A stretch of 64,000 nt of DNA from an uncultured Candidatus Saccharibacteria bacterium. GTDB lineage: Bacteria; Patescibacteriota; UBA1384; JACPKC01. The first letter of the stretch is position 1, and every line of letters begins with the position of its first letter. The stretch is taken from assembly GCA_964423885.1 (NCBI GenBank), contig CAYRGD010000001.1, positions 160,660 through 224,659 of the forward strand. Direction: 5' to 3'. The translations under genes and the position numbers were made by a program. A model generated the notes under the pieces. That model saw nothing but the letters and a program-made list of their open reading frames with translations, was not told the DNA's origin and searched no databases. Positions 1 through 64,000 of the stretch are shown piece by piece.

Positions 1-299
1 CAGCCGATCCTTCCCGTCGCCGTAGCGAAGCTTTTTTGCTCCGGCTTGTGCAACAGGCTCGGCCGGTTCACTGCGACATAAGCGTGGATGGCGGAGTAGT
101 GCTGGGCGACCTGGGCGTTGAGATCCGCGATTTGCGCTTCGGCTTGGTCTTGCAGGGCTTGGATCTGGGTACGGAGCGCGGCGGCGATTGCCTTCTTGGT
201 TTCTGTACACCGGGCAAGCGCGGCGTGCCGTTGGGCCAGTTCTTCGGTTGACTGGATGGCGGTTTCGACCGCGACGAGTTCGACGAATTGTTTGCTCAC
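1..299 (-). CDS. Partial CDS running off the left edge: coiled-coil protein resembling a Mu Gam-like DNA-end-binding / host-nuclease-inhibitor protein
   Basis: GTG start at 299-297 preceded by GAGAGGAA RBS. Translation reads VSKQFVELVAVETAIQSTEELAQRHAALARCTETKKAIAAALRTQIQALQDQAEAQIADLNAQVAQHYSAIHAYVAVNRPSLLHKPEQKSFATATGRIG and stays open to position 1. Heptad-like coiled coil followed by K-x-x-x-x-TG-x-I/V-x-W-like segment as in Gam family. Not in ORF track because it is truncated. Confidence 0.35.
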   Translation of the reverse strand, partial: MSKQFVELVAVETAIQSTEELAQRHAALARCTETKKAIAAALRTQIQALQDQAEAQIADLNAQVAQHYSAIHAYVAVNRPSLLHKPEQKSFATATGRIG

Positions 300-390
300 G
301 TGCGTATATTCCTCTCGATTTGTAAACTGAACCGCGCTTCATTGCTGAAGCGCCAGGGCAGTATAGCGGGTTTGGCAGGATCGAGCGAGG

Positions 391-891
391 TTAGCCGAAG
401 CGCAGCTGGGCTGCGGCGACACCGAACGCAACTGCGACGTTCAAGGATTCCTTCGTGCCGAGCATTGGGATCATGACGTGGTGGTCCGCGGCGGCAAGGG
501 CGTCGGTGCGGATGCCGTAGAGTTCGTGTCCGACCACGAGCGCGAGCTTGGCGGCCGTCGGGTGGAACTGCTGGATCGGTATGGCGTCGGGCGTCTGTTC
601 GAGTGCCACGATCTCGAAACCAGCCGCTTTCAGGTGTGCCGCGGCATCGGCGCCGAGCGTGACATGTGTCCAGCGCACGCTCTGTTCGGCACCAAGCGAG
701 GTTTTGGCGATGCGGGAGCGGGTCAGCTCGTCGGCCGGCGTGCCGGTCATGCCGCACAGATACAGGTGCTCGAAGCCGAACGCGTCGGCGGTGCGGAACA
801 TCGACCCGACGTTGTAGAGGCTGCGGACGTTGTCGAGGATGGCGGCGAGCTGCCGGTCAGTTCTGGGTGAGTTCGTCGAGCTTGCGGGCAA
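391..891 (-). CDS. SpoU/TrmH-family RNA 2'-O-methyltransferase (small, TrmL-like size)
   Basis: 166-aa ORF with SpoU motifs LDNVRSLYNVGSMFRTADAFG near the N-terminus and IPMLGTKESLNVAVAFGVAAAQL near the C-terminus. Start is uncertain and overlaps the hisS 3' end. Confidence 0.65.
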   Translation of the reverse strand: MPASSTNSPRTDRQLAAILDNVRSLYNVGSMFRTADAFGFEHLYLCGMTGTPADELTRSRIAKTSLGAEQSVRWTHVTLGADAAAHLKAAGFEIVALEQTPDAIPIQQFHPTAAKLALVVGHELYGIRTDALAAADHHVMIPMLGTKESLNVAVAFGVAAAQLRFG

Positions 892-2173
892 TGACGCTCT
901 CCACGTCTTCGAACGCGACCGTATCCTGCGTGCCGTCGAACATATTGCGGACGATGATCGTGCCGTCGATCGCCTCGCGTTCGCCGACGATCAAGGCTAA
1001 TTTCGCGCCCATCTTGTCGGCCGAGCGCAGCTGCGATTTCAAGCTTTCCTTGCCCAGGGCCATGCTGGCGGCCAGACCCTTTTTGCTCAAGCTCACCAGG
1101 AGCGGGATGGCTTTCTTTTTGGCGCGGTCGCCCAGTTGGATCACCAGGATTTCGGTACCGGCCATCGGCGCGACCTCAATCCCCCGTTCGATGAGCCGCT
1201 CGACCGTCCGTTCTATGCCCAATCCGAACCCGAACGCAGGGGTCTGGCCGCCGCCCAAGGTCTCGACGAGTTCGTCGTACCGCCCGCCGCCGCCTAGGAC
1301 CGACTGGCGGCCCGGGTCGTCTTTGTGCCGCAGCTCGAACGTGGTGCGGGTGTAGTAGTCGAGTCCGCGGACCAAGTACGGGTTGAGGTCGTACGGCACG
1401 CCGGCTTCGTCGAGATATTCGAGTACGAGCATGAAGTGCTTGCGGCAGTCGGCGCACAGGTTGTCAACCGTGGCCGGCGCGGCTTCTTTATACGGCTGGC
1501 ACTGCGCTTCTTTGCAGTCGAGCAACCGGAGCGGGTTGGTTTCGAACCGCTTGTTGCAATCGGCGCACAGGTGCGGCAGGAGCGGTTCGTAGTACGCCTT
1601 CAATGCCGAGCGGATCTGGCCGCGGCAGGCCTTGTCGCCGATCGAATTCAATTCGATCACCGATTCGTCGTCGAGTCCCAGGTCTTGGACGATCTGCCAC
1701 AAGGCGAGCAGGGTCATCGCGTCGGTGAGCGGCGTGTCGTCGCCGAAAACCTCGACGGTCAGCTGCGTGTGCTGGCGGTACCGGCCTTTTTGTGGCCGGT
1801 CGTAGCGGAAGTTTTGGACGAACGAATAGAGCTTGACCGGCTGCGACCAGGTACGCATGCCGTGTTCGATGTAGGCGCGGACGATACCGGCCGTGCCTTC
1901 GGGCCGCAACACAAGTTCTCGGTCGGCGGATTCGTCGCCCTCGCCGCGGTTGCCGATCCGGCCGGCTGCAAAGAGTTCCTTCTGGACGATGTCGGTGTCC
2001 TGGCCGGTACCACGCAGGTAGAGTTCTTTCGATTCGACGACCGGCGTGTCGATCGGTTGGAAACCGAAGCTCTGGAGCCGCGTCTGGGCGACCGACCGCA
2101 GTCGGGACCAGTACGCCTGCTCTTCGGGTAAGACGTCGCGCATGCCCCGTGCGAGCGAGATCGGTTTCTCCAT
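857..2173 (-). CDS. hisS: Histidine--tRNA ligase
   Basis: Class II aaRS HisRS motifs (ARGMRDVLPEE, GGGGRYDEL). Start trimmed to the ATG at 2173, preceded by AAGGAG; the ORF-track N-terminal extension has no RBS. Confidence 0.9.
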   Translation of the reverse strand: MEKPISLARGMRDVLPEEQAYWSRLRSVAQTRLQSFGFQPIDTPVVESKELYLRGTGQDTDIVQKELFAAGRIGNRGEGDESADRELVLRPEGTAGIVRAYIEHGMRTWSQPVKLYSFVQNFRYDRPQKGRYRQHTQLTVEVFGDDTPLTDAMTLLALWQIVQDLGLDDESVIELNSIGDKACRGQIRSALKAYYEPLLPHLCADCNKRFETNPLRLLDCKEAQCQPYKEAAPATVDNLCADCRKHFMLVLEYLDEAGVPYDLNPYLVRGLDYYTRTTFELRHKDDPGRQSVLGGGGRYDELVETLGGGQTPAFGFGLGIERTVERLIERGIEVAPMAGTEILVIQLGDRAKKKAIPLLVSLSKKGLAASMALGKESLKSQLRSADKMGAKLALIVGEREAIDGTIIVRNMFDGTQDTVAFEDVESVIARKLDELTQN

Positions 2174-2229
2174 GGCACTCCTTGTCACAGGGGGCAGTAT
2201 AGCACGCGTTCCCCAGGGGAACAAATCTG

Positions 2230-3750
2230 TCAGCCGCCGATGTGGAACCAGGCTTTGATGTGCGAGCGGGCCTTCTGGGTTTTGGCGAACCGGAGCCAGT
2301 CGCGTTTGGGACCTTTCGGGTGTTTGCCGCGGACGATTTCGACGATGTCGCCGTTCCCAAGCGGTGTCGAGAGCGCGGTCAATTTCCCGTTGACGGTCGC
2401 GCCCTGCAGACTTTCGGCGACTTCGGAATGGATCGCGTAGGCGAAGTCGACCGGCGTACTGTCGGCCGGCAAGGTGACCACCTCGCCCCGTGGCGTAAAC
2501 ACGAAAATCTGGTCGGTGAAAAAGTCGAGCCGGAGCGCCTCGCGCAGTTCGTCGGGCTTCGTGAGCGATTCCTGCCAGCGCTGCAGGTCGGCCAGCCAGT
2601 CAAGACGGGCTTCGGTGATTTCTTCGGGCGAGCCGGCCGTATCCGCGCGGTGCTTGCGTTCGTTGTACGACCAGTGGGCGGCCACGCCGCGTTCGGCCTG
2701 TTCATGCATCTCGGGCGTCCGGATCTGGATCTCGACGATCTCGCCGTCGAGCCCGAAGACGGTGGTGTGGAGCGACCGGTAGCCGTTCGGTTTCGGGGTG
2801 GCGATGTAATCCTTGATCCGGCCGATGAGCGGGTTCCAGCGGCTATGGATGAGGCCCAAAGTGCGGTAGCAGTCGCTCGCGGTCGGGACGATGATCCGGA
2901 TCGCGACCAGGTCGTAGATCTTACTTAAGTCGCCTTGGTACCGCTGGAGTTTCCGCCAGAGGCTGTACATGTGCTTGACCCGGCCATGGACGTCGGCCGC
3001 GCGGATGCCCTCGGCTTCCAAGCTCGCTTGCAGCACCCGCGAGAAGCGGCGGATGTAGCGTTCCCGTTCGGCGACGCGTGCCTCGACGAGCGCCTGCAGT
3101 TGGACGTGCTCTTTGGCGTAGACGTACGGGAACGCCAGGTCTTCGAGGTCGCCTTTCACCTGGCCCATGCCGAGCCGGTACGCGATCGGGGCGTAGATCT
3201 CGAGCGTTTCCTGGGCGATCCGCGTCCGTTTGTCCGGCCGGAACGAGTCGAGCGTCTGCATGTTATGGAGCCGGTCGCCGAGCTTGATAAGCACGACGCG
3301 GATATCGGCAGCCATGGCGAGCAGCATCTTGCGGAGCGACTCCACCTGGCGTTCGAACGCCAGGCGCTTGTCGTCGTTGCGGCCAAGGAGCCGGGACACG
3401 AACGACGCCGGCTGGAGCTGTACTTTGGCGAGCTTAGTAACGCCGGCGACCAGATTTGCCACGTCGGAGCCGAATTCCTTGGCGAGTTGGTCGACCGTGA
3501 CGCCGGTATCTTCAGGAATGTCATGGAGTATGCCGGCGGCCAAGGTGGCGGCGTCGAGATGGAGCTTGGCTAGGAAGACGGCCACGGACAGCGGGTGGGT
3601 CAGATAGGCTTCGCCGCTCTGGCGCACGGCCCCGGCGTGGTGTTTAGCGGCGAATCCGATCGCCCGTTCGACCAGCCGCCAATCGGCGGCGCGCAGGTAT
3701 GGCTGGGCGAGCTCTTTAAGCCGCCGTTCGAGTACGTGTTCGGGTGCCAT
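2230..3750 (-). CDS. Bifunctional (p)ppGpp synthetase/hydrolase, short RelA/SpoT homologue (HD + synthetase + TGS, no ACT domain)
   Basis: HD motif LHDIPEDT, synthetase motif RVKHMYSLWRKL...DLVAIRIIV, TGS segment VVTLPADSTPVDFAYAIHSEVA. 506 aa. Confidence 0.85.
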   Translation of the reverse strand: MAPEHVLERRLKELAQPYLRAADWRLVERAIGFAAKHHAGAVRQSGEAYLTHPLSVAVFLAKLHLDAATLAAGILHDIPEDTGVTVDQLAKEFGSDVANLVAGVTKLAKVQLQPASFVSRLLGRNDDKRLAFERQVESLRKMLLAMAADIRVVLIKLGDRLHNMQTLDSFRPDKRTRIAQETLEIYAPIAYRLGMGQVKGDLEDLAFPYVYAKEHVQLQALVEARVAERERYIRRFSRVLQASLEAEGIRAADVHGRVKHMYSLWRKLQRYQGDLSKIYDLVAIRIIVPTASDCYRTLGLIHSRWNPLIGRIKDYIATPKPNGYRSLHTTVFGLDGEIVEIQIRTPEMHEQAERGVAAHWSYNERKHRADTAGSPEEITEARLDWLADLQRWQESLTKPDELREALRLDFFTDQIFVFTPRGEVVTLPADSTPVDFAYAIHSEVAESLQGATVNGKLTALSTPLGNGDIVEIVRGKHPKGPKRDWLRFAKTQKARSHIKAWFHIGG

Positions 3751-6293
3751 GGCGGTTCGGACGCGGCGGAACGGACGGACGGACAGGCGTTACCTTGATG
3801 GTGCCGTGTACCGCGGCGACGGTGAGCGGTTGCGGCCGGGCCGATCGGAGTACGGCATCGGCGAGCTTGGCGCCCGCTTCGCGTTCGACCAGACGCCGGA
3901 TGTCGCGTGCGCCGGCCTTCGACCGTCCGACCATGCCGGCCAGGTGCTGTACTGCCGAGTCGTCGATGTGGACGGTGACGCCTTCTTGCGCTCCTTGTGC
4001 AACCAGGCGGCCAAGCTCAAGCCCTACGATCGTGGCAAGGGCATCGGGCGTGAGCGGCCGGAATGGCACGACCGCGTCGAGCCGGCCCAAGAATTCGGGC
4101 TGGAAGCGCTCGCGCAGGAGCGCATCGATCTTCGCGTCGATCGCGGCGGTCGATTGCCCGGTCGCGAAGCCGATCCCACCTTGTTCTTGCCATAGCTGTC
4201 CGCCGATGTTGCTCGTGAGTACGATGAGCGTGTCGTGGAAATGGACCGTGCGGCCCGTGCCGTCGGTCAGACGGCCGTCTTCCATGAGCTGGAGCAGGAC
4301 ATGGAAGACGTCGGGGTGTGCCTTTTCGATTTCGTCGAACAGCAGCACCTGGTGCGGCCGTCGCCGGACCGCTTCGAGTACCTTGCTCGGTTCATTGTAG
4401 CCGACGTACCCCGGCGGCGCGCCCAGTAAGCGGGCCACTTGGTGCCGTTCCATGAATTCGCTCATGTCGAGCTTGGTGAGCGCCGCGGGCGACCCGAAGA
4501 CCGTGTCGGCAAGCACGCGGGCCGTTTCGGTTTTACCGACCCCGGTCGGCCCGACGAACAGCAGGACGCCGAGCGGCCGGTTCGGGTGTTTGAAGCCGCT
4601 CTTCGCCTGACGGATGATCCGTGCTACGGTGCCGACCGCTTGCGGCTGCCCGATAATCGCGGCGCCCAGCGTGTCGTCGAGCTTCAGCAGGCTGCGGCGG
4701 TGCATGACCGACAGCTTCGCGGCCGGAATGCCGGTCCACCGGCTCACGATCGCGCGCAGGTGGTCGCCGGTGAGCGTTTGGTCGTACTGCCGCTTCGCGG
4801 GTTGGGTCTCGCGCCGGTCGCGCAGTTTCTTGATCGCAAGTTGGAGTTTGGCCGCTTCGTCGCGCAGGTAGGCGGCCCGTTCGAAGTGCTCTTGCCGCGT
4901 CTCGTATTCCTTCTGGTTCAAGAGCGCTTTGAGCTCGCGTTCGAGCGCCGGTACCGAGGGATGCGCGTGTTGCAGGCTTCCGGGCTGCCCGGAGCGAGGC
5001 GGCAGCTTCGTCGACCAGATCGATCGCCTTGTCGGGAAAGTGGCGGTCGTGCAGGTACCGTTCGGCCAGCCGCACGGCGTCTTCGACCGTCTCGTCGGGA
5101 ATCGACAGTTCGTGGAACTGCTCGTACCGGTCGCGGATGCCCAGGAGGATCTCTGTTGTCTCGGTGGCGCTCGGCTCTTGGACGACTACTGGCTGGAAGC
5201 GGCGTTCGAGCGCAGCGTCTCGTTCGATATGTTTCTTGTACTCGGCGGTCGTCGTCGCGCCGATGACGCGCTGCGTGCCCTTGGCAAGCAGCGGCTTCAG
5301 GATATTGGCCGCGTCGAGGCCGCCCTCGGCCCCGCCCGCGCCGATCAAGGTATGGATCTCGTCGATGAACAGGATTACGTGCTCCACAGCTTCGAGTTCG
5401 GCGATCATGCGGCGGAGCCGTTCTTCGAATTGGCCCCGGTACATCGTACCGGCGACCAGTGTGCTGAGTTCGAGACTGACCAGGCGTGTATCGGCAAGGT
5501 ACGGCGGGACGGTGCCGGCGACGATCGCGGCGGCCAGGCCTTCCACGATCGCGGTTTTCCCGGTGCCCGGTTCGCCGATCAGGATCGGGTTGTTCTTCGT
5601 TTTCCGTCCGAGGATATGGGTCAGGCGCATGAGCTCGTCGGCCCGGCCGATGAGCGGTTCCAATTGATGGTCGGCCGCGAGCGCGGTCAGATCGGTAGTC
5701 AGCTCGTCGAGCATCGGCGTGGCACTCTCTTCGCCATCGTCATCGTCCGTTTCGTCGGTGTCGTCGTGCTGGGCCGGCGGACGGTTGCTGATCGGCTGTC
5801 CGCCGATCACGCCCAATATCTCGATCTCGTGGCTACCCACCTGCTCGACGCCCTCTTCGTAGAGTGACCGTTCGAGCATTCGGCGGACCGTCTTTGGTTC
5901 CAGGCCGAGTTGGTGGAGGACGTGATGGCCGCGGCTGTCGGTGTCCGTGGTCAGGGCCCATAGGATATGTTCGGGCCCGATCCGCTCCGACCCGACGGTC
6001 GCTGCCTGGAGCGCTGCCCGTTCGAGTACGGCCTTCGCCTCGGCGGTCATCGTGCCCTTGGGTTGCGGTTTCGACGGATGGGCATGTAACACCAGCCGGA
6101 TCTGGTCGAGCGTGACCGGCAGTTTCCGCAGCACCGAGTAGGCGGCCGATCCGGGTGTGACCGCGAGCGCGATCAGTAAGTGCTCGGATCCCAATCCGGC
6201 GTCGAGCGTTTCGGCGTAGCGTTGGGCGGCAACCAAAATCGCCCGCGCCTCGCGCGAGAACTTGGCAAAGCTGTCGAGCGGCATGTCGCTCAT
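3716..6293 (-). CDS. clpC: ClpC-type AAA+ chaperone (Clp_N, D1, UVR-like linker, D2), reading frame interrupted near 4950-4965
   Basis: ORF 4533-6293 encodes Clp_N repeats and D1 (GEPGTGKTAIVEGLA Walker A). ORF 3716-4921, in another frame, encodes the linker (FERAAYLRDEAAKLQ) and D2 ([15 protein letters not shown]). Translating through 4921-4990 shows a single +/-1 shift after ...DEAAASLRAARK. Confidence 0.8.
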
Positions 6294-6303
6294 GGGCGGT
6301 CGG

Positions 6304-7509
6304 TTACTCCTGCGCTTGGTCGGGTTCCTCGGGCATCGGTTCGACGTCCGTGGATTCAGTGGTTGCGGTATCAGCCGGCTCTTCTGGCGCGGCAGTCTCG
6401 TCGGCCTCGTCCGTCGGTTCGGTTTCCGCCTCGGCGTCAGCGCTTTCGGCGGCGGCGGGCACGAGCTCGTCCTTCACGATATCCAGGTTCCAGCCGGTGA
6501 GCTTGCTTGCGAGCCGGACGTTCTGGCCGCTCCGGCCGATAGCGAGCGACACTTGGTCGTCGGGGACGCGGATCTTGGCCGTCCTGGTGGCATCATCGAG
6601 CGTGATCGAATCGACCTTGGCCGGCGACAGCGCGTTGGCGATGAGCTGCATCGGGTCTTCGTTCCACAGGATGATGTCGATTTTTTCTTCGGTCAGCTCC
6701 GACAACACGGCCTGGACGCGGATGCCGCGCTGGCCGACGCACGAGCCGACCGGATCGAGGCCGTCCTGATGGGCCATAACGGCGATCTTGGTGCGCGAGC
6801 CCGGTTCGCGGGCGATCGCCTCGATCGTGACCGTGCCGCTCTGGATTTCCGGCACTTCCTGGGTGAACAGGCCGCGGATCACGTCCGGGTGTGTGCGGGA
6901 GACAAGTACCTTCGGGCCGCGGTTCGTTTCTTCGACCCCTCGGACGAAGAACTTCAGCCGCTGGCCGGTGTAGTAGCGCTCGTTCGGCACCTGGTCGTGC
7001 GGGAGCATGACCGCGTTCATCCGGCCGATGTTGATGATGACGTCCTTGCCTTCGATCTGCTGGACTGTACCGCTCACGATCTGCCCTTCTTTGTCCTTGA
7101 ATTCCTGGTAGAGCATCGTGCGCTCGGCTTCGGCGATCCGTTGGATGATCACCTGCTTGGCGGTCTGCGCGGCGATCCGGCCGAACTCGGCGTGTTCGGG
7201 CAGTGGAATGACGACCTCGCCACCGATCTCCGCCTTCTTGTCGAGCTTCTTGGCCTCGGTTTCGGTGAGCTGACGTTCCGGTTCCTCGATTTCGGCGTCG
7301 TCCGCGACCACGTCGTAGACTTGGAACATCTTGGTCTTTGTCAGGTCGTCGGCATCAAGGGTCGCCCGAATAACCTGGCCGGCCTTGCCATAGTCTTTGC
7401 GGTAGGCGGCGGCCAGCGCGGCCTCGACCGTTTGGACGATAACCTCGACCGGGAGCCCGCGCTCCTCGGACAGTTGTTCGAGCGCTGCCATGAAGGGTGA
7501 TGATGCCAT
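6304..7509 (-). CDS. nusA: Transcription termination/antitermination factor NusA
   Basis: NusA N-terminal domain, S1 and two KH domains (GRIAAQTAKQVI, LAIGRSGQNVRLASKLTGW). Acidic C-terminal tail. RBS AAGGAAC. Confidence 0.9.
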   Translation of the reverse strand: MASSPFMAALEQLSEERGLPVEVIVQTVEAALAAAYRKDYGKAGQVIRATLDADDLTKTKMFQVYDVVADDAEIEEPERQLTETEAKKLDKKAEIGGEVVIPLPEHAEFGRIAAQTAKQVIIQRIAEAERTMLYQEFKDKEGQIVSGTVQQIEGKDVIINIGRMNAVMLPHDQVPNERYYTGQRLKFFVRGVEETNRGPKVLVSRTHPDVIRGLFTQEVPEIQSGTVTIEAIAREPGSRTKIAVMAHQDGLDPVGSCVGQRGIRVQAVLSELTEEKIDIILWNEDPMQLIANALSPAKVDSITLDDATRTAKIRVPDDQVSLAIGRSGQNVRLASKLTGWNLDIVKDELVPAAAESADAEAETEPTDEADETAAPEEPADTATTESTDVEPMPEEPDQAQE

Positions 7510-7556
7510 AGGGGTTCCTTTGTTCCTTTTATAGCCGATGCGGCCGGTTCTGTCGA

Positions 7557-7586
7557 CAAAAAACCAGCCAACGGAGCGTTGTCTGG
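7557..7586 (-). terminator. Candidate intrinsic terminator downstream of the tagA-like gene
   Basis: Minus strand reads CCAGACAACG-CTC-CGTTGGCTGG (10-bp stem, one mismatch) followed by TTTTTTGTC. Confidence 0.4.
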
Positions 7587-7623
7587 TGTACGCCTCGTAT
7601 CCTACTACGAATGCCGGTTACGG

Positions 7624-8376
7624 TCAATCAAGCGAGGCGCGGATCACAGCCAGGGGGAAGGCTATGGTCGCGGTCGCGATCCTGCGGAACCGCCACGGCT
7701 GCGTCAGGAGTCGCCAGAGCCATTCGAGCCCCAGGCGTCGCATGAGAACCGGTGCCCGGTGCGCCCGGCCGGTCACGAAGTTGAACGACCCTCCGACGCC
7801 CATCATGACCGGCACGCCGAGTGCGGTGCGATGTCGGGCGATAAACACGTCCTGCTTCGGGGCGCCGAATGCGACGAAGAGCACGTCCGGTTTGGCGGCG
7901 CGGATGCGTGCGATGAGCGCCCGTGTCTCAGTGTCAGTGACGCGAGCGTCTTTCTCGAAGCCCTCCTCGGCGCCGGCCACCTGCAAGCCTGGATACCGCT
8001 CGGTAAGCACGTGGGCCGTTTCCGCGGCCACGCCGGCTGTTTCTCCAAGGAAGTACACCCGCCAACCTAGGCGGGCCGCAGCGGCGCAGATATGTTCGAG
8101 CAGATCGATGCCAGGAACGGTCTCGGGGATCGGCGTACCGCGGACGAGTGCGGCCAAGCGGATACCGGTACCGTCGGCGATGTTGAGCGCCGTGGTGCGG
8201 AGCGCTTCGGCAAACTCGGGGTTCCGGCCCGCTTCCATCACGAACTCGGGATTGACGGTGGCGATCTGGTGCGGCTGGCCACTCACGACGAATTCCTTGA
8301 TCCGGGCAAGCACGGCGTCGCCTGTCATGACGTCGATCGGGACCGACAGGATGTCGATCCGCCGCGCGGCTACCAT
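7624..8376 (-). CDS. WecB/TagA/CpsF-family glycosyltransferase (GT26)
   Basis: Motifs VPIDVMT, ATVNPEFVMEA, FGAPKQDVFI. Start trimmed to the ATG at 8376, 4 nt after the DUF2207 stop; the ORF-track N-terminal extension overlaps the upstream gene. Confidence 0.75.
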   Translation of the reverse strand: MVAARRIDILSVPIDVMTGDAVLARIKEFVVSGQPHQIATVNPEFVMEAGRNPEFAEALRTTALNIADGTGIRLAALVRGTPIPETVPGIDLLEHICAAAARLGWRVYFLGETAGVAAETAHVLTERYPGLQVAGAEEGFEKDARVTDTETRALIARIRAAKPDVLFVAFGAPKQDVFIARHRTALGVPVMMGVGGSFNFVTGRAHRAPVLMRRLGLEWLWRLLTQPWRFRRIATATIAFPLAVIRASLD

Positions 8377-10031
8377 GATCCCCCGCCGCCTCCGCCGAAG
8401 CCTCCTCCACTTCCGCCCCCGGAGAACCCGCTGCCGCCCGAGCTTGCGGTCGTGACGCCTGACAGGCTGCTCGTCAGGTTGCCGCCCAAGCCGTTGGCAA
8501 AATGAACGGCCGACCAGTGGGTGCCGTAGTAGCCGCTGTACCAGCGCGGCGCCGCGGTCGCGATGTCTTTGAACGCCTTGGCCCACAGGCCGGCCACGCC
8601 GAAGGCGATCGCGTAAGGCAGGTACCGCTCGAACAGACGCTCTTTCTCGGCGAACGCCATTCGGTACCGTTCGGCGGTCTTGAGGTACAGCTCGAACCCT
8701 TGGATCTGCTCCTTCTTGTCGACGCCGGTCTTCGTCCGCTTCGGCATGAACGGCGCGGCGGCCGCGATGAGCAGGCCGCTCACCGCTCCGCCGATGGCGC
8801 CGGCGGTACCGATGGCTGATCCGAGTACGACCGACGCGGCAACAACCGCGATACCGGCGATGAAGTACAGGAGACGGACCGTATCCGGGTTCGTCACGAT
8901 ATAGCGCGCATCAAGTAACTGGCGGATCGCTTCCGAACGGATTGCCGTCTTGGCGACGACGAGCTGGGTGTCTTGCTTCAGGTCAGCCAGGCGGACGGTG
9001 TCGCCGGTGCGGAACAGCGCGGCGAATAGCCCTGTTTCCGCCGGACTCCCCTGCTTGGGCGGCGACAATTTCGTGAGTTCGAACGCGTTGTGTTTCGGTT
9101 CGCTGATCGTGAGGTGCCCGCCGACCGCCCAGCCAATAATGAGCGCCGTGAGCGTCCGGTCGTCCATCGATTCGGTGCGGAGCATGGCCATGGCCGGGAT
9201 CGTCAGATCTTTGGGTGGGGCGAATTCCGGCACGATCGTGCCCCGGCCACGCGGATCCTTGCCGCCCCGCGCAAATTGCCACAGCAGGAATGCTGCGACC
9301 AGGAACGGCAGGCCCAGCGGCCAATTATCGGTCAGGAACCAACGGAGTTTCGTAGCCGTGCCCGGCAGGGTGACGATACCCAGCGGCCAGCTGGCCACGA
9401 TCGTCAAGCCTTCGGTCGCCGCAAGCTGCCGGGCAGCTTCAAACCGGTACCCGCGTTCCGGCGAGAACGACGATTCCGCTTGGGCCGTACTGCCGAGGGG
9501 TCCCATGTACGCCACCTGGCGGACAGCATCCGGATCCGCGATACCCGGGAGCGTTACGGCCGCCGTGGCGCGGTCGATCGACGTGTCCCATCCGTTACCG
9601 GTAACGTTCCAGTAGAGCTCGACCGCATCGCCTACCTGGTTGAGCGCATTGTCGACGCGGTAGCGGATCGTATACGTATGCATGCCAGTCACGAGCGTAT
9701 CCGCGTCGCCGATCTTGACGGTGATACCGGACAGTGACCGGGATACCGCGAACGTATCCCCTGCGACGTCAATCCCGGAAATCCGAATGCTGCGTGTCAG
9801 GCCGTGGCTATCCGGGAACCTCGTGGGGATCGTCCGTATGATGCCGTGGCGCTGGTTCGTGCCGAAATCGACCGCGATCGCCTCGCGCACGTCGAAACTG
9901 CCGTCGGCGTTCACGCTGACCGTGTCGGCGAAATCCTGGACAGTAAACGCCTCGACGGCGGCTGCAGGCGGCGCGTATCCTACAAGCAGGCCGATAACGC
10001 CGAGGGCAGCAAGAAATCTACTGGTGATCAA
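8370..10031 (-). CDS. DUF2207-family membrane protein (signal peptide, extracellular domain, TM segments, Gly-rich C-terminus)
   Basis: N-terminal signal MITSRFLAALGVIGLLVGYAPPAAA, internal hydrophobic segments, C-terminal SGGSGFSGGGSGGGFGGGGGGSW tail typical of this family. Confidence 0.6.
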   Translation of the reverse strand: MITSRFLAALGVIGLLVGYAPPAAAVEAFTVQDFADTVSVNADGSFDVREAIAVDFGTNQRHGIIRTIPTRFPDSHGLTRSIRISGIDVAGDTFAVSRSLSGITVKIGDADTLVTGMHTYTIRYRVDNALNQVGDAVELYWNVTGNGWDTSIDRATAAVTLPGIADPDAVRQVAYMGPLGSTAQAESSFSPERGYRFEAARQLAATEGLTIVASWPLGIVTLPGTATKLRWFLTDNWPLGLPFLVAAFLLWQFARGGKDPRGRGTIVPEFAPPKDLTIPAMAMLRTESMDDRTLTALIIGWAVGGHLTISEPKHNAFELTKLSPPKQGSPAETGLFAALFRTGDTVRLADLKQDTQLVVAKTAIRSEAIRQLLDARYIVTNPDTVRLLYFIAGIAVVAASVVLGSAIGTAGAIGGAVSGLLIAAAAPFMPKRTKTGVDKKEQIQGFELYLKTAERYRMAFAEKERLFERYLPYAIAFGVAGLWAKAFKDIATAAPRWYSGYYGTHWSAVHFANGLGGNLTSSLSGVTTASSGGSGFSGGGSGGGFGGGGGGSW

Positions 10032-10623
10032 CGATGCTCACTTTCGTCATGCTGTCGCCTTTGCGCAGTTGGTCGACCACGTCCATCCCTTGCGTAACCA
10101 TACCGAAAATCGTGTAGGCGGGCGGCAGCGGCGTATCCTCGAGCATAATGAAGAACTGGCTGCCGTTCGTGTTGGGGCCGGCATTGGCCATCGCGACCGT
10201 GCCTTTGGTATACGGCCGCGTGACCTGCTCGTCGGCAAACCGGTAGCCTGGTCCGCCGGTGCCGGTACCGAGCGGATCGCCTCCCTGGATCACGAAGCCC
10301 GGTTCGTACCGGTGGAAGGTCAGGCCGTCGTAAAAGTTCTTGCTAGCAAGGAAGACGAAGTTGCTGACCGTGAGCGGTGCATCGTCGGCGTACAGCTCGA
10401 CGACGACCGTCCCTTTACTGGTCTCGATGACGGCGTCTTTCCCTTTGATTTCAGCGTCCGGTAATAGGCCAGGGGCGGCGTCGAACTGGCGGGTCGATGA
10501 TGTTCCCATAACATGCTCCTCTGTTGATGATTGCTTGTCGTTGGTCGTCGAGGCCTGGCAACCTGTCAGTACGAGTGCCGCGGTCGTGAGCACTATGGCT
10601 CTACCTGCTGTAGTGCGGTTCAT
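10018..10623 (-). CDS. Cyclophilin-type peptidyl-prolyl cis-trans isomerase, predicted lipoprotein
   Basis: Lipobox LVLTGC, cyclophilin signature HRYEPGFVIQGGDP, GSQFFI. Confidence 0.85.
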   Translation of the reverse strand: MNRTTAGRAIVLTTAALVLTGCQASTTNDKQSSTEEHVMGTSSTRQFDAAPGLLPDAEIKGKDAVIETSKGTVVVELYADDAPLTVSNFVFLASKNFYDGLTFHRYEPGFVIQGGDPLGTGTGGPGYRFADEQVTRPYTKGTVAMANAGPNTNGSQFFIMLEDTPLPPAYTIFGMVTQGMDVVDQLRKGDSMTKVSIVDHQ

Positions 10624-10814
10624 CGGTTGCCTCCGTCGGCGCGCAGGAATTCATGTTCGACGACGTTAAGACGAGCCCGTGCTTCGGTAAGGACTGACTG
10701 CCCGCGTTTGTAGAGCGCCAGGCTTTCTTCGATATCGGTCTGTTCCTGGCCGAGCTGTTCGGCAATGTCGTCGAGCTCTGCCAGCAAGTCGTCAAACCGC
10801 CGTTTCTTCGCCAT
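10620..10814 (-). CDS. xseB: Exodeoxyribonuclease VII small subunit
   Basis: 64-aa helical protein FDDLLAELDDIAEQLGQEQTDIEESLALYKRGQSV, located directly upstream of xseA. Confidence 0.8.
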   Translation of the reverse strand: MAKKRRFDDLLAELDDIAEQLGQEQTDIEESLALYKRGQSVLTEARARLNVVEHEFLRADGGNR

Positions 10815-11994
10815 GAATCACCTCCGATAGTACGCTGCCGTCTGCGAGCCGCGTCTCCAACCGGTCTCCGTCTGAGACGTCCCGTATCGACCTAAGTATT
10901 GTACCTGTTGTCCGATTGGTTGTGAACGAATAGCCTCGGGTAAGGATCCGTTGTGGGTCGAGGGACGCAAGAACGGCGCCGATCCTGTCGAGGCGCAGGG
11001 ATGCGGTGTCGATCCGGTGCGTAGCTTGCGTAATCGTCGACGCTGCCCGGTCGAGCCGGTGCTGGGCATTCCGGTGCGCGACCGTGGTCCGGAGCGACAG
11101 GAGATCGGCCCGGGCAGTAAGCGTATTCATTGTACGTTCGTATCTATTATGCAAAGCATGGCGGAGTGACGCCTCGGCCGTACCGAGCAAGGCTGTAACC
11201 GTCTGTCGATCGGGTACAGCAAGTTGGGCGGCATGGCTCGGCGTGGCGCCCCGGGCGTCAGCAACCAACTCCGCAAGTGTCACGTCCTTCTCATGCCCGA
11301 TAGCGGCGATGACGGGTGCCGCACTTGCGAACACAGCACGGATCACGTGTTCATCGTTGAACGCGGACAGATCTTCGGCGGATCCGCCGCCGCGTGTCAG
11401 GATGACAACGTCAACCCGCTCGCGTTCGTTGAAAGAGTCGAGCGATCGGACGATGTCTTTGGCAGCGGTTGTGCCCTGCACTGCGACGTGACGGAGTATC
11501 ATCGTGATACCGCCCCAACGTTCGCGGATCACCTTTCGTACGTCGCCGACTGCCGCGCCGTCGGCCGAGGTAATAATCCCGATCCGCTCCGGGAACTTGG
11601 GCAGTGCGCGTTTGCGCTCCATACGGAAAAGACCCTCAAGCTTGAGGGTACGATACAATGCCTCGTATGCCGCTTGGAGCGGGCCTGCGCCGACGGCTTC
11701 CATGGCCTCGACCGTGAGCGAATATCTGCCGTACGGCACGTAAATCCTGGGCGTAGCCAGGATCCGGACGCGCAGCCCGTCCTTCGGTTCAATGCCTGGA
11801 TCGAGTCGGGCCGCGAAGCAGTCGACAGTGCTTTCGCCATCCACCAGATTGAACAGTAGCCAGCGTCCATTCCGTACCCGGACGCCAGACAGTTCTCCTT
11901 CGACCACGATCGCGCCGACGTGTTCGCTGAGTGTCCGGTGAGTAAACTCATTCAATTCACGGACGGAAAATGTCTTAATCGCTACCGGTTGCAT
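10792..11994 (-). CDS. xseA: Exodeoxyribonuclease VII large subunit
   Basis: OB-fold N-terminus plus catalytic core (ILTRGGGSAEDL). Start trimmed to the ATG at 11994, immediately after the upstream GT4 stop. Confidence 0.85.
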   Translation of the reverse strand: MQPVAIKTFSVRELNEFTHRTLSEHVGAIVVEGELSGVRVRNGRWLLFNLVDGESTVDCFAARLDPGIEPKDGLRVRILATPRIYVPYGRYSLTVEAMEAVGAGPLQAAYEALYRTLKLEGLFRMERKRALPKFPERIGIITSADGAAVGDVRKVIRERWGGITMILRHVAVQGTTAAKDIVRSLDSFNERERVDVVILTRGGGSAEDLSAFNDEHVIRAVFASAAPVIAAIGHEKDVTLAELVADARGATPSHAAQLAVPDRQTVTALLGTAEASLRHALHNRYERTMNTLTARADLLSLRTTVAHRNAQHRLDRAASTITQATHRIDTASLRLDRIGAVLASLDPQRILTRGYSFTTNRTTGTILRSIRDVSDGDRLETRLADGSVLSEVIHGEETAV

Positions 11995-11999
11995 CGGCG

Positions 12000-13124
12000 T
12001 TATGCACGCTTGGCGGCAGCCTCGATGACGGCGATTGTCTTCCGGGCAGCCGACTCCCAAGTGAACTGGCGGGCCCGACGGAGGCCGCGCTCCGACAGTT
12101 GCTGACGGATTGAGGGATCTGTGGCGATCGCGTACATAGCATCGGCGATCGCTTCCGCCTTGGTTTCGTTGACCAAAATACCGGCATCCCCGACGATTTC
12201 CGGCAGCGACGAGTTCCGGCTGACGATCGCAGGTACGCCGGAAGCCATCGCTTCGAGCGCCGGCAGACCGAACCCTTCGAAGCCCGTAGTGAACGTGAGC
12301 GCTTCCGCGAATCGCAGCCAGATCGGGTAGTCGTGGTACGAGACGTAACCCGGCAGGACGATACTGCTCCTCACTTGCGGCGGCAACGCGTCGAGCGTGG
12401 CCGTGATCTCGTCGTAGCCGTGCATGCCGGGCTTGCCTGCGAGTACCAGGTTGTGGGGCAGGTCGCGCGTTTCCTTGAGCCTGCGGAACGCCTGGATTAA
12501 CCGGACGATGTTTTTCTTTGCCTCCAGCCGGCCTAAGTAGAAGAAATACGGCTCTAATGCTCGGATGCGTTTCGGCGGCACGTCGCGCATGAGCTTCGGG
12601 AAGAACCGTTCTTGGTCCACGCCGTGATGGACTACGTGGATCCGGTTGGCGGGAAAGCGGGTGAAGCGGACAAGGTCGCGTTTCGTCGCCTCGGAAATCG
12701 CGATGAGCTCGCGGCTAACCCGGGTCGCAAGCCAGAGGCCGATGTTCTGGTAGACACGCTCGAACTTACCGTAGTACGCAGGATGCCGCTTGAAGCCCAG
12801 GTCATGGACGGTGTTGACTACCGCGGCCGGATGGACGAGCGGCACGGTATGCGACGGCACAAAGAGGACGTCCGGCTTGGGCTGCGTCAGGAATTCCCAG
12901 CTCAGTCGGATCTGGGTCCAGCCGCGGGCGAACGGAATAATCCGGTATGCCACTTGGGCACGGCCGACGTTGAGCGGCTTGGTCGGCAATTTGGGCGCGT
13001 ATATCGTGTACCGGTGATGGGGTGCGACCCGGAACAGGTGTTCCAGGATCGTGTGGGAGTACTGCTCGGTGCCCGTGTACTGGTCTTTCGCGAGCCGCGA
13101 GCCGTCGAGGCCGATATGGAGCAT
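12000..13124 (-). CDS. GT4-family glycosyltransferase
   Basis: GT-B fold with EGFGLPALEAMASGVPAIV motif. Confidence 0.8.
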   Translation of the reverse strand: MLHIGLDGSRLAKDQYTGTEQYSHTILEHLFRVAPHHRYTIYAPKLPTKPLNVGRAQVAYRIIPFARGWTQIRLSWEFLTQPKPDVLFVPSHTVPLVHPAAVVNTVHDLGFKRHPAYYGKFERVYQNIGLWLATRVSRELIAISEATKRDLVRFTRFPANRIHVVHHGVDQERFFPKLMRDVPPKRIRALEPYFFYLGRLEAKKNIVRLIQAFRRLKETRDLPHNLVLAGKPGMHGYDEITATLDALPPQVRSSIVLPGYVSYHDYPIWLRFAEALTFTTGFEGFGLPALEAMASGVPAIVSRNSSLPEIVGDAGILVNETKAEAIADAMYAIATDPSIRQQLSERGLRRARQFTWESAARKTIAVIEAAAKRA

Positions 13125-13141
13125 AGGGCCAGTCTATGGAA

Positions 13142-14158
13142 TCAGCTCTTCGCCCACAAGATCGACCGTTTGTACGCGTCAAGGTTGTCGACGGCGATGC
13201 CTGCGCCTTTGGCGACGCAAAGCATGGGCTCTTCGGCTAGTTGGCATGGGACACCGGTCACCTTCGTAAAGAGATCGTCGATGCGGCGCAGCAGCGCTCC
13301 CCCGCCAGTCAGGACGATGCCCTTGTCCATGACGTCCGACGCCAGCTCGGGCGGTGTTTTCTGCAACACCTCGCGCACGGTGTTGATGATACTGCCGATC
13401 GGTTCCTTGGCCGCGGCCGCGATGTCGTTCGAGCTCACGATGACTGACTCGGGCAGACCGGATACGCCGTTTGATCCGGACACCTCCATCGTGAGCTCTT
13501 TGGTGAGCTTCATCGCGGTGCCGATCTTGATCTTCACCTCTTCCGCAGTCTGTTCGCCGATCTGGAGACCGTACGTTTTCCGGATGTAGCCGATGATCGC
13601 CGCGTCGATCGCGTTGCCCGCAACCCTGACTGATGAGGCGGCGACGATGTCGCCGAGCGAGATGACCGCGACCTCGGCCGTACCGCCGCCGATATCGATG
13701 ATCATGTGGCCGCTTGCCGCCGCGATGGGAATACCGGCGCCGAGCGCTGCCGCGACCGGTTCCTTGATGATATAGGCGGCCTTCGCGCCGGCTGCGATAC
13801 AGGCGTCGATGACCGCGCGCCGTTCGGTGCTCGTGATACCGGCCGGTGCCGTAACCATGATTTCCGGACGCACCAGCCGGATCCGTCCGCTTAATCGGTT
13901 GACGACGTACTGGAGCATTGCTTGGGTGACGCGGTAGTTGGCGATCACGCCGTCTTTGAGCGGGTGGACGGCCAGGATCGAGTCGGGCGTGCGGCCGAGC
14001 ATAGCCCGCGCTTCCTGGCCGATCGCCATGATGCGGTTGGATCCTGCTTCGACCGCGACGACCGATGGTTCGTTGATCACAATCCCCTGCTTCGGTAGAT
14101 ACACGAGGACGTTCGTGGTCCCGAGATCAATGGCTAGGCGCCGGAGGAATAGCGGCAC
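13142..14158 (-). CDS. mreB: Rod-shape-determining actin homologue MreB
   Basis: Actin/Hsp70 fold motifs LAIDLGTTN, DIGGGTAEVAVIS, VLTGGGALL. Confidence 0.9.
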   Translation of the reverse strand: MPLFLRRLAIDLGTTNVLVYLPKQGIVINEPSVVAVEAGSNRIMAIGQEARAMLGRTPDSILAVHPLKDGVIANYRVTQAMLQYVVNRLSGRIRLVRPEIMVTAPAGITSTERRAVIDACIAAGAKAAYIIKEPVAAALGAGIPIAAASGHMIIDIGGGTAEVAVISLGDIVAASSVRVAGNAIDAAIIGYIRKTYGLQIGEQTAEEVKIKIGTAMKLTKELTMEVSGSNGVSGLPESVIVSSNDIAAAAKEPIGSIINTVREVLQKTPPELASDVMDKGIVLTGGGALLRRIDDLFTKVTGVPCQLAEEPMLCVAKGAGIAVDNLDAYKRSILWAKS

Positions 14159-14159
14159 G

Positions 14160-15464
14160 TTAGGCCTCCAGCCGGACGATGGTAGCGCCCAGTGCGCGGA
14201 GATTGCGTTGGAACTGCGCCGCTCCGTACCCTCGGTCGAGGTGTTCGATCCCGGTCAATCGCGATGTGCCTTTGGCCATGAGTGCCGCGACGACGTGGGC
14301 CATACCGGCACGGATATCCGGAATGGAGAGCGTTGTCGGACGCAGGGTCGCTGGTCCGGTAACTGCCGCGCTGTGGCGGCACCCGAGCTTGGCAAATCGG
14401 CACGGCGTTCCGAAACACTCAGTGCTCACCTCGATCCGCCCGCCCATGGCGCGCAGGTCTTCGGTATAGCGGAGCCGATCCTCGTAGACCGTTTCATGGA
14501 CGCGGGATATACCGTTCGCCGCGAGCAGGACAACGACCGACGGCTGCTGCCAGTCGGCCATGAATCCGGGATGGACACCGGTTTCGATATCGGCGGGCGT
14601 AAGGGGGCCACCGCGCTCGAACCTGATGCCGGCCGCATCCTGCGTTACCCTAGCCCCGATCTGTTGTGCGAAGTCGAGGTAGCGGGTGAGATGTTCCGCA
14701 ACGGCGTTTTCAATGAGGATCGACCCATCGGTCGCGAGGGCGAGCGAGGCATAGGACACTGCTTCGAGCCGGTCGGGCAGTACGGTGTGCTCGGCAGGCG
14801 TGAAGCGGTCCACGCCGCGGATCCGTAGCTGCCGTCCGTCCGTGTCGAATGCAATGTCGGCTCCCATGGCGCGCAGGAAATCGGCTAGAGCGACAACTTC
14901 GGGCTCGACCGCGACGCCGGTCGCAACCGTGATCCCCGACGCCCAGCTCGCTGTAAGCAGGATGGTTTCCGTGGCACCGACACTCGGGTACGGCAGGTGG
15001 ATATCGGCACCATGCAGTCCGTCGGTCCGAGCGGCGAAGCCCTGGTCGGTTTGGACGATCGTCGCCCCTAGCGCCTCAAGCGCGTCGATGTGGAAACCCA
15101 CCGGCCGCCGGCCGATTTGGTCGCCGGTGACCGGCGGCACATGGGCAGTACCGAACCGGTAGAGCAGCGGTCCTAATAGTAAAATAGATAGCCGGCTCTT
15201 GGCGGCCTGTCCGGTGAAATCAGGCGCATGGAGCGTCGACGCGTCGATCCGGATACCGTCCGGACGGCGGTCGATCCGGGCACCGGCGGCACCGATGAGA
15301 TCGAGTGCGATATCGGTCTCGCCGATCTCGGGGGCGTTGTGGACCACCGACGTGCCGCTGGGCAGGAGCGAGGCAAGAATCAGCTTGCTCGCCAGGTTTT
15401 TCGCGCCGGACAACCGGACGCTGCCGGCGAGCGCCGTACCGCCGGTGATGTCGTAGACTGCCAT
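14160..15464 (-). CDS. murA: UDP-N-acetylglucosamine 1-carboxyvinyltransferase
   Basis: EPSP-synthase fold, active-site region LSGAKNLASKL, two-domain inverse alpha/beta repeats, 434 aa. Confidence 0.9.
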   Translation of the reverse strand: MAVYDITGGTALAGSVRLSGAKNLASKLILASLLPSGTSVVHNAPEIGETDIALDLIGAAGARIDRRPDGIRIDASTLHAPDFTGQAAKSRLSILLLGPLLYRFGTAHVPPVTGDQIGRRPVGFHIDALEALGATIVQTDQGFAARTDGLHGADIHLPYPSVGATETILLTASWASGITVATGVAVEPEVVALADFLRAMGADIAFDTDGRQLRIRGVDRFTPAEHTVLPDRLEAVSYASLALATDGSILIENAVAEHLTRYLDFAQQIGARVTQDAAGIRFERGGPLTPADIETGVHPGFMADWQQPSVVVLLAANGISRVHETVYEDRLRYTEDLRAMGGRIEVSTECFGTPCRFAKLGCRHSAAVTGPATLRPTTLSIPDIRAGMAHVVAALMAKGTSRLTGIEHLDRGYGAAQFQRNLRALGATIVRLEA

Positions 15465-15561
15465 GCTGGTAGCCTACGGTGGGTCAGGCTCGGATGCAAG
15501 CGAGCTTGAGCCCGGCCGCCGGGTGGGATAGGCTGAATGAAACCAAGCCTGGGAGTATCGG

Positions 15562-16266
15562 ATGGAAGAACGCGACGTAGGATGGGACATTGCCGGCGTA
15601 GCATTGCGGTCGGTGCTGACGCTGCTGGCCGCCGCCATCCTCGTGCTCGAGGCGAACGGCTACCTGATCGATTTCAACCGTCTCCGAGCCGAAAAAGCCG
15701 GCCTGCTCGTACTGGAAACCCGTCCGGCCGATGCGAAGGCAATGCTCGACGGCAACGCGTTGCCACTTCGGCGCGGCCAACTGACAACAGCCTATTTCCC
15801 GGATATGTACCGGCTGGACGTGGTCAAAGACGGCTATCATCCGTGGCATCATACGGTCCGCATCGAGCGTGGCCATGTCGCCGTGTTCGACGGTATCGTG
15901 CTGTTTCCACGTGAACGTCCTGTGACCGGTGCCCGGCCTGCGACGACGGCCGAAGCAGCCGCGCCGCTCGTGGGTTCCCAGTTGCGTGTCACTTCGGGCG
16001 AGGTGTGGTATCAGAGCGCGAGAACCGCTGCGGAACAGCTTGTTACCAGGCTGTCGGTGCCGATCCAGGCCGCGGTCCTGCTCGACAAGGCACACGTGCT
16101 CTATCAGGTACGAAGCGGTGTCCATGTCGTCGATCTCGACGGCACGAACGACGTGCTGCTTATCGATCAGGCGCTGCCGGATCCGGCGCGGATGACCGTT
16201 GCCGACGGCGGACGGACGGTGTTGCTTACGGTTGCAGGGACGACGACGTCGTACCGAGTGCAGTAG
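15562..16266 (+). CDS. Membrane-anchored PEGA-domain-like protein
   Basis: N-terminal TM (VALRSVLTLLAAAILVL) and a PEGA-like beta segment LLVLETRPADAKAMLDGNALP...YRLDVVKDGYHPWHHTVRIERGHVAVF. Confidence 0.45.
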   Translation: MEERDVGWDIAGVALRSVLTLLAAAILVLEANGYLIDFNRLRAEKAGLLVLETRPADAKAMLDGNALPLRRGQLTTAYFPDMYRLDVVKDGYHPWHHTVRIERGHVAVFDGIVLFPRERPVTGARPATTAEAAAPLVGSQLRVTSGEVWYQSARTAAEQLVTRLSVPIQAAVLLDKAHVLYQVRSGVHVVDLDGTNDVLLIDQALPDPARMTVADGGRTVLLTVAGTTTSYRVQ

Positions 16267-16981
16267 GCACCGGCTCGGCGTAGAGTACTAGGCGGTTGAG
16301 CGAGGTGCCGACCGGCGTGCAGGTCATAAGTGCCAGCTGGTTACGGTCGAGCGTTTGGTCGCGGATGACCGATACCTTGTCCGGAGCCACGACTTCGCGG
16401 CCGGTCACGACGTACGCGTACGCCTGGCCGTCCCGTTTCAGGAATACCAGGTCGCCGTCGCGGACTTGGTCGAGCAGCGCGAATACCTTAGTCCACGGGT
16501 TGCGCATCCACCAGTATCCCGACGAGTGGCCGACGATGAAGGTGCGGCCGACCTCGCCCGGGTAGTATGATTCGGCGACCTGGACGACTCCCTGCTGGAG
16601 CCCGTTCAAGGCATCATTGACCGGGATATCCCACAGGATCGGTGCCCGGACGTCGATGCTCGGCAGATAGATCGTGCTGTCATCCATCGTGGGGACCGCG
16701 ACTGCCGGCTGTTCCGGGCCGTAGCCCAGGAATTGCGCAGGCGAAAAATCATCGATATGGCTGTTGGCCGCGGACTCACCGTGCAGGAGCCAACGTTCGA
16801 GCGCGAACGTGAGGCGGTCGTACTGCGCCGGGGCGGATAGCGCTACGAAGACAGCCGCCGCCGCGACTGCCGCCCACACGAACTGGGCGACGCGGTGCGA
16901 CGCCGTGCGGGTATGCCGCCGCCGCGCCAGGCGTGCTACCGCCTGGTCGGCGCTATCGAGGGTAAGGAATGCAGTCGACAT
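16226..16981 (-). CDS. Sortase (class unclear) with N-terminal membrane anchor
   Basis: Conserved His (FIVGHSSGYW), Cys in TLxTC-like motif (LALMTCTP), downstream Arg. ATG at 16981 preferred; GTG at 17065 would leave only 14 bp to the divergent gene. Confidence 0.7.
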   Translation of the reverse strand: MSTAFLTLDSADQAVARLARRRHTRTASHRVAQFVWAAVAAAAVFVALSAPAQYDRLTFALERWLLHGESAANSHIDDFSPAQFLGYGPEQPAVAVPTMDDSTIYLPSIDVRAPILWDIPVNDALNGLQQGVVQVAESYYPGEVGRTFIVGHSSGYWWMRNPWTKVFALLDQVRDGDLVFLKRDGQAYAYVVTGREVVAPDKVSVIRDQTLDRNQLALMTCTPVGTSLNRLVLYAEPVPTALGTTSSSLQP

Positions 16982-17079
16982 AAACCCGATACTATAGGGG
17001 AAAACAGCCGTTTCGTCAAGGTTCACGAACCTGATACTGTGCTTGACAGCCGATAGGGGCCGCACTAAGGTTCGCAGTC

Positions 17080-17511
17080 ATGAACCGCTTATCTGCCGTC
17101 CGGCCGCATATGTTCCGCATCGCGTTCGCGGCGGGTTTGCTTGTTGTCGTCGTGGCCGCCGCCGCTTGGTTGCATCGCCGTACTGCATCCCCCCGCCAGG
17201 CAACCGTGGTACCGCTCGAGGCCCGGGTCGTTTGGACGAGCGACCTGTTCCGGATCGCGAATACGGGTTCCCAGACCTGGCTCAACTGCCAGTTCGTGTT
17301 GAACCGGTCAGATGCGGACGGCAAGCCGGGGTATATCTTGTTCCGGGACCGGGTGCTGCCGCGCGAAGTGCTCCAGGTAGCCCATGCAGTGTTCACCGAT
17401 CCGGCTGGCCAGAAGTACCGCTACGATCAGAACCCGCCGACCAGCTTCTTTATCCGGTGTGAAAACGTCGGTGGCGACGTCGGCGTATTTTCGGGTAAGT
17501 ACGAGCGCTGA
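17080..17511 (+). CDS. Hypothetical protein with N-terminal TM anchor
   Basis: ATG start; hydrophobic segment FRIAFAAGLLVVVVAAAAWL. No recognisable domain. Confidence 0.4.
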   Translation: MNRLSAVRPHMFRIAFAAGLLVVVVAAAAWLHRRTASPRQATVVPLEARVVWTSDLFRIANTGSQTWLNCQFVLNRSDADGKPGYILFRDRVLPREVLQVAHAVFTDPAGQKYRYDQNPPTSFFIRCENVGGDVGVFSGKYER

Positions 17512-17516
17512 GCGCG

Positions 17517-18134
17517 TCAGTTGGCACTAATGCGGACGTCGGCTGCCTGGCCGCGCGCATCGTAGAGTACCCGCAGGGTTAGGCGGTCGGTTGGGATCGC
17601 GGCGGCTTCAGGTCCGAGGCAGTACGACGCCTCGCCGACCTCGTTCTGTCCAAGGAGCGCGGTGATCTGTTGCGGCGTCATGCCGCGGATTTCCTGCACC
17701 AAGGAGGTGACCATCATTTGTCTGGCGCGGCTCGTGCCGCAGCCCGCATCCTGCCATACCTTGGCGTCGAACGGGATCTGTTTGACTGCAAAACCGGGGC
17801 GCAGTACGAGGACTTGCAGCCACAGCGCGACCACTGTCGCGACAATGCCTCCGATGCCGACCATGCTTAGCAGTATTCTGGCCGGACGTTGGGCCGCGAA
17901 GAACGTGCCCGCCAGCATACATGCCACGATCGCGGCAAACAGGCTTGGCAGGAGCGCCAGCAATGGGTGCCCGACGCGTTGGACAAGACTACCGATCTTC
18001 GGTACATGGATAAGCACGCCATAGGTCAGTGTGATCGACAGGGCTGGCAGGCCGAGCCCGACGATACCGCCGACAATCCAGGGAATAATCGGGAGCGTGT
18101 CGGATCCGTGCCGGTCGCTTGCTGGGTGGGCCAT
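17517..18134 (-). CDS. Hypothetical polytopic membrane protein
   Basis: Four to five predicted TM helices followed by a soluble C-terminal ~80-aa domain. No recognisable motifs. Confidence 0.45.
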   Translation of the reverse strand: MAHPASDRHGSDTLPIIPWIVGGIVGLGLPALSITLTYGVLIHVPKIGSLVQRVGHPLLALLPSLFAAIVACMLAGTFFAAQRPARILLSMVGIGGIVATVVALWLQVLVLRPGFAVKQIPFDAKVWQDAGCGTSRARQMMVTSLVQEIRGMTPQQITALLGQNEVGEASYCLGPEAAAIPTDRLTLRVLYDARGQAADVRISAN

Positions 18135-18333
18135 AGCTGCCTTTCATTGCGATTCGTTGGTTGCCTTGGTCACTGTAGTATCGGCATGACGTGGGCGGCG
18201 TCAAGGCCGCGTACCCTATGGCCAGGAGCCGGACAGGGTGACCCTTGACAAGATTTTGCGGCTGTGGCTATCGTCGCAACCAAGGATTCATACCGCGAAC
18301 GTAAAACTAGTATCCGTCCAAGCTGGAGGAGTC

Positions 18334-19254
18334 ATGGTCACTCGTTTTCGAACGGGATTCTCATCCGCCATCGCAGTCCGCCTCGTAGCGGCGTCGCTGC
18401 TCGTGGCAGTGCCATCCTCCGGCTTCGCACTCGACGGTACTCTGTCCAACGAACGGACCGGCGCGGACTCGGCCAACATGAACGACGTCGCGGTGAACCG
18501 TGACCTTGCGGTATCGCTCACGAACACGGCGAACGTGACGAACTCGTTCAACTTCACGGTCAACACCGGCGGCAACACGGTTACTAATAACACGACGGTC
18601 GGCAATGTCACGACCGGAGATGCAACACTTGAACTGAAAGCGGAGACTACTGTAAACGAACTGCCCGACAGCGCGTTGCAGCAGGCACTTGACCAGTTCG
18701 CAGCCGACGGGACGGCGTCCGTGACGTCGTCGAACGCGCAAACCGGTGCCGGTAGCACCAATACCAACACCACGGGTATCACCAAGAGGGTTCGTACGAA
18801 CGTGACGAATACGATGAATGTCACGAACAACGCGGCGCTCGATATCAATACCGGCGGCAACACCGTGAACGACAATACGACCGTCGGCGATATCACGACA
18901 GGAAACATTTCGGTTATCGCGGCGTTCCTGACCCAAGGAGACGGCAAGGGTGCCGGCTTCCCGGGGAACGATACGCCGGGCGATACGGGTACGGGCGGCG
19001 GCACGAACCCCGGAACGGGTCCGGTAACGGTTGCCCAGCTGCCGCCGACTGTCATCAGTCAGGCGCCAGCGACGACCACGCAGGACGTTGGTCGGGGCGG
19101 CGGCCAGTTCTTTCCGGCTGGCACCGACAGCAACCTTGCCCTGGAACTGCTGGTTTTCGTGATCGCCGCTATCCTGCTGGTACGATTCCAGGAACTGCTC
19201 CCGATACTCTTTCCTCGGCTACAGCGCGTACCAGTTATCCGGCCAGCGCGGTAG
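18334..19254 (+). CDS. Secreted Asn/Thr-rich repeat protein 1 (2 repeat units, C-terminal hydrophobic anchor)
   Basis: GGAGGAGTC RBS, signal peptide MVTRFRTGFSSAIAVRLVAASLLVAVPSSGFA. Two copies of the unit TG-x-(D/N)S-x-N-x-N...V-x-N...NTGGNTV-x-(N/D)NTTVG-(N/D)-(V/I)-TTG. C-terminus FPAGTDSN, then hydrophobic stretch, then R/Q-rich tail. Confidence 0.7.
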   Translation: MVTRFRTGFSSAIAVRLVAASLLVAVPSSGFALDGTLSNERTGADSANMNDVAVNRDLAVSLTNTANVTNSFNFTVNTGGNTVTNNTTVGNVTTGDATLELKAETTVNELPDSALQQALDQFAADGTASVTSSNAQTGAGSTNTNTTGITKRVRTNVTNTMNVTNNAALDINTGGNTVNDNTTVGDITTGNISVIAAFLTQGDGKGAGFPGNDTPGDTGTGGGTNPGTGPVTVAQLPPTVISQAPATTTQDVGRGGGQFFPAGTDSNLALELLVFVIAAILLVRFQELLPILFPRLQRVPVIRPAR

Positions 19255-19352
19255 CGGCATAGTTTGGGTCGATGCGTGTCCGTTATCGTATGCGGCGGCC
19301 ACGTACCATCAGCATACGGTGTGTATATACCTACTGAGAAAGGAACGCCCCT

Positions 19353-20222
19353 ATGAAGATCAACTTCATTTCGGCTCGGGATCGCCTGCGGACACTCGCG
19401 GCTGTTTCAGCTGTCGTCCTCATGAGCGGTGCCGGTTCCGCGTGGGCGTCGGTCGATGTCAGCGGTGAAAACGACACCACTGGCTTCAATTCGACGAACC
19501 GCAACAACTATGACATCAGCGACTCGGTTGACCTTGACGTCGATAACAGCGCCACTGTTACCAACACCCCGTCGGTGACGGCGAACAGCGGTGGCAACGA
19601 TGTCAACAACAACACGACCGTTGATGATGTCATGGGCGGCGATATCGATGTCGAAGGCGAGTTCACGAACGAGCTCAACAGCGCCGACATGGATCTCAGC
19701 CTGGACTCGTTCGGCGATGTCTCGGCTGATTTCACCAACGGCACGACCGGCTCGAACTCGGACAACCGCAACGTCCTCGATGTGAACCGCGATATGGACA
19801 TCACTGTCCGTAACTCGGCGACCATCCGGAACGATATCGATGCCGACCTCAACTCTGGCGATAACCGCACGAACAACAACACCACTGTCGGTGACGTTGA
19901 AACCGGCGCTATCGACTTCAGCGTGACGGTCGACAACAAGGCCAATCAGAACGCTGGCAGCATCAAGCTCCCGGATATGGGTTCGATGGACGTCAATGGC
20001 GATTTCGCCAACGACACCACCGGTGCCAATTCGGAGAACCGGAATACTGTCAACGTCAACGATTCGGCTGACATCACCGTTCGGAACAATGCCACGGTCC
20101 GCAACGACCTGGATATCAACGGTGACTCCGGCCACAACGACGTGAACCGCAACACCACTGTGGGCAACGTCAAGACCGGCGATCAGCGGTATAACTTCAC
20201 CTTCACCAACATCCTGAACTAA
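19353..20222 (+). CDS. Secreted Asn/Thr/Asp-rich repeat protein 2 (3 units of ~90 aa, no anchor)
   Basis: AAAGGAA RBS, signal peptide ending AWASVD. Three units beginning TNGTTGSNSDNRN / ANDTTGANSENRN and ending NNTTVGDVETG / NRNTTVGNVKTG. Confidence 0.7.
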   Translation: MKINFISARDRLRTLAAVSAVVLMSGAGSAWASVDVSGENDTTGFNSTNRNNYDISDSVDLDVDNSATVTNTPSVTANSGGNDVNNNTTVDDVMGGDIDVEGEFTNELNSADMDLSLDSFGDVSADFTNGTTGSNSDNRNVLDVNRDMDITVRNSATIRNDIDADLNSGDNRTNNNTTVGDVETGAIDFSVTVDNKANQNAGSIKLPDMGSMDVNGDFANDTTGANSENRNTVNVNDSADITVRNNATVRNDLDINGDSGHNDVNRNTTVGNVKTGDQRYNFTFTNILN

Positions 20223-20314
20223 CGTTCAGACTGTTGGCTGGTGATGTGGGCGGAGGAAGGTAACTTCCTTCTCCCCATCAGCAGCAACATGAGCGGAGGG
20301 AGCGGCAACTATCT

Positions 20315-22231
20315 ATGAAACACATCACGCTCGTACAACGGATCAGCACCCTGGGTCTCGCAGTCGTCTTGGCGTTCGGCCAAGTCGTCCTGCCGGTCGT
20401 TGCCAGGGCAGATGACGCAGTATTGGCGCCTCGAGGCCCTCAAGGCGTTGTCGGCCCGCAGGGTCCTACCGGACCACAAACGCCGACCGGCCCGAAAGGT
20501 CAGACCGGCGTCCAGCCGATTACTCAACCGACGGATCCTGCCCTTGTCCCGTCGTCCGGTACGCAACCGGCCGTAGCGGCCGACACGCTCGCGCCGTCCG
20601 GCGATACCGCCATGTCGAACGAGACGACCGGAAGCAACTCTGCCAACAGCAATGCCCAGCAGACGACGAACACAGCGGATATCACCAATACGAACGATGC
20701 TTCGGTCGGGAACGATATCAACCTCAATGCGACGAGCGGCGCGAACACGATCAGCCAGAACACGCTCGGCGGCAATATCGCCACCGGCGACCTGCAAGGC
20801 TCGATCAACCTGCTCAATGTCACGAACTCGGTCTTCGCCCCTGGTAGCAGTGTGGGTGTCCAGTCACTCGCGGGCGGAGCGAACGACCTGTATCTCTTGG
20901 CGTCGGACGGCCGCACCTTGTTGCCGACCAACGACACCACCGGCGCGAATTCAGCGAACACCAATACTATCGACGGCACGAACGTGGTTCATTTCATTAC
21001 CGCGAACACGTCAGACGTCGACAACGATGTCACGATCGTGGCGGATACGGGAAACAACGTCGTCACGGAAAACTCATCGCTCGGCGATTTCATGACCGGC
21101 AGCATCGATATGGCGCTCAACCTCATCAATCTCATTAACCTGCAGCTGCCCAACTTGCTCGTGAACTTGGATATCTGGTCGATCTTCGGCGACGTGACCG
21201 GCAACCTCATCTTGCCGACGAACAGCACGACCGGATCGAATTCGCTGAACCAAAACGCGGTCAATCAGACCAATACCGCGGCTGTCGACCTGACGCAGAC
21301 TGCTGATGTGGCCAACGGCTTCAACGTCAAGACGAATACCGGCGGCAACACGATCGACCAGAATACGGTGGTCGGCAACGTGACGACCGGCGACGTCGAT
21401 GTGAAAGGCGGTGTCACAACCGTTGCGAATGCCGGCCAGCCAGTGCTGTACCTCATCAATGTGTTGGGAAAGTGGATCGGCCAGGCGTTCCTGCCGGGTG
21501 TCGGCGTGATCGTGAACGAGCTCGGCAACAGCGATACCGGCGCGAACTCCGAAAACACGAATACGGTCGACCAGACCAACGAGCTGACGGCTAGCGTGGA
21601 TCAGACCGCGACAGTCAATAACTCGATCAACCTCGACCTCAATACCGGAAACAATACCGTCGCCCGGAACTCGAAGGTCGGCGACATTTCTACCGGCGCG
21701 ATCAACGTGATGGCGAACGTCGTCAACTTCGTCAATTCTTTCGGCGGCGATCTGTCGCAATTCTCGCTGGGTATCGTGAACGTGTTCGGCAACTGGTTCG
21801 GGAATGCGGCGACTGCCGGATCGACGGCCAGCGCACTCGGGGAAACCGGCGCAGCTGCAACTGCGGATCAGGCACCGGGGCAGACGGCTGCCAGCGCGCA
21901 ATCGGACGCGGGCCAGACCGAAACCCAAGCAGTCGCTGCGTACGCCTCGGACGCGAGTGCGTCAGGCCAGGCTGTTTCGACTACCGTTGCCGCGACAACC
22001 GCTCCTGCAGCGACTACTGCTGCGGTGGATACGCAGCAGATCGCCTCTGCCCAGGTACTTGGCGCATCGAACACGCTTGCCGACGTACTGCCGCAGGTGG
22101 CGGGTTCGTCCGACCGCAAGGCAAGCGGCAGCGCGTTACCGTGGCTGGTTGCAGGCGCGGTGCTGCTCGCTGGCTGGGTCTTCGTCGAAGTCATGGCCGC
22201 CCGAACCTTGAAGCGCCAAGCAGGACGATAG
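20315..22231 (+). CDS. Secreted Asn/Thr-rich repeat protein 3 (short collagen-like GXY stretch, 4 units of ~100 aa, Ala/Thr linker, C-terminal TM anchor)
   Basis: Signal peptide; GPQGVVGPQGPTGPQTPTGPKGQTG; units start NETTGSNSANSN / NDTTGANSANTN / NSTTGSNSLNQN / NSDTGANSENTN. C-terminus LPQVAGSSDRKASGSALPWLVAGAVLLAGWVFVEVMAARTLKRQAGR. Confidence 0.75.
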   Translation: MKHITLVQRISTLGLAVVLAFGQVVLPVVARADDAVLAPRGPQGVVGPQGPTGPQTPTGPKGQTGVQPITQPTDPALVPSSGTQPAVAADTLAPSGDTAMSNETTGSNSANSNAQQTTNTADITNTNDASVGNDINLNATSGANTISQNTLGGNIATGDLQGSINLLNVTNSVFAPGSSVGVQSLAGGANDLYLLASDGRTLLPTNDTTGANSANTNTIDGTNVVHFITANTSDVDNDVTIVADTGNNVVTENSSLGDFMTGSIDMALNLINLINLQLPNLLVNLDIWSIFGDVTGNLILPTNSTTGSNSLNQNAVNQTNTAAVDLTQTADVANGFNVKTNTGGNTIDQNTVVGNVTTGDVDVKGGVTTVANAGQPVLYLINVLGKWIGQAFLPGVGVIVNELGNSDTGANSENTNTVDQTNELTASVDQTATVNNSINLDLNTGNNTVARNSKVGDISTGAINVMANVVNFVNSFGGDLSQFSLGIVNVFGNWFGNAATAGSTASALGETGAAATADQAPGQTAASAQSDAGQTETQAVAAYASDASASGQAVSTTVAATTAPAATTAAVDTQQIASAQVLGASNTLADVLPQVAGSSDRKASGSALPWLVAGAVLLAGWVFVEVMAARTLKRQAGR

Positions 22232-22237
22232 CGATTG

Positions 22238-22816
22238 ATGCTCAAACGGTTGCTGCTTGGTTCACTCATTACGCTCGGCTTGATACTTGCATGGCACGGC
22301 CCGCTTCTGGCGGGCCTCCTGCGTCCTCGCCTGTACGACGCCGGACTTGTCCGCTCGACTGATGCCGAGATCGGACCCGACGAACTGCGGTACGACCGGC
22401 TTGGGATCCGTGCCCCCGTTTCGGTCGACGCGGATACGAGTCCGCTGGTCGAATCCGATTGGTCGAAGATCACGCAATCGCTCATGGAAGGTGTAAGCCT
22501 GTCGTACGAGGGCGACACGTTCACCGATGCCCGGCTCGCGTTCGTGACGGGACATTCGAGCGACGCGACGCGACATGCGTTCGACAGCGTCTTTGCCGGC
22601 CTCGGCCAAGCGGCGCCAGGCGACACGTTCACGCTTGCGGTCGACGGCGAGCGGTTCGACTACCGGGTCGTGGATCGCCGGACCATTGCGCCAGCCGATG
22701 CCGACGCGTTCCGGCTCCTTGCCCCGAGCGACGATTCGGACCGTGTCGCCCTGGTAACCTGTTGGCCTCCGCTTACCACGAAGACCCGTATGGTTGTCAT
22801 CGGCGTACGGCTCTGA
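22238..22816 (+). CDS. Sortase with N-terminal membrane anchor
   Basis: Starts 7 nt after repeat protein 3. His in FVTGHSSDAT, Cys in ALVTCWPP, Arg in RMVVIGVRL. Confidence 0.75.
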   Translation: MLKRLLLGSLITLGLILAWHGPLLAGLLRPRLYDAGLVRSTDAEIGPDELRYDRLGIRAPVSVDADTSPLVESDWSKITQSLMEGVSLSYEGDTFTDARLAFVTGHSSDATRHAFDSVFAGLGQAAPGDTFTLAVDGERFDYRVVDRRTIAPADADAFRLLAPSDDSDRVALVTCWPPLTTKTRMVVIGVRL

Positions 22817-22851
22817 TAGAGATACGGTATCCGAACCAAGGAGGTCTGTGC

Positions 22852-24009
22852 ATGAACCTGCCCGTCCGCCTGCTCATAGTGGCAGTACTCTTCTCGGCCG
22901 TTGTATCCCCTGCTTCGACCAGCGCCCGCGACACGTCCACCCGGCGTTCGATCGTCGTACTCAAATCGAAGGCAGCCCACGACCGCGTGAAGAAGGCGGT
23001 GGCCTTGTCATCCGAGATCGAGGAGATCGCCGACCTGTCGGGCCAGCAGGCACTGGTCACCGAACTCTCCGACGCATCGAAACGGGATCTTGCTCGCAAC
23101 CCCGATGTGCTACGGATCGACGAGGATATCGAACTGTCGGCGGACAGCATCCGGACCGCACCGCAGACGGTGCCGTGGGGCATCGACCGGATCCATGCGC
23201 CGGCCGCGTGGAGTGCCGACACGGGAACGGGTATCGACGTGGCGGTGATCGACACCGGTGTCGACCTCGACCATCCCGACCTGCTGCCGAACATCGGCTC
23301 GGGTATCAATATCGTGAAGCCGAAACGCGCTCCCGACGACGACAACGGCCATGGTACGCATGTGGCCGGGATTATCGGTGCTGCCAGTAATGCGGTCGGG
23401 GTGGTCGGCGTCGCGCCGACTGTCCGGATCCACCCGGTCAAGGTGCTCAAGAGCAACGGAACAGGCTATCTGTCGGATATCATCGCGGGCATTGATTGGG
23501 CGATTGCCAACGGTATGGATGTGATCAATCTGAGTCTTGGTGCCGCGCAGGATATCCCGTCGCTCCATGACGCCGTGCAGCGCGCCGACCGTGCCGGTAT
23601 CGTCGTCGTGGCTGCGGCCGGTAATTCCGGCGGCCCAGTGATGTATCCGGCAGCGTATCCCGAGGTGATCGCGGTCGGTATGATCGGCCAGGACGGCAGT
23701 GTTGACCGGATGTCCTCGCGCGGACCCCAGCTCGACCTGGTTGCTCCCGGGGCAGCGGTCTACTCCACCTATCGTGGCAAGACCTACCGCACCATGACCG
23801 GCACCTCGATGGCCTCGCCTCATGTGGTAGGCGTGGCCGCCCTCCTATTGGCTCGACCGGCTGCCTGCGATACCGACGGCGACGGGCGCTGCTCACGCGA
23901 CGAAGTGGCCCGCCGCCTGGAACGGACCGCGACCGATCTCGGTTCCGCAGGCCGGGATGATGCGTCGGGCTTCGGCCTGGTGAACGCGCAGGCCGCCCTC
24001 GGCTTCTAG
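22852..24009 (+). CDS. Secreted subtilisin-like serine protease (peptidase S8)
   Basis: AGGAGG RBS, signal peptide, catalytic triad motifs VAVIDTGVD, HGTHVAGII, GTSMASPHVVG. Confidence 0.85.
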   Translation: MNLPVRLLIVAVLFSAVVSPASTSARDTSTRRSIVVLKSKAAHDRVKKAVALSSEIEEIADLSGQQALVTELSDASKRDLARNPDVLRIDEDIELSADSIRTAPQTVPWGIDRIHAPAAWSADTGTGIDVAVIDTGVDLDHPDLLPNIGSGINIVKPKRAPDDDNGHGTHVAGIIGAASNAVGVVGVAPTVRIHPVKVLKSNGTGYLSDIIAGIDWAIANGMDVINLSLGAAQDIPSLHDAVQRADRAGIVVVAAAGNSGGPVMYPAAYPEVIAVGMIGQDGSVDRMSSRGPQLDLVAPGAAVYSTYRGKTYRTMTGTSMASPHVVGVAALLLARPAACDTDGDGRCSRDEVARRLERTATDLGSAGRDDASGFGLVNAQAALGF

Positions 24010-24082
24010 TGATAGCCCGCCGGACCGGCGCCACGCCTCTCCCTTGTGGCGCACCGCTGTAAGCGGCTACACTATACCCGAT

Positions 24083-24169
24083 GCCGCGGTGGCGGAACTG
24101 GCAGACGCAACGGACTCAAAATCCGTCGACCGCAAGGTCATGTGGGTTCGACTCCCACCCGCGGCACCA
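24083..24169 (+). tRNA. tRNA-Leu (anticodon CAA), class II with long variable arm
   Basis: Acceptor stem GCCGCGG/CCGCGGC, anticodon stem ACGGA/UCCGU with loop CUCAAAA, 15-nt variable arm, T-arm GUGGG-UUCGACU-CCCAC, encoded CCA. 87 nt. Confidence 0.85.
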
Positions 24170-24172
24170 CTA

Positions 24173-24541
24173 CTACTGGCGCAGGATCTTCTCCATGGGC
24201 CTGCCCTTCGCCAGTTCGTCGATCAACTTATCCATATAGCGTACCTCACGCATCAGATCGTCCGTGATCTCTTCGAGCCGGACGCCGCAGATCACCCCGG
24301 TGATCTGCGTTCGTGCAGGGTTCATCGTGGGCGCTTCGGCAAAGAATGTCTCCAAATCAACCTCTCGCGCAATCTGCTTGTCGAGTCCTGCCTTTGTGTA
24401 GCCGGTCAGCCAGGCAATAACCTCGTCGACTTCTGCTTTTGTCCGCCCCTTCCGTTCGGCTTTGGTGATATAGAGCGGATAGACGCTTGAAAAACGTATC
24501 GCATAGACCCGCCGGTTTTTCGCATCGTCGCCTTGTTTCAT
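24173..24541 (-). CDS. Conserved hypothetical protein (DUF2200-like)
   Basis: 122 aa; [38 protein letters not shown] resembles DUF2200 as I recall it. Confidence 0.45.
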
Positions 24542-25149
24542 GGGAATGGTGCCGCTCCTTGGCGGATGATCACGGGCGGTGTACAGGTAAGGTCGACTAT
24601 GGTCGAAGGCGGTATGTCCGGCAAGGTGCCGGCGTCAAGGACAAGGTCGGGCAGATTGCTAGACTCCTGTACTCCAAGGAATTCTTCTCGGATCGCTTCG
24701 TATGAATAGAGCGCCGGTTCGCCAGTCAGATTGGCGCTGGTGCTGATGAACGGGGCGCCGAACGCCACCGCCAACTGCCGGGTCACCTCGTGGTCGGGAA
24801 CACGGATCCCGACAGTGTTCGAACCGAGCAACTGCAGATCGGCGGCCAGGAGCACGAACGTGAACGGCCCTGGAAGAGAGCGCTCCAGCGCTGCGCGTTG
24901 GCTGTCGGTCAGGATCGCGACCCGCTCGATGCCCGCTATACCATTCACGATCACGGAATATTTTTTGCGTTCGTCACGGCGCTTCATTGCAGCGATACGC
25001 GCGACCGCCCGCGTGTTGTGCGGATCCGCGCCGATGCCGTAGCAGGTGTCCGTTGGGTAGACGATCACCCCGCCCTTACGAAGAACGTCGGATGCCGCCG
25101 CAATGGCTGCCGGGTCAGGATGCGCGGGATTGATCGGCACTACAGTCAT
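24538..25149 (-). CDS. tsaC: L-threonylcarbamoyladenylate synthase (YrdC/TsaC family)
   Basis: YrdC fold motifs [17 protein letters not shown] and [10 protein letters not shown]. 203 aa. Confidence 0.8.
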
Positions 25150-25193
25150 TTACTGGTAGCGTACCAAGGAGTCTGGTACCATACCAGCCACAC

Positions 25194-25269
25194 GGGCCCA
25201 TAGCTCAGTTGGTAGAGCGCGGCATTCGCATTGCCGAGGTCAGGAGTTCGAATCTCCTTGGGTCCACCA
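25194..25269 (+). tRNA. tRNA-Ala (anticodon CGC)
   Basis: Acceptor GGGCCCA with G3:U70 Ala identity pair, D-arm GCUC-AGUUGGUA-GAGC, anticodon loop UUCGCAU, T-arm AGGAG-UUCGAAU-CUCCU, encoded CCA. Confidence 0.85.
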
Positions 25270-25286
25270 AACACCACCAAACCCCC

Positions 25287-25667
25287 ATGGCAACGAACAA
25301 TCCAGATTTTCATACGGCCCTACAATCGCTGCTCGATGCAATATCGAACCGTGATTTTGAACGGTACAAGGCGCACATTACGAAAAACCACACGCTGTAT
25401 ACGATTGTCCAAAACGGACAGGCGTTTACGACGTCGCAGGAATTACTTGCTATGCACGAGGCATGGTTCAAGGATCCGCACTGGATATGGGAGGGCTCTG
25501 TTATTCGCACCGATGTGGGTCAGGATATGGCAATGGCCATCATCAAGTACGAGTACCGAGCGAAAAAGGAAGACGCACCGTCGAGCACGTGGCTGACCTA
25601 TGTGTTCCGGCTCGAAGATGGGGAGTGGCGTCTCATACATGACCACAATACCGCGCTGAATGCGTAG
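25287..25667 (+). CDS. NTF2-like / SnoaL-like small protein (DUF4440-like)
   Basis: Start trimmed to the ATG after the tRNA. Motifs FERYKAHITKNHTLYTI and WLTYVFRLEDGEWRLIHDH. Visibly lower GC than its flanks. Confidence 0.5.
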   Translation: MATNNPDFHTALQSLLDAISNRDFERYKAHITKNHTLYTIVQNGQAFTTSQELLAMHEAWFKDPHWIWEGSVIRTDVGQDMAMAIIKYEYRAKKEDAPSSTWLTYVFRLEDGEWRLIHDHNTALNA

Positions 25668-25693
25668 ACGGTTATGCGTACATCTGCCACTAA

Positions 25694-25716
25694 GCCCCTG
25701 AACGGGTCTTTTTTTC
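25694..25716 (+). terminator. Weak candidate intrinsic terminator after the NTF2-like gene
   Basis: Short GCCCC-TGAAC-GGGTC hairpin followed by TTTTTTT, an unusual T-run in this GC background. Confidence 0.3.
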
Positions 25717-25743
25717 TGCCCGATTGTCCGCTATAGCAGGAAC

Positions 25744-26838
25744 ATGGATCAAGCAGCTTCCCTTGAACGGACGAGTGAACTGTTAGGCGTGGATACGCAG
25801 AACATGCTCCAAACCGTCCACGACGTTCCAGACCAGATCGTATCCGGTTGGAGCTCGATGGCGCAGGTGACGTTGCCGACGCACTACGTGCAGGCGACGG
25901 GCGTCTACATTCTTGGCCGGGGGGCGAGTGCGCTGGCCGGAGCGTATGTTAAGCGCCTTGGGGCAGAAGCCAGTAGCGTGCCGATCGACCATGGCGGCTC
26001 CGCGACACTTCCGGCGTATGTGAACGGCCGCACCTTGGTGGTCGCCGTAAGTTACAGCGGCCAGACGCCGGAGATCGTCCGCGGCTTCGCTGAAGCGGCC
26101 GAACGGGGTTGCAAACTGTTCGCCATCACGACCGGGGGCGAGCTGGGCGCGCTCTGCCGCAAGCATCGGGCGCCTTGGTACCAGATCCAGTACGGCGCGC
26201 TTCCCCGCGCGGCGTTCGGGTATCTGTTCGCTCCCCTGCTCGAGGCGCTCACGCGGCTGGGATTCCTCGATAAAAAGGCGCTCAAGTTCGAGCAGTCCGC
26301 CGCGGCGCTCTACGACTACGCGGCCCGGCTCGACCCGGCGCTGCCGGTCAACCAGAACCCGGCCAAGACGCTAGCCACGAAGCTCAGTGGACGGCAGCTA
26401 TTCCTCGTCGCGAGCGACCGCTGCCAACCCGTGGCCGACCGTTGGGTGGCGCAGCTTGCCCAGAACGCCAAGTACCTGGCGTGGAGCGAACCGATCCAAA
26501 CCGTCCAGCATGCCACGGTCGAACGGTTCGGCGCGTTCGGCGGACCACAGTCCGGCATTTATACCGTCAACTTCCGCAGCAATCACGACACCCAGGCGGA
26601 TGCCCTGGCCTTGAACGGCATCGAACAGCTCCTGTCGCTCGCGAAACTGCCCGGCGAGGAGTTATTGCTCGACGGCGACGGGACGCTCTTGCAGGAACTG
26701 CTTATCTATACGCTGCTCGGCGATTACGTGAGCGTCTACCTTGCGCTGCTTGCGCGTACGGATCCATCGCCCACGCCGCAGCTCGACGAGCTTACGGAAC
26801 GCTTGGGCGGCGGCCGTATCTACGACCGGCGGCGTTGA
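25744..26838 (+). CDS. SIS-domain sugar-phosphate isomerase, probably bifunctional phosphoglucose/phosphomannose isomerase (archaeal-type PGI/PMI family)
   Basis: Two SIS-like halves (ILGRGASALAGAY; KLFAITTGGELG), ~360 aa, located immediately upstream of eno-gpmI. Confidence 0.5.
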   Translation: MDQAASLERTSELLGVDTQNMLQTVHDVPDQIVSGWSSMAQVTLPTHYVQATGVYILGRGASALAGAYVKRLGAEASSVPIDHGGSATLPAYVNGRTLVVAVSYSGQTPEIVRGFAEAAERGCKLFAITTGGELGALCRKHRAPWYQIQYGALPRAAFGYLFAPLLEALTRLGFLDKKALKFEQSAAALYDYAARLDPALPVNQNPAKTLATKLSGRQLFLVASDRCQPVADRWVAQLAQNAKYLAWSEPIQTVQHATVERFGAFGGPQSGIYTVNFRSNHDTQADALALNGIEQLLSLAKLPGEELLLDGDGTLLQELLIYTLLGDYVSVYLALLARTDPSPTPQLDELTERLGGGRIYDRRR

Positions 26839-26884
26839 CAGTCAGGGGCTGGTTCCGGACAATACGGCAAAGATCGGAGGGACT

Positions 26885-28090
26885 ATGGCATCGATTCGGA
26901 CACTTCAAGCCCGAAGTATCCTTGATTCCCGGGGTAACCAGACGCTCGAAGTCGACCTGACGCTGGACGACGGCACGGTCGGCCGTGCATCGGTCCCGGC
27001 CGGCGCATCAACCGGCATCCACGAAGCCGTCAGGATCGACGACATGGCCCGGGCGGTTACGAATGCGCAGGCGCTCGGCGAGCGGTTGGCAGGCCAGGAT
27101 CCGGCCCAGCAGGAACGGATCGACCTGGCGCTGCTCGAAGCCGACGGCACCGACGACAAGAGTAAGCTTGGCGGCAACGTGCTGCTCGCGGTATCGATCG
27201 CCTCGTGCGTCGCCGCGGCCGCATCGCTGAAGCGGCCGCTCTACGAGCACATCGCGGCCGTCGCCGACCAAAAGACTCCGCCAGGACTGCCCACGCCGAT
27301 GTTCAATATCATCAACGGCGGCAAGCATTCCGACAACAAGCTTGAGATCCAAGAATTCATGGTCGTGCCGGCCAACGACCGCCGGCCGTTCCGCGACAAG
27401 CTTACGATCGGCCGTGAGCTGTACCAGGCGCTCAAGGCGATGCTCCAGGATATGGGCCAGACGACAGCGGTCGGCGACGAGGGCGGGTTTGCGCCCCGGT
27501 TGACGTCGAACATCGAGGCGGTCGAGTTGCTCGTCCGTGTCATCGAAAACTCGCCGTACAAGCCGCGGACCGACGTCTCGATCGGGATCGACGTGGCAGC
27601 CAGTTCGATTCCCGACCTGGCGGCGGTCACCTACCCGCTCGACCCGATCTCGTTCTACGAGAAACTCGTCAACGACTATCCGGTTTCGATCATCGAGGAT
27701 CCGCTGACTGAAGACGACTGGCAGGGCTGGGCGGCGCTCAACGCGCGGATCGGCAGCCGCGTGGTACTCGTCGGCGACGACCTGTATACGACGAACCCGA
27801 AGCGGCTCAAAGAGGGTATCGACAAGCGGGCGACGAACGCGGTGCTTATCAAGCCCGACCAGATTGGCACGCTGACCGAAACGTTCCAGACGATGCGGCT
27901 GGCCCACGAGGCGGGCTTCACCCGTGTCGTATCCCACCGTTCGGGCGAGACGGAATCGAGCTTCCTGGCCGACCTGGCCGTCGGTACCGGCGCCGAGTTC
28001 TTGAAAGACGGCGCCCCGGCCCGCGGCGAACGTGTCGCGAAGTACAACCAATTATTGCGGATCGCCGAGCAGCTCGAACGGGAGGGGTGA
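26885..28090 (+). CDS. eno: Enolase
   Basis: GGAGG RBS; motifs SRGNQTLEVDL, SGETED-like SGETESSF, KPDQIGTLTE. Confidence 0.9.
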   Translation: MASIRTLQARSILDSRGNQTLEVDLTLDDGTVGRASVPAGASTGIHEAVRIDDMARAVTNAQALGERLAGQDPAQQERIDLALLEADGTDDKSKLGGNVLLAVSIASCVAAAASLKRPLYEHIAAVADQKTPPGLPTPMFNIINGGKHSDNKLEIQEFMVVPANDRRPFRDKLTIGRELYQALKAMLQDMGQTTAVGDEGGFAPRLTSNIEAVELLVRVIENSPYKPRTDVSIGIDVAASSIPDLAAVTYPLDPISFYEKLVNDYPVSIIEDPLTEDDWQGWAALNARIGSRVVLVGDDLYTTNPKRLKEGIDKRATNAVLIKPDQIGTLTETFQTMRLAHEAGFTRVVSHRSGETESSFLADLAVGTGAEFLKDGAPARGERVAKYNQLLRIAEQLEREG

Positions 28091-28094
28091 CAGT

Positions 28095-29675
28095 ATGACA
28101 CGGCAGCGGTTGATCCTGATGGTCTTGGACGGGTTCGGCCTATCCCCCGCTACCCGGGGCAATGCCACCTACATGGCCAAAACGCCCAATCTCGACCGTC
28201 TGATCGCCGAATATCCCTATACGGCCCTTACCGCCCACGGCGCCGAGGTCGGCCTGTCGTGGGGCGAGATGGGTAATTCCGAGGTCGGCCACATGAACCT
28301 GGGCGCGGGGCGTGTCATGCTGCAGGAGGCGACGCGGATCAGCAACGCGATTACGACCGGCACGTTCGCTGACAACGAAGCGCTCCGTGCAGCCTGCGAG
28401 ACAGCCAAACGGACGGGTGCGACGCTCCATCTTATCGGCATCGTCTCGCCTGGTGGCGTCCATGGCCACATCGACCACTTGGTCGCCAGTATCGAACTGG
28501 CGCACCGCGAAGGGGTGGGAGCAGTCTCGCTCCACCTCATCGCCGACGGCCGGGACGCGACGCCGAAGTCATTCGAGAAGTTTTTTCCGAAGCTCGATGC
28601 GGTCGCCCGGCAGGCCGGTGCCAAGTACGCGACCCTGATGGGGCGCTACTACGCCATGGACCGCGACCGCCGGTGGGACCGCGTCCAGGCGGCGTACCAG
28701 GCGATGGTCGTGGGTCAGGGGCAGACCGCCACGACAGTTCCCGAGGCGCTCGCCGCCGCGTACGCACGGAACGAAACCGACGAGTTCATTACACCCACGG
28801 TGATCGATCCGGGCAATGCGGCGTTACGGATCAAGAACGGCGACGTCGTGGTCTTTACCAACTACCGCCCCGACCGCGCCCGACAGTTGTCGCTTGCGCT
28901 CGCCGGTAAGGAATTCAACGGGTTCACCCGTACGCCGCTCGATCTGACCTTCGTCACCTTCAGCGAGTACGGCGTCGAGCTGCGCAACAACACCGTCGCT
29001 TTTCCCGAAGAACCGATCCAGAACCAGCTGGCTCAGGTGTTATCGGATGCCAACCTGCGGCAATTGCACCTGGCCGAGACCGAAAAGTACGCCCACGTGA
29101 CGTACTTCTTCAACGGCGGCCAGGAACAGGCGTTCCCGCTCGAAAAGCGGATGCTCGTCGAATCGCCCAAGGTGCCGACGTACGACCAGGCGCCGGCGAT
29201 GGCAGCCCGCGAGATCACGACGACCTTGCTCGAGGCCTACCAGGCCGACGGGTTCGATGTGGCGATCGTCAATTACGCGAACGGTGACATGGTCGGCCAC
29301 ACGGGCAATCTGCAGGCGACCATCGAAGGGATCGAGACGATCGACGAGGCGTTCGGTGCGATTGCGGCTGCGGTCGAGCACGCCGGCGACATTCTGCTCA
29401 TTACCGCCGACCATGGCAATGCCGAACAGAAGATTCATCCGGACACCGGCGAGATCGACAAGGAACACACCGCGAACCCGGTTCCCTTGCTACTCGTCGA
29501 CCCTAAGTACCGGCACCGGCCGCAAAGCGGCGACGTGAAACTGGCGTTCATGTCGACCCAAGCTATCGGGATCCTGGCCGACGTCGCACCGACGATCCTC
29601 GAACTGCTCCACGTGCCCCAACCGAAGGACATGACCGGCCAAAGCTTGCTCCCCGTCTTAAAGCGCGCCCGGTAA
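28095..29675 (+). CDS. gpmI: 2,3-bisphosphoglycerate-independent phosphoglycerate mutase
   Basis: iPGM motifs LMVLDGFG, catalytic Ser in GNSEVGHMNLGAGR, metal site TADHGNAEQ. Confidence 0.9.
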   Translation: MTRQRLILMVLDGFGLSPATRGNATYMAKTPNLDRLIAEYPYTALTAHGAEVGLSWGEMGNSEVGHMNLGAGRVMLQEATRISNAITTGTFADNEALRAACETAKRTGATLHLIGIVSPGGVHGHIDHLVASIELAHREGVGAVSLHLIADGRDATPKSFEKFFPKLDAVARQAGAKYATLMGRYYAMDRDRRWDRVQAAYQAMVVGQGQTATTVPEALAAAYARNETDEFITPTVIDPGNAALRIKNGDVVVFTNYRPDRARQLSLALAGKEFNGFTRTPLDLTFVTFSEYGVELRNNTVAFPEEPIQNQLAQVLSDANLRQLHLAETEKYAHVTYFFNGGQEQAFPLEKRMLVESPKVPTYDQAPAMAAREITTTLLEAYQADGFDVAIVNYANGDMVGHTGNLQATIEGIETIDEAFGAIAAAVEHAGDILLITADHGNAEQKIHPDTGEIDKEHTANPVPLLLVDPKYRHRPQSGDVKLAFMSTQAIGILADVAPTILELLHVPQPKDMTGQSLLPVLKRAR

Positions 29676-29679
29676 CCCG

Positions 29680-31314
29680 ATGCCGGGCGTCACCGACATC
29701 ACAACCCAGCCGAAACCGGTCGTCCTCGCCATCCTCGACGGTTGGGGACTGTTGCCGTCGTGGCAACGTAACGCGATTGTCTCGACGCGGACCCCGACCT
29801 TCGACTACCTCTGGAAACACTATCCGCACGCCGTCCTGCAGTCGTTCAAGATGATCGGCAACCGCGACGGCCAGATCCGCTCGAGCGAGATCGGCCACGC
29901 CTCGATCGGTTCAGGCCGGATCGTCAAGGATGACCTGACCGAGCTGAATGCGGTGATCGAAAACGGCCGGTTTTACGGCAACGAGGTCTTGGGCGAGGCG
30001 ATGGCGCACGCGGTTGAGACGGGTAAGGCGGTGCATCTCATCGGGATCATGTCCGAGGGAGGCATCCAGGGATCGCTCGGCCATGCGGTCGCGCTCGTCA
30101 AGCTTGCGAAGCAGCGCGGCGTCAAGGAGCTCTGGCTCCATCCGATCACCGACGGGCTCGACGTCCCCGACCGGTCGGCGCCCGGGTACTTGCAAGCGTT
30201 GCAAGCGGCCTTGGAGGTGGAAGGTATCGGCATCGTCGCTACCGTACTCGGTCGCGCCTCGGCTATGAACCAAGACGGCGACTGGCGTGCTACCGCCCTT
30301 GCCTACCGCGCCTTGCTCTACGGCGACGGCCCGACGGCATCGTCGGCGCGCGAGGCGCTCGAAGCTGGATACGCGCGGGATGCGACCGACGCGACACTCC
30401 TGCCGACCGTCATCGCTCCTCCGGGCGAATCCCGGACGTTCGTGAAGGGAAGGATCCGGCCCGGCGACGTGGTCGTTGCCTGGAACTTCCGCCACGACGG
30501 CATGGAACAGCTCGTGCGCGCGATGCTCGACCCGTCCGCGTTGCGCCGCTACGCGGTGAGTCGCCAACTTCCGCTCGCGAAAACGTCCCGGTTCGTCACG
30601 CTCACCGACTACCGGATCACGCTTCCGGGCCTTGCCGCCGCGTTCCCGGCCGCGGAGCTTGGCAACACCCTCGCCGACCTGCTCGAACGGCACAATAAGA
30701 CCCAACTCCGGGTCGCTGAAACGGCCAAGTACCCGCACATCACGTACTTCTTCAACGGCGGACGGGCGGCGCCATACCCGCACGAGACCCGGATCATCAT
30801 TCCGTCGCGCAAGAGCCCGCCCGACCGTGCGCCGGAACTCGCGACCGGCGAGGTAGTCCGCCAGCTGGAACGACAGATCGACGCCAAGGCCGCCGATTTC
30901 ATGCTCGCCAATCTGCCGAACCTGGACGTGGTTGCCAAGACCGGCGACATGGCTGCCACGGCCAAGGCGGTCCAGGTAGTCGACGAGGCGCTCCGCCGGA
31001 TCGCGAACGCGACGCTGGCCGTAGGCGGCGTCCTGCTTGTCACCGCCGACCACGGCAACGCCGAGCAGATGCGCAGCCGTCCGACGGCGAGCCAGCGCCA
31101 TACGATCAGCCCCGTCCCGTTCCTGCTTATCGGCGAGGCGTACAAACGCACGCACGCGCCCGAGCGGGTCGATACCGAAGACGTGGTCGCCATGATGGTC
31201 CGGTCCGACCACACGCTTGCCGACGTCGCACCGACGATCCTCGAGCTGTTCGGCATCGCCAAGCCGAGCGACATGACCGGCAGCTCGCTGCTTGGCGAGC
31301 TGTCCACAAGATGA
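29680..31314 (+). CDS. Second, divergent iPGM-family paralogue (tandem to gpmI)
   Basis: LAILDGWG, RSSEIGHASIGSGR, TADHGNAEQ; only ~30% identical to upstream gpmI by eye. Starts 5 nt after the gpmI stop. Confidence 0.75.
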   Translation: MPGVTDITTQPKPVVLAILDGWGLLPSWQRNAIVSTRTPTFDYLWKHYPHAVLQSFKMIGNRDGQIRSSEIGHASIGSGRIVKDDLTELNAVIENGRFYGNEVLGEAMAHAVETGKAVHLIGIMSEGGIQGSLGHAVALVKLAKQRGVKELWLHPITDGLDVPDRSAPGYLQALQAALEVEGIGIVATVLGRASAMNQDGDWRATALAYRALLYGDGPTASSAREALEAGYARDATDATLLPTVIAPPGESRTFVKGRIRPGDVVVAWNFRHDGMEQLVRAMLDPSALRRYAVSRQLPLAKTSRFVTLTDYRITLPGLAAAFPAAELGNTLADLLERHNKTQLRVAETAKYPHITYFFNGGRAAPYPHETRIIIPSRKSPPDRAPELATGEVVRQLERQIDAKAADFMLANLPNLDVVAKTGDMAATAKAVQVVDEALRRIANATLAVGGVLLVTADHGNAEQMRSRPTASQRHTISPVPFLLIGEAYKRTHAPERVDTEDVVAMMVRSDHTLADVAPTILELFGIAKPSDMTGSSLLGELSTR

Positions 31315-31412
31315 CCGCGTGCGAAACAGAGCCGATCGGCGTATGATTGGTGCAAGCGCATCCGCGCGTATGACTTCAGTACATCCGACGCATCGAACCT
31401 AAGGAGGGTTGC

Positions 31413-32468
31413 ATGCACATGAATGCCCTGCGGCGGGTCAGGCAGGCCGCAGCAAGAGGGACAGGACTCGCACTCGTCGGCCTAATGGGGAGCGTGTCCG
31501 TTCTTGCTCTGCCCTTGTCCGCCACCGCAGCGGAGCTGACAGCCGAAAGCACCTCGCTGTCTGATCCGACCATCAGCCATGCGGCCACGACCTACACGGT
31601 CACGCAGAGTAGCGTGTCGCTGAGCGCGATCAAGTGTCTCCAAGTCGTGTTCAGCGTGAACGCCGACGGCACTGGCGGCGTTCCCACCGGCATGAGCACG
31701 ACCTCGGCCACGTTCAATGGCAGCTCGACCTACGTGCCGACCCCGGCATCCTGGTCGGTCGACGCGACCACGAACGGCACGGTCAACATTACCTTCGCGA
31801 CCGGCGAAACGCCGGCCTCCGCGTCGGGACGGACGATCGTGTTGGGCAGTATCACGAACGGCTCCACGGCCAATACCACCTACTACACCACCGTGCAGAC
31901 GTTCAATAACACCGACTGCTCGACCTCGCCGGTCGACGATGGTGGCCAGTCCACGTACGTGTTCGTGGACGGTGTGGTGGTGACTGCGACGGTCAACCCG
32001 ACGCTCACCTTTACGGTCGATTCCACCACTTGTAACCTGGGTACACTGACGTCTTCGAGTACCGGTAACTGCAGCCATACGATAACTGCGGCATCGAACG
32101 CGACGAGCGGCTACGTGATCTCGTACATCGCGAGTCCGACGCTCACGAGCGGCGGTAACACGATTACGGCCAACGGTGCGTCCGCGGTCGCCAACGCGAC
32201 CAACACCGAACAGTTCGGTCTCAACTTGGTGGCGAATAGCTCGCCTTCGGTCGGGGCTAACCCGTCGGGCGGTACCGGCGCTGCAGCGGCCAACTACAAT
32301 ACGGCGAACAGCTTCGCGTTCACGACTGCGGGCGCGACCGTCGCGACCACAGCTGGTCCGAGCGCGCTGACGACATATACGGTATCGTACATCGCGAACA
32401 TCGACGCGGTTACCGAAGCCGGCCTGTACACGAAGACGCAGACGTATACCATCACAGCAACGTACTAA
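31413..32468 (+). CDS. Secreted beta-rich surface protein, WxL-like C-terminal region (paralogue A)
   Basis: AAGGAGGG RBS, signal peptide ...ALPLSATAAE, Thr/Ser/Asn-rich beta segments. C-terminus EQFGLNLV...TYTVSYIANIDAVTEAGLYTKTQTYTITATY. Confidence 0.55.
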   Translation: MHMNALRRVRQAAARGTGLALVGLMGSVSVLALPLSATAAELTAESTSLSDPTISHAATTYTVTQSSVSLSAIKCLQVVFSVNADGTGGVPTGMSTTSATFNGSSTYVPTPASWSVDATTNGTVNITFATGETPASASGRTIVLGSITNGSTANTTYYTTVQTFNNTDCSTSPVDDGGQSTYVFVDGVVVTATVNPTLTFTVDSTTCNLGTLTSSSTGNCSHTITAASNATSGYVISYIASPTLTSGGNTITANGASAVANATNTEQFGLNLVANSSPSVGANPSGGTGAAAANYNTANSFAFTTAGATVATTAGPSALTTYTVSYIANIDAVTEAGLYTKTQTYTITATY

Positions 32469-32487
32469 GAAAGGAGAGGGGCATATT

Positions 32488-33492
32488 ATGACTACGCATC
32501 GCATGAAACGTCTTGCTTTCGCCGCTGGCGTCGCGGCACTCGCGGGAATGGTAGGAGCGCCGCTCATCGCGGCTGCGCAAGCCGCCGCGACTACGACTAG
32601 CGCCAACGCGGTCGACGTATCGATCACGCCGCTCATCCGCGACGTGACAGCCAAACCCGGCGATACCTTCACGGGTTCGATCGAGGTGAAGAACGAATCG
32701 GATGCCAAGCAGACCTTTTTCCCGGCTGCCCGCGACTTCACGGCGTCGGACGACTCCACGAGCGGCGCACCCAAGTTCCTTGAGACAGCCGGTGTTCCCG
32801 AACAAAGCCTGTCGTCATGGGTCAAGTTCAAGCAGACTTCGGTGCCGATCGACGCGAAAAAGTCCGCGATGATCGACTACACGGTCGTCGTCCCCGCGAA
32901 CGCGGAACCGGGCGGCCACTATGCCGGCATCTTCGCTTCCACTCAGGCGCCTGATGTCACTGGCGGCTCGGGTGTCGCGATCGCCGCGCGGGTCGGCTCC
33001 CTGCTCCTGCTGACGGTGTCCGGCGATATCCGGACCTCGGCCGAGATCTCATCGTTCAAGACTGACAAGTCTGTCTACCAGTCCGGCCCGATCAGCTTTA
33101 TTGCCGACCTCAAGAACGACGGCAATATCCACTTCAAGCCGAAAGGTACGATCGATGTGAAGAACGGCACCATGGTCAAATCGGTGGCGTTCAACGAGAA
33201 TGGCGGCAACGTCTTGCCGTCGAGCGTCCGCGAGTTCACCAGTAACCTGGACGGCAACTTCGGATTCGGGCGGTACACGGCGACGCTGACGCTCACTGCG
33301 CAGGCATCGAACGGAGACACGATTCCCCTCACCTCGGTGGTCAGTTTCTGGGTGATCCCGATGAGCACCGTCCTCATCGCGCTCCTTATTCTCATCGTGC
33401 TCTACATGCTGCTCAAGAACGGCATGAAGGAAAGCAGCGCGAAGGGTGGCAGTAACATGGCGGCTCCGGCAACCAAGAAGGCGTCGAAGTAA
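32488..33492 (+). CDS. DUF916/DUF3324-like cell-surface protein with C-terminal TM anchor and Lys-rich tail (CscA-like)
   Basis: Signal peptide; VDVSITPLIRDVTAKPGDTFTGSIEVKNESDAKQTFF resembles the DUF916 N-terminal consensus as I recall it; second half YAGIFAS...IAARVGSLLLL is DUF3324-like. C-terminal TM VIPMSTVLIALLILIVLYMLL followed by KNGMKESSAKGG. Confidence 0.55.
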   Translation: MTTHRMKRLAFAAGVAALAGMVGAPLIAAAQAAATTTSANAVDVSITPLIRDVTAKPGDTFTGSIEVKNESDAKQTFFPAARDFTASDDSTSGAPKFLETAGVPEQSLSSWVKFKQTSVPIDAKKSAMIDYTVVVPANAEPGGHYAGIFASTQAPDVTGGSGVAIAARVGSLLLLTVSGDIRTSAEISSFKTDKSVYQSGPISFIADLKNDGNIHFKPKGTIDVKNGTMVKSVAFNENGGNVLPSSVREFTSNLDGNFGFGRYTATLTLTAQASNGDTIPLTSVVSFWVIPMSTVLIALLILIVLYMLLKNGMKESSAKGGSNMAAPATKKASK

Positions 33493-33513
33493 CACGCGGC
33501 GCAGATCGGAACA

Positions 33514-33547
33514 ACGACGGATCCCACAGGGTCCGTCGTTTTGTTTG
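33514..33547 (+). terminator. Intrinsic terminator after the first WxL-like/DUF916 pair
   Basis: ACGACGGATCC-cacag-GGTCCGTCGT (10-bp stem, one mismatch) followed by TTTTGTTTGGG. A TATACT -10-like hexamer lies downstream at 33562-33567, before the next gene. Confidence 0.55.
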
Positions 33548-33586
33548 GGCTAGTGCATTGCTATACTGGATCCGACATCGGAGGGA

Positions 33587-34612
33587 ATGATGGCGCAGGT
33601 GTTCAATCGGTTACTTGTCGTAGTTTGTGTGGCACTGACGGCCTTGCAGTTCTTCCCGTTGCCGCTTGAGGCCGCCGAACTGACTGCCGAGAGCGTCGCA
33701 CTCACTGATCCGACCGTCGGCCAAGCGGGTGTCACCTACGATATCGTGCTGGGAGGGCAATCTACGGCGGCGATCCGATGCATCACCGTTCGGTTCACCG
33801 GGACAATCGGCACGAACGACCCGCCTGCCGGCATGGATATTGGTAGCGCGGTTTTCGATGCGGCCAGCACGATCGTGCCTACGCCTGCGGCTTGGTCGGC
33901 AGTCGGTGTGAACGGTACCGGTATCGTAATGATTACGAATGCGCTCGGTGAAAATCCGGCCGGCGGTGCAAACCGGACGCTTATCCTGAACGGTATCACG
34001 AACGGCAGCGCAGGCAATACTACCTACTACGCCGAGGTAAATACGTTCGCCGATGCAGGGTGCACCGCCCTTGTCGATACCGACGGCCAGGCAGCCTTCG
34101 TGTTCACCTCCGGGGTACTGGTGACATCCACGGTAAACGACGTGCTCAACTTCTCGCTCACACCGGGGTGTTCTGCTGGTGAGCTCAATCAGGCAGCCGC
34201 CAAGACCTGTACGCTCGAGATGCATGCCTCGACTAATCATCCGACCGGGTACAGCGTGTCGTACTCGGCAGTGGAGACTATGCACGAAGCGTCCCACTTG
34301 GACACGATCGCTGCGGTAGGCGCTACCGCCCAGACGAGTGCTCCCGGCACGAAGCAGTTCGGGTTCAACCTGGTTGGTAACATGGTGCCGACAACAGGTG
34401 CCGACCCGGTCGGCGGTACCGGCGCTGCGTTCGGCCAGTACGCCATCGCGGACAAGTTTGCGTTCACGACCGCCGGCGGCACGATCGCCAGCGCTGCTTC
34501 TTCGAGTAGCGATACGCAGTATACGGTGTCGTACCTGGTCAACGTCGAGCCGAACATGGTGTCCGGTTCCTACGTAGCACAGCAGACGTACACGATCGTG
34601 GTGAATCCATGA
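33587..34612 (+). CDS. Secreted beta-rich surface protein, WxL-like C-terminal region (paralogue B)
   Basis: Colinear with paralogue A (AAELTAES...; TPAAWS; NTTYYAEVNTF; KQFGFNLV). C-terminus QYTVSYLVNVEPNMVSGSYVAQQTYTIVVNP. Confidence 0.55.
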   Translation: MMAQVFNRLLVVVCVALTALQFFPLPLEAAELTAESVALTDPTVGQAGVTYDIVLGGQSTAAIRCITVRFTGTIGTNDPPAGMDIGSAVFDAASTIVPTPAAWSAVGVNGTGIVMITNALGENPAGGANRTLILNGITNGSAGNTTYYAEVNTFADAGCTALVDTDGQAAFVFTSGVLVTSTVNDVLNFSLTPGCSAGELNQAAAKTCTLEMHASTNHPTGYSVSYSAVETMHEASHLDTIAAVGATAQTSAPGTKQFGFNLVGNMVPTTGADPVGGTGAAFGQYAIADKFAFTTAGGTIASAASSSSDTQYTVSYLVNVEPNMVSGSYVAQQTYTIVVNP

Positions 34613-35235
34613 CGCGGCGATTTATTGCGCTCGGTATACTTACGGCCGTCGTAAGCTGGTCGGCAGTGACGCAGGGGGCAGATACGATTTCGATCGAACC
34701 GGCCACTGTGTCAGTACGTGTCGCGGCCGGTGAGGTGACGCTGCAAACGGTGTACTTCACGAACCGTAGCGGCGACACCAAGGCGTTCAGCGTCGAGCGG
34801 TCGGATTACCGGCCTGACGCCTCGTCACGGAACGCGTTCGAATTTCTGCCGGCCGGGAGTACCGACGATAGCATCCATCCGATGCTGGATGTCACGCCGT
34901 TGCGGTTCGAGCTCGGGTCGGGCAAGACGCAGGAACTGCTGGTTCGTATCCGGCCGGCAACGACGGCAAGCAACGGTAACTACAAAGGCGCGCTCTTTGT
35001 CGGCGAGGATCCGGGCGCTAGCGTCGACGCGTCACTCCAGGTGCTTGGGCGTGTCGGTACGATGATCGGCGTGACCGTGACCGACGGCCGGCCCCCCGCC
35101 GGCGTCCATCCGTTCACCGGCCAGCCGAACGCGTTGGCTGTCGCAGCGATCGCTATCCTTGCCCTCTTCTTCCTAGGTGTCGGCTTGGCAGCCGCCCGCA
35201 AGGCGCGCCAGCTGGAAGCCGATCGCATCTCCTAA
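34609..35235 (+). CDS. Short DUF916-like cell-surface protein with C-terminal TM anchor
   Basis: Signal peptide, beta-sandwich-like segment ISIEPATVSVRVAAGEVTLQTVYFTNRSGDTKAF, C-terminal TM LAVAAIAILALFFLGVGLAAA followed by RKARQLE. Start overlaps the preceding gene. Confidence 0.45.
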   Translation: MTRRFIALGILTAVVSWSAVTQGADTISIEPATVSVRVAAGEVTLQTVYFTNRSGDTKAFSVERSDYRPDASSRNAFEFLPAGSTDDSIHPMLDVTPLRFELGSGKTQELLVRIRPATTASNGNYKGALFVGEDPGASVDASLQVLGRVGTMIGVTVTDGRPPAGVHPFTGQPNALAVAAIAILALFFLGVGLAAARKARQLEADRIS

Positions 35236-36590
35236 TGACTGCTAGCCCTGAGGATGCCCAAGCGGCGGTCGAACGGCTGCGCCAGGGCGGCTACGAGGCC
35301 TACTGGGTCGGTGGCTGCGTCCGGGATATCCTGCTCGGCCGAACGCCGAACGATTACGACGTGGTGACGGATGCGGTGCCTGACGACGTCGCCGCCTTGT
35401 TCGAACGGCACCATCCGGTCGGCAAGGCCTACGGCGTCATGCTGGTCGGCATCGGTTCCAGTCAGATCGAGGTCGCCACGTACCGGGCGGAACAGGGCTA
35501 CGCCGACCGCCGCCGGCCCGATACTGTCCGTTGGACTGACGCGAAGGGCGACGTGTTTCGCCGCGATTTCACCGTGAACGGCCTGCTCTACGATCCTGTC
35601 AGTCGCCACGTGGTGGATTACGTGGACGGCCAACGCGACCTCATGATCAAGATTATCCGCTGCATCGGCGATCCGGACGAACGCATCCGCGAGGATCCGC
35701 TCCGAATTTTGCGAGCGGTCCGATTGAAGAATGCCTTGGGTTTCCAATACGACCAGGCAACGTACCGGGCACTTGTCCGGCATGCGGCCGAGGTGTCGCA
35801 CGTGGCTTGGGAGCGGATCGGCGCGGAACTGACGCTCATGCTCGGCCATCCTTCCCGCGCCCAGGCGATCCGAGACCTTGACCGACTCGGCCTACTCCCA
35901 CTGCTCTTGCCCGAACTCGAAGCGACCAAGGGCGTGCCGCAGCCGATCGATTTCCACGCCGAAGGCGACGTGTTCGACCACTTGCTCCGTTCGCTCGCGT
36001 CGGTACCGGCGGATTCGCCAGCCTTTCTGGCGTGGGCTGTCTTGCTTCATGATATTGCCAAGCCCGCGACGCTTGCCTATCCCCCGTCGGCGAGCGCAGG
36101 CAGGATTACCACCTACGGCCATGCCAAGCAGTCAGCTGCGGTCGCGGAACGGATCCTGCGCCGGTTCCGACGACCTGCATCCGAGGTGCGGACGGTCGGT
36201 TGGCTCATTGACCGTCATATGAGCCTGCCGGCGCTCGAGCGGTTGCGTCCGCATAAACGAGAAGCGTTCTTGAGTGATCCGCGCTTTCCATGGTTGCTTG
36301 AGCTCCACCATGCCGACGCCGCCGGTGCAATACCGGTCGACCTGTCGTTCTATGCGAAGAACTTACAGCACTACCAGGAATGGAAACGGCTCCGCGCTAC
36401 CGTCGGATCATTCAAGTCGCTCGTCAACGGCCACGATTTGGTCGAAGCCGGTATTCCGTCGGGGCCGCATATGGGGGAGATCCTGCGTTTGGTACGTGAC
36501 GCAGAATTGACGCACCGCATAAACTCGAAGGCCGAGGCGATCGCGTACGCCAAAGAGCGGTATGCCAGTTACGGCAATGCGAACGCGTAA
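35235..36590 (+). CDS. cca: CCA-adding enzyme / tRNA nucleotidyltransferase (PolyA_pol head plus HD domain)
   Basis: GGCVRDILLGRTPNDYDVVTD nucleotidyltransferase motif, RDFTVNGL, HD domain LLHDIAKP. Confidence 0.8.
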   Translation: MTASPEDAQAAVERLRQGGYEAYWVGGCVRDILLGRTPNDYDVVTDAVPDDVAALFERHHPVGKAYGVMLVGIGSSQIEVATYRAEQGYADRRRPDTVRWTDAKGDVFRRDFTVNGLLYDPVSRHVVDYVDGQRDLMIKIIRCIGDPDERIREDPLRILRAVRLKNALGFQYDQATYRALVRHAAEVSHVAWERIGAELTLMLGHPSRAQAIRDLDRLGLLPLLLPELEATKGVPQPIDFHAEGDVFDHLLRSLASVPADSPAFLAWAVLLHDIAKPATLAYPPSASAGRITTYGHAKQSAAVAERILRRFRRPASEVRTVGWLIDRHMSLPALERLRPHKREAFLSDPRFPWLLELHHADAAGAIPVDLSFYAKNLQHYQEWKRLRATVGSFKSLVNGHDLVEAGIPSGPHMGEILRLVRDAELTHRINSKAEAIAYAKERYASYGNANA

Positions 36591-37249
36591 ACCGACACCG
36601 TGGTCGAGTACATGCCCGGCTGTTGGCTGAACGGCACGTTGAGCTTATAGGTGACAGTAGTGTCGTCCGGTGAGCTGATCGACTGCCCTAGAATGTGGTA
36701 GGTCGTCGGTGATGCGGTAGGAATCGCCGCGAACGCATTACCGTTGTCCCACTTGGGATCGACGTTCGTGCCAGCGCTAACACTGAAACCCAGGCCGGTG
36801 CCGCTGTATGTGGTCGGGCCGTCGATGTCGCTGCCATAGTCGCCGATCGTCGTTACCGTATCGGTATGCGTCATAGGCGCCGCCTTCGAAATTGCCAGGC
36901 TGTACCCAGCCGACGAATCCGTGCTGACCGTACTGGTTGTTGTGCCGCTGACAGGGCTTCCCGGTACAAGGTTACCAAGATCGACCGTCGGCGAGTTAAG
37001 GGTCAAGGTTACCACCGATCCCGTGACTGCCGGAAAACCGGTATCCAGATAGTAGTTGTCGCTGTTCGCAACGCCGACGATGGGCGCACCCGACGAACGG
37101 ATACCGAAGTTGTCCGAGCTTATGCTGTTGCCAAAGCTATGGATGCCGAACTGCGGGATCTTGTAGCTGTCCGATTCGAGCGCCAAGGCGCTGGCCGGAA
37201 TCACGATACCCAGAGTGAGCGTGGCGATGGCGATGATCCGTTTGTCCAT
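36569..37249 (-). CDS. Secreted beta-rich surface protein, WxL-like C-terminal region (paralogue C, short)
   Basis: Signal peptide MDKRIIAIATLTLGIVIPASALA. C-terminus TVTYKLNVPFSQQPGMYSTTVSVYAFALP aligns with the C-termini of paralogues A and B. 3' end overlaps cca convergently by 22 nt. Confidence 0.5.
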   Translation of the reverse strand: MDKRIIAIATLTLGIVIPASALALESDSYKIPQFGIHSFGNSISSDNFGIRSSGAPIVGVANSDNYYLDTGFPAVTGSVVTLTLNSPTVDLGNLVPGSPVSGTTTSTVSTDSSAGYSLAISKAAPMTHTDTVTTIGDYGSDIDGPTTYSGTGLGFSVSAGTNVDPKWDNGNAFAAIPTASPTTYHILGQSISSPDDTTVTYKLNVPFSQQPGMYSTTVSVYAFALP

Positions 37250-37255
37250 ACCCGC

Positions 37256-39706
37256 TTACTGCTGGATGGCGTAGTCGAACGTCGCATTCTTCGGCGCCGG
37301 CGTTGCAAAGGTGACCGTGAAGCCGTCGTTCGTTTTGTCGGTGACTGCGACCGTCGTCGCCCAGCTCGGCGTGATCGTAACTGCGTACGGTACTAGCGTA
37401 TCCGGCAGTGCGTCTTCGGGCGGTGTCAGGCCGAGTTTCGTGACGACGTACGATATGGCGTTTTTATCGACTGCCAGATCGATGCCGCGAGTCTTAGCGT
37501 TCCCTTTGATAGCGCCAGCGAGCGCAAGGTCGCCGCCGACCGACACGTCCTTGGCGAAGGTGGCGGTATCGCCGACCGCAAGAGTCCCTGCGAACTCGAC
37601 CGCTCCGGCGACATGGAGGGTGGCCAAGTGCGGCGAATCATTGACGGGCAGGTGGCCGTCACGGGCGTTCAATTCCTGGATCGCCTTGACCGCGTAGGCC
37701 AGGATGCCGTTGTAATTGAGCGACAGGTAGTCGTCGCCGCTGTTCTTATGGACCAGACCGGGCAAGACCTGCTGCACGTCTTGGGCAAGGAAGCCGCTCG
37801 AACCGGTCTGGCCCGAAATAAAGTCGTACGTCTTGGGCGAGAGCTGTTCGATTACCGACAAGCCGGTCGCAATATCGTTCACGTTCTTTTTAAGCCGCGC
37901 ATCCGATGCACAGGTGCCGATCATGCCGTTCGTATCGATACAAAGCTCATCGCCGCCAGCGGCCGACTCAATCGCGGTGTCGTAGAAGTTACCAGCGTCA
38001 ACGAACACGTTGTTGGTAACCGTTAGGCTTTGATCGGAATCAAGCATCATGCCGACGCCGTCAATGCCATGATCGTGCGCGTCAGTCGAGGTGCCGAAGA
38101 GCAGTGACATCTGGTCGCTTCCGTCTTGGAACGCCCACATACCGGCTACCGGTCGCGTTTGGCTGTAGTTGCTGGAATCAAGCGGGTCGTAGGTCGACCA
38201 GAACACACCGCCCTTATGCGTATCTTGTGCTGCATCGTTCGTGATTGTGATGCCGTTATCCTGGGTGTAGTTCAATAAACTACCGGTGTTGCCCATGCCG
38301 CTGCCAAAATGCGTATGATTGTACACACTTAATGTCGGTGTCGTTTCAGTGCTGCTGTCACCGACCGATACGTGGCCATTCGAGCCAAGGACGAATCCCC
38401 AGTTCTCAACGTTCCCGTTTTCGGCATCGCTGGTCGTGCCCATGCGGATCTGCGTGCCGGTACTTCCTTGCGCCAGATACATGACGCCGATCGGGCGGTT
38501 GGTATCACTAGTCCAGGTGATACCCGGAATGATTGTGTCGTCATGGTAGTCGCTGTTGATGACGAATGCGGCATAGACCGGGTTTGACATTACGTTGTCG
38601 AAGCCGTCGCCGCCTTGGTAGGCGCTGCTGTTGGAGTCGATGAATGTCGAGACCCTTCCTTGTGGATTCGTGGTCATGACGCCGAACTTACCGTCTGTCG
38701 TGAAGCCCGCAATGTCACAGCACCCGTTCGAGATAATGAGGTTGCCGTCGGTGCCGTCGCCCGGATCGGCTGGGTTTCCTACCCAGATGCGAAAGTCGCG
38801 GTCGCCAACGCCTGTTTCGGCAGCGGTGGCCACAAGATGTAACGACGATGGCCCCAGAAAGAGATCCCTCCATCGCGAGGTATCCGAACCCAGGCTGTAC
38901 GCATTGTCAGCATCGGGGCCAATGCTATCGCCCGCTTCGATACGGAAGTCATTGGTATTTGACGTGCCGAGTCCGACGCTGCCACCGTCGTCCGATATGA
39001 TCACGCTCCCCTTGGATCCGTCTTGTGTTGATCGGAGTACTAAATTATCCCCTCCGTCGACGCCCCCATACGCTGTCTGCCCGCCGGACACGCCGTCACG
39101 GATCAGGAAGTTTTCTGACGACAAGCCGTCCAGCTTGTCACTGTTGAACGCGTACGGAGCAGCGCCCAGGCGGATGCGCGGGGTCATTTCGTCGTCGCCC
39201 TCGACCGTAATGCCGAGCCACCATTCGTCGGTATTGAAGTCCACACCGCTCAAGTCATTGAGCGAGCCGAGCATGGTCGAGAAGATGCCGTCGACGGTCG
39301 CGATCTGGTCGCCGCCGGTGTGGGATTCACTCCAGACCGCGCCGCCGCCGCTCGGTACCGTATATAGCTGAAAGACCACATCGTAATTACCGTTCGATAC
39401 GACGGTGCCGTCGGGGTTGGTGAGACGGCCCTGGAACGGGATCTGGGCGAAGATGCCGTCCGCGGCCTTCGGGTTTTCGGCTGCGCGCGGACTGAAGATA
39501 ACCAGGCCGGCCATAAGGAATGCGGCCAACGCGACAAAGAGATGGGCAGGGACCCTGACCGGGCTATGGTGCCAATAGCGGTACCAGCCGACGCGATCGT
39601 GCAGGTACTCATGGATATGACGCGTGCCGGGAATATATCCGCGGCAGTTGCCACTGCTGTCGCACGTGTAGTTCGTAATGGTTCCCTCCCGATATGCACG
39701 CATCAT
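37256..39706 (-). CDS. Large secreted beta-helix/fibre-like protein with a phage tail-fibre-type intramolecular chaperone autoprocessing (peptidase S74-like) domain near the C-terminus
   Basis: ATG at 39706; the ORF-track extension beyond it is antisense to clpB. N-terminal signal/[24 protein letters not shown], Gly/Asp/Ser/Thr-rich beta-solenoid-like body. Motif [52 protein letters not shown]...[13 protein letters not shown] at ~37680-37910. Ends 6 nt before WxL-like paralogue C. Confidence 0.65.
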
Positions 39707-39727
39707 ACCAAACCGCGGCCGACAATA

Positions 39728-39756
39728 TTCCACAGGCCCGCGATGCGCGGTATACT
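39728..39756 (+). promoter_or_regulatory. Candidate sigma70-type promoter for clpB
   Basis: TTCCAC, 17-nt spacer, TATACT, ~25 nt upstream of the AAAGGAGTGAGG RBS. No CIRCE or HAIR inverted repeat seen. Confidence 0.35.
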
Positions 39757-39782
39757 GCTTCCATATAAAAGGAGTGAGGACT

Positions 39783-42464
39783 ATGGATCTCAACCGGTTT
39801 ACCATGAAGACGCAAGAAGCGCTGTTCCAGGCGCAGAACGTGGCATTGGAACGGCAGCAACAGCAAGTGGACGTCGCGCACGTCATGCTGGCGCTCATCG
39901 ACCAGACCGACGGCATCGTCCGGCCGCTGTTGCAAAAAATGAACGTGAGCGAGCAATTGCTCCGTTCGCGGATCAACCAACTCCTCGAACTGCTTCCCCG
40001 CACCTCGTCGCCGGCCGGGCAGTTCGGCCAGGTGTATATCGCGGAATCGCTCCGCCGGGTGCTTGTCCAGGCCGAAAAAGAAGCGGCTGCCCTCAAAGAC
40101 GAATTCATCAGTACCGAGCACATCGTGCTCGCTATCCTTGAGGTGCCGACGCCGGTGCGGCAGGTGTTGAACGCGCTCGGTATCCACCGTGAGGAAACGC
40201 TGAAGGCGTTGGTCGATGTGCGCGGTAACCAACGGGTGACCGACCAGTCGCCCGAAAACAAGTACCAGGTACTTGAAAAGTACACGGTCGACCTGACGGC
40301 CCAGGCCCAAGCCGGCAAGCTCGATCCGGTCGTGGGCCGCGACGAAGAGATCCGCCGGGTCATGCAGGTACTGTCGCGCCGCACCAAGAACAATCCCGTA
40401 CTGATCGGCGAGCCGGGCGTGGGCAAAACGGCTGTGGTCGAAGGCTTGGCGCAGCGGATCGCGGCCGGCGACGTGCCGGAATCGATCGCGAACAAACGCC
40501 TGCTCGCGCTCGACCTGGGGTCGCTGATTGCCGGTACCAAGTTCCGCGGCGAGTTCGAGGACCGTTTGAAGGCGATCCTCAAAGAAACCGACCAGGCCGA
40601 CGGCCAGATCATCCTCTTTATCGACGAGCTGCATACCATTGTCGGTGCCGGCGCGACCGAAGGCGCTATGGACGCCGCGAACCTCTTGAAGCCCGCGCTG
40701 GCCCGCGGCCGGCTGCGCGCGATCGGCGCGACCACGCTCAAGGAATACCAGCAGCACATCGAGAAGGACGCGGCCTTGGAACGCCGCTTCCAGCCGGTGA
40801 CGGTCAAGGAGCCGTCGGTCGAGGACACGATCGCGATCCTGCGCGGCATCAAAGAGAAGTACGAAGTGCACCACGGCGTCAAAATCACCGATTCAGCGAT
40901 CGTGGCGGCGGCTGTGCTGTCACACCGCTACATCTCCGACCGGTTCCTGCCTGACAAGGCGATCGACCTTATCGACGAGGCGACCTCGGCCCTGCGGATG
41001 CAGATCGATTCGATGCCAGAGGAGCTCGACGCCTTGAAGCGCCGGATCATCCAGCTTGAGATCGAACGCGAAGCTTTGAAGCGCGAGACGAGTAAAGAAG
41101 GTAAAGAGCGTTTGAAGGAGTTGCAGGAAGAGCTCGGGACACTCCGCGAAGAGGCCGGCGAAAAGGAATTGCGCTGGAAGAACGAGAAGGAAATCATTAC
41201 CGGCTTGCGCGAGGTGTCGATGAAGCTCGACCAGGCGCGGGTCGATGCCGAGCAGGCCGAACGGAACGGCGAACTCGAGAAAGTGGCGATGATCCGCTAC
41301 CAGCAGATCCCCGAGCTCGAGAAGAACCGCCTGGGATTAAGCAAGAAGCTCGCGGACATCCAGAAGGAACACAAGTTTCTGAAAGAGGAGGTGAGCGAGG
41401 AAGACATCGGCTTGGTGGTGGCGCGGTGGACCGGTATTCCGGTCGTGCGGATGCTCGAGAGCGAGTCGATGAAGCTTGCCCGGCTCGAAGAAGAGCTCAA
41501 GAAGCGCATCATCGGCCAAGACGAAGCGATTTCCGCGGTTTCGAACGCAGTCCGACGCTCGCGGGCCGGCATCGCCGAGGAATCGAAGCCGATCGGCTCG
41601 TTCATTTTCTTGGGACCGACGGGCGTGGGTAAAACCGAACTCGCCCGGGCGCTCGCCTCATTCCTCTTCAACGACGAACGCGCGATGATCCGGGTCGACA
41701 TGAGCGAGTTCATGGAAAAACACGCGGCCAGCAAACTCATTGGCGCACCGCCAGGGTACGTCGGCTACGAAGAGGCCGGGCAGCTCACTGAACAGGTGCG
41801 ACGCAAGCCGTTTTCGGTAATCCTCTTCGACGAGATCGAAAAGGCGCATCCCGACGTGTTCAATTTGTTATTGCAGATCCTCGACGACGGCCGGCTGACC
41901 GATGCCAAGGGACGGGTCGTCAACTTCAAGAACGCGATCATCGTGATGACAAGTAACATCGGCAGCCAGATCATCCAGGACTTCGCCGCCAACAAGCAGA
42001 CCTCGGCGATCGGGTACAAGACCACCGAACGCGAGCAGACTGACGAAGAACTGATGAAAGGGCGGATCACCGAAGAACTCCAGCATTTCTTTAAGCCGGA
42101 GTTCCTGAACCGCATCGACGAAATTATCGTCTTCCATGCCCTGACCGAACAGCAAATCGGCTTCGTCGTCGACGTCCAGCTGCAACGGGTGCTGCAACGG
42201 ATCCAGCAGCAGCGCGGGATTACGCTCGAGATCACCGATGACGTGAAGGCCGAAATCGCGAAGCGGGGCTACGACGCCGCGTACGGCGCCCGGCCGTTGA
42301 AGCGCGTCATCCAGCGCGACTTGCTCGACCCGCTCGCGCTGCTCTTGCTTCAGCACGAGATTCCTGAAGACACGGTGATCCGCGTCGTTCTGAACGATGG
42401 CGCGATCGTGATCGAACCGCCGGCAACAGCCCGCTTGCTTGCGAAGGCCGAGGCTGCGGCATAA
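39783..42464 (+). CDS. clpB: ATP-dependent chaperone ClpB
   Basis: Clp_N, D1 Walker [16 protein letters not shown], long coiled-coil M-domain, D2 [15 protein letters not shown]. 893 aa. Confidence 0.9.
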
Positions 42465-42472
42465 GGACCCTA

Positions 42473-44859
42473 TGGCGTACGACCACGCGGACATCGAACG
42501 AAAGTGGCAAGAGTACTGGCGCGAGCACGGTACGTTCGCGGCACCCGACAAGCCCGCCAACAAATACTACGCGCTCGACATGTTCCCCTATCCGTCGGGT
42601 GCCGGGCTGCACGTCGGCCATCCGAAAGGCTACACGGCGACGGACATCGTGAGTCGGATGCGCCGGGCCCAAGGGTACGACGTGCTCCATCCGATGGGAT
42701 GGGACGCGTTCGGCCTGCCGGCGGAGAACTACGCGATCAAGACCGGGACAGCACCGCAGGAAACGACGGCCCGTTCGATCGTGCGGTTCAGGGAGCAGCT
42801 GCAGCGGCTCGGTTTCAGCTATGACTGGAACAAAGAGCTCGCGACCTCGGATCCGTCGTTTTACAAGTGGACGCAGTGGATCTTCTTGCAACTCTTCGAG
42901 CGCGGCCTTGCGTACCAGAAGGAAGCTGCCGTCAACTGGTGCCCGAAGGACCAGACCGTGCTTGCCAACGAACAAGTCGTGGGCGGTTGCTGCGAGCGGT
43001 GCGGTACCGAGGTGGTGCAGCGGCAGCTCAAGCAGTGGTTTTTCAAGATTACCGACTACGCCGACGAGCTGCTTGCGGATCTCGATGCGCTCGACTGGCC
43101 CGAAGCGATCAAGGCGGCGCAGCGCAACTGGATCGGCAAGAGCGAGGGTGCGCGGATCGGGTTCCCGCTCGAGGACCGCAGCGGCAGCCTCGAGGTGTTC
43201 ACGACCAGGCCGGAGACGCTCTACGGCGTGACGTACCTGATTGTGGCGCCCGAACACCCGTTGGTTGCCGAGCGTGTTGCCCGCCCCGACGCTCCTGCCG
43301 GCCTCGCGGAGTATGCCGAACAGGCCCGACGGAAAACCGAACGCGACCGCAAGATGGACAGCGGCGAGAAGACAGGCGTCTTTACCGGGTGCTACGCGAC
43401 CCATCCGCTCACCGGCGAACGATTGCCGGTCTGGACCGCCGACTACGTGCTGGGCAGCTACGGCACCGGTGCGGTGATGGCGGTGCCTGCGCACGATGCC
43501 CGGGATTGGGCGTTCGCCGCTGCGCACGGTTTGCCGGTTCACACCGTAGTGTCCGGCGGTACGGCCGATGCTGTGTACGAGGACGCCGGCACCTTGGTTG
43601 CGTCGGGCGACTGGACCGGCAAGCATAGCGAGGCTGACCGCTCGGCGATCATCATGGCGATCGAAGCGGCCGGCATTGGTACCGTGGCGACGCAGTACCG
43701 GATCCGTGACTGGCTTGTCTCGCGCCAGCGCTACTGGGGTGCGCCGATCCCGATCATCCACTGCGACGCCTGCGGTATCCAACCGGTGCCGTTCGACCAA
43801 CTGCCTGTCCGGCTGCCCGAGGATGTCGATTTCCTGCCCACCGGCGAATCGCCGCTCGCCCGCTCGGCCTCGTTCCACGACGTAGCCTGTCCTCGCTGCG
43901 GCGGTGCGGCCCGGCGGGAATCCGATACCATGGACACGTTCGTCGATTCAAGTTGGTACTTCCTGCGTTATCCTGATCCCCGGAACGATGCCGTCGCGTT
44001 CGTTCCTGGCACCGTCGCTCATTGGCTGCCGGTCGACCTCTACGTGGGCGGGGCCGAGCACGCGGTGTTGCACCTGCTGTACGCACGGTTCGTCACCAAG
44101 GCGCTCGACGACATCGTCGGCGTAGGATTCCGCGAGCCGTTCCGACGCCTCAAGAACGTCGGCCTGATCCTGGGTGAGGATGGCCGCAAAATGAGCAAGT
44201 CGTTGGGCAATGTCATTAATCCCGACGACGTTGTCGACCGGTACGGCGCGGATACCTTGCGGCTCTACGAAATGTTTATGGGGCCGTTCGAGGACTACGC
44301 GCCGTGGAATACCGGTGCCATGGTCGGGATCCGGCGCTGGCTCGACCGTATCTGGCGGCTGCAGGACCGGGTGGTACAGGACGCGCAACAGGAAGCGGTT
44401 GTCCGGCAACGCGCCCAGCTTTCGAAACTGACGCGGCTCGTCACCGACCATATCGACGGGTTCAAGTTCAATACCGCGGTGAGCGCACTTATGATCCAGA
44501 CCAACGCCTTCATGGATGAACCGGCCGTGAGTAATGAGGCGTTCAGCACGTTTACGCAGCTCCTGGCGCCGTTCGCACCCCACCTTGCCGAAGAGCTCTG
44601 GCAGCGGCTTGGCAATGCGGACAGTATCGCGCACGCGCCGTGGCCGGTACCGCAAGCGGAGACAGCCGACGAGCGGTGTACGATCGTCGTCCAAGTGCAA
44701 GGCAAGGTCCGCGGCACGATGACGCTGCGGACCGGTGCGGGTATCGACGAAGCCATTGCCGAAGCCAGGCAGCTTGAGAATGTTGCCCGGCATCTTGGGG
44801 ATTCGCCGTGGAAAACGGTGTTCGTCCCGAACAAACTGGTCAATTTTATTCCGATGTAG
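42473..44859 (+). CDS. leuS: Leucine--tRNA ligase
   Basis: HIGH motif PYPSGAGLHVGH, KMSKS motif, CP1 editing domain. Start trimmed to ATG 42473 after AAGGA. Confidence 0.9.
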
Positions 44860-44888
44860 TATGCTTATCGCCTTGAAGGAGCTATTCC

Positions 44889-45060
44889 TATGGCAGAGCC
44901 GAAAAAGAAGTTGTCGAAAACACGAACCCACTCGCGCCGCGCAGGGTTCAAAGCGACGAGCATCAGCTTAGCCGCGTGCTCCCACTGCGGCGCACAGATC
45001 CGGTCGCACCGGGTATGCCCGAACTGCGGCTACTACAAGAACGCCAAGGTTGCCGCCTAA
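44889..45060 (+). CDS. rpmF: 50S ribosomal protein L32
   Basis: Not in ORF track (57 aa). AAGGAG RBS; MAEPKKKLSKTRTHSRRAGFKATSISLAACSHCGAQIRSHRVCPNCGYYKNAKVAA, Zn-ribbon form. Confidence 0.75.
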
Positions 45061-45066
45061 CCGACT

Positions 45067-45585
45067 ATGGCCAACCGGCATCTTTCGAGAATCATCATCG
45101 TCCAGGCGTTGTACGAATGGGATTTTCGACGGGATACGGACGTGGTCGCAATCGCCGACCGCGGCATTGCCACGTTCGCGCACGATGTCGATGACGCGTT
45201 CGTCCGAGACGCGGTCACGGGCGTAACGTCACGCGTCGCCGAACTCGACGAGCTTATCAGTACCTATGCCCCGGAATGGCCGCTCGAGCAGATCGCGGTC
45301 ATCGACAAGACCTTGCTGCGCGCGTCGGTCTACGAACTGCTTCACGTCGACGGTACGCCGCCCAAGGTCGTGATCAACGAAGCCGTAGAGCTCGCGAAGA
45401 TGTTCGGCGGTGAAAGCTCGGCCAAGTTCGTCAACGGGGTACTGGGCAGCGTCTACCGGACCCATCCCCGGTTCGAGGCCGAACGGGCAGCTGCCGCGGA
45501 AGCCCAAGCCGACGAGTCGTCGCACGATGGTGCCGATGAGGCGGCGACACCGATCACGGAGATCGAGGAATCCGGCGATGCGTGA
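45067..45585 (+). CDS. nusB: Transcription antitermination factor NusB
   Basis: NusB helical fold motifs [13 protein letters not shown] and [10 protein letters not shown]; acidic C-terminal tail. Confidence 0.75.
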
Positions 45586-46297
45586 TCGGAACCCTGCCGA
45601 CTTCGCGGAGGCGCTCGGCCTTACCTTTAGTGACGCGTCACTCCTGCAGCAGGTATTCGTCCACCGTTCGTATCTCAACGAACACCGGTCGTTCCCGCTC
45701 GATCACAACGAACGGCTCGAATTCCTTGGTGACGCGGTACTCGAATTGGTCGCCACCGAGTACTTATATAAGCGGTTCAATAATCCCGAAGGCGAACTGA
45801 CGAACTGGCGGAGCGCGCTTGTCCGGGGCGAGATGCTTGCCAAGATCGCGACGGAACTCGGCATGAACGACTATTTGCTCTTAAGTAAAGGCGAGCAGCG
45901 GAGCCAGGGAAAAGCCCGGAACTTGATCCTTGCCAACGCCTTCGAGGCGTTCGTGGGTGCGCTGTACCTCGACCAAGGATATGCTGCCGCACAGGCGTTC
46001 CTTGAAGCGAGGCTGCTATCACGCATCGATGAAGTACTGTCGCAACGTCTGCATATCGACGCGAAGAGCGATTTACAGGAAAAGAGCCAAGAGCAGCTCG
46101 GGGTCACGCCCTCATATACGATCCTCAAGACCACAGGGCCCGACCACGACCGTCATTTTACGGTCGGCGTATACTTGCGCTCTGTCTTGGCTGGTGAGGG
46201 AGAAGGCCAGTCGAAGCAGAAGGCGGAACAAGCGGCAGCGACCGCTGCGCTCGGCAATTGGACCAAGGTAGTCGCGTCAGCAGTCGAGGCCGACTAG
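45578..46297 (+). CDS. rnc: Ribonuclease III
   Basis: Signature [14 protein letters not shown], catalytic E in [14 protein letters not shown]-terminal dsRBD. Start overlaps nusB end. Confidence 0.85.
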
Positions 46298-47028
46298 GCC
46301 TGTTCGTAGCAGTACGGCTGGACTTTCTTGTAGAGCGCATGGGCGCTCTTCCGTTTGTAGTTGGCCGGTTCAAGGTGCGCCGGCAGCTTCGGATCTTGCG
46401 ATAACAGCTTGGCGTACGAGTAGACCAGTAACTTCGCCCGGAAGCTGTCTTTCTGCTTGCGGCCGAGGAATTCCTCGGCGCTTGCGATGAAAGCGCCGTA
46501 CTGCGTATTGAGCGAGTCCCAATCCCAGGAAAACGCATCGATTACCGCCTGCTCGTCCGTAGCGGTGAGCGTCGGTTCGATGATGGTAATGGAATTACGG
46601 ATAGTGTCGATGTCGAGCAGGTCTTCGAACTCGAACCGGATGTCGCGGGCCGACGCCCAGACGCTGTTTTGGATCCGTCCGAACCCGATATTCGCCAGCC
46701 GGTTCCGTAGCACGTCGCGGAATTTCCGTTGCGATTCCGGTATATTGAAGAACACGAACAGCCAGCGGTGCTCCCACGCGGAGTCGTCGGCCAGTTTCAG
46801 ATGGCGCAGCGTTTTCGTGACGGTCGCCGTCCCCGATTCGGTGATAGCGTAGGTATTGATCCGTCGCAGCCTGTCCCGTTCCATGGCGACCCACCCTTTG
46901 GCGGCGAGCCGGCCAAGCGTCGAGGACAGCGTCTGCCTGGTCCGGTCGGGCAATAAGAACGCGCACTCGTCGAGCGTGCGGGCGGTATGATCGTCCAACA
47001 GGACCATGAGCTCGTCGATGACAGTCAT
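46294..47028 (-). CDS. PaaX-family transcriptional regulator
   Basis: N-terminal winged helix, central WEHRWLFVFFNIPESQRKFRDVLRNRLANIGFGRIQNSVWAS typical of PaaX-like regulators. Confidence 0.55.
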   Translation of the reverse strand: MTVIDELMVLLDDHTARTLDECAFLLPDRTRQTLSSTLGRLAAKGWVAMERDRLRRINTYAITESGTATVTKTLRHLKLADDSAWEHRWLFVFFNIPESQRKFRDVLRNRLANIGFGRIQNSVWASARDIRFEFEDLLDIDTIRNSITIIEPTLTATDEQAVIDAFSWDWDSLNTQYGAFIASAEEFLGRKQKDSFRAKLLVYSYAKLLSQDPKLPAHLEPANYKRKSAHALYKKVQPYCYEQA

Positions 47029-47095
47029 AAAAGCATAGTACGAACGTGTACGGTTACACTATACCCGCTCAACGGTCGTGTCAAATATACGCGGA

Positions 47096-48058
47096 TCACT
47101 GCCACTCGAAGGCGCCGAAGGCCCAGAGTAGAAGCTTTCGCGTCTCGGCCGCGCTCGCGTCGGCGGTATCGCTAGTAGTGTCGAGGATAACGCTTACGAG
47201 CTGATGGCCATTGTGTTCGGCGGTTGCTACCAGGCAGTGGCCTGCGTCGTACGTGAAGCCGGTTTTGAGTCCGGTCACCTCCGGCAGGTAGAGCGGATTG
47301 TCGCTGATAATGAGGCGGTTCGATGAGGTAAGCGCATGGTTCACGGATCCGTCGGCGGACTTGATCGTGGTAGCCGGCTGGCTGACGATGTCGCGGATCA
47401 CCTCATCTCGCATCACGTAGGCTGCGAGTACCGCCAGGTCGCGCGCGGTCGAGCGGCCGTCATCATTGAGTCCGGCTGGATCCATGTAATGCGTGTCCGT
47501 CATGCCAAGGTACTGCGCTTGCTCGTTCATTTTTGCGACGAACGTTTCGAGACCCATGTGGTCGGCCAGCGTCATGGCAGCGTCGTTGCCGGATTGGATG
47601 AGGAGCCCTGTGAGCAGCGACCGTACGTCCATCTGTTCGCCGGTTCGCAGCAGGATCTTCGATCCTTCGACCGAGACGGCCGCACTGTCGGCGGCAAGAA
47701 CGTCGTCCAGGCCGTACTCCTTACGTGCGATAACCGCGGTCATGAGCTTCGTGACGGACGCGATCGGGACGGGTTGGTCTGCTTGCTGGGCATAGAGCGG
47801 GTAGGCCGATCCGGCATCAAGCAGGTAAGCGACCTTGGCCCGGATCGGTGGTTCGGTATCGGAGATATGGCGGGGCGGCTGGACGGCAACCGGTATTGCC
47901 GAAGGGTCGAACGCGACGTCACGAGTGCCGAGTACCGCCGGCTTGGCCGACGGTGCCGCAGCGTGGTCGGCACGGAATCGTATGACAGTCGTACAGAGGA
48001 CCGCTATGCCTAGTACCGGCAGACCGACGATAACGAGCGGCACCCTCCTTGATGCCAT
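47096..48058 (-). CDS. D-alanyl-D-alanine carboxypeptidase (peptidase S11, low-MW PBP)
   Basis: Signal anchor; SxxK (ASVTKLMT), SxN (SGNDAA), KTG (KTGFT). Confidence 0.8.
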   Translation of the reverse strand: MASRRVPLVIVGLPVLGIAVLCTTVIRFRADHAAAPSAKPAVLGTRDVAFDPSAIPVAVQPPRHISDTEPPIRAKVAYLLDAGSAYPLYAQQADQPVPIASVTKLMTAVIARKEYGLDDVLAADSAAVSVEGSKILLRTGEQMDVRSLLTGLLIQSGNDAAMTLADHMGLETFVAKMNEQAQYLGMTDTHYMDPAGLNDDGRSTARDLAVLAAYVMRDEVIRDIVSQPATTIKSADGSVNHALTSSNRLIISDNPLYLPEVTGLKTGFTYDAGHCLVATAEHNGHQLVSVILDTTSDTADASAAETRKLLLWAFGAFEWQ

Positions 48059-48060
48059 GG

Positions 48061-49458
48061 TCAGTCTTTCTTCCGGTTATCTGCGACCCGAAGGTGCAGT
48101 TCAGTGAGCTGTTTGTCGGTAAGCGGGCTCGGCGCGTCCATAACCGCAGTCCTCCCTCCCGAGGTCATCGGGAATGCGACGACTTCACGCAGGTAGGCCT
48201 CGTCCGCAATGTTCATGATATTCCGCTCGACGCCTAGGGCGATGCCGCCGTGCGGCGGTGCGCCGTAGGAAAAGGCTTTCAGCATGTGGCCGACCGATGC
48301 CTCAATCTCCTCGTCGCTGTACCCCATGATTTTGTATGTGGCCCGGAGTACGTCGGGGTCATGGGCCCGGATGCTGCCGCCTCCGGCCTCGTACCCGTTG
48401 CATACCAAGTCGTACTGGCTCGTGAGGATTTGCTCCACGTTCGTTCCTGCTTTGTGGTCGTCAAGGAACCGGGGCAGCGGCTGCGAGAAGGGGTTGTGCG
48501 TAAAGGTCCACGCGCCGGTATCGGTACGTTCAAAGAAGGGGAAGTCGACTACCCAGGCATAGGCAAGGATTCCGTCCCGCTTGTCTTCGTCGGTCCGGAG
48601 ATCGAACTTGTCAGCCCCGAATTGTTCCATCGCTTGGGCATACGTGAGCCTTGGGAATGGTACCTGCTTGATCCGTTTCCCCATCCCTTCCGCGATCGTG
48701 ATAATCATGGATTCGATCGTTTGTAGGACATCTTCCTGTTTGACGAAGCTCATCTCGATATCGATCTGCGTATGCTCGAATCCGCGGTCGGCTCGCAAGT
48801 CTTCGTCACGGATTGCCCGTGCGATCTGGAAGTACCGGTCGAGTCCCCCGACCATCAACAGCTGTTTGTACTGCTGCGGGCTTTGCGGCAACGCGTAGAA
48901 CTTGCCGGGCTGGAGACGCGACGGCACCACGAAGTCGCGTGAGCCTTCAGCAGTGGATTTCGTGAGTAATGGCGTCTCGATTTCGACGAACTGCTGGTCG
49001 AAAAGGAACTCACGTGCCCGCCGGACGAACTCGCTCCGCGCGACAATGTTCGCCGTCATGCGTTCCGAGCGCAGGTCAAGGTACCGGTATTGCAAGCGGC
49101 GCTCTTCATCGACAGGCGACGTGTCTTGGTCGATCGGGAACGGCGGAGTTTCCGAGCGGCTGATGACGTTGATCGTGTCCGCCTGCAATTCCACGGTACC
49201 GCTCACGATCGTAGGATTAATAAGCCGTTCCGGGCGCTTCGCCACGGTTCCCGTGACGGCGACGACCCATTCGGGCCGGATTTCCTTGAGCTCCGCCGTG
49301 GCGGCTTCGGTCGCCACGACTTGCAGCAGACCCCAACGGTCGCGCAGGTCGAAGAACGTGATCTTGCCGTGGTCACGACGGGAATGGATCCATCCGTACA
49401 CGGTTACGGACTCCCCTGCCTTGGCGGTTACTTCGTGCGTTCGTGTGCGGTCGGTCAT
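48061..49458 (-). CDS. aspS: Aspartate--tRNA ligase, short form lacking the bacterial GAD insertion
   Basis: OB-fold anticodon-binding N-terminus and class II motifs (FFDLRDR, RDEDLRADR, GGGSIRAHD). Only ~15 aa between ...FGADKFDLR and ...WVVDFPFF, where bacterial AspRS carries a ~130-aa GAD domain. 465 aa. Confidence 0.85.
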   Translation of the reverse strand: MTDRTRTHEVTAKAGESVTVYGWIHSRRDHGKITFFDLRDRWGLLQVVATEAATAELKEIRPEWVVAVTGTVAKRPERLINPTIVSGTVELQADTINVISRSETPPFPIDQDTSPVDEERRLQYRYLDLRSERMTANIVARSEFVRRAREFLFDQQFVEIETPLLTKSTAEGSRDFVVPSRLQPGKFYALPQSPQQYKQLLMVGGLDRYFQIARAIRDEDLRADRGFEHTQIDIEMSFVKQEDVLQTIESMIITIAEGMGKRIKQVPFPRLTYAQAMEQFGADKFDLRTDEDKRDGILAYAWVVDFPFFERTDTGAWTFTHNPFSQPLPRFLDDHKAGTNVEQILTSQYDLVCNGYEAGGGSIRAHDPDVLRATYKIMGYSDEEIEASVGHMLKAFSYGAPPHGGIALGVERNIMNIADEAYLREVVAFPMTSGGRTAVMDAPSPLTDKQLTELHLRVADNRKKD

Positions 49459-49477
49459 GGTATAGCCTTTCTTTTGG

Positions 49478-51451
49478 TCAGCGGATCGTTGCGCCGAACT
49501 CACGTTCGAGCACATGTGCCATACGGTGTTCGATCTGTTCGATCTCGGTAAGTTCGAGCGTCCGCTCCGGGCTCGAAAACAGGATATGGAACGACAGACT
49601 CTTCTTTCCTTCCCCTAATTTCGGCGAGACGAATTCGTCGAAAAGCGTTACGTCTTCTACGAACGGATGCGATGCGACGAGGTATGCTCGGACCGTTTCG
49701 GGCGGTGTCTCGGTCGGGACAAGCAGCGACAGGTCGCGGGTAACCGGCGGGAACTTGGAGATCGGTCGGTATTGCCGCGGCATTCCTGGTAGTGCGAACG
49801 TGGCCGGTATCCGCCGGGCGGTTTTGAGCGTTTTGATCGGGATCTCGGCAAGATACGCTGGTAAATTCCGGATCCGGTACTGCTGCGCAGCCTCGTTTCC
49901 AACGGCGACATTGTGGAGTGCGGCTGTCAGTTCTGACGAATCCAATCCGAGGGTATCTGCGATCCGGGCGGTCCAGGTTTCGAGCGGTTCCTTCTGGTTC
50001 GCGATTGCAAGCCCGAGCTGCAGGTGTTCCGAGGTTTTCGTGAAGACATGGCCGATCTCGAACAGCAGGATCGGGTCGTAGTATCCATTCTTACCGACGG
50101 CACCTGCCAAGCCTGGCAAGAGCGACGGGCGGAGGAAGCGGAGTTGCGGATTCAGCGGATTCGCGAGCTCGCCTGTATCGGGCAATGCGAACCTATCCAG
50201 ATCCTGCTTGCCGATGAAGCTGTACGTGAGTACTTCGGAAAACCCGAGCTCGACGAGACAATCCTTTAGGCCTTCCACCCAGACCGTGTCGGACACCGCA
50301 CCCTCGTGGGGCTTGGTCGCAGGTAGGCGCGCTGCATCGATGCCGGTGTCGAGTCCGGTCAGCCGGGCGATTTCTTCGGCGCAATCCTGCCAGATCGTGA
50401 GGTCGGAGCGCCACGGCGGCGGGGTGACGGCAAACGGTGTATCCGGCGTGTCGCCGATTTGGCAGCCGAGCCGCTCGAGCAGGCGCTGCTGTGCTGCCCG
50501 GGTTATAGTGGCGCCGATCAGGCTTCGTACGCGCTTGTCGTCTACGTTGATCGACAGCTTGTCCGCAGGCGCTGTCCGGATAATGAGCTTGCCGATAGCT
50601 TTGGCGTGACCGAATTCCGGTTTCGATAAGAGCTCGACCGCCTGGTGTAATACCGGAAGACTGAGCGTGGGGTCGACGCCGCGTGCATACCGGTACGACG
50701 CGTCGGTGCCATGCTTCGCTGCCCGCATGGAGGCGCGGATCGCTGCTGGCTTGAACAGGGCGGACTGCAGCAGGATCCGGGTCGTCCGGTTGCTGACGGC
50801 TGTGTTGGCGCCTCCTTGGATACCGGCCAGGTCGACGACTGCCTTCGCGTCGGCGGCGACCAATGCGTCCGTACCGGGTGTCCGTTCGGTGCCGTCGAAC
50901 GTTGTCAGCGCTTCACCGTCATGGGCGTGGCGTATGGTGATCGTGCCGCCCACGATCGCGTCGGCGTCGAACGCATGGAGCGGCTGTCCGTAGAGCTCCA
51001 TGAGGTAGTTCGTCATATCCACGACGTTGTTGATCGGGCGCAGGCCGAACGACACGAGCGCGTCCGCGAGCCAAGGCGGGCTCGGCTGCACGGCCACGTT
51101 GTCGAGCAGTACGGCATGGTATTGGGTACAATCGTCGGTCTCGACGGTGATTGTTGGCTGCGACAGCTCGTCGAGCCGGTCGATCTGCGCCTGGTCGATA
51201 AGCCGCAAGACCGGACGGATGGCATCCGCAGGCGCGTCGGCGTCCAGTTTCGCTTGGAGGTCGCGGGCTACACCGAGGACGGACAGCGCATCGCCCCGGT
51301 TTGGCGTGACCTTGAGTTCGTAGACAGGCTGCTCGCCGGCTAAGAGCTCGGTTTCGAGGCCGAGTCGGTTGAGCTCGCCAGCGATCCGCTCCGGCGCGAG
51401 ACCGGCGAGTTCTGGCACGAAGGTTATCAAATCGCGGTGCGGTACCCTCAT
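49478..51451 (-). CDS. pheT: Phenylalanine--tRNA ligase beta subunit (short, no N-terminal tRNA-binding domain)
   Basis: B3/B4, B5 and class II-like C-terminal domains; 657 aa versus ~800 typical. Confidence 0.85.
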   Translation of the reverse strand: MRVPHRDLITFVPELAGLAPERIAGELNRLGLETELLAGEQPVYELKVTPNRGDALSVLGVARDLQAKLDADAPADAIRPVLRLIDQAQIDRLDELSQPTITVETDDCTQYHAVLLDNVAVQPSPPWLADALVSFGLRPINNVVDMTNYLMELYGQPLHAFDADAIVGGTITIRHAHDGEALTTFDGTERTPGTDALVAADAKAVVDLAGIQGGANTAVSNRTTRILLQSALFKPAAIRASMRAAKHGTDASYRYARGVDPTLSLPVLHQAVELLSKPEFGHAKAIGKLIIRTAPADKLSINVDDKRVRSLIGATITRAAQQRLLERLGCQIGDTPDTPFAVTPPPWRSDLTIWQDCAEEIARLTGLDTGIDAARLPATKPHEGAVSDTVWVEGLKDCLVELGFSEVLTYSFIGKQDLDRFALPDTGELANPLNPQLRFLRPSLLPGLAGAVGKNGYYDPILLFEIGHVFTKTSEHLQLGLAIANQKEPLETWTARIADTLGLDSSELTAALHNVAVGNEAAQQYRIRNLPAYLAEIPIKTLKTARRIPATFALPGMPRQYRPISKFPPVTRDLSLLVPTETPPETVRAYLVASHPFVEDVTLFDEFVSPKLGEGKKSLSFHILFSSPERTLELTEIEQIEHRMAHVLEREFGATIR

Positions 51452-52146
51452 GCATCCCCCTTGAACTGATTGAGGAACCGGAGACTGCCGCCGTAAAACT
51501 GACGGACGTCGTCGACGCCGTGGGCCATCATGGCGAAGCGGTCGATACCCATGCCGAACGCGAAGCCCTGAACTGTGTTCGGGTCAAGGCCCATCCGCTC
51601 AAGGACGCCCGGATGGATCATCCCTGCGCCGAGCATTTCGACCCAGGCACCTTTGATGCGGGCATGCATTTCGAGCCCCGGCTCGACGAACGGGAAGTAG
51701 GCAGGTACGAATAACGTTTCGGTGTCCGACCCGTACATATGGCTGATAAAGTCGGTCAGCATGCCTTTCAGCTCGGCCAGCGAAACCGATTCGCCGACGA
51801 CCAACCCTTCAAGTTGGAAGAAATTGGTTTCGTGCGTGGCATCGGTTGCTTCGTTGCGGAACACGCGTCCGGGAATGACCAGGCGAACCGGTGGTGTCCG
51901 GCCTTTCATGGCCGGGATCTGGTAGGCAGAGGTGTGCGTGCGGGGTAGCCGGCCATCCGTGAGCCAGAACGTGTCGTGCATCGTCCGGGCCGGATGGTCG
52001 GCAGGGATGCGTAGGTCGTCGAAATTATGCCGTTCGGTCGTGATTTCGGGGCTGTCCACGACCTCGAACCCCCGCTCGAGGAAGAAGGCTAGGCTGCGGC
52101 GCATGTACTGCGTGATCGGATGGAGCGAACCCTGGCGTACGGTCAT
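51448..52146 (-). CDS. pheS: Phenylalanine--tRNA ligase alpha subunit (catalytic core only)
   Basis: Class II motifs 1-3 (FWLTDGRLPRTHTSAYQ; FRNEATDATHETNFFQLEG; GFAFGMGIDRFAMM). Start trimmed to ATG 52146 after GGTAGGAGC. The frame is closed upstream, so the N-terminal coiled-coil arm is absent. Confidence 0.8.
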   Translation of the reverse strand: MTVRQGSLHPITQYMRRSLAFFLERGFEVVDSPEITTERHNFDDLRIPADHPARTMHDTFWLTDGRLPRTHTSAYQIPAMKGRTPPVRLVIPGRVFRNEATDATHETNFFQLEGLVVGESVSLAELKGMLTDFISHMYGSDTETLFVPAYFPFVEPGLEMHARIKGAWVEMLGAGMIHPGVLERMGLDPNTVQGFAFGMGIDRFAMMAHGVDDVRQFYGGSLRFLNQFKGDA

Positions 52147-52532
52147 GCTTCGGCTCCTACCGGTTGCCTGCGCAAACTCACCGCGACCTCGGCCGAGACG
52201 GCGGCAACGCATAACAGTGCGGTCTCCCACCCGTTGAGATTGGTATAGATGCGCAACAGTGCCCAGACGAGTAAAAATACGGCAAGCTCGATGCCTTGCC
52301 GGACTGCTTGGGAGACGCCGCGGGAATCAGGGAACCGCCGTGCCGCAGCCCGGCGCAGTTCGATGCCGAGGAACGCGAAGAACGAGCCGGCGGCCAAGAC
52401 GAAGCCCGATCCGACACTCGCGTACGCGATCGTATCCGCGGCTGACTGCGGCGTGGTCATGAGTACCCAGAGGACCAAGATCGATCCCAGGAGCAAGCCC
52501 GATGCTAGCCATGCGTAGACAGAGCGGTTCAT
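52143..52532 (-). CDS. Small hypothetical membrane protein (4 predicted TM helices)
   Basis: 129 aa, hydrophobic; ATGA overlap with pheS start. Confidence 0.4.
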   Translation of the reverse strand: MNRSVYAWLASGLLLGSILVLWVLMTTPQSAADTIAYASVGSGFVLAAGSFFAFLGIELRRAAARRFPDSRGVSQAVRQGIELAVFLLVWALLRIYTNLNGWETALLCVAAVSAEVAVSLRRQPVGAEA

Positions 52533-52858
52533 GGCAGCGAATCGAGGATCCGTTCGACCTCGACGATATTTCCGCCACGGTCGTCGGCCACGAACCGGAG
52601 ATTTGGGATGATCTTGAAATCAAGCAACGGCTTTAACCGGTGACGGATGGCGCCGGCGCGCGCGTTCAGGGTATCAACGTGCCCTGGCAGCCCTGCAACT
52701 GCAGTGACGTACACGCGGGCGTCTTTGAGGTCGCGCGTCGTGGTGACGGAGGTCAGCGTGACAAGATCGTTACCGCCGTCGAGCTCGCTGCGGACGATGT
52801 CGGACAGGAGCCGAAGGAGATACGCATTCACCCGATCCATGCGATCGACTGGTTTCAT
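52529..52858 (-). CDS. rbfA: Ribosome-binding factor A
   Basis: KH-like fold motifs RVNAYLLRLLSDIV and VTLTSVTTTRDLKDARVYV. Confidence 0.8.
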   Translation of the reverse strand: MKPVDRMDRVNAYLLRLLSDIVRSELDGGNDLVTLTSVTTTRDLKDARVYVTAVAGLPGHVDTLNARAGAIRHRLKPLLDFKIIPNLRFVADDRGGNIVEVERILDSLP

Positions 52859-52879
52859 GCGTATGATTCTAGCGGGTGT

Positions 52880-53254
52880 TTAGCGCTTTGCCCACTGCGG
52901 TGCACGGCGTGCACGCTTGAGACCCGGCTTCTTGCGTTCTTTTTCGCGCGGGTCGCGGGTAAGAAAGCCAGCTTGCTTCAGGACTTTCTTCGCTTCCGGC
53001 TTATAGGTGATTACCGCCCGGGCGATACCGTGTCGGATGGCGCCCAATTGGCCGGTGACGCCGCCGCCGATCACCTTGGCCGTGATGTCCACTTTACCGA
53101 TAAGCCCTGCGAGTTCCAGCGGTGCGAGCACGCTGCTGTGCGGCGATTCGACGGTTTGCCCGTTGACGACCAGCGACCCCTTGCCCTCGGTCATACGGAT
53201 GCGTGCGACAGCCCGCTTGCGGCGGCCGACGGTCGCGATACGTTCGCTGCTCAT
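52880..53254 (-). CDS. rpsI: 30S ribosomal protein S9
   Basis: GGGVTGQLGAIRHGIARAV and C-terminal ...RAPQWAKR. Confidence 0.9.
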   Translation of the reverse strand: MSSERIATVGRRKRAVARIRMTEGKGSLVVNGQTVESPHSSVLAPLELAGLIGKVDITAKVIGGGVTGQLGAIRHGIARAVITYKPEAKKVLKQAGFLTRDPREKERKKPGLKRARRAPQWAKR

Positions 53255-53658
53255 GCCTGCTCCTTCGCGGTTTCGGGCGCGGCTGCGCCATGGATCGTAA
53301 GCCGGCGCATCAGTTCCCTGCGCAGCCGGTTTTTCGGCAACATGTTGTAGACCGCCATCTCGATCACCTGCTCCGGCTTGGTGGCCATGAGGTCTTTTAG
53401 GCTGACTTCGCGCATACTACCCAAGTATCCGCTATGCCGGCGGTATACCTTTTGGTCGAGCTTCTTGCCGGTGACCGCGACATTCGCGGCGTTGATGACA
53501 ACGACCCGGTCGCCCTCGATCCGGTGCGGCGCGAACGTCGGTTTGTCTTTCCCACGGAGCGCCGTGGCGATTTCAGTCGCGATACGGCCGAGGACCTTGC
53601 CGCCTGCGTCGATCGTCCGGACGGTGTCGGTGGCGGGGAGATAGGTTTTCTTCTTCAT
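53251..53658 (-). CDS. rplM: 50S ribosomal protein L13
   Basis: GKVLGRIATEIATALRGK, NMLPKNRL. Confidence 0.9.
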   Translation of the reverse strand: MKKKTYLPATDTVRTIDAGGKVLGRIATEIATALRGKDKPTFAPHRIEGDRVVVINAANVAVTGKKLDQKVYRRHSGYLGSMREVSLKDLMATKPEQVIEMAVYNMLPKNRLRRELMRRLTIHGAAAPETAKEQA

Positions 53659-54122
53659 GCTGCTGCCTTTGCCGGTGCGGCCTTCTTGGGAGCCGGCGCT
53701 GTGCTTCCGGCGGTACGGTCTACAGCCTTGGTCTTCGCCGGTTTGTCGTCATCGGTTTTCGGCGGGTCGACGAAGGTGATCATCGAGGTTTCGGCCGCGT
53801 CGCCCTTGCGCATCCCGATCTTATAGAGACGGGTGTAGCCGCCGGCGCGGTCGCCGACACGCGACACGACGTTGTCGATCAAGATGCGTACCGCCGACGC
53901 ATTGCGGAGTTCCGCGACGAGCAGCCGGTGCAGCGCCAGTTTCGCGGCGCCGTTCGCACGGGCTGCTTTGCGTCCGGCGGTGATCCATCGTTCGACGATC
54001 GGACGGAGCGCTTTGGCTTTCGTCGTCGTGGTAGTCACATGGCCGTGCTCGATGAGCGAGATGCCCATCGTGGTGAGCATATGACGTTCTTTGTCGCGGA
54101 TGCGGCGGAACAGCAGTGCCAT
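53655..54122 (-). CDS. rplQ: 50S ribosomal protein L17
   Basis: HRKAML-like segment, GGYTRLYKIGMRKGD, Ala/Lys-rich tail. Confidence 0.85.
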   Translation of the reverse strand: MALLFRRIRDKERHMLTTMGISLIEHGHVTTTTTKAKALRPIVERWITAGRKAARANGAAKLALHRLLVAELRNASAVRILIDNVVSRVGDRAGGYTRLYKIGMRKGDAAETSMITFVDPPKTDDDKPAKTKAVDRTAGSTAPAPKKAAPAKAAA

Positions 54123-54125
54123 GGT

Positions 54126-54911
54126 TTACTCCGCCTGCTCCGGCTCGTCGGCAACGGCCTTCTTCGAAGTGCGCTTCTTGGCAGCCTTCTTCGGTTCCCC
54201 GTCCGTGGTCTGCGCGGCTGCCTGGGCCGCATCGCGAACGATACCGAAGTGCTCGACCAAGATCTGCGACGCCTTGCCCACGGCCTCGGCCGGCGAGACG
54301 GTGCCGTCAGTGGTGAGTTCGAGTGTCAGCTTGTCGTAGTCGGTCTGGCCGCCGACGCGGGTGTGCTCGACATCATAGTGGACCCGCTTGATCGGACTGA
54401 AGATCGAGTCGACCGCGATCGTGCCGAGCGGCAGCTTTTCGTTACCCTTGCGTTCGGTCGGAACGTAGCCGCGGCCGCGTTCGACCGTTACTTCCATCGA
54501 CAGTTTGCCGTTCTTGTCGAGCGTCGCCAGGTGATGGTCGGGATCGGCGATCGTGACATCGGCGTTCGGCGCGAAGTCGGCAGCGGTTACGGCGCCCGGC
54601 CCCTTCTTGTCGAGGCGGATTACCACCGACTCGTCGGATTCGGAGCGGACGCGGAGCGATTTGAGGTTCAGGATAAGCTCGACAATGTCTTCTTTCATAC
54701 CCTTGAGCGTCGTGAACTCATGGTCGGCGCCGTTGATCTTCACGTACGAGACGGCCGCGCCTTCGAGCGAGGTCAGCAGGACGCGGCGCAGGGAATGGCC
54801 GAGCGTCATGCCGTAGCCGGGAGCCAACGGCTCGATCACGAAGGTCGAGACCCGTTCAGAGCTCGGCTGTTCGGTGATCGTCATCCGTTCGGTGTCAGGC
54901 AGGATATACAT
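54126..54911 (-). CDS. rpoA: DNA-directed RNA polymerase alpha subunit, N-terminal domain only (no alpha-CTD)
   Basis: Start trimmed to ATG 54911 with a consensus AAGGAGCGTT-ATG RBS. NTD motifs EPLAPGYGMTLGHSLRRVLL. The protein ends right after the NTD (ILVEHFGIV) with a 35-aa Lys/Ala-rich tail. 261 aa. Confidence 0.85.
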   Translation of the reverse strand: MYILPDTERMTITEQPSSERVSTFVIEPLAPGYGMTLGHSLRRVLLTSLEGAAVSYVKINGADHEFTTLKGMKEDIVELILNLKSLRVRSESDESVVIRLDKKGPGAVTAADFAPNADVTIADPDHHLATLDKNGKLSMEVTVERGRGYVPTERKGNEKLPLGTIAVDSIFSPIKRVHYDVEHTRVGGQTDYDKLTLELTTDGTVSPAEAVGKASQILVEHFGIVRDAAQAAAQTTDGEPKKAAKKRTSKKAVADEPEQAE

Positions 54912-54924
54912 AACGCTCCTTGGC

Positions 54925-55530
54925 TTATCGCGAGTAGAACTCAATGATCAGCTGCTCTTCGAGGTCGGTGCCGATCTCGTCGCGGCTCGGAACCGACAGG
55001 ATCTCGCCCTTGAGGGCGGTCTTGCTTTCAGGCCGCAGCCAGACCGGCATGTCGTTGGTGCTCGGCTTGCGGGCGATCTTGGTCAACTCGATCACCTGAT
55101 TGGGCGCCATCTGCATCGACGGGATCGTGGCTTTCTTGCCATCTACCTTGACCAAGCCGTGCGTGACGTACTGGCGAGCCTGGCGGCGGGTATCAGCGAA
55201 GCCGAGCCGGTACACGACATTGTCGAGCCGGAGCTCAAGCAGCTGGAGCAGGCGCTCGCCGCTGTTGCCGGAGCTGCGCTGGGCCAAACTGTAGTAACGG
55301 CGGAACTGCTTTTCGAGCATGCCGTAGATCGCTTTCGCCTTCTGCTTTTCGAGCAGCTGACGGCCATATTCCGAACGTTTGCCCGGGCGGCGGCTCTGGC
55401 CATGTTGTCCCGGCGCGTAGCCGCGCTTCGTGAACGAGCTCTTCGGCCCAAGGCTGCGCTCCCCCTTCAGGAAGAGGTTGACGCCAGCGCGTCGGCTCAA
55501 TCGTTCGGTCGGTCCTGTGTAGCGTGCCAT
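54925..55530 (-). CDS. rpsD: 30S ribosomal protein S4
   Basis: MARYTGPTERLSRRAGVNLFLKGER; S4 RNA-binding domain. Confidence 0.9.
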   Translation of the reverse strand: MARYTGPTERLSRRAGVNLFLKGERSLGPKSSFTKRGYAPGQHGQSRRPGKRSEYGRQLLEKQKAKAIYGMLEKQFRRYYSLAQRSSGNSGERLLQLLELRLDNVVYRLGFADTRRQARQYVTHGLVKVDGKKATIPSMQMAPNQVIELTKIARKPSTNDMPVWLRPESKTALKGEILSVPSRDEIGTDLEEQLIIEFYSR

Positions 55531-55545
55531 ATGGTGCTCCGATGT

Positions 55546-55920
55546 TTAGACGCGGCGCGGCTTCTTGGCGCGGACGCCATTGTGGGCGACCGGGGTGACA
55601 TCCTTCATTGAGGTAACGCGGACGCCGGTGCCACCGATCGAGCGGACTGCCTGTTCGCGGCCCGAGCCGACACCCGAGACGAAGACGGACGCTTCCTGCA
55701 GCCCCATGGCTTTGGCGCGTTCGAGCGCGTCGAGCATGGCGGTCTGGGCGGCGTACGGGGTCGCCTTGCGTGCGCCCTTGAACCCCTTGGTTCCGGCGCT
55801 CGACCAGGACAGAACGTTCCCGTCGGCATCCGTGATCGTGATGATGGTGTTGTTGAAGGTCGACTGGACGTAGATCCGGCCGGTCGTGACCTGTTTCTGG
55901 GATTTCTTTTTGGTGGCCAT
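55546..55920 (-). CDS. rpsK: 30S ribosomal protein S11
   Basis: GRIYVQSTFNNTIITITD, SSAGTKGFKGARKATPYAAQ. Confidence 0.9.
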   Translation of the reverse strand: MATKKKSQKQVTTGRIYVQSTFNNTIITITDADGNVLSWSSAGTKGFKGARKATPYAAQTAMLDALERAKAMGLQEASVFVSGVGSGREQAVRSIGGTGVRVTSMKDVTPVAHNGVRAKKPRRV

Positions 55921-55926
55921 GGCGGG

Positions 55927-56313
55927 TTATGTCTTCGCTGCTGACGGTTTGCGGCCCGAGCCGACGTTGACTCGCTTGCCGCGCTTGGTACGGGCGTTCG
56001 TTTTGGTGCGCTGGCCGCGGACCGGCAAGCGGCGGGCGTGCCTGTCGCCACGATAGGTACCGATTTCCCGCAGGCGCTTGACGTGTTGGGCGACTTTCAT
56101 GCGCAGCTCGCCCTCGACCGTATACTCGCGCTCGACGATGTCGCGGAGCTCCGACACTTCGGCTTCGGACAGCTCTTGCATCCGCCGACCCGGTTCGATA
56201 CTCGTCCGGGCAAGGATCGCGTCGGCCGCGCTCCGTCCGATGCCATGGATCGCGGTCAGGGCGATCCGGGCGGGTTTCTGGTTCGGCAATGTGACGCCGG
56301 CGATACGGGCCAT
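55927..56313 (-). CDS. rpsM: 30S ribosomal protein S13
   Basis: MARIAGVTLPNQK, GIGRSAADAI, YRGDRHARRLPVRGQRT. Confidence 0.9.
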   Translation of the reverse strand: MARIAGVTLPNQKPARIALTAIHGIGRSAADAILARTSIEPGRRMQELSEAEVSELRDIVEREYTVEGELRMKVAQHVKRLREIGTYRGDRHARRLPVRGQRTKTNARTKRGKRVNVGSGRKPSAAKT

Positions 56314-56316
56314 GGC

Positions 56317-56430
56317 TTATCCTTGTACCTGCTTATGGCGCGGGTTTTCGCAGATGATCCGTACCTTGCGGGCACGCAGGATCACCTTGCACTTCTCGCA
56401 CCGTTTCCGAACTGAAGCAGATACTTTCAT
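56317..56430 (-). CDS. rpmJ: 50S ribosomal protein L36
   Basis: Not in ORF track. [37 protein letters not shown], Zn-ribbon C-x2-C...C...H; sits between infA and rpsM as usual. Confidence 0.8.
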
Positions 56431-56678
56431 CGCCGTTCCTCGTCTCGTTGGTCGACGCTGAACCGGTAGCTGATCCGTCCGCGGGTCAGGTCGTACGGTG
56501 ACAGTTCCACCTTGACCCGGTCACCCGGCAGGATCTTGATCCGGTTCATACGGATTTTGCCTGAAATAGTCGTGAGAATAGTGAGCGCTGCCTGCCCCGT
56601 GTTGACTTCAACGCGAAACATAGCATTGGGTAACGCTTCCGTCACCATGCCCTCAAACTCGATAACGTCTTTTGCCAT
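56427..56678 (-). CDS. infA: Translation initiation factor IF-1
   Basis: [25 protein letters not shown]..., S1-like OB fold. Confidence 0.9.
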
Positions 56679-56702
56679 GTCGTAATTTCAATGACTGTTG
56701 GG

Positions 56703-56732
56703 AGTATACGAAAAAGGATCTGATCGGTCAAC
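56703..56732 (-). promoter_or_regulatory. Candidate sigma70-type promoter for infA-rpmJ-rpsM...
   Basis: Minus strand: TTGACC (56732-56727), 18-nt spacer, TATACT (56708-56703), ~25 nt upstream of the infA start, in the 62-nt map-infA gap. Confidence 0.4.
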
Positions 56733-56740
56733 AGGGAACA

Positions 56741-57496
56741 TCAAGCATCCGTCCGTGTAAGGATGTCGCACCCGTGCGCTGTAACAAGGAGCGTATCCTC
56801 GCTGTGGGCTGCCCGGGATCCGTCGGCGGTCGAGATCGTCCAGCCGTCGGCCGCGGTTTCCACTTCGTCGGTGCCGCGGGTGATCATCGGTTCGAGACAG
56901 ATCGCCATGCCCGCCTCGAGTACTGGACCGGTGCCGACGCGTCCGGCATTGGGGATCGACGGCGGCTCGTGCAGGTTACGGCCGATGCCATGGCCGGTGA
57001 GCGAGGTGACATTGCCGAACCCCGAACGGTCGATTACGGCCTGGATAGCCGCCTGGACGTCGCCCAGGCGGACGCCGTCCCGGACGGCAGCGATGCCGGC
57101 CGCGAGCGCTTGCTCTGCGACGGTGGTGAGGCGACTGTCTTCGGTGTCAGCCGGAGCCAATACGACCGTTCGGGCCGCATCCGCGTTCCATCCTTGGTAG
57201 CGGACGCCGATATCGACCGATACGACGTCGCCCCGCTCGAGCGGCTGGTCATCGGGAATACCGTGAACCACTTGGTTGTTCCGTGACAGGCAGATCGTGG
57301 CCGGGTAGCCGTTGAACCCAAGAAATCCCGGCTCACCGCCCAGACGGACGATCGTGTCTTGGGCGAGCTGGTCGAGCGTCGTGCCGGTTATGCCAGGCTC
57401 GATGGCTGCCACGACCGTATCGAGCGTCGTGGCCAGGATCGCGCCGGCGCGGCGCATCGCCGCGATGTCTTCGGGTTGCTTCGCATACCTAGCCAT
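56741..57496 (-). CDS. map: Methionine aminopeptidase type I
   Basis: Metal-binding motifs DVVSVDIGV, GHGIGRNLHE, EPMITRG. Confidence 0.9.
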   Translation of the reverse strand: MARYAKQPEDIAAMRRAGAILATTLDTVVAAIEPGITGTTLDQLAQDTIVRLGGEPGFLGFNGYPATICLSRNNQVVHGIPDDQPLERGDVVSVDIGVRYQGWNADAARTVVLAPADTEDSRLTTVAEQALAAGIAAVRDGVRLGDVQAAIQAVIDRSGFGNVTSLTGHGIGRNLHEPPSIPNAGRVGTGPVLEAGMAICLEPMITRGTDEVETAADGWTISTADGSRAAHSEDTLLVTAHGCDILTRTDA

Positions 57497-58076
57497 GGAT
57501 GATGCCTCTCTCGGTCAACGCGTCGACGATCATCCGCTGCACCGTCTCGATCGGGTGGTCGCCGCATACCTCGACGACCTCGTCTTGCGCACGGAAATGG
57601 CTGAGGATCGCCTGGATCTTTTCGGTCGACCATTCGAGGCGGCGGGCGATAAGCTCGGGCGTGTCGTCGGCCCGGCCGCGGGCCATGAGCCGCTTGATCG
57701 CGTGTTCTTTGGACAACGTGAGATAGACAATGAGCGGATCAGGGAGATGGTACTCGTGCCGGAACCGATCGAACTCGGCGAGCTGGTCGGGCGTGCGCAG
57801 GAAGCCGTCGAACACAAGGCCGCGGCTGGCGTCGACAGTCTGGAAGACACGTTCGATCACCGGCCGCCAGAGCTCGGTCGGCAGGTATTCGCCCCGCTCA
57901 AGCAGCGCCTTGACCGACCGTCCGAGCGGCGTGTCCTGGTGAGCCTCGTCGCGGAACAGTTGGCCGGCCTCGGCCCGCGGCAGGCCGAGCTTGTCGGCAA
58001 GCAGGGATGACTGCGTCCCCTTGCCGCTTCCCTGCGGTCCGAGGAATACCAGGATGCGGGGCTTCGTGAGTGTCAT
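57489..58076 (-). CDS. adk: Adenylate kinase (short LID, no zinc)
   Basis: P-loop FLGPQGSGKGTQ, LVFDGFLRT. Start trimmed to ATG 58076 (ATGA overlap with the upstream stop). Confidence 0.85.
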   Translation of the reverse strand: MTLTKPRILVFLGPQGSGKGTQSSLLADKLGLPRAEAGQLFRDEAHQDTPLGRSVKALLERGEYLPTELWRPVIERVFQTVDASRGLVFDGFLRTPDQLAEFDRFRHEYHLPDPLIVYLTLSKEHAIKRLMARGRADDTPELIARRLEWSTEKIQAILSHFRAQDEVVEVCGDHPIETVQRMIVDALTERGIIHG

Positions 58077-59062
58077 TCGGCGTCCACCCATGCACCAACA
58101 AATGAAGCTGATCCGTAGCGGGATTGGGTGCCGGCAGGTAATCCGAGAATAAACAACGCTCCGTCGTCGCCGACCGTAGCCAGCCACGCGCCGTCGCGCG
58201 AGATAGCGAGCGAGGTCTCATTGCCAGGCAGGTCGGCGAGTAGTTGCCGCTCGCCGGAATCCGTCCGGATCGTGATGATGCTTGCCCCTATGCCGTCGAC
58301 AATGACGTTGACAGCGACCAAGTTGTTGCGCTGCCAGGCGATACTGATGACACGCTCGTCCGGACCGAATGACGCAACTTTACGTGGATCCGCGCCGTTA
58401 TGGGCAGCCCAGAGTTCTTGGTCGTCGTCGCCCGGCTTACCCTTGACGTACGCGACCATAGTGCCGTCCTGTGACCAGGCAGGTATCGACAACCAACTCG
58501 CTCCCTGGTCGATTACCTGGCGTCCGCCACCCTGCAGCCGCTCGGTGACCAATGCGTATCCGTAGCTCCGCTCCGCATTGTCGAACGTGATAAACGACAG
58601 GGTATCGGTTCCAGGGCGGTACGCTGCCGAACCCCAGGGGTCGTACGCAAGCGCGTGGCCGAGGTCGATGGGAAAATCGGTCCGAGTACCAGTTCCATCG
58701 AGCGCGATCGCAGCGACGTAGCTCCGGCCGTCATCGGCCACGAAGGCTGCGATCGCTTGTCCGTCCCGCACGCCGAGCACGTGCTCGAGATCAGGATCAC
58801 TGAATACGACGTGCTCGCGGCCGTCGGAATCCCGCTCCATGAGCTGGTCGCCGCGTATGTACAGCAGAGCCGGGGCTTGCGCGGTGTCGGGCGCAGGTTG
58901 AGGCGGAAGCGGCTGTCCGGCCGACATGCCGCTGGTTGAGGCGAGGTCTGCCGTCGTATGCATCGACGGATGCGACCTCATCCAAAACAATGCGCCGGCC
59001 ATGACGGCCAATGCAAGGAATCCGAGTACGGCAATCCTGACCGGCCGTCGGTCAGAACTCAT
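58073..59062 (-). CDS. Membrane-anchored TolB-like beta-propeller protein inserted between secY and adk
   Basis: Start trimmed to ATG 59062 (MSSDRRPVRIAVLGFLALAVMAGALFW TM anchor), overlapping the secY stop by 11 nt. Repeated segments (DGTMVAYV, DGAWLATVGDDGALFIL) suggest WD40/TolB-like blades. Confidence 0.5.
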   Translation of the reverse strand: MSSDRRPVRIAVLGFLALAVMAGALFWMRSHPSMHTTADLASTSGMSAGQPLPPQPAPDTAQAPALLYIRGDQLMERDSDGREHVVFSDPDLEHVLGVRDGQAIAAFVADDGRSYVAAIALDGTGTRTDFPIDLGHALAYDPWGSAAYRPGTDTLSFITFDNAERSYGYALVTERLQGGGRQVIDQGASWLSIPAWSQDGTMVAYVKGKPGDDDQELWAAHNGADPRKVASFGPDERVISIAWQRNNLVAVNVIVDGIGASIITIRTDSGERQLLADLPGNETSLAISRDGAWLATVGDDGALFILGLPAGTQSRYGSASFVGAWVDAE

Positions 59063-60314
59063 AACGTCTGGTGGTGAGCTGGGCCCGGATCTGTCGCATC
59101 GTGTCCAAGATAACCGATACGACGATGAGGATACCAGTACCACCGAGCACCAGTGTTTGGATATTGGTCAGGCTTTGGACGACGAACGGCAGAACCGCGA
59201 TCGCAGCCAAGAAAAACGCGCCGAGCAGCGTGACTCGGTTCAAGACCTTGCTCAAGTATTCCGCGGTTTCGCGTCCGGGCCGCAAGCCGGGAATGAAGCC
59301 GCCTTGTTTCTGGATGTTTTCGGCCACTTGTTCGGGCTGGAAGACGATCGAGGTGTAGAAGAACGTGAAAATCACGACCAAGCAGAAGTAGGCGATCCCG
59401 TAAAACGTGTTGTTGGCGAACAGGTCGGTCACCTTTTGGGCGGCGGTGCGGACCCACGGGGTCTGGACCGTTTCCAGGAAGCGGGCCGCGACCGGCGGGA
59501 AAATCATCATCGACAGCGCGAAGATGATCGGCACGACGCCGGCCATCGTCACCTTGAGCGGCAGGAAGGTGGCGACGCCGCCCGAGGCCTGGTTGCCCCG
59601 CACCCGGCGGGCGTAGGTGATCGGGACCTGGCGCTCGCCCTCGTTCACGAACACGATACTGACAGTGACGAGCGCGGCGATGACGACAAAGATAATGATG
59701 TTGACGATGCCCGCCTGGTCAGCCACCTGGAACGTTTGCGACACGGCCGACGGGATCCCTGACAGGACGCCGAGCGTGATAAGCAATGACATGCCATTGC
59801 CGATCCCGTTTTCGGAAATGAGCTCGCCGATCCAGACGAGCAGCATCGTCCCGGCTGTGACAGTAAGTAAGATCGTAAAGAGGTTGAGCGGCGTGAATGC
59901 GCCGACGATCCCCTGGTTCTTCAAGAGGATGAGCGTGCTGTAGCCTTGTAGGAATGCCAGCGGGACGGTAAGTAATCTCGTGTACTGGTTGATCCGCTCG
60001 CGGCCGGCTTCCCCTTCCTTCTGCAGCTCTTCGAGCCGGGGTACGATAATGATGAGCAGCTGGAAGATGATAGAGGCGGTAATGTACGGCCCGACACCCA
60101 TAAGGACGATCGAGAAGTTTTCCATCGATCCGCCCGTGAACAGGTTCAAGAGGCCGAACAGCGCGTACTGGCTGAAGAATGCCCGGATCGCTGCCAGGTC
60201 GACGCCCGGCATCGGGATATGGGCAAGGACGCGGAAGATGGTCAGCAGGCCGAGCGTGTAGAGGATCCGCTTGCGCAGGTCGGGGCTATGCCAGATTGCG
60301 CGGAGCGTGTTCAT
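59052..60314 (-). CDS. secY: Preprotein translocase subunit SecY
   Basis: 10 TM helices; motifs GIMPYITASII and ENLQKQGGFIPGLRPG. Confidence 0.9.
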   Translation of the reverse strand: MNTLRAIWHSPDLRKRILYTLGLLTIFRVLAHIPMPGVDLAAIRAFFSQYALFGLLNLFTGGSMENFSIVLMGVGPYITASIIFQLLIIIVPRLEELQKEGEAGRERINQYTRLLTVPLAFLQGYSTLILLKNQGIVGAFTPLNLFTILLTVTAGTMLLVWIGELISENGIGNGMSLLITLGVLSGIPSAVSQTFQVADQAGIVNIIIFVVIAALVTVSIVFVNEGERQVPITYARRVRGNQASGGVATFLPLKVTMAGVVPIIFALSMMIFPPVAARFLETVQTPWVRTAAQKVTDLFANNTFYGIAYFCLVVIFTFFYTSIVFQPEQVAENIQKQGGFIPGLRPGRETAEYLSKVLNRVTLLGAFFLAAIAVLPFVVQSLTNIQTLVLGGTGILIVVSVILDTMRQIRAQLTTRRYEF

Positions 60315-60730
60315 CGCTGGACGTGTGCCTGGTAGACCGCTTTCGTGAATGTAAGGCCGCGGAACTTGAGTTTCTTGGTGAGCGTGCCGCTGCCGACGAT
60401 CTTGGCCGCCTTGGCGTCGCTGCCGACCAATCCCTTGGCGCGGAGCGTTTTGAGCGTCACGACATTGCCGTCTTGAAACGCATGGTCGAGCTGCGTCAGT
60501 GTAACGGTCGCCGTCAATGGACGGTGCGGGAACCGGCGGCCGCGCAGCTTCGGCAGACGCATGAAGAGCTTGGTCTGGCCGCCTTCGAAACCGGCGGGAA
60601 TGTTGAAGCCTGACCGCGCCTTCTGGCCTTTGGTGCCACGGCCGGCGCTCTTGCCTTGTCCGGCCGAGATGCCTCGTCCGAGCCGGCGGGCGCGCTTCAC
60701 CGTGCGCGGGAGCGTATGGAGCGAGCTCAT
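60311..60730 (-). CDS. rplO: 50S ribosomal protein L15
   Basis: [22 protein letters not shown] glycine-rich N-terminus typical of L15. Confidence 0.9.
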
Positions 60731-61212
60731 GCGCGTGCCTTTCTGGCCGGGCGTTCTTTCATGGTTGCCAGCGCCTGGATCGTGGCGCGGACGTTGTTCG
60801 TCTTATTGTTTGAGCCGATCATCTTGGACAGGATATTTTTGATGCCTGCCAGTTCGATCACTGCCCGGATCGGGCCGCCTGCGATCACCGAGGTGCCGGC
60901 CGCGGCCGGTTTCAGAAAGATCTGCGCGCTGCCCAAGCGGACGGTGGTTTCGTGCGGGATCGTGTCGTTCACGATCGGTACGGTCACGAGCTTCTTCTTG
61001 GCTGCCTGGCCGGCTTTCTTGATCGCCTGTTGGACGTCGCCGGCTTTGCCGAGGCCCATACCGACCTTGCCGTTCCGATTGCCGATCACGACCAAGGCTC
61101 GGAAACGCATGCGCTTGCCGCCCTTGACGGTGCGCGAGACGCGCGAGAGCTCGACGAGCCGCTCTTCGAACTCGCTTTTCGGTTTGTCGTGGGTATCGTG
61201 ATGATCAGCCAT
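60727..61212 (-). CDS. rpsE: 30S ribosomal protein S5
   Basis: [32 protein letters not shown]. Stop overlaps the rplO start, so there is no room for rpmD (L30). Confidence 0.9.
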
Positions 61213-61220
61213 ACAACTCC

Positions 61221-61571
61221 TTAGAACTGCAATCCGCCGGCCCGGGCGGCTGCCGCGAAGGCGGCGACACGGCCATGGTAGCGGTATCCGCGGCGGTCGA
61301 AGACGGCTGCGGTGATATTGGCGGCTTTCGCTTGCTCGGCCAGCCGTTCGCCGACGGCCGTGGCTTGCTTGATGCCGGTGTCCTTCGTGCCGACCATATC
61401 GTCGGTGGCATAGGCCAGCGTCCGGCCGGCCGCGTCATCGATGAGCTGCGCACGGAAGTGCTTGGCGGTCCGTTGGACGGACAGCCGTGGCCGCGCCGCT
61501 GTGCCGGCAACAACCATGCGGATTTTCCGGACGCGCCGCGCCCGTCTGGTTGCTTGGGAAACGTGTGTCAT
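61221..61571 (-). CDS. rplR: 50S ribosomal protein L18
   Basis: [42 protein letters not shown]. Confidence 0.9.
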
Positions 61572-62110
61572 GCTCCTGCCGCCTTTGCTGCCTTACCGGC
61601 TTTCTTCCGGACATGTTCGCCGACATAGCGGATACCCTTGCCCTTGTACGGCTCGGGCGGCCTGACCCGGCGGATGTCCGCTGCCACCTGGCCGACGCGC
61701 TGCTTGTCGATACCGGCGACCGTGATGATCTTTTGGACGTCGATGTCGATGCCCTGGGGCGGCTCGATCGTGACCGGGTGCGAGTAGCCGACATTTAACA
61801 CAAGGGCATTCCCCTGCTTCGCCGCTTTGTACCCGACACCGCGGAGCTCAAGCTGCTTCGCGAATGGTTCGGCCACGCCCATGAGCGCGTTTTCGATAAG
61901 CCTGACCGTCAGGCCGCGGAGCGACCGGGACAACTTGCTCGTGTTGACCGCATCGACGGTAATCGCGCCGTCGGCTTGGTTGACGCGGACATTCGGATGC
62001 AACGCCACGGTCAACTCGCCTTTCGGGCCTTTGGCGACCAGCTGCCGGTCGGCAAGGGTGACCGTGATCGTATCGGCGACAGTCAGTCGCCGACCACCGA
62101 CGCGGCTCAT
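61568..62110 (-). CDS. rplF: 50S ribosomal protein L6
   Basis: MSRVGGRRLTV, two L6 alpha/beta repeats, GKGIRY. Confidence 0.9.
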   Translation of the reverse strand: MSRVGGRRLTVADTITVTLADRQLVAKGPKGELTVALHPNVRVNQADGAITVDAVNTSKLSRSLRGLTVRLIENALMGVAEPFAKQLELRGVGYKAAKQGNALVLNVGYSHPVTIEPPQGIDIDVQKIITVAGIDKQRVGQVAADIRRVRPPEPYKGKGIRYVGEHVRKKAGKAAKAAGA

Positions 62111-62499
62111 GACAGTACCTCGCAGATGACTTCACCGCCGACCGCACGCTTCATTGCTTCGGCACCGGTCATGAACCCCTGCGGGGTCGACAAGATGACG
62201 TGGCCGAAGCCGCCGCGAGGCCGCGGGATGCGGGCCGCTTTGGCGTAGACGCGGAGACCAGGCGTCGAGATTCGGCGGATACTCTTGATCGCCGAAGCGC
62301 CGTCATGGTAATTGAGCACCAGCTTCAGCTGCGTGTGCCCCTGTTCCGTCTCGACGGTGTCGACAGCTTTCAGGTAGCCGTGGTCGCGCAAGAGCGAAGC
62401 GATCGACGCCTTGACGCGCGAGTGCGGCACCAAGACTTCGGCCTTGCCCAGCTGGGCGGCGTTGCGGATTTGGGTGAGCATGTTTGCAATGGGGTCCAT
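62107..62499 (-). CDS. rpsH: 30S ribosomal protein S8
   Basis: MDPIANMLTQIRNA, GGEVICEV. Confidence 0.9.
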   Translation of the reverse strand: MDPIANMLTQIRNAAQLGKAEVLVPHSRVKASIASLLRDHGYLKAVDTVETEQGHTQLKLVLNYHDGASAIKSIRRISTPGLRVYAKAARIPRPRGGFGHVILSTPQGFMTGAEAMKRAVGGEVICEVLS

Positions 62500-62507
62500 A
62501 CCAGCTC

Positions 62508-62693
62508 CTACCAGGATGACTTCGTGACGCCGGGAATCTCGCCCTTATGCGCCAGCTCGCGGAAGCAGATGCGGCAGATGCCGTAGGCGCGCAAGTAGGC
62601 CCGGTTCCGACCGCAGATGCCGCATCGGTTCACTGCGCGGGTGGAAAACTTGGGCGTGCGGGCGGCTTTGACTTTGAGTGATTGCTTGGCCAT
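62508..62693 (-). CDS. rpsN: 30S ribosomal protein S14 type Z (zinc-binding, 61 aa)
   Basis: [38 protein letters not shown] with C-x2-C...C-x2-C. Confidence 0.85.
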
Positions 62694-62701
62694 ATCGACT
62701 C

Positions 62702-63253
62702 CTACTTGGCTTCCTCGCGACGGACGAGCGGCAGACCGAGCGAGCGCAAGAGCGCTTCGGTCGCTTCGCCCGACGTCGCGCTCGTGACGATCGTCACGCC
62801 CAGTCCGTAAAACTCGCTGACGCGTTCGTGGTCGATTTCCGGAAAGACCGTGTGCTCGCGGATACCGAACGAGTACCCGCCCCGGCCGTCGAAGCCAGTG
62901 AGCGGCAGGCCGCGGAAGTCGCGGATGCGCGGTAAGACGACGTGGACGAGCCGTTCCAGGAAATCGTACATCCGCTTGCCACGGAGCGTCGAAGACAAGC
63001 CGATCACCTCGCCGGCACGGAGCTTGAACCCTGCGATCGCCTTGTGCGCCGACCGCGAGGCCGGCTTCTGGCCGGTAATCTTGGCAAGGTCGGCCGCCGC
63101 GATCTCAAGGAACTTGCCGTGCTGGCGCCGCGAACCGGTGCCGATGTTGACGACGATCTTCGTCACTGCCGGTACGGCGTTCACGTTCGCGATCGAGAGC
63201 TCGGTGCCGAGCTTCGGCCGGAGTTCGGTGGCGAATTGGGTGCGCAGTCTCAT
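62702..63253 (-). CDS. rplE: 50S ribosomal protein L5
   Basis: [31 protein letters not shown]. Confidence 0.9.
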
Positions 63254-63582
63254 TTGTCCGCCTTCTTGGCTTCGGCCGCCAGGGCAGCGCCGCAGTGTTT
63301 GCAGGTGCGCACCTTGCCGGTGTCAGTGAGCTTCATAGCGATGCGGGTCGGCTTGCTGCACGACGGGCAGACAAGGAGGACGTTACTGACCGCGAGCGGG
63401 GCCGCGAACTCGACGATGCCGCCCGCCGGCTGCTTGGCTGTTGGCTTGGTGTGGCGCTTGGCCATGTTGACGCCCTCGATCACGACCCGGTCGGCTTTCG
63501 GCAGGACACGGACCACCGTCCCGCGCTTGCCGCGGTCCTTGCCGGTAATCACCATGACGGTATCGTTGCGTCGGATCTTCAT
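63250..63582 (-). CDS. rplX: 50S ribosomal protein L24 with Cys4-containing C-terminal region
   Basis: KOW motif [16 protein letters not shown]-terminal [33 protein letters not shown] has two CxxC pairs 17 residues apart. Confidence 0.85.
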
Positions 63583-63947
63583 AGTACCTCTGGGGCGAGC
63601 GAGACGATCTTTTGGAAGCCGCGGGTGCGGACCTCACGGGCAACCGGGCCCAGGACGCGCGTGCCGCGGGGCTGCCCGTCGTCGCCGACGATCACGACCG
63701 CGTTGTCATCGAACCGGATCGCGCTGCCGTCGGCCCGCTGGAACCGGTTCCGTTGCCGGACGATAACCGCTTTCGCGACTTCTTTCTTCTTGACGGTGCC
63801 GCGGGGCAGCGCGTCTTTCACCGTCACGACGATCGTGTCGCCGAGCTGGGCCGCGTCCTGCTTGCGTCCGCCTAATACACGGATGCACATCACTTCTTTG
63901 GCGCCGGTGTTATCGGCGACAGCCAGGCGGGAAAAGGGTTGGATCAT
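63579..63947 (-). CDS. rplN: 50S ribosomal protein L14
   Basis: [37 protein letters not shown]. Confidence 0.9.
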
Positions 63948-64000
63948 GCCTGCTCCTTGCCGTCGACCTCGATCGCACTGTCGGCGACCACGACGCCTGC
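63945..64000 (-). CDS. rpsQ: Partial CDS running off the right edge: probable 30S ribosomal protein S17 C-terminus
   Basis: Minus-strand frame ...[18 protein letters not shown]-stop with TGA overlapping the rplN ATG (ATGA). Position upstream of rplN matches S17; only 18 codons visible. Confidence 0.45.

Follow-up and report, generated by a model that had tools for sequence, protein, structure and literature searches.

A predicted membrane-anchored beta-propeller gene between secY and adk in the spc-alpha operon of a Patescibacteria bacterium

The window (the whole 64-kb stretch of DNA that was analysed) harbored the spc-alpha operon of ribosomal-protein genes in its ordinary form, from a Patescibacteria (CPR) bacterium (Table 1). 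The gene order given in the initial annotation, running from rpsQ to rbfA entirely on the minus strand, was reproduced by the ORF listing, Pfam, and a base-level read; the Pfam scan covered only nine block proteins, and the other names were assigned from translations and from homology to a Pfam-annotated relative. The set from rplN to rpsE contained the same genes in relatives by Pfam (66–96% identity). The name rpsQ held by synteny with one relative, in which S17 (PF00366) occupied this place and displayed the same 4-nt overlap with the L14 start as the stop of the partial gene found here, but only 18 codons of that gene lay inside the window.

Table 1. Features of the operon and of the inserted gene, in window coordinates
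Feature	Position	Strand	Basis or remark
3' end of gene upstream of rplN, 18 codons plus stop	63944..64000	-	rpsQ (S17) by synteny only
L14 (rplN)	63579-63947	-	ORF
L24 (rplX)	63250-63582	-	ORF
L5 (rplE)	62702-63253	-	ORF
S14 (rpsN), 61 aa, Zn type	62508-62693	-	ORF
S8 (rpsH)	62107-62499	-	ORF
L6 (rplF)	61568-62110	-	ORF
L18 (rplR)	61221-61571	-	ORF
S5 (rpsE)	60727-61212	-	ORF; Pfam confirms
ATGA overlap, rpsE stop / rplO start	60727..60730	-	ORF coordinates
L15 (rplO)	60311..60730	-	Pfam PF00828, E 3.8e-08
secY, 420 aa, C-terminus ...RRYEF*	59052..60314	-	Pfam SecY, E 2e-102
11-nt overlap ATGAGTTCTGA	59052..59062	-	insert M-S-S over secY ...Y-E-F-stop
Inserted propeller gene, 329 aa	58073..59062	-	ORF and family profile
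TM helix codons, residues 9-30	58973..59038	-	pLDDT 87-88; hydrophobic stretch in all family members
Disordered low-complexity stalk codons, residues 31-62	58877..58972	-	pLDDT <50
Six-bladed propeller codons, residues 63-329, 24 strands	58076..58876	-	AF2 secondary structure; alignment
Signature F-x-N-A-E-x-x-(F/Y)-G-(F/Y)-x-L	58550..58585	-	two family alignments
ATGA overlap, insert TGA stop / adk ATG	58073..58076	-	base-level read
adk, 195 aa	57489..58076	-	Pfam ADK, E 8.7e-26
map, infA, rpmJ, rpsM, rpsK, rpsD	54925..57496	-	ORFs; tblastn homology to relatives
Map	56741-57496	-	ORF
InfA	56427-56678	-	ORF
L36 (rpmJ)	56317-56430	-	ORF
S13, S11, S4 (rpsM, rpsK, rpsD), between L36 and RpoA		-	ORFs
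rpoA	54126..54944	-	Pfam PF01000 and PF01193 only
rplQ, rplM, rpsI, rbfA	52529..54122	-	ORFs; Pfam confirms L17 and RBFA
L17 (rplQ)	53655-54122	-	ORF; Pfam

As initially annotated, no room was left for rpmD (L30), because rplO began within the stop of rpsE (ATGA overlap). An L30 HMM gave no match in the 64-kb window or in 82 related CPR loci (best E 0.37–0.48); this was a small model based on four L30 sequences, with a jackknife positive control at 1e-21. A weak L30-like signal at ~47.1 kb was rejected as noise, being out of frame within a 320-aa ORF that we take, by eye, to be a D-Ala-D-Ala carboxypeptidase. The approximate S5–L15 gaps were mostly below 130 nt in 78 CPR loci. According to a preprint (bioRxiv 10.1101/2022.01.07.475337, citing Brown et al. 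2015), all CPR bacteria are without L30, and S5 followed directly by L15 is a CPR hallmark. The earlier reading of L30 absence as such a hallmark agreed with this literature and with the SecY-based lineage; compared to the L30-less ribosomal cluster of CPR, the block displayed no difference in L30, which brought nothing new, while its clade-specific post-secY gene differed.

The window SecY was 96–46% identical to Patescibacteria SecY, and its closest relatives (96–59% identity) came from Patescibacteria-group MAGs labelled Saccharibacteria or Berkelbacteria; the whole list of relatives clustered in one SecY tree, with some distant rows carrying other automated labels. Judged by SecY sequence, the host is a member of Patescibacteria (CPR) related to MAGs labelled Berkelbacteria.

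A separate observation concerned RpoA, which had at most 272 aa (exact start uncertain), contained no alpha C-terminal domain, and ended in a Lys-rich tail, with L17 starting 3 nt past the rpoA stop. The RpoA proteins of relatives were likewise without the alpha C-terminal domain, and nothing on alpha-CTD loss in CPR was found in the literature.

The gene inserted between secY and adk kept its annotated ORF boundaries, but its product had 329 aa and not 330, the latter being the number of codons counting the stop. Its annotated junctions, an 11-nt overlap with secY and an ATGA overlap with adk, were recovered at base level: the insert ATG was found within ...cgttATGAGTTCTGA, overlapping the secY stop by 11 nt. 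The same 11-nt overlap was present in L003, L008, and one ENA relative, and an 'MSS' N-terminus recurred among many family members. The public gene call of the insert (P0001, 296 aa) started at M34, with the TM helix dropped; since the N-terminal helix was conserved across the family, sequence comparison supports the longer 329-aa form over the 296-aa call.

The insert product is, with high confidence, a membrane protein that has one TM pass and carries a six-bladed PD40 (TolB-type) beta-propeller on the outside, and structure prediction recovered both the membrane anchor and the TolB-like fold that had been annotated. It was composed of three parts: (i) an N-terminal hydrophobic helix of ~20–22 residues without a lipobox, with a mean pairwise identity of only 20% across the family, also seen in a single-sequence AlphaFold model (overall pLDDT 38, of no use for the fold); (ii) a stalk that was Thr/Pro/Ser/Ala-rich and 25–54 residues long across the family, with 16% identity; and (iii) the propeller, ending in the G/A-W closing motif of the family and showing 26% mean identity as a whole. 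The anchor and the stalk were the least conserved parts, while the signature within the propeller reached 51% mean identity, with F160, N162, G168, and L171 invariant. Some relatives displayed A-x-A-like sites after the N-terminal helix, which is probably an uncleaved signal anchor. The topology would be N-in, C-out, and uncleaved (type II), so that a short basic tail would lie in the cytoplasm, followed by the single TM helix, the variable stalk, and the propeller outside the membrane.

PD40 (PF07676) was recognised in 10 of the 25 family members (best E 1.1e-14); the window copy gave a sub-threshold WD40 match in Pfam (E 0.009), and a profile of its relatives placed it in the family at E 4e-81. 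On these profile matches and the fold model, the insert belongs, at family level, to the PD40/WD40-like beta-propeller repeat superfamily.

TolB was the closest solved structure to the insert propeller (e.g., PDB 1c5k, 2hqs, and 4r40), with alignments spanning 256–278 residues (approximately the 267-residue propeller) at 15–20% sequence identity. The label TolB-like was appropriate at the fold level, the six-bladed PD40 beta-propeller being shared, but orthology with TolB was rejected on four defining features: (i) with the TolB equivalog TIGR02800, the window protein scored 16.4 bits and six relatives 18–42 bits against a cutoff of 343, the matches covering only a few propeller repeats; (ii) the N-terminal alpha/beta (TolA-binding) domain of TolB was missing, the AF2 model having only the TM helix and a disordered linker in its place; (iii) TolB is encoded with tolQ–tolR–tolA and pal, while the insert lay within the spc operon, flanked by secY and adk or a LysM gene, with no tol genes close by; and (iv) TolB has a cleaved signal peptide, while the insert displayed an N-terminal, probably uncleaved TM anchor plus stalk. 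Moreover, TolB is a periplasmic component of the diderm Tol-Pal system, while the insert belonged to a CPR bacterium, CPR being regarded as monoderm.

Membrane-anchored six-bladed propeller ectodomains of monoderms are represented by the NHL sensor of M. tuberculosis PknD (PDB 1rwi) and the LpqB beta-propeller (Pfam Gmad1); compared to these, the insert had PD40 instead of NHL repeats, no kinase or cytoplasmic output domain, and no two-component partner nearby. Propellers of S9-type/tricorn peptidases (DPP5, acylaminoacyl peptidase, and Tricorn_N / Tricorn_2nd) gave Foldseek matches with E about 1e-8, and relatives gave repeat-level matches (PF26550 and PF26549, NCBIfam Dpp5, and lasso isopeptidase), while the insert was a propeller alone, with no peptidase domain attached or adjacent; no catalytic domain was found beyond these repeat-level matches to peptidase-associated propellers.

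A word-indexed homology search found only the insert itself, and an exhaustive HMMER search was needed; the genomic context of relatives was gathered via SecY. The family comprised about 25 full-length representatives of 330–360 aa, sharing the TM helix, the FxNAExxFGFxL signature, and a C-terminal GW. With the family HMM, the window and 13 loci each gave exactly one match, in every case immediately behind secY, and the 64-kb window contained no paralogue. On one side the neighbour was always secY; on the other it was adk in the window and 10 loci, while in three (L013, L083, and L084) the propeller gene was directly followed by a gene for a LysM protein whose N-terminus had a hydrophobic stretch; the window's genome had no such LysM neighbour of the insert. 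High-GC as well as AT-rich genomes were among the bearers, with SecY identities as low as 56%, and comparison of the secY–adk junctions in close relatives revealed the insert present and intact, neither absent nor pseudogenised. Other CPR displayed different genes at this junction: a CitMHS transporter, NUDIX, Mur ligase, adk duplicates, small proteins that are presumably YbaB-like by eye, and, in L030 from another CPR lineage, a signal-peptide peptidase.

The insert was the fastest-diverging block gene in every comparison (SecY versus propeller identity: 96 vs 45%, 88 vs 48%, 86 vs 53%, and 80 vs 44%), its faster divergence than SecY held family-wide, and its GC3 was the lowest of 19 operon genes computed. 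These distributions are best explained by a real gene that was gained a single time, in the ancestor of one CPR clade, and has since been passed on vertically at the same position; such a single gain calls for one additional loss, unless the single-protein NJ tree is in error. Because there was one ancestral insertion, the 14 occurrences (the window and 13 loci) were not independent evidence. Recent horizontal acquisition was rejected, the overall GC of the gene equalling that of its neighbours and the gene being common to a deep clade. The literature contained nothing that we could find on the post-secY insert or on TolB-like proteins in Patescibacteria.

A scan for internal promoters and terminators gave no promoter-like site and no terminator-like excess over shuffled controls; together with the overlapping start and stop, this makes co-transcription of the insert with the operon very likely, in line with the co-regulation initially proposed. 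The insert would be made from the operon mRNA. The 11-nt overlap was confined to a high-GC subgroup, in which ribosomes ending secY would restart at the overlapping insert ATG, and those ending the insert would restart at the adk ATG. The AT-rich members had their starts 8–100 nt downstream of secY, where translation would begin instead, and one of them (L007) had its own clear Shine-Dalgarno sequence.

The preferred reading combines the ordinary operon, the single insertion, the anatomy, the co-expression, and a role as an envelope binding module, and as a whole we give it a probability of about 0.5. The propeller would act in the cell envelope not as an enzyme but as a binding platform, its face binding a protein, peptide, or cell-wall component by analogy with TolB, which binds Pal, the peptidoglycan-binding partner in tolB–pal. 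The LysM gene next to the insert in three loci is a hint of a cell-wall link. The insert would use the operon for steady expression and would not be a dedicated SecYEG partner.

It is rather unlikely that the protein serves as a surface adhesin or in host contact (or is exposed to phages) and diversifies rapidly in an arms race, its stalk-borne propeller binding a host-cell surface molecule. The fast divergence, a stalk architecture suited to display through the wall, and the obligate episymbiosis reported in published abstracts for cultivated Patescibacteria are consistent with such a role, but the insert occurred strictly as one copy and kept an internal motif invariant, its co-expression with ribosomal proteins would be constitutive and not regulated, and relaxed constraint would also account for its fast divergence and low GC3.

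A role at the SecYEG exit had been suggested from gene position, and nothing found ties the insert protein to the SecY secretion channel. It appears quite improbable that the protein is a translocon accessory whose TM helix docks beside SecYEG, whose propeller takes up or chaperones secretory proteins as they emerge, and whose coupling to secY sets the stoichiometry. The invariable place after secY is what such a role would predict, but it derives from one ancestral event, unrelated genes occupied the same junction elsewhere (although the peptidase of L030 indicates that secretion-related genes can settle there), and adk, map, and infA of the same operon are unrelated to secretion. The start overlap with secY points the same way within the high-GC subgroup, but the AT-rich members were without it. 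The membrane anchor and external peptide-binding-type fold would also suit a translocon partner, but the TM helix and the length-variable stalk were poorly conserved, and the propeller was 45% identical where SecY was 96% identical. No SecY co-evolution signal was found among indels and diagnostic residues, the SecY proteins of propeller-bearing lineages displaying no diagnostic indel and one diagnostic substitution, and neither the window protein nor 24 relatives gave a Pfam/NCBIfam match to SecDF, YajC, YidC, or PpiD/YfgM, the known Sec accessory proteins.

Also quite doubtful is a broader proposal, in which the propeller, specific to this clade, works outside the cytoplasm as a partner of secretion or envelope machinery (a SecYEG receiving platform or a LysM-paired TolB-Pal-like tether), its gain coinciding with a remodelling of core machinery that included the alpha-CTD loss. 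The tether taken by itself, i.e., a minimal TolB-Pal-like link of a monoderm in which the propeller binds a peptidoglycan-anchored LysM partner and joins membrane and wall, for example in division, is very doubtful, although TolB was the closest solved structure and the LysM gene right after the propeller gene in three loci parallels tolB–pal. That the ORF is spurious or decaying, as a chance frame in GC-rich DNA or as a pseudogene, was effectively ruled out: high-GC DNA does give many long spurious ORFs, and the window copy had only the sub-threshold Pfam match and the lowest GC3, but the window and 13 deeply diverged loci all had the gene intact, it had a strong family-profile match, invariant motifs, and a confident fold, and its removal would leave secY and adk with no DNA between them.

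The insert shows that in CPR even this operon, among the most conserved in bacteria, can admit new genes: an unannotated, fast-evolving, predicted surface propeller has been retained by one clade over deep divergence, and different genes were placed at the same junction in other lineages. Together with the missing RpoA C-terminal domain, the insert may mark the Berkelbacteria-related clade, and for transcription biology RpoA may offer the more interesting lead. Should the insert turn out to work together with the translocon or the wall, a poorly understood group would have a new envelope component; more likely, it is one more surface protein with a putative binding module.

The minus-strand gene inserted between secY and adk (329 aa; a membrane anchor, a stalk, and a six-bladed PD40 propeller) represented an undescribed family in a very common fold class, and its genomic position was unusual but explicable. 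A word-indexed homology search matched only the public gene call for the insert (P0001, 296 aa), which starts at M34, while an exhaustive HMMER search with the insert gave 616 matches, mostly generic PD40/WD40 repeat proteins; about 25 of these 616 were family representatives of 330–360 aa aligning end to end, and the sole one with a source name was a 'hypothetical protein'. All of the about 25 members had the N-terminal hydrophobic helix, most had a C-terminal G-W motif, and many had an MSS start, which in the window lay as three codons inside the secY overlap; the conservation of the helix and the MSS start across the family indicated that the M34 start was probably mis-called, with loss of the transmembrane (TM) helix. 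The family alignment A1 displayed the invariant residues F160, N162, G168, and L171, the signature FxNAExxFGFxL, and the nearly invariant residues D89, D122, E164, and W243. The family profile gave exactly one match in the 64-kb window, which held no second propeller copy, and in each of 13 related CPR/Patescibacteria loci (L002–L010, L013, L015, L083, and L084), and the junction comparison found the gene present and intact in these relatives, always directly 3' of secY; a relative in an ENA assembly had the same 11-nt and 4-nt overlaps around it. A QGGAP(T)D(V)TP motif, possibly a processing or modification site, was conserved in the stalk of many family members (A1 columns about 40–60) and was missing from the window copy.

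The insert model, built from 25 aligned family members (pLDDT 86.8 and pTM 0.78), had a helix at residues 9–30, a disordered segment at residues 34–52, and 24 beta-strands across residues 65–326 that made up six four-stranded blades. This model, together with the family-wide helix and the overlapping junctions, upheld the initial annotation of a TolB-like, membrane-anchored, operon-embedded protein. TolB orthology was rejected (16–42 bits vs. a cutoff of 343 in the TolB equivalog model); TolB has an N-terminal domain that the insert did not contain, and TolB has tol genes nearby, whereas the insert was flanked by secY and adk. The signal-anchor helix would insert the protein N-in/C-out, and the flexible low-complexity stalk (25–54 residues across the family, rich in Thr/Pro/Ser/Ala) would display the propeller, an arrangement that appears typical of wall-spanning surface proteins in monoderms. 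Lone six-bladed propellers (TolB, YWTD domains, NHL domains, and the PknD sensor) are mainly binding platforms, and thus the best guess by analogy would be a protein, a peptide, or a cell-wall component as the ligand. In one distant subclade (L013, L083, and L084), a gene encoding a peptidoglycan-binding LysM protein, with a hydrophobic stretch at its N-terminus, lay directly 3' of the propeller gene and before adk; this pairing recalls tolB–pal and gives one concrete hint to the propeller ligand. No homolog of these LysM proteins was found in the window, and the pairing was missing from most relatives.

The ORF listing of the window presented an unbroken minus-strand run of ribosomal and associated genes, in an order identical to that read initially from rpsQ through secY and adk to rbfA; nine operon proteins were covered by the Pfam scan, and the others were named from their translations and through homologs in a relative annotated with Pfam. 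Just 18 codons of the gene preceding rplN lay in the window, and this gene was putatively rpsQ by synteny alone (S17 occupied this place in a relative). At base level, secY ended in ...acc aga cgt tat gag ttc tga, and the ATG embedded as ATGAGTTCTGA placed the insert start at 59062, 11 nt inside secY; at the other end, the insert TGA overlapped the adk ATG. No sigma-70-like promoter was found in 57300–60500, and terminator-like matches in the scan of this region were no more than in shuffled controls, so that co-transcription of the insert with the operon could reasonably be inferred. Further downstream, the rbfA stop was overlapped (ATGA) by a hydrophobic ORF of 129 aa that gave no Pfam match; its 3' end overlapped the start, as listed, of the following minus-strand ORF, a pheS homolog by eye.

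Coordinates of features in the window and in related loci (L-numbers)
Feature	Location	Strand	Remark
rpsE	window 60727-61212	-	ORF listing
rplO	window 60311-60730	-	ORF listing
Propeller insert	window 58073-59062	-	between secY and adk
Insert TGA/adk ATG overlap	window 58073-58076	-	4 nt
Part omitted by P0001 (putative)	window 58961-59062	-	TM helix
Stalk motif missing	window 58877-58972	-	QGGAP(T)D(V)TP
129-aa hydrophobic ORF	window 52143-52532	-	next to rbfA
pheS homolog by eye	window 51448-52230	-	
RpoA without alpha-CTD	window 54126-54944	-	
RpoA without alpha-CTD	L004:9897-10769; L007:12596-13390; L009:12524-13252		
RpoA without alpha-CTD	L010:12894-13700; L015:12847-13650		
LysM genes	L013:9882-10553; L084:4993-5682; L083:1231-1779		
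134-aa membrane protein	L084:2244-2648		between rplO and secY

The absence of L30 (the rpmD product) from this operon was correctly recognized at the outset and is an already known state. The rpsE/rplO overlap (ATGA) left no space for rpmD, and no L30 match was found in the 64-kb window or 82 related loci with a small profile from four L30 sequences (best E 0.37–0.48; jackknife control 1e-21). One weak L30-like match in the window was rejected, as it was out of frame within a 320-aa ORF (a D-Ala-D-Ala carboxypeptidase by eye). The SecY probe against species-representative genomes gave relatives of which almost all were labelled as CPR/Patescibacteria, apart from a few distant ones with obviously wrong automated labels; the nearest had 96%, 89%, and 74% identity, the 74% genome being labelled Candidatus Berkelbacteria. 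According to published surveys (with citation of Brown et al. 2015), all CPR are without L30 and have S5 adjoining L15 in their genomes.

Across 80 CPR loci, a secY–adk gap of about 1.05–1.1 kb filled by the propeller gene was confined to the window relatives. The bearers formed two groups inside one larger clade of the SecY neighbor-joining tree, and a non-bearing group (L011, L012, L014, L016, L017, and L025) fell between them, which means either that the gene was gained once and lost once or that the single-protein tree is wrong. High-GC as well as AT-rich genomes were among the bearers. The 11-nt secY overlap was restricted to the high-GC subgroup, with SecY ending in ...RRYEF, and the insert of AT-rich members started 8–100 nt downstream of secY, with a clear AGGAGG ahead of the ATG in L007. 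The secY–adk junction was a recurrent insertion point in CPR, harboring (i) CitMHS transporters in L033 and L052, (ii) a NUDIX hydrolase in L049, (iii) a MurD-like Mur ligase in L054, (iv) tandem duplicates of adk in L043, L047, and L053, and (v) small proteins, YbaB-like by eye, in L069 and L080. In L084, a distant relative, the spc operon of this group was interrupted at a second place, by an extra 134-aa membrane protein with a weak DUF1761 match below the Pfam cutoff.

The insert was the fastest-diverging gene of the block. SecY and propeller identities were 96% vs. 45% between the window and L008, 88% vs. 48% between L003 and L008, 86% vs. 53% between L010 and L015, and 80% vs. 44% between L006 and L007; against L008, InfA, Adk, and Map were 98%, 75%, and 72% identical by tblastn. 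Mean pairwise identity within the family was 20% in the TM helix, 16% in the stalk, 26% in the propeller, and 51% in the signature motif, and this rapid divergence fits either diversifying pressure on an exposed protein or weak constraint. The insert had the lowest GC3 (0.69) among the 19 operon genes computed (0.73–0.86) despite a typical overall GC, which suggests weaker codon or translational selection on it than on its neighbors.

The possible role at the SecYEG exit raised by the initial annotation, which takes the position after secY as functional linkage to the translocon, gained no positive support. A presenilin-type signal-peptide peptidase at the secY–adk junction of L030 indicates that this site can take up genes related to secretion, but four observations counted against reading the position as linkage and left a translocon role unlikely: all occurrences of the insert traced to one ancestral insertion and thus counted as a single data point; unrelated genes invaded the junction independently in other CPR lineages; adk, map, and infA were ancestral passengers of the spc operon, already there; and SecY of bearers had no diagnostic indel and one diagnostic substitution, L181, with poor conservation of the anchor that would have to dock on the translocon.

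RpoA without the alpha C-terminal domain (alpha-CTD; no PF03118; 242–290 aa) was observed in the window and all five bearers checked; L17 started within 60 nt after each shortened RpoA (3 nt in the window), and each of these RpoA proteins terminated in a short tail rich in Lys/Arg, such as PKKAAKKRTSKK. The alpha-CTD was kept in RpoA of the outgroup CPR loci L012, L016, L025, and L028, and 33 other CPR loci matched the B. subtilis alpha-CTD query. In the 64-kb window, no separate gene for an alpha-CTD was found, and the literature searches yielded no report linking alpha-CTD loss with CPR. The alpha-CTD loss co-distributed with the propeller insert, and the alpha-CTD-less RpoA was the more surprising of the two.

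Follow-up and report, generated by a model that had tools for sequence, protein, structure and literature searches.

The α subunit of RNA polymerase (RNAP) encoded in the 64-kb stretch of DNA analysed here, which we refer to as the window, consists of an intact N-terminal domain (NTD) and a short tail with a conserved basic cluster, and it lacks the C-terminal domain (CTD), which is missing from the entire window as well. In model bacteria the α-CTD binds UP-element DNA, e.g. at strong promoters such as those of the rRNA genes, and provides the surface on which class I activators such as CRP dock, as do factors like Spx and NusA. [quoted passage not shown] Taking all observations together, we regard it as very likely that the window harbours an intact rpoA gene, predicted to be of the expressed type, and that its product is a naturally CTD-less α subunit that may contact DNA via its tail.

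The rpoA coding sequence is located on the minus strand (54126..54911) and comprises 261 codons, running from an ATG at 54909-54911 to a TAA stop codon at 54126-54128. The ribosome-binding site AAGGAG (54916..54921, minus strand) lies 4 nt 5' of the ATG and 3' of the rpsD stop codon (54925-54927). A longer open reading frame could start from a TTG at 54944, but homologues measure 250-262 aa, and we thus take the ATG as start, in line with the earlier note, which had fixed the start by this AAGGAG and arrived at a protein of 261 aa. Directly upstream of rpoA we find rpsD (ribosomal protein S4; 54925..55530, minus strand), identified by PF00163 and PF01479, and downstream rplQ (ribosomal protein L17; 53655..54122, minus strand), identified by PF01196 (E = 1.1e-24) and by the gene list of an independent contig. 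The ATG of rplQ (54120-54122) is situated 3 nt beyond the rpoA stop codon, and a Shine-Dalgarno-like GGAG (54129..54132, minus strand), 6 nt upstream of this ATG, lies within the final two codons of rpoA (GCG GAG), an overlap that may account for the terminal Glu that is conserved in the tails of close relatives. The operon context rpsM-rpsK-rpsD-rpoA-rplQ is present in its canonical order, with rpmJ and infA upstream. A protein identical to this RpoA is found in public collections (P0001), and rpoA, its stop codon and rplQ lie within 14,313 bp over which a Logan assembly of run SRR12712864 matches the window at 100% identity. Scans of the window for tRNAs and Rfam families returned two tRNAs, none related to the finding on rpoA.

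The α-NTD spans residues 1-225 (54237..54911, minus strand), ends with ILVEHFGIV and comprises the dimerisation domain and the insert domain, its last helix running on to about residue 236. Pfam recognises PF01193 (E = 1.9e-20) and PF01000 (E = 3e-35), which together make up the α-NTD, and RpoA scores above the curated cutoffs of the NCBIfam equivalog models NF003519 (290.2 bits vs. 277) and TIGR02027 (267.8 bits vs. 227.8), the NCBIfam rpoA models being matched only over positions 1 to about 250 of 298-340. Likewise, the alignment of RpoA to solved α subunits is confined to residues 4 to about 230 of the latter, e.g. residues 4-228 of α from M. smegmatis and M. tuberculosis (E about 5e-68). 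Pfam, NCBIfam and the alignment to solved α subunits thus agree with the former assignment of an α-NTD through ILVEHFGIV. The AF2 model of RpoA has a mean pLDDT of 91, with values above 90 in the NTD, and Foldseek matches it to the α-NTD chains of solved RNAPs with an rmsd of 1.7 Å over about 218 columns. R42 and R43 of the LRR motif are invariant in alignment A1 and are aligned to E. coli R44 and R45 in the PDB alignment; we take these residues to be counterparts, R45 being the Arg that is critical for assembly. Models for the archaeal subunit D score below threshold on the window RpoA (NF001988, 21.2 bits vs. a cutoff of 153; NF011548, 13.4 bits vs. a cutoff of 194). An NTD of 225-236 residues would retain all that is needed for dimerisation and for nucleating the assembly of β and β', and the polymerase core would be expected to form normally with an NTD-only α subunit.

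PF03118 has no match in RpoA at E ≤ 1, and a home-made α-CTD HMM, run with filters off, gives no match at E ≤ 10 in RpoA or in the six frames of the 64-kb window. This HMM was trained on CTD-positive loci from a profile scan of genome contigs (alignment A1), and the same HMM found CTDs in 73 other loci, those of CPR type at about 1e-13. The helix-hairpin-helix module of the α-CTD, reported as absent in the earlier note, is indeed missing.

Hundreds of related uncultured bacteria have the same architecture, the CTD being missing in 238 of 240 listed matches (228-336 aa) from two database searches. PF03118 is absent from 119 of the 120 best listed matches to the window RpoA (49-100% identity, 248-317 aa) and from 119 of the 120 best listed matches to a Paceibacteria-labelled RpoA (228-336 aa), and in both listed sets of 120 the home-made CTD HMM gave no significant match except for one Gaiella control. 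CTD-less members that carry a name are Berkelbacteria, Magasanikbacteria, Paceibacteria and the Patescibacteria group, and the closest named RpoA homologues among the listed matches come from Berkelbacteria or Patescibacteria, with the taxonomy of the homologues resting on few named matches and on locus titles. Eighty listed genome loci (alignment A1), which represent relatives at 42-56% identity among the listed matches and include no close Berkelbacteria, contain 11 loci of CPR type; 7 of these have no CTD within 6 kb of rpoA, and the CTD is present in the 4 Saccharibacteria-type loci and in all 69 non-CPR loci. In a neighbour-joining tree of about 200 columns, which has no support values and from which losses are not counted, the CTD-less sequences are spread over three or more CPR groups, and CTD-bearing sequences of Saccharibacteria type lie among them. 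Representatives at 50% identity are a mixture of genuine CTD-less proteins and many frameshifted metagenomic predictions and serve as examples only, not as a reliable count. Within the window the gene for S5 (60727-61212) overlaps that for L15 (60311-60730) by 4 nt, and the L30 gene is absent between rpsE and rplO. A missing gene for ribosomal protein L30 is reportedly an established hallmark of the CPR, credited to Brown et al. and the year 2015. Judged by the absence of L30 and by the closest named homologues, the genome behind the window is CPR-type and Berkelbacteria-like. As far as the sequences indicate, CTD loss is a widespread trait of several CPR lineages rather than the peculiarity of one genome, a point that had escaped the earlier note, and the C-terminal helix-hairpin-helix domain would have been lost in evolution in the whole surrounding clade and in several other CPR lineages.

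The place of the interdomain linker and the α-CTD is taken by a C-terminal tail of 36 aa (residues 226-261; 54129..54236, minus strand), which follows ILVEHFGIV and reads RDAAQAAAQTTDGEPKKAAKKRTSKKAVADEPEQAE. The earlier note had described a Lys/Ala/Glu-rich tail of 35 aa; the composition holds (10 Ala, 6 Lys, 2 Arg, 3 Asp and 4 Glu, resulting in a net charge of about +1), and the length has to be corrected by one residue. Residues from about 237 to 261 form coil with pLDDT values of 44-63 in the AF2 model, i.e. they are predicted to be disordered. The Lys-rich basic cluster K241-K251 (KKAAKKRTSKK; 54159..54191, minus strand), as read from the sequence, sits in the C-terminal part of the tail and is preceded by a spacer that is neutral or acidic.

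The tail diverges far more rapidly than the NTD (32-55% vs. 76-90% identity in the closest homologues), which would suit a CTD that was lost with nothing in its place, leaving a neutral linker remnant or a low-complexity sequence whose end is set by the ribosome-binding site of rplQ. The low net charge, the rplQ GGAG inside the last two codons and the Lys-rich ends that are also found on L17 and other ribosomal proteins of the window are in line with such a neutral tail. Moreover, in numerous CPR relatives the α subunit ends with the NTD (228-240 aa) or has a tail that is acidic throughout, so that contact with DNA by a tail is not generally required and the Lys cluster might be expendable. 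We consider a neutral tail possible but somewhat doubtful, as the basic character is maintained in spite of the low tail identity: at least 6 K/R are present in some 12-aa segment of the tail in 116 of 122 homologues of the clade (set 1). K and R account for 27% of the tail vs. 11% of the NTD, and Lys is about fivefold enriched in the tail as compared to the predicted proteins of the window, which otherwise prefer Arg (3.8% Lys, 7.3% Arg), so that the enrichment is not due to GC bias. The motif KP[AK]?[KR][KR] recurs in two sets that share no more than about 45-50% NTD identity, i.e. in 51 of 122 tails vs. 7.1 ± 2.6 in shuffles and in 25 of 81 tails vs. 0.9 ± 0.9 in shuffles, although the shuffles ignore the relatedness of the sequences and thus overstate the significance of the motif.

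A further point against a neutral tail is that other CPR lineages carry recognisable DNA-binding motifs at the same position, where we find KPKKRGRKKK, the canonical AT-hook KRGRPKK, two SAP/Rho_N-like units, or no tail. KRGRPKK is located at the end of the CTD-less CPR α subunits L069, P0352 and P0376, the AT_hook scores of L069 and P0352 (11.9-13.1 bits) being below the Pfam cutoff of 17.4. P0124-P0129 contain two helix-extended-helix (SAP/Rho_N-like) units on an acidic linker, and the SAP_new25 scores of the best relatives amount to 24-26 bits vs. a Pfam cutoff of 26.3. Thus, some CTD-less CPR α subunits likewise have a small module on a disordered linker, an arrangement that resembles the logic of the α-CTD. 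KKAAKKRTSKK occupies the position equivalent to these AT-hook and SAP-like modules, but the window tail has no R-G-R-P core (nor its G-R-P part) and no match to Pfam AT_hook (PF02178). The comparison suggests that small tethered modules for nucleic-acid binding have taken the place of the CTD more than once. As a tentative generalisation, which we regard as less likely than not, large parts of the CPR might have discarded the CTD and repeatedly replaced it by minimal tethered DNA-binding elements (a Lys-rich or KPKKRGRKKK cluster, an AT-hook or tandem SAP-like units) on disordered acidic linkers that would anchor upstream DNA.

The basic cluster could also be a short linear motif for another target, e.g. 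nascent RNA, a region of σ or of a Nus factor as acidic partner, or the coupling of ribosome and RNAP. A basic patch behind an acidic spacer, often with an acidic tip at the end, is typical of disordered interaction motifs, and the α-CTD of E. coli also binds NusA (PMC13374769), so that the replaced function might be a protein contact. The AT-hook and SAP-like modules of sister lineages suggest nucleic-acid binding instead, of DNA in particular, and we consider a target other than DNA rather unlikely.

Split polymerase subunits exist elsewhere, e.g. β' in cyanobacteria, and by this precedent an α-CTD might be encoded at another site, stand-alone or fused to a polymerase-associated protein, and act in trans. 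The earlier note had left room for a stand-alone CTD gene; our scan, which covered 64 kb of the genome, taken from a contig of 292,834 bp, and the 6-kb flanks of rpoA in seven other CTD-less loci, detected no CTD-like sequence in any frame of either, so that the gene is absent at least from these regions. Additionally, the CTD works while tethered by the α linker, a free CTD would have no obvious means to recruit the polymerase, and the differing modules that the CPR α subunits have of their own (basic cluster, AT-hook, SAP-like) fit replacement better than splitting, which altogether makes a split gene improbable. A frameshift, premature stop, mis-assembly or pseudogene that shortens a normal rpoA, a possibility against which the earlier note had cautioned, is effectively refuted and deserves hardly any credence, for although metagenome-assembled genomes do carry such errors and in several database representatives an Arg-rich nonsense C-terminus clearly stems from a frameshift, the start of rplQ 3 nt past the rpoA stop, with its Shine-Dalgarno site inside the last rpoA codons, leaves no room for a frameshifted CTD, no CTD remnant is present in any frame, the second assembly is identical, and an architecture common to 238 of 240 listed matches stems from many samples and goes along with a conserved basic cluster in the tail.

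If the α subunit is naturally CTD-less and contacts DNA via its tail, as we prefer to think, UP-element recognition and class I recruitment via the α-CTD could not operate. With the CTD lost, initiation would have to rely on σ-promoter contacts, plus activators that touch σ or the α-NTD, if any. The two tails of the α dimer may establish electrostatic contacts upstream of the -35 element, which would be sequence-non-specific or weakly AT-biased, and the basic tails might in this way replace, in minimal form, the non-specific contacts that the α-CTD makes with upstream DNA. The simplified promoter architecture, the reduced regulatory repertoire and the non-specific contact between tail and DNA that had been proposed earlier are plausible in the light of the sequence, and the contact between tail and DNA gains indirect support from the basic cluster that the clade conserves in a rapidly evolving tail and from the AT-hook or SAP-like modules at this position in other CPR lineages. 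In a look for AT-rich, UP-like tracts, the stretches listed had 33-35% GC over 40 bp; as they are not tied to mapped promoters, we do not weigh them for or against UP elements.

Should the CTD be absent as widely as the relatives indicate, a large share of bacterial diversity would initiate transcription without this regulatory hub, and such organisms would be expected to have neither UP elements nor CTD-dependent class I recruitment. The variety at the C-terminus, i.e. basic cluster, AT-hook, SAP-like units or none, constitutes a testable series for minimal upstream contact. If, moreover, the CTD has been replaced, the modules would represent an undescribed convergent solution to upstream promoter contact, as well as a natural experiment showing that a major branch of Bacteria can do without class I-type activation. 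In practical terms, CTD-less genomes will be scored wrongly wherever a domain-based check of completeness or annotation counts on PF03118.

Compared to canonical RpoA (329 aa in E. coli; TIGR02027/PRK05182), the window protein is a clear orthologue with the same dimerisation and insert domains, and its NTD is 46-53% identical to α of solved polymerases. However, canonical RpoA has a C-terminal helix-hairpin-helix domain of ~80 aa (PF03118), whereas the window RpoA has a disordered Lys/Ala/Glu tail instead. A comparative study from 2025 calls the α-CTD ubiquitous across all Bacteria (PMC12531629), a review of α-like subunits from 2026 leaves natural exceptions unmentioned (PMC13374769), and a literature search of incomplete coverage found no published description of a CTD-less bacterial α subunit.

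Archaeal Rpo3 (RpoD) and eukaryotic Rpb3/AC40 use the same two-domain fold as assembly platform and do so without an α-CTD (PMC13374769). The window RpoA differs from these types in that it belongs with the homodimeric α subunits of bacteria, lacks any Fe-S or zinc module and implies no RpoL/Rpb11 partner.

Engineered CTD-truncated α subunits (E. coli α 1-235; B. subtilis RpoA-del, PMC4495994) consist, like the window RpoA, of the NTD only, which is the domain for dimerisation and the start of RNAP assembly (PMC4495994). Polymerase is able to incorporate α truncated in the laboratory, and DNA binding as well as the formation of elongation complexes are retained (PMC4495994). B. subtilis cells in which CTD-truncated α had replaced the normal subunit went on growing for at least 6 h, their doubling time rising from 1.0 h to 1.9 h, in E. 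coli CTD-truncated α fails to complement temperature-sensitive α-NTD mutants, and studies in model bacteria suggest that the α-CTD is required for viability (PMC4495994). Given this role in model bacteria, loss of the CTD must be compensated or tolerated. The engineered truncations are artificial and go along with slow growth in B. subtilis, whereas the truncation in the window is natural, conserved in whole lineages and accompanied by a conserved basic cluster.

The α subunit gene rpoA is located on the minus strand at 54126-54911 within the gene order rpmJ, rpsM, rpsK, rpsD, rpoA, rplQ, rplM, rpsI. Its start codon ATG (54909-54911) is preceded by the sequence AAGGAG (54916-54921), which lies 4 nt 5' of the ATG, between the start codon and the rpsD stop codon (54925-54927). 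An alternative TTG start at 54944 would yield a longer ORF overlapping rpsD, and the ATG is preferred because homologues of 250-262 aa begin with MY(I/T)LP. Thus, coordinates, start codon and homologue lengths agree with the 261-aa product and the start set by AAGGAG that the earlier note had proposed. The rpoA stop codon TAA (54126-54128) is separated by only 3 nt from the ATG of rplQ (54120-54122, minus strand), whose ribosome-binding site GGAG (54129-54132) lies inside the final two rpoA codons (GCG GAG TAA); this may explain why a terminal ...xE is common to close relatives. In the same cluster rpmJ (L36, 37 aa; 56317-56430, minus strand), located between infA and rpsM, had been overlooked with an ORF cutoff of 40 aa.

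The N-terminal domain of α (α-NTD) is required for dimerization and the start of polymerase assembly, and the C-terminal domain (α-CTD) supplies UP-element binding and activator contacts. The window RpoA is an orthologue that lacks one defining feature of its family, the CTD. Its Pfam matches are restricted to PF01193 and PF01000, which together constitute the α-NTD, and the scan gave no match to the CTD family PF03118. The protein scores above the cutoffs of two NCBIfam rpoA equivalog models, with the match limited to model positions 1 to ~250, and the alignment with α subunits of solved polymerases is confined to their residues 4 to ~230 (E ~5e-68). The NTD is intact, with the invariant Arg pair aligned to E. 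coli R44/R45, and is folded with confidence in an AlphaFold2 model based on 54 homologues (mean pLDDT 91) that superimposes on α-NTD chains from M. tuberculosis, Thermus and other polymerases with an rmsd of ~1.7 Å over ~218 columns; the last helix comprises residues 207-236, followed by low-confidence coil (~237-261). An α-CTD HMM trained on the C-terminal ends of 68 complete RpoA proteins recognizes a CTD in 73 of the 80 loci fetched, four of them CPR loci (~1e-13), and has no match when the 64-kb window is scanned in all six frames (E<=10, filters off). All these lines of evidence bear out the loss of the CTD and, after ...ILVEHFGIV, the short tail in its place, which comprises 36 aa. A truncation of a normal rpoA by an assembly error or frameshift is effectively excluded, as the 3 nt up to rplQ leave no space for a frameshifted CTD, no frame of the window encodes one, and a Logan assembly made independently from run SRR12712864 shows 100% identity along 14,313 bp that include rpoA. 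A split gene with the CTD encoded elsewhere in the genome is unlikely; the regions scanned for a separate CTD, namely the 64-kb window and 6-kb flanks of seven other CTD-less loci, were negative.

The window has a GC content of 62%, and its nearest named RpoA homologues among the matches listed are from Candidatus Berkelbacteria or the Patescibacteria group (72-86% identity). On the minus strand, the genes for S5 (60727-61212) and L15 (60311-60730) share 4 nt, and no L30 gene lies between them. An S5-L15 junction without L30 is a known CPR hallmark, reportedly described by Brown et al. in 2015, and thus backs the CPR assignment. Apart from tRNA-Leu(CAA) (24083-24169, +) and tRNA-Ala(CGC) (25194-25269, +), ARAGORN and Rfam detect no RNA genes in the window; as tRNA-Ala overlaps the start of the mechanically called ORF 25209-25667, this start is probably wrong. 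The adjacent ORFs 28032-29675 (+) and 29680-31314 (+), both ~545 aa long, closely resemble each other at the C-terminus (…DVAPTILELL…P.DMTG.SLL…); they are apparently tandem paralogues and, judging by sequence, look like cofactor-independent phosphoglycerate mutase. The ORFs 31413-32468 (+), 33587-34612 (+) and 36569-37249 (-) are likewise alike at their C-termini (…YTVSY…N…G.Y…T.TYTI…) and may be paralogues that encode secreted or surface proteins; a Pfam scan of the first of these gave no confident domain. A large ORF from 37256 to ~39400 (-) is absent from the GC3-based gene map, and its C-terminal segment looks like the intramolecular-chaperone domain of phage tail-fibre/endosialidase proteins.

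CTD-less α subunits are common among relatives. Among the best 120 database matches to the window RpoA (49-100% identity) 119 have 248-317 aa and lack PF03118, the sole CTD-bearing entry being an actinobacterial Gaiella sequence. The alignment with relatives and model bacteria called for by the earlier note gives the same picture, i.e. relatives share the short form and solved α subunits align over the NTD only. A search with a CTD-less RpoA labelled Paceibacteria as the query yielded at least 119 further CTD-less proteins (228-336 aa), with named members from Magasanikbacteria, Paceibacteria or the Patescibacteria group, and the α-CTD HMM has no significant match in the CTD-less proteins of either search. 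The 80 loci are the matches listed from a genome scan with an NTD query; a CTD is present in all 69 non-CPR loci, and 7 of the 11 CPR-type loci (L003, L026, L033, L048, L062, L063 and L069) have none within 6 kb of rpoA. The canonical CTD is kept in three Saccharibacteria-labelled loci (L001, L013, L045) and in L004, labelled only 'Patescibacteria group'. A neighbour-joining tree of NTD sequences, which is rough and has no support values, distributes the CTD-less ones over three or more CPR groups, interspersed with CTD-bearing sequences of the Saccharibacteria type; this suggests more than one loss of the CTD. Locus L048 (CAZKQL010000049.1) is labelled 'uncultured Gammaproteobacteria' and encodes a 251-aa CTD-less RpoA that sits with Magasanikbacteria in this tree; its bin is probably mislabelled or contaminated. 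Taken together, a true lineage-wide loss of the CTD that leaves a functional NTD-only α is very probable.

The tail of the window RpoA, RDAAQAAAQTTDGEPKKAAKKRTSKKAVADEPEQAE, has a net charge of ~+1 and a basic core (K241-K251). In a first set of 122 homologues the tails have a median length of 40 aa, K+R account for 27% of the tail vs 11% of the NTD, and 116 tails contain at least six K/R within some 12-residue window. The twelve closest sequences are 76-90% identical in the NTD vs only 32-55% in the tail, and retain a spacer, a KKxxKK(R)xxKK cluster and an acidic tip with a final Glu. The basic cluster lies toward the tail C-terminus (median relative position 0.72), and the preceding spacer is acidic on average. 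The motif KP[AK]?[KR][KR] occurs in 51 of the 122 tails (7.1±2.6 in composition-preserving shuffles) and in 25 of 81 tails of a second set (0.9±0.9), the significance being overstated as the shuffles ignore relatedness. Predicted proteins of the window contain 3.8% Lys vs 7.3% Arg, so that the Lys cluster is not a by-product of GC content. Basic ends are also found on several ribosomal proteins of the window; L17 ends in a Lys/Ala/Pro-rich extension, ...KPAKTKAVDRTAGSTAPAPKKAAPAKAAA (53655-53770, minus strand), outside its Pfam domain (residues 15-118 of 155), so that RpoA is not the only protein of this genome with a basic low-complexity end. The tail is no AT-hook, as it has neither the G-R-P core nor a Pfam match.

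Other CPR lineages carry different C-termini in this place. Many ABY1-type RpoA proteins either consist of a bare NTD (228-240 aa) or end in a tail that is purely acidic; the bare NTDs, among them P0130, P0133, P0137, P0150 and P0172, extend just 4-15 residues past the last NTD helix and thus have no tail. In other CTD-less RpoA proteins a long acidic spacer is followed by EEKPKKRGRKKK. An AT-hook core or a EEKPKKRGRKKK end is found in L069 (5956-6840, +), P0352, P0376, P0147, P0151, P0152 and P0170, the first three ending in the canonical core KRGRPKK; with Pfam AT_hook, L069 (11.9 bits) and P0352 (13.1 bits) fall short of the 17.4-bit cutoff, and P0376 is not listed. In P0124-P0129 and L026 (5638-6582, +), labelled Paceibacteria or Magasanikbacteria, the NTD is followed by an acidic disordered linker of ~30 aa and two predicted helix-extended-helix units (SWLKDELIEYAE...TKKDILDKIE; AlphaFold2 pLDDT 73-79) with sub-threshold SAP_new25 and Rho_N matches (24-26 bits, cutoff 26.3). 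Judging from sequence and model, the α-CTD of this subgroup is replaced by a different, putative module, and a flexible linker plus a small putative nucleic-acid-binding module would be the recurring plan. The scope is thus wider than the earlier note assumed, i.e. a natural, conserved CTD-less α across several CPR lineages with apparently lineage-specific C-terminal replacements.

CTD-less RpoA has been in public databases for years, labelled simply as α subunit (e.g. the homologue P0238). We found no description of CTD loss in a bacterial α in the full-text literature, the coverage of which is incomplete, leaving novelty unproven. A 2025 comparative study regards the α-CTD as ubiquitous in Bacteria (PMC12531629). 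A 2026 review of α-like subunits does not mention a natural CTD-less bacterial α (PMC13374769), and a 2025 study of promoters across phyla includes a single CPR species, Nanosynbacter lyticus (PMC12641261), of Saccharibacteria, whose loci in our sample kept the CTD. In B. subtilis a CTD-truncated α takes the place of the intact subunit and the polymerase still binds DNA and elongates, with slower growth and less transcription of ribosomal, carbon-source and transition-state genes, and in E. coli truncated α does not complement temperature-sensitive α-NTD mutants (PMC4495994).

UP-element recognition and class I recruitment via the α-CTD would be unavailable, and initiation would proceed by σ-promoter contacts alone, plus any activators acting on σ or the NTD. 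DNA upstream of -35 could be within reach of both disordered tails of the α dimer, whose Lys clusters could provide non-specific electrostatic anchoring there. That the tail contacts DNA is a tentative proposal, to which we give somewhat less than even chances. The tail may instead be a neutral linker remnant, as many relatives have no tail and the rplQ ribosome-binding site overlaps the terminal Glu codon, but the basic cluster is near-universal in the clade of the window RpoA and sister lineages have recognisable DNA-binding motifs. Conceivably, the basic motif serves a protein or RNA partner.

The proposed anchoring by the tails would resemble the sequence-independent upstream contacts that the α-CTD, according to Ross and Gourse, reportedly makes. 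The window RpoA would work like engineered α(1-235) truncations, and its domain content resembles that of archaeal Rpo3 and eukaryotic Rpb3; it is nevertheless no member of those families (21 bits vs a cutoff of 153). The putative plan of linker and module in CPR would follow the same design logic as the α-CTD.
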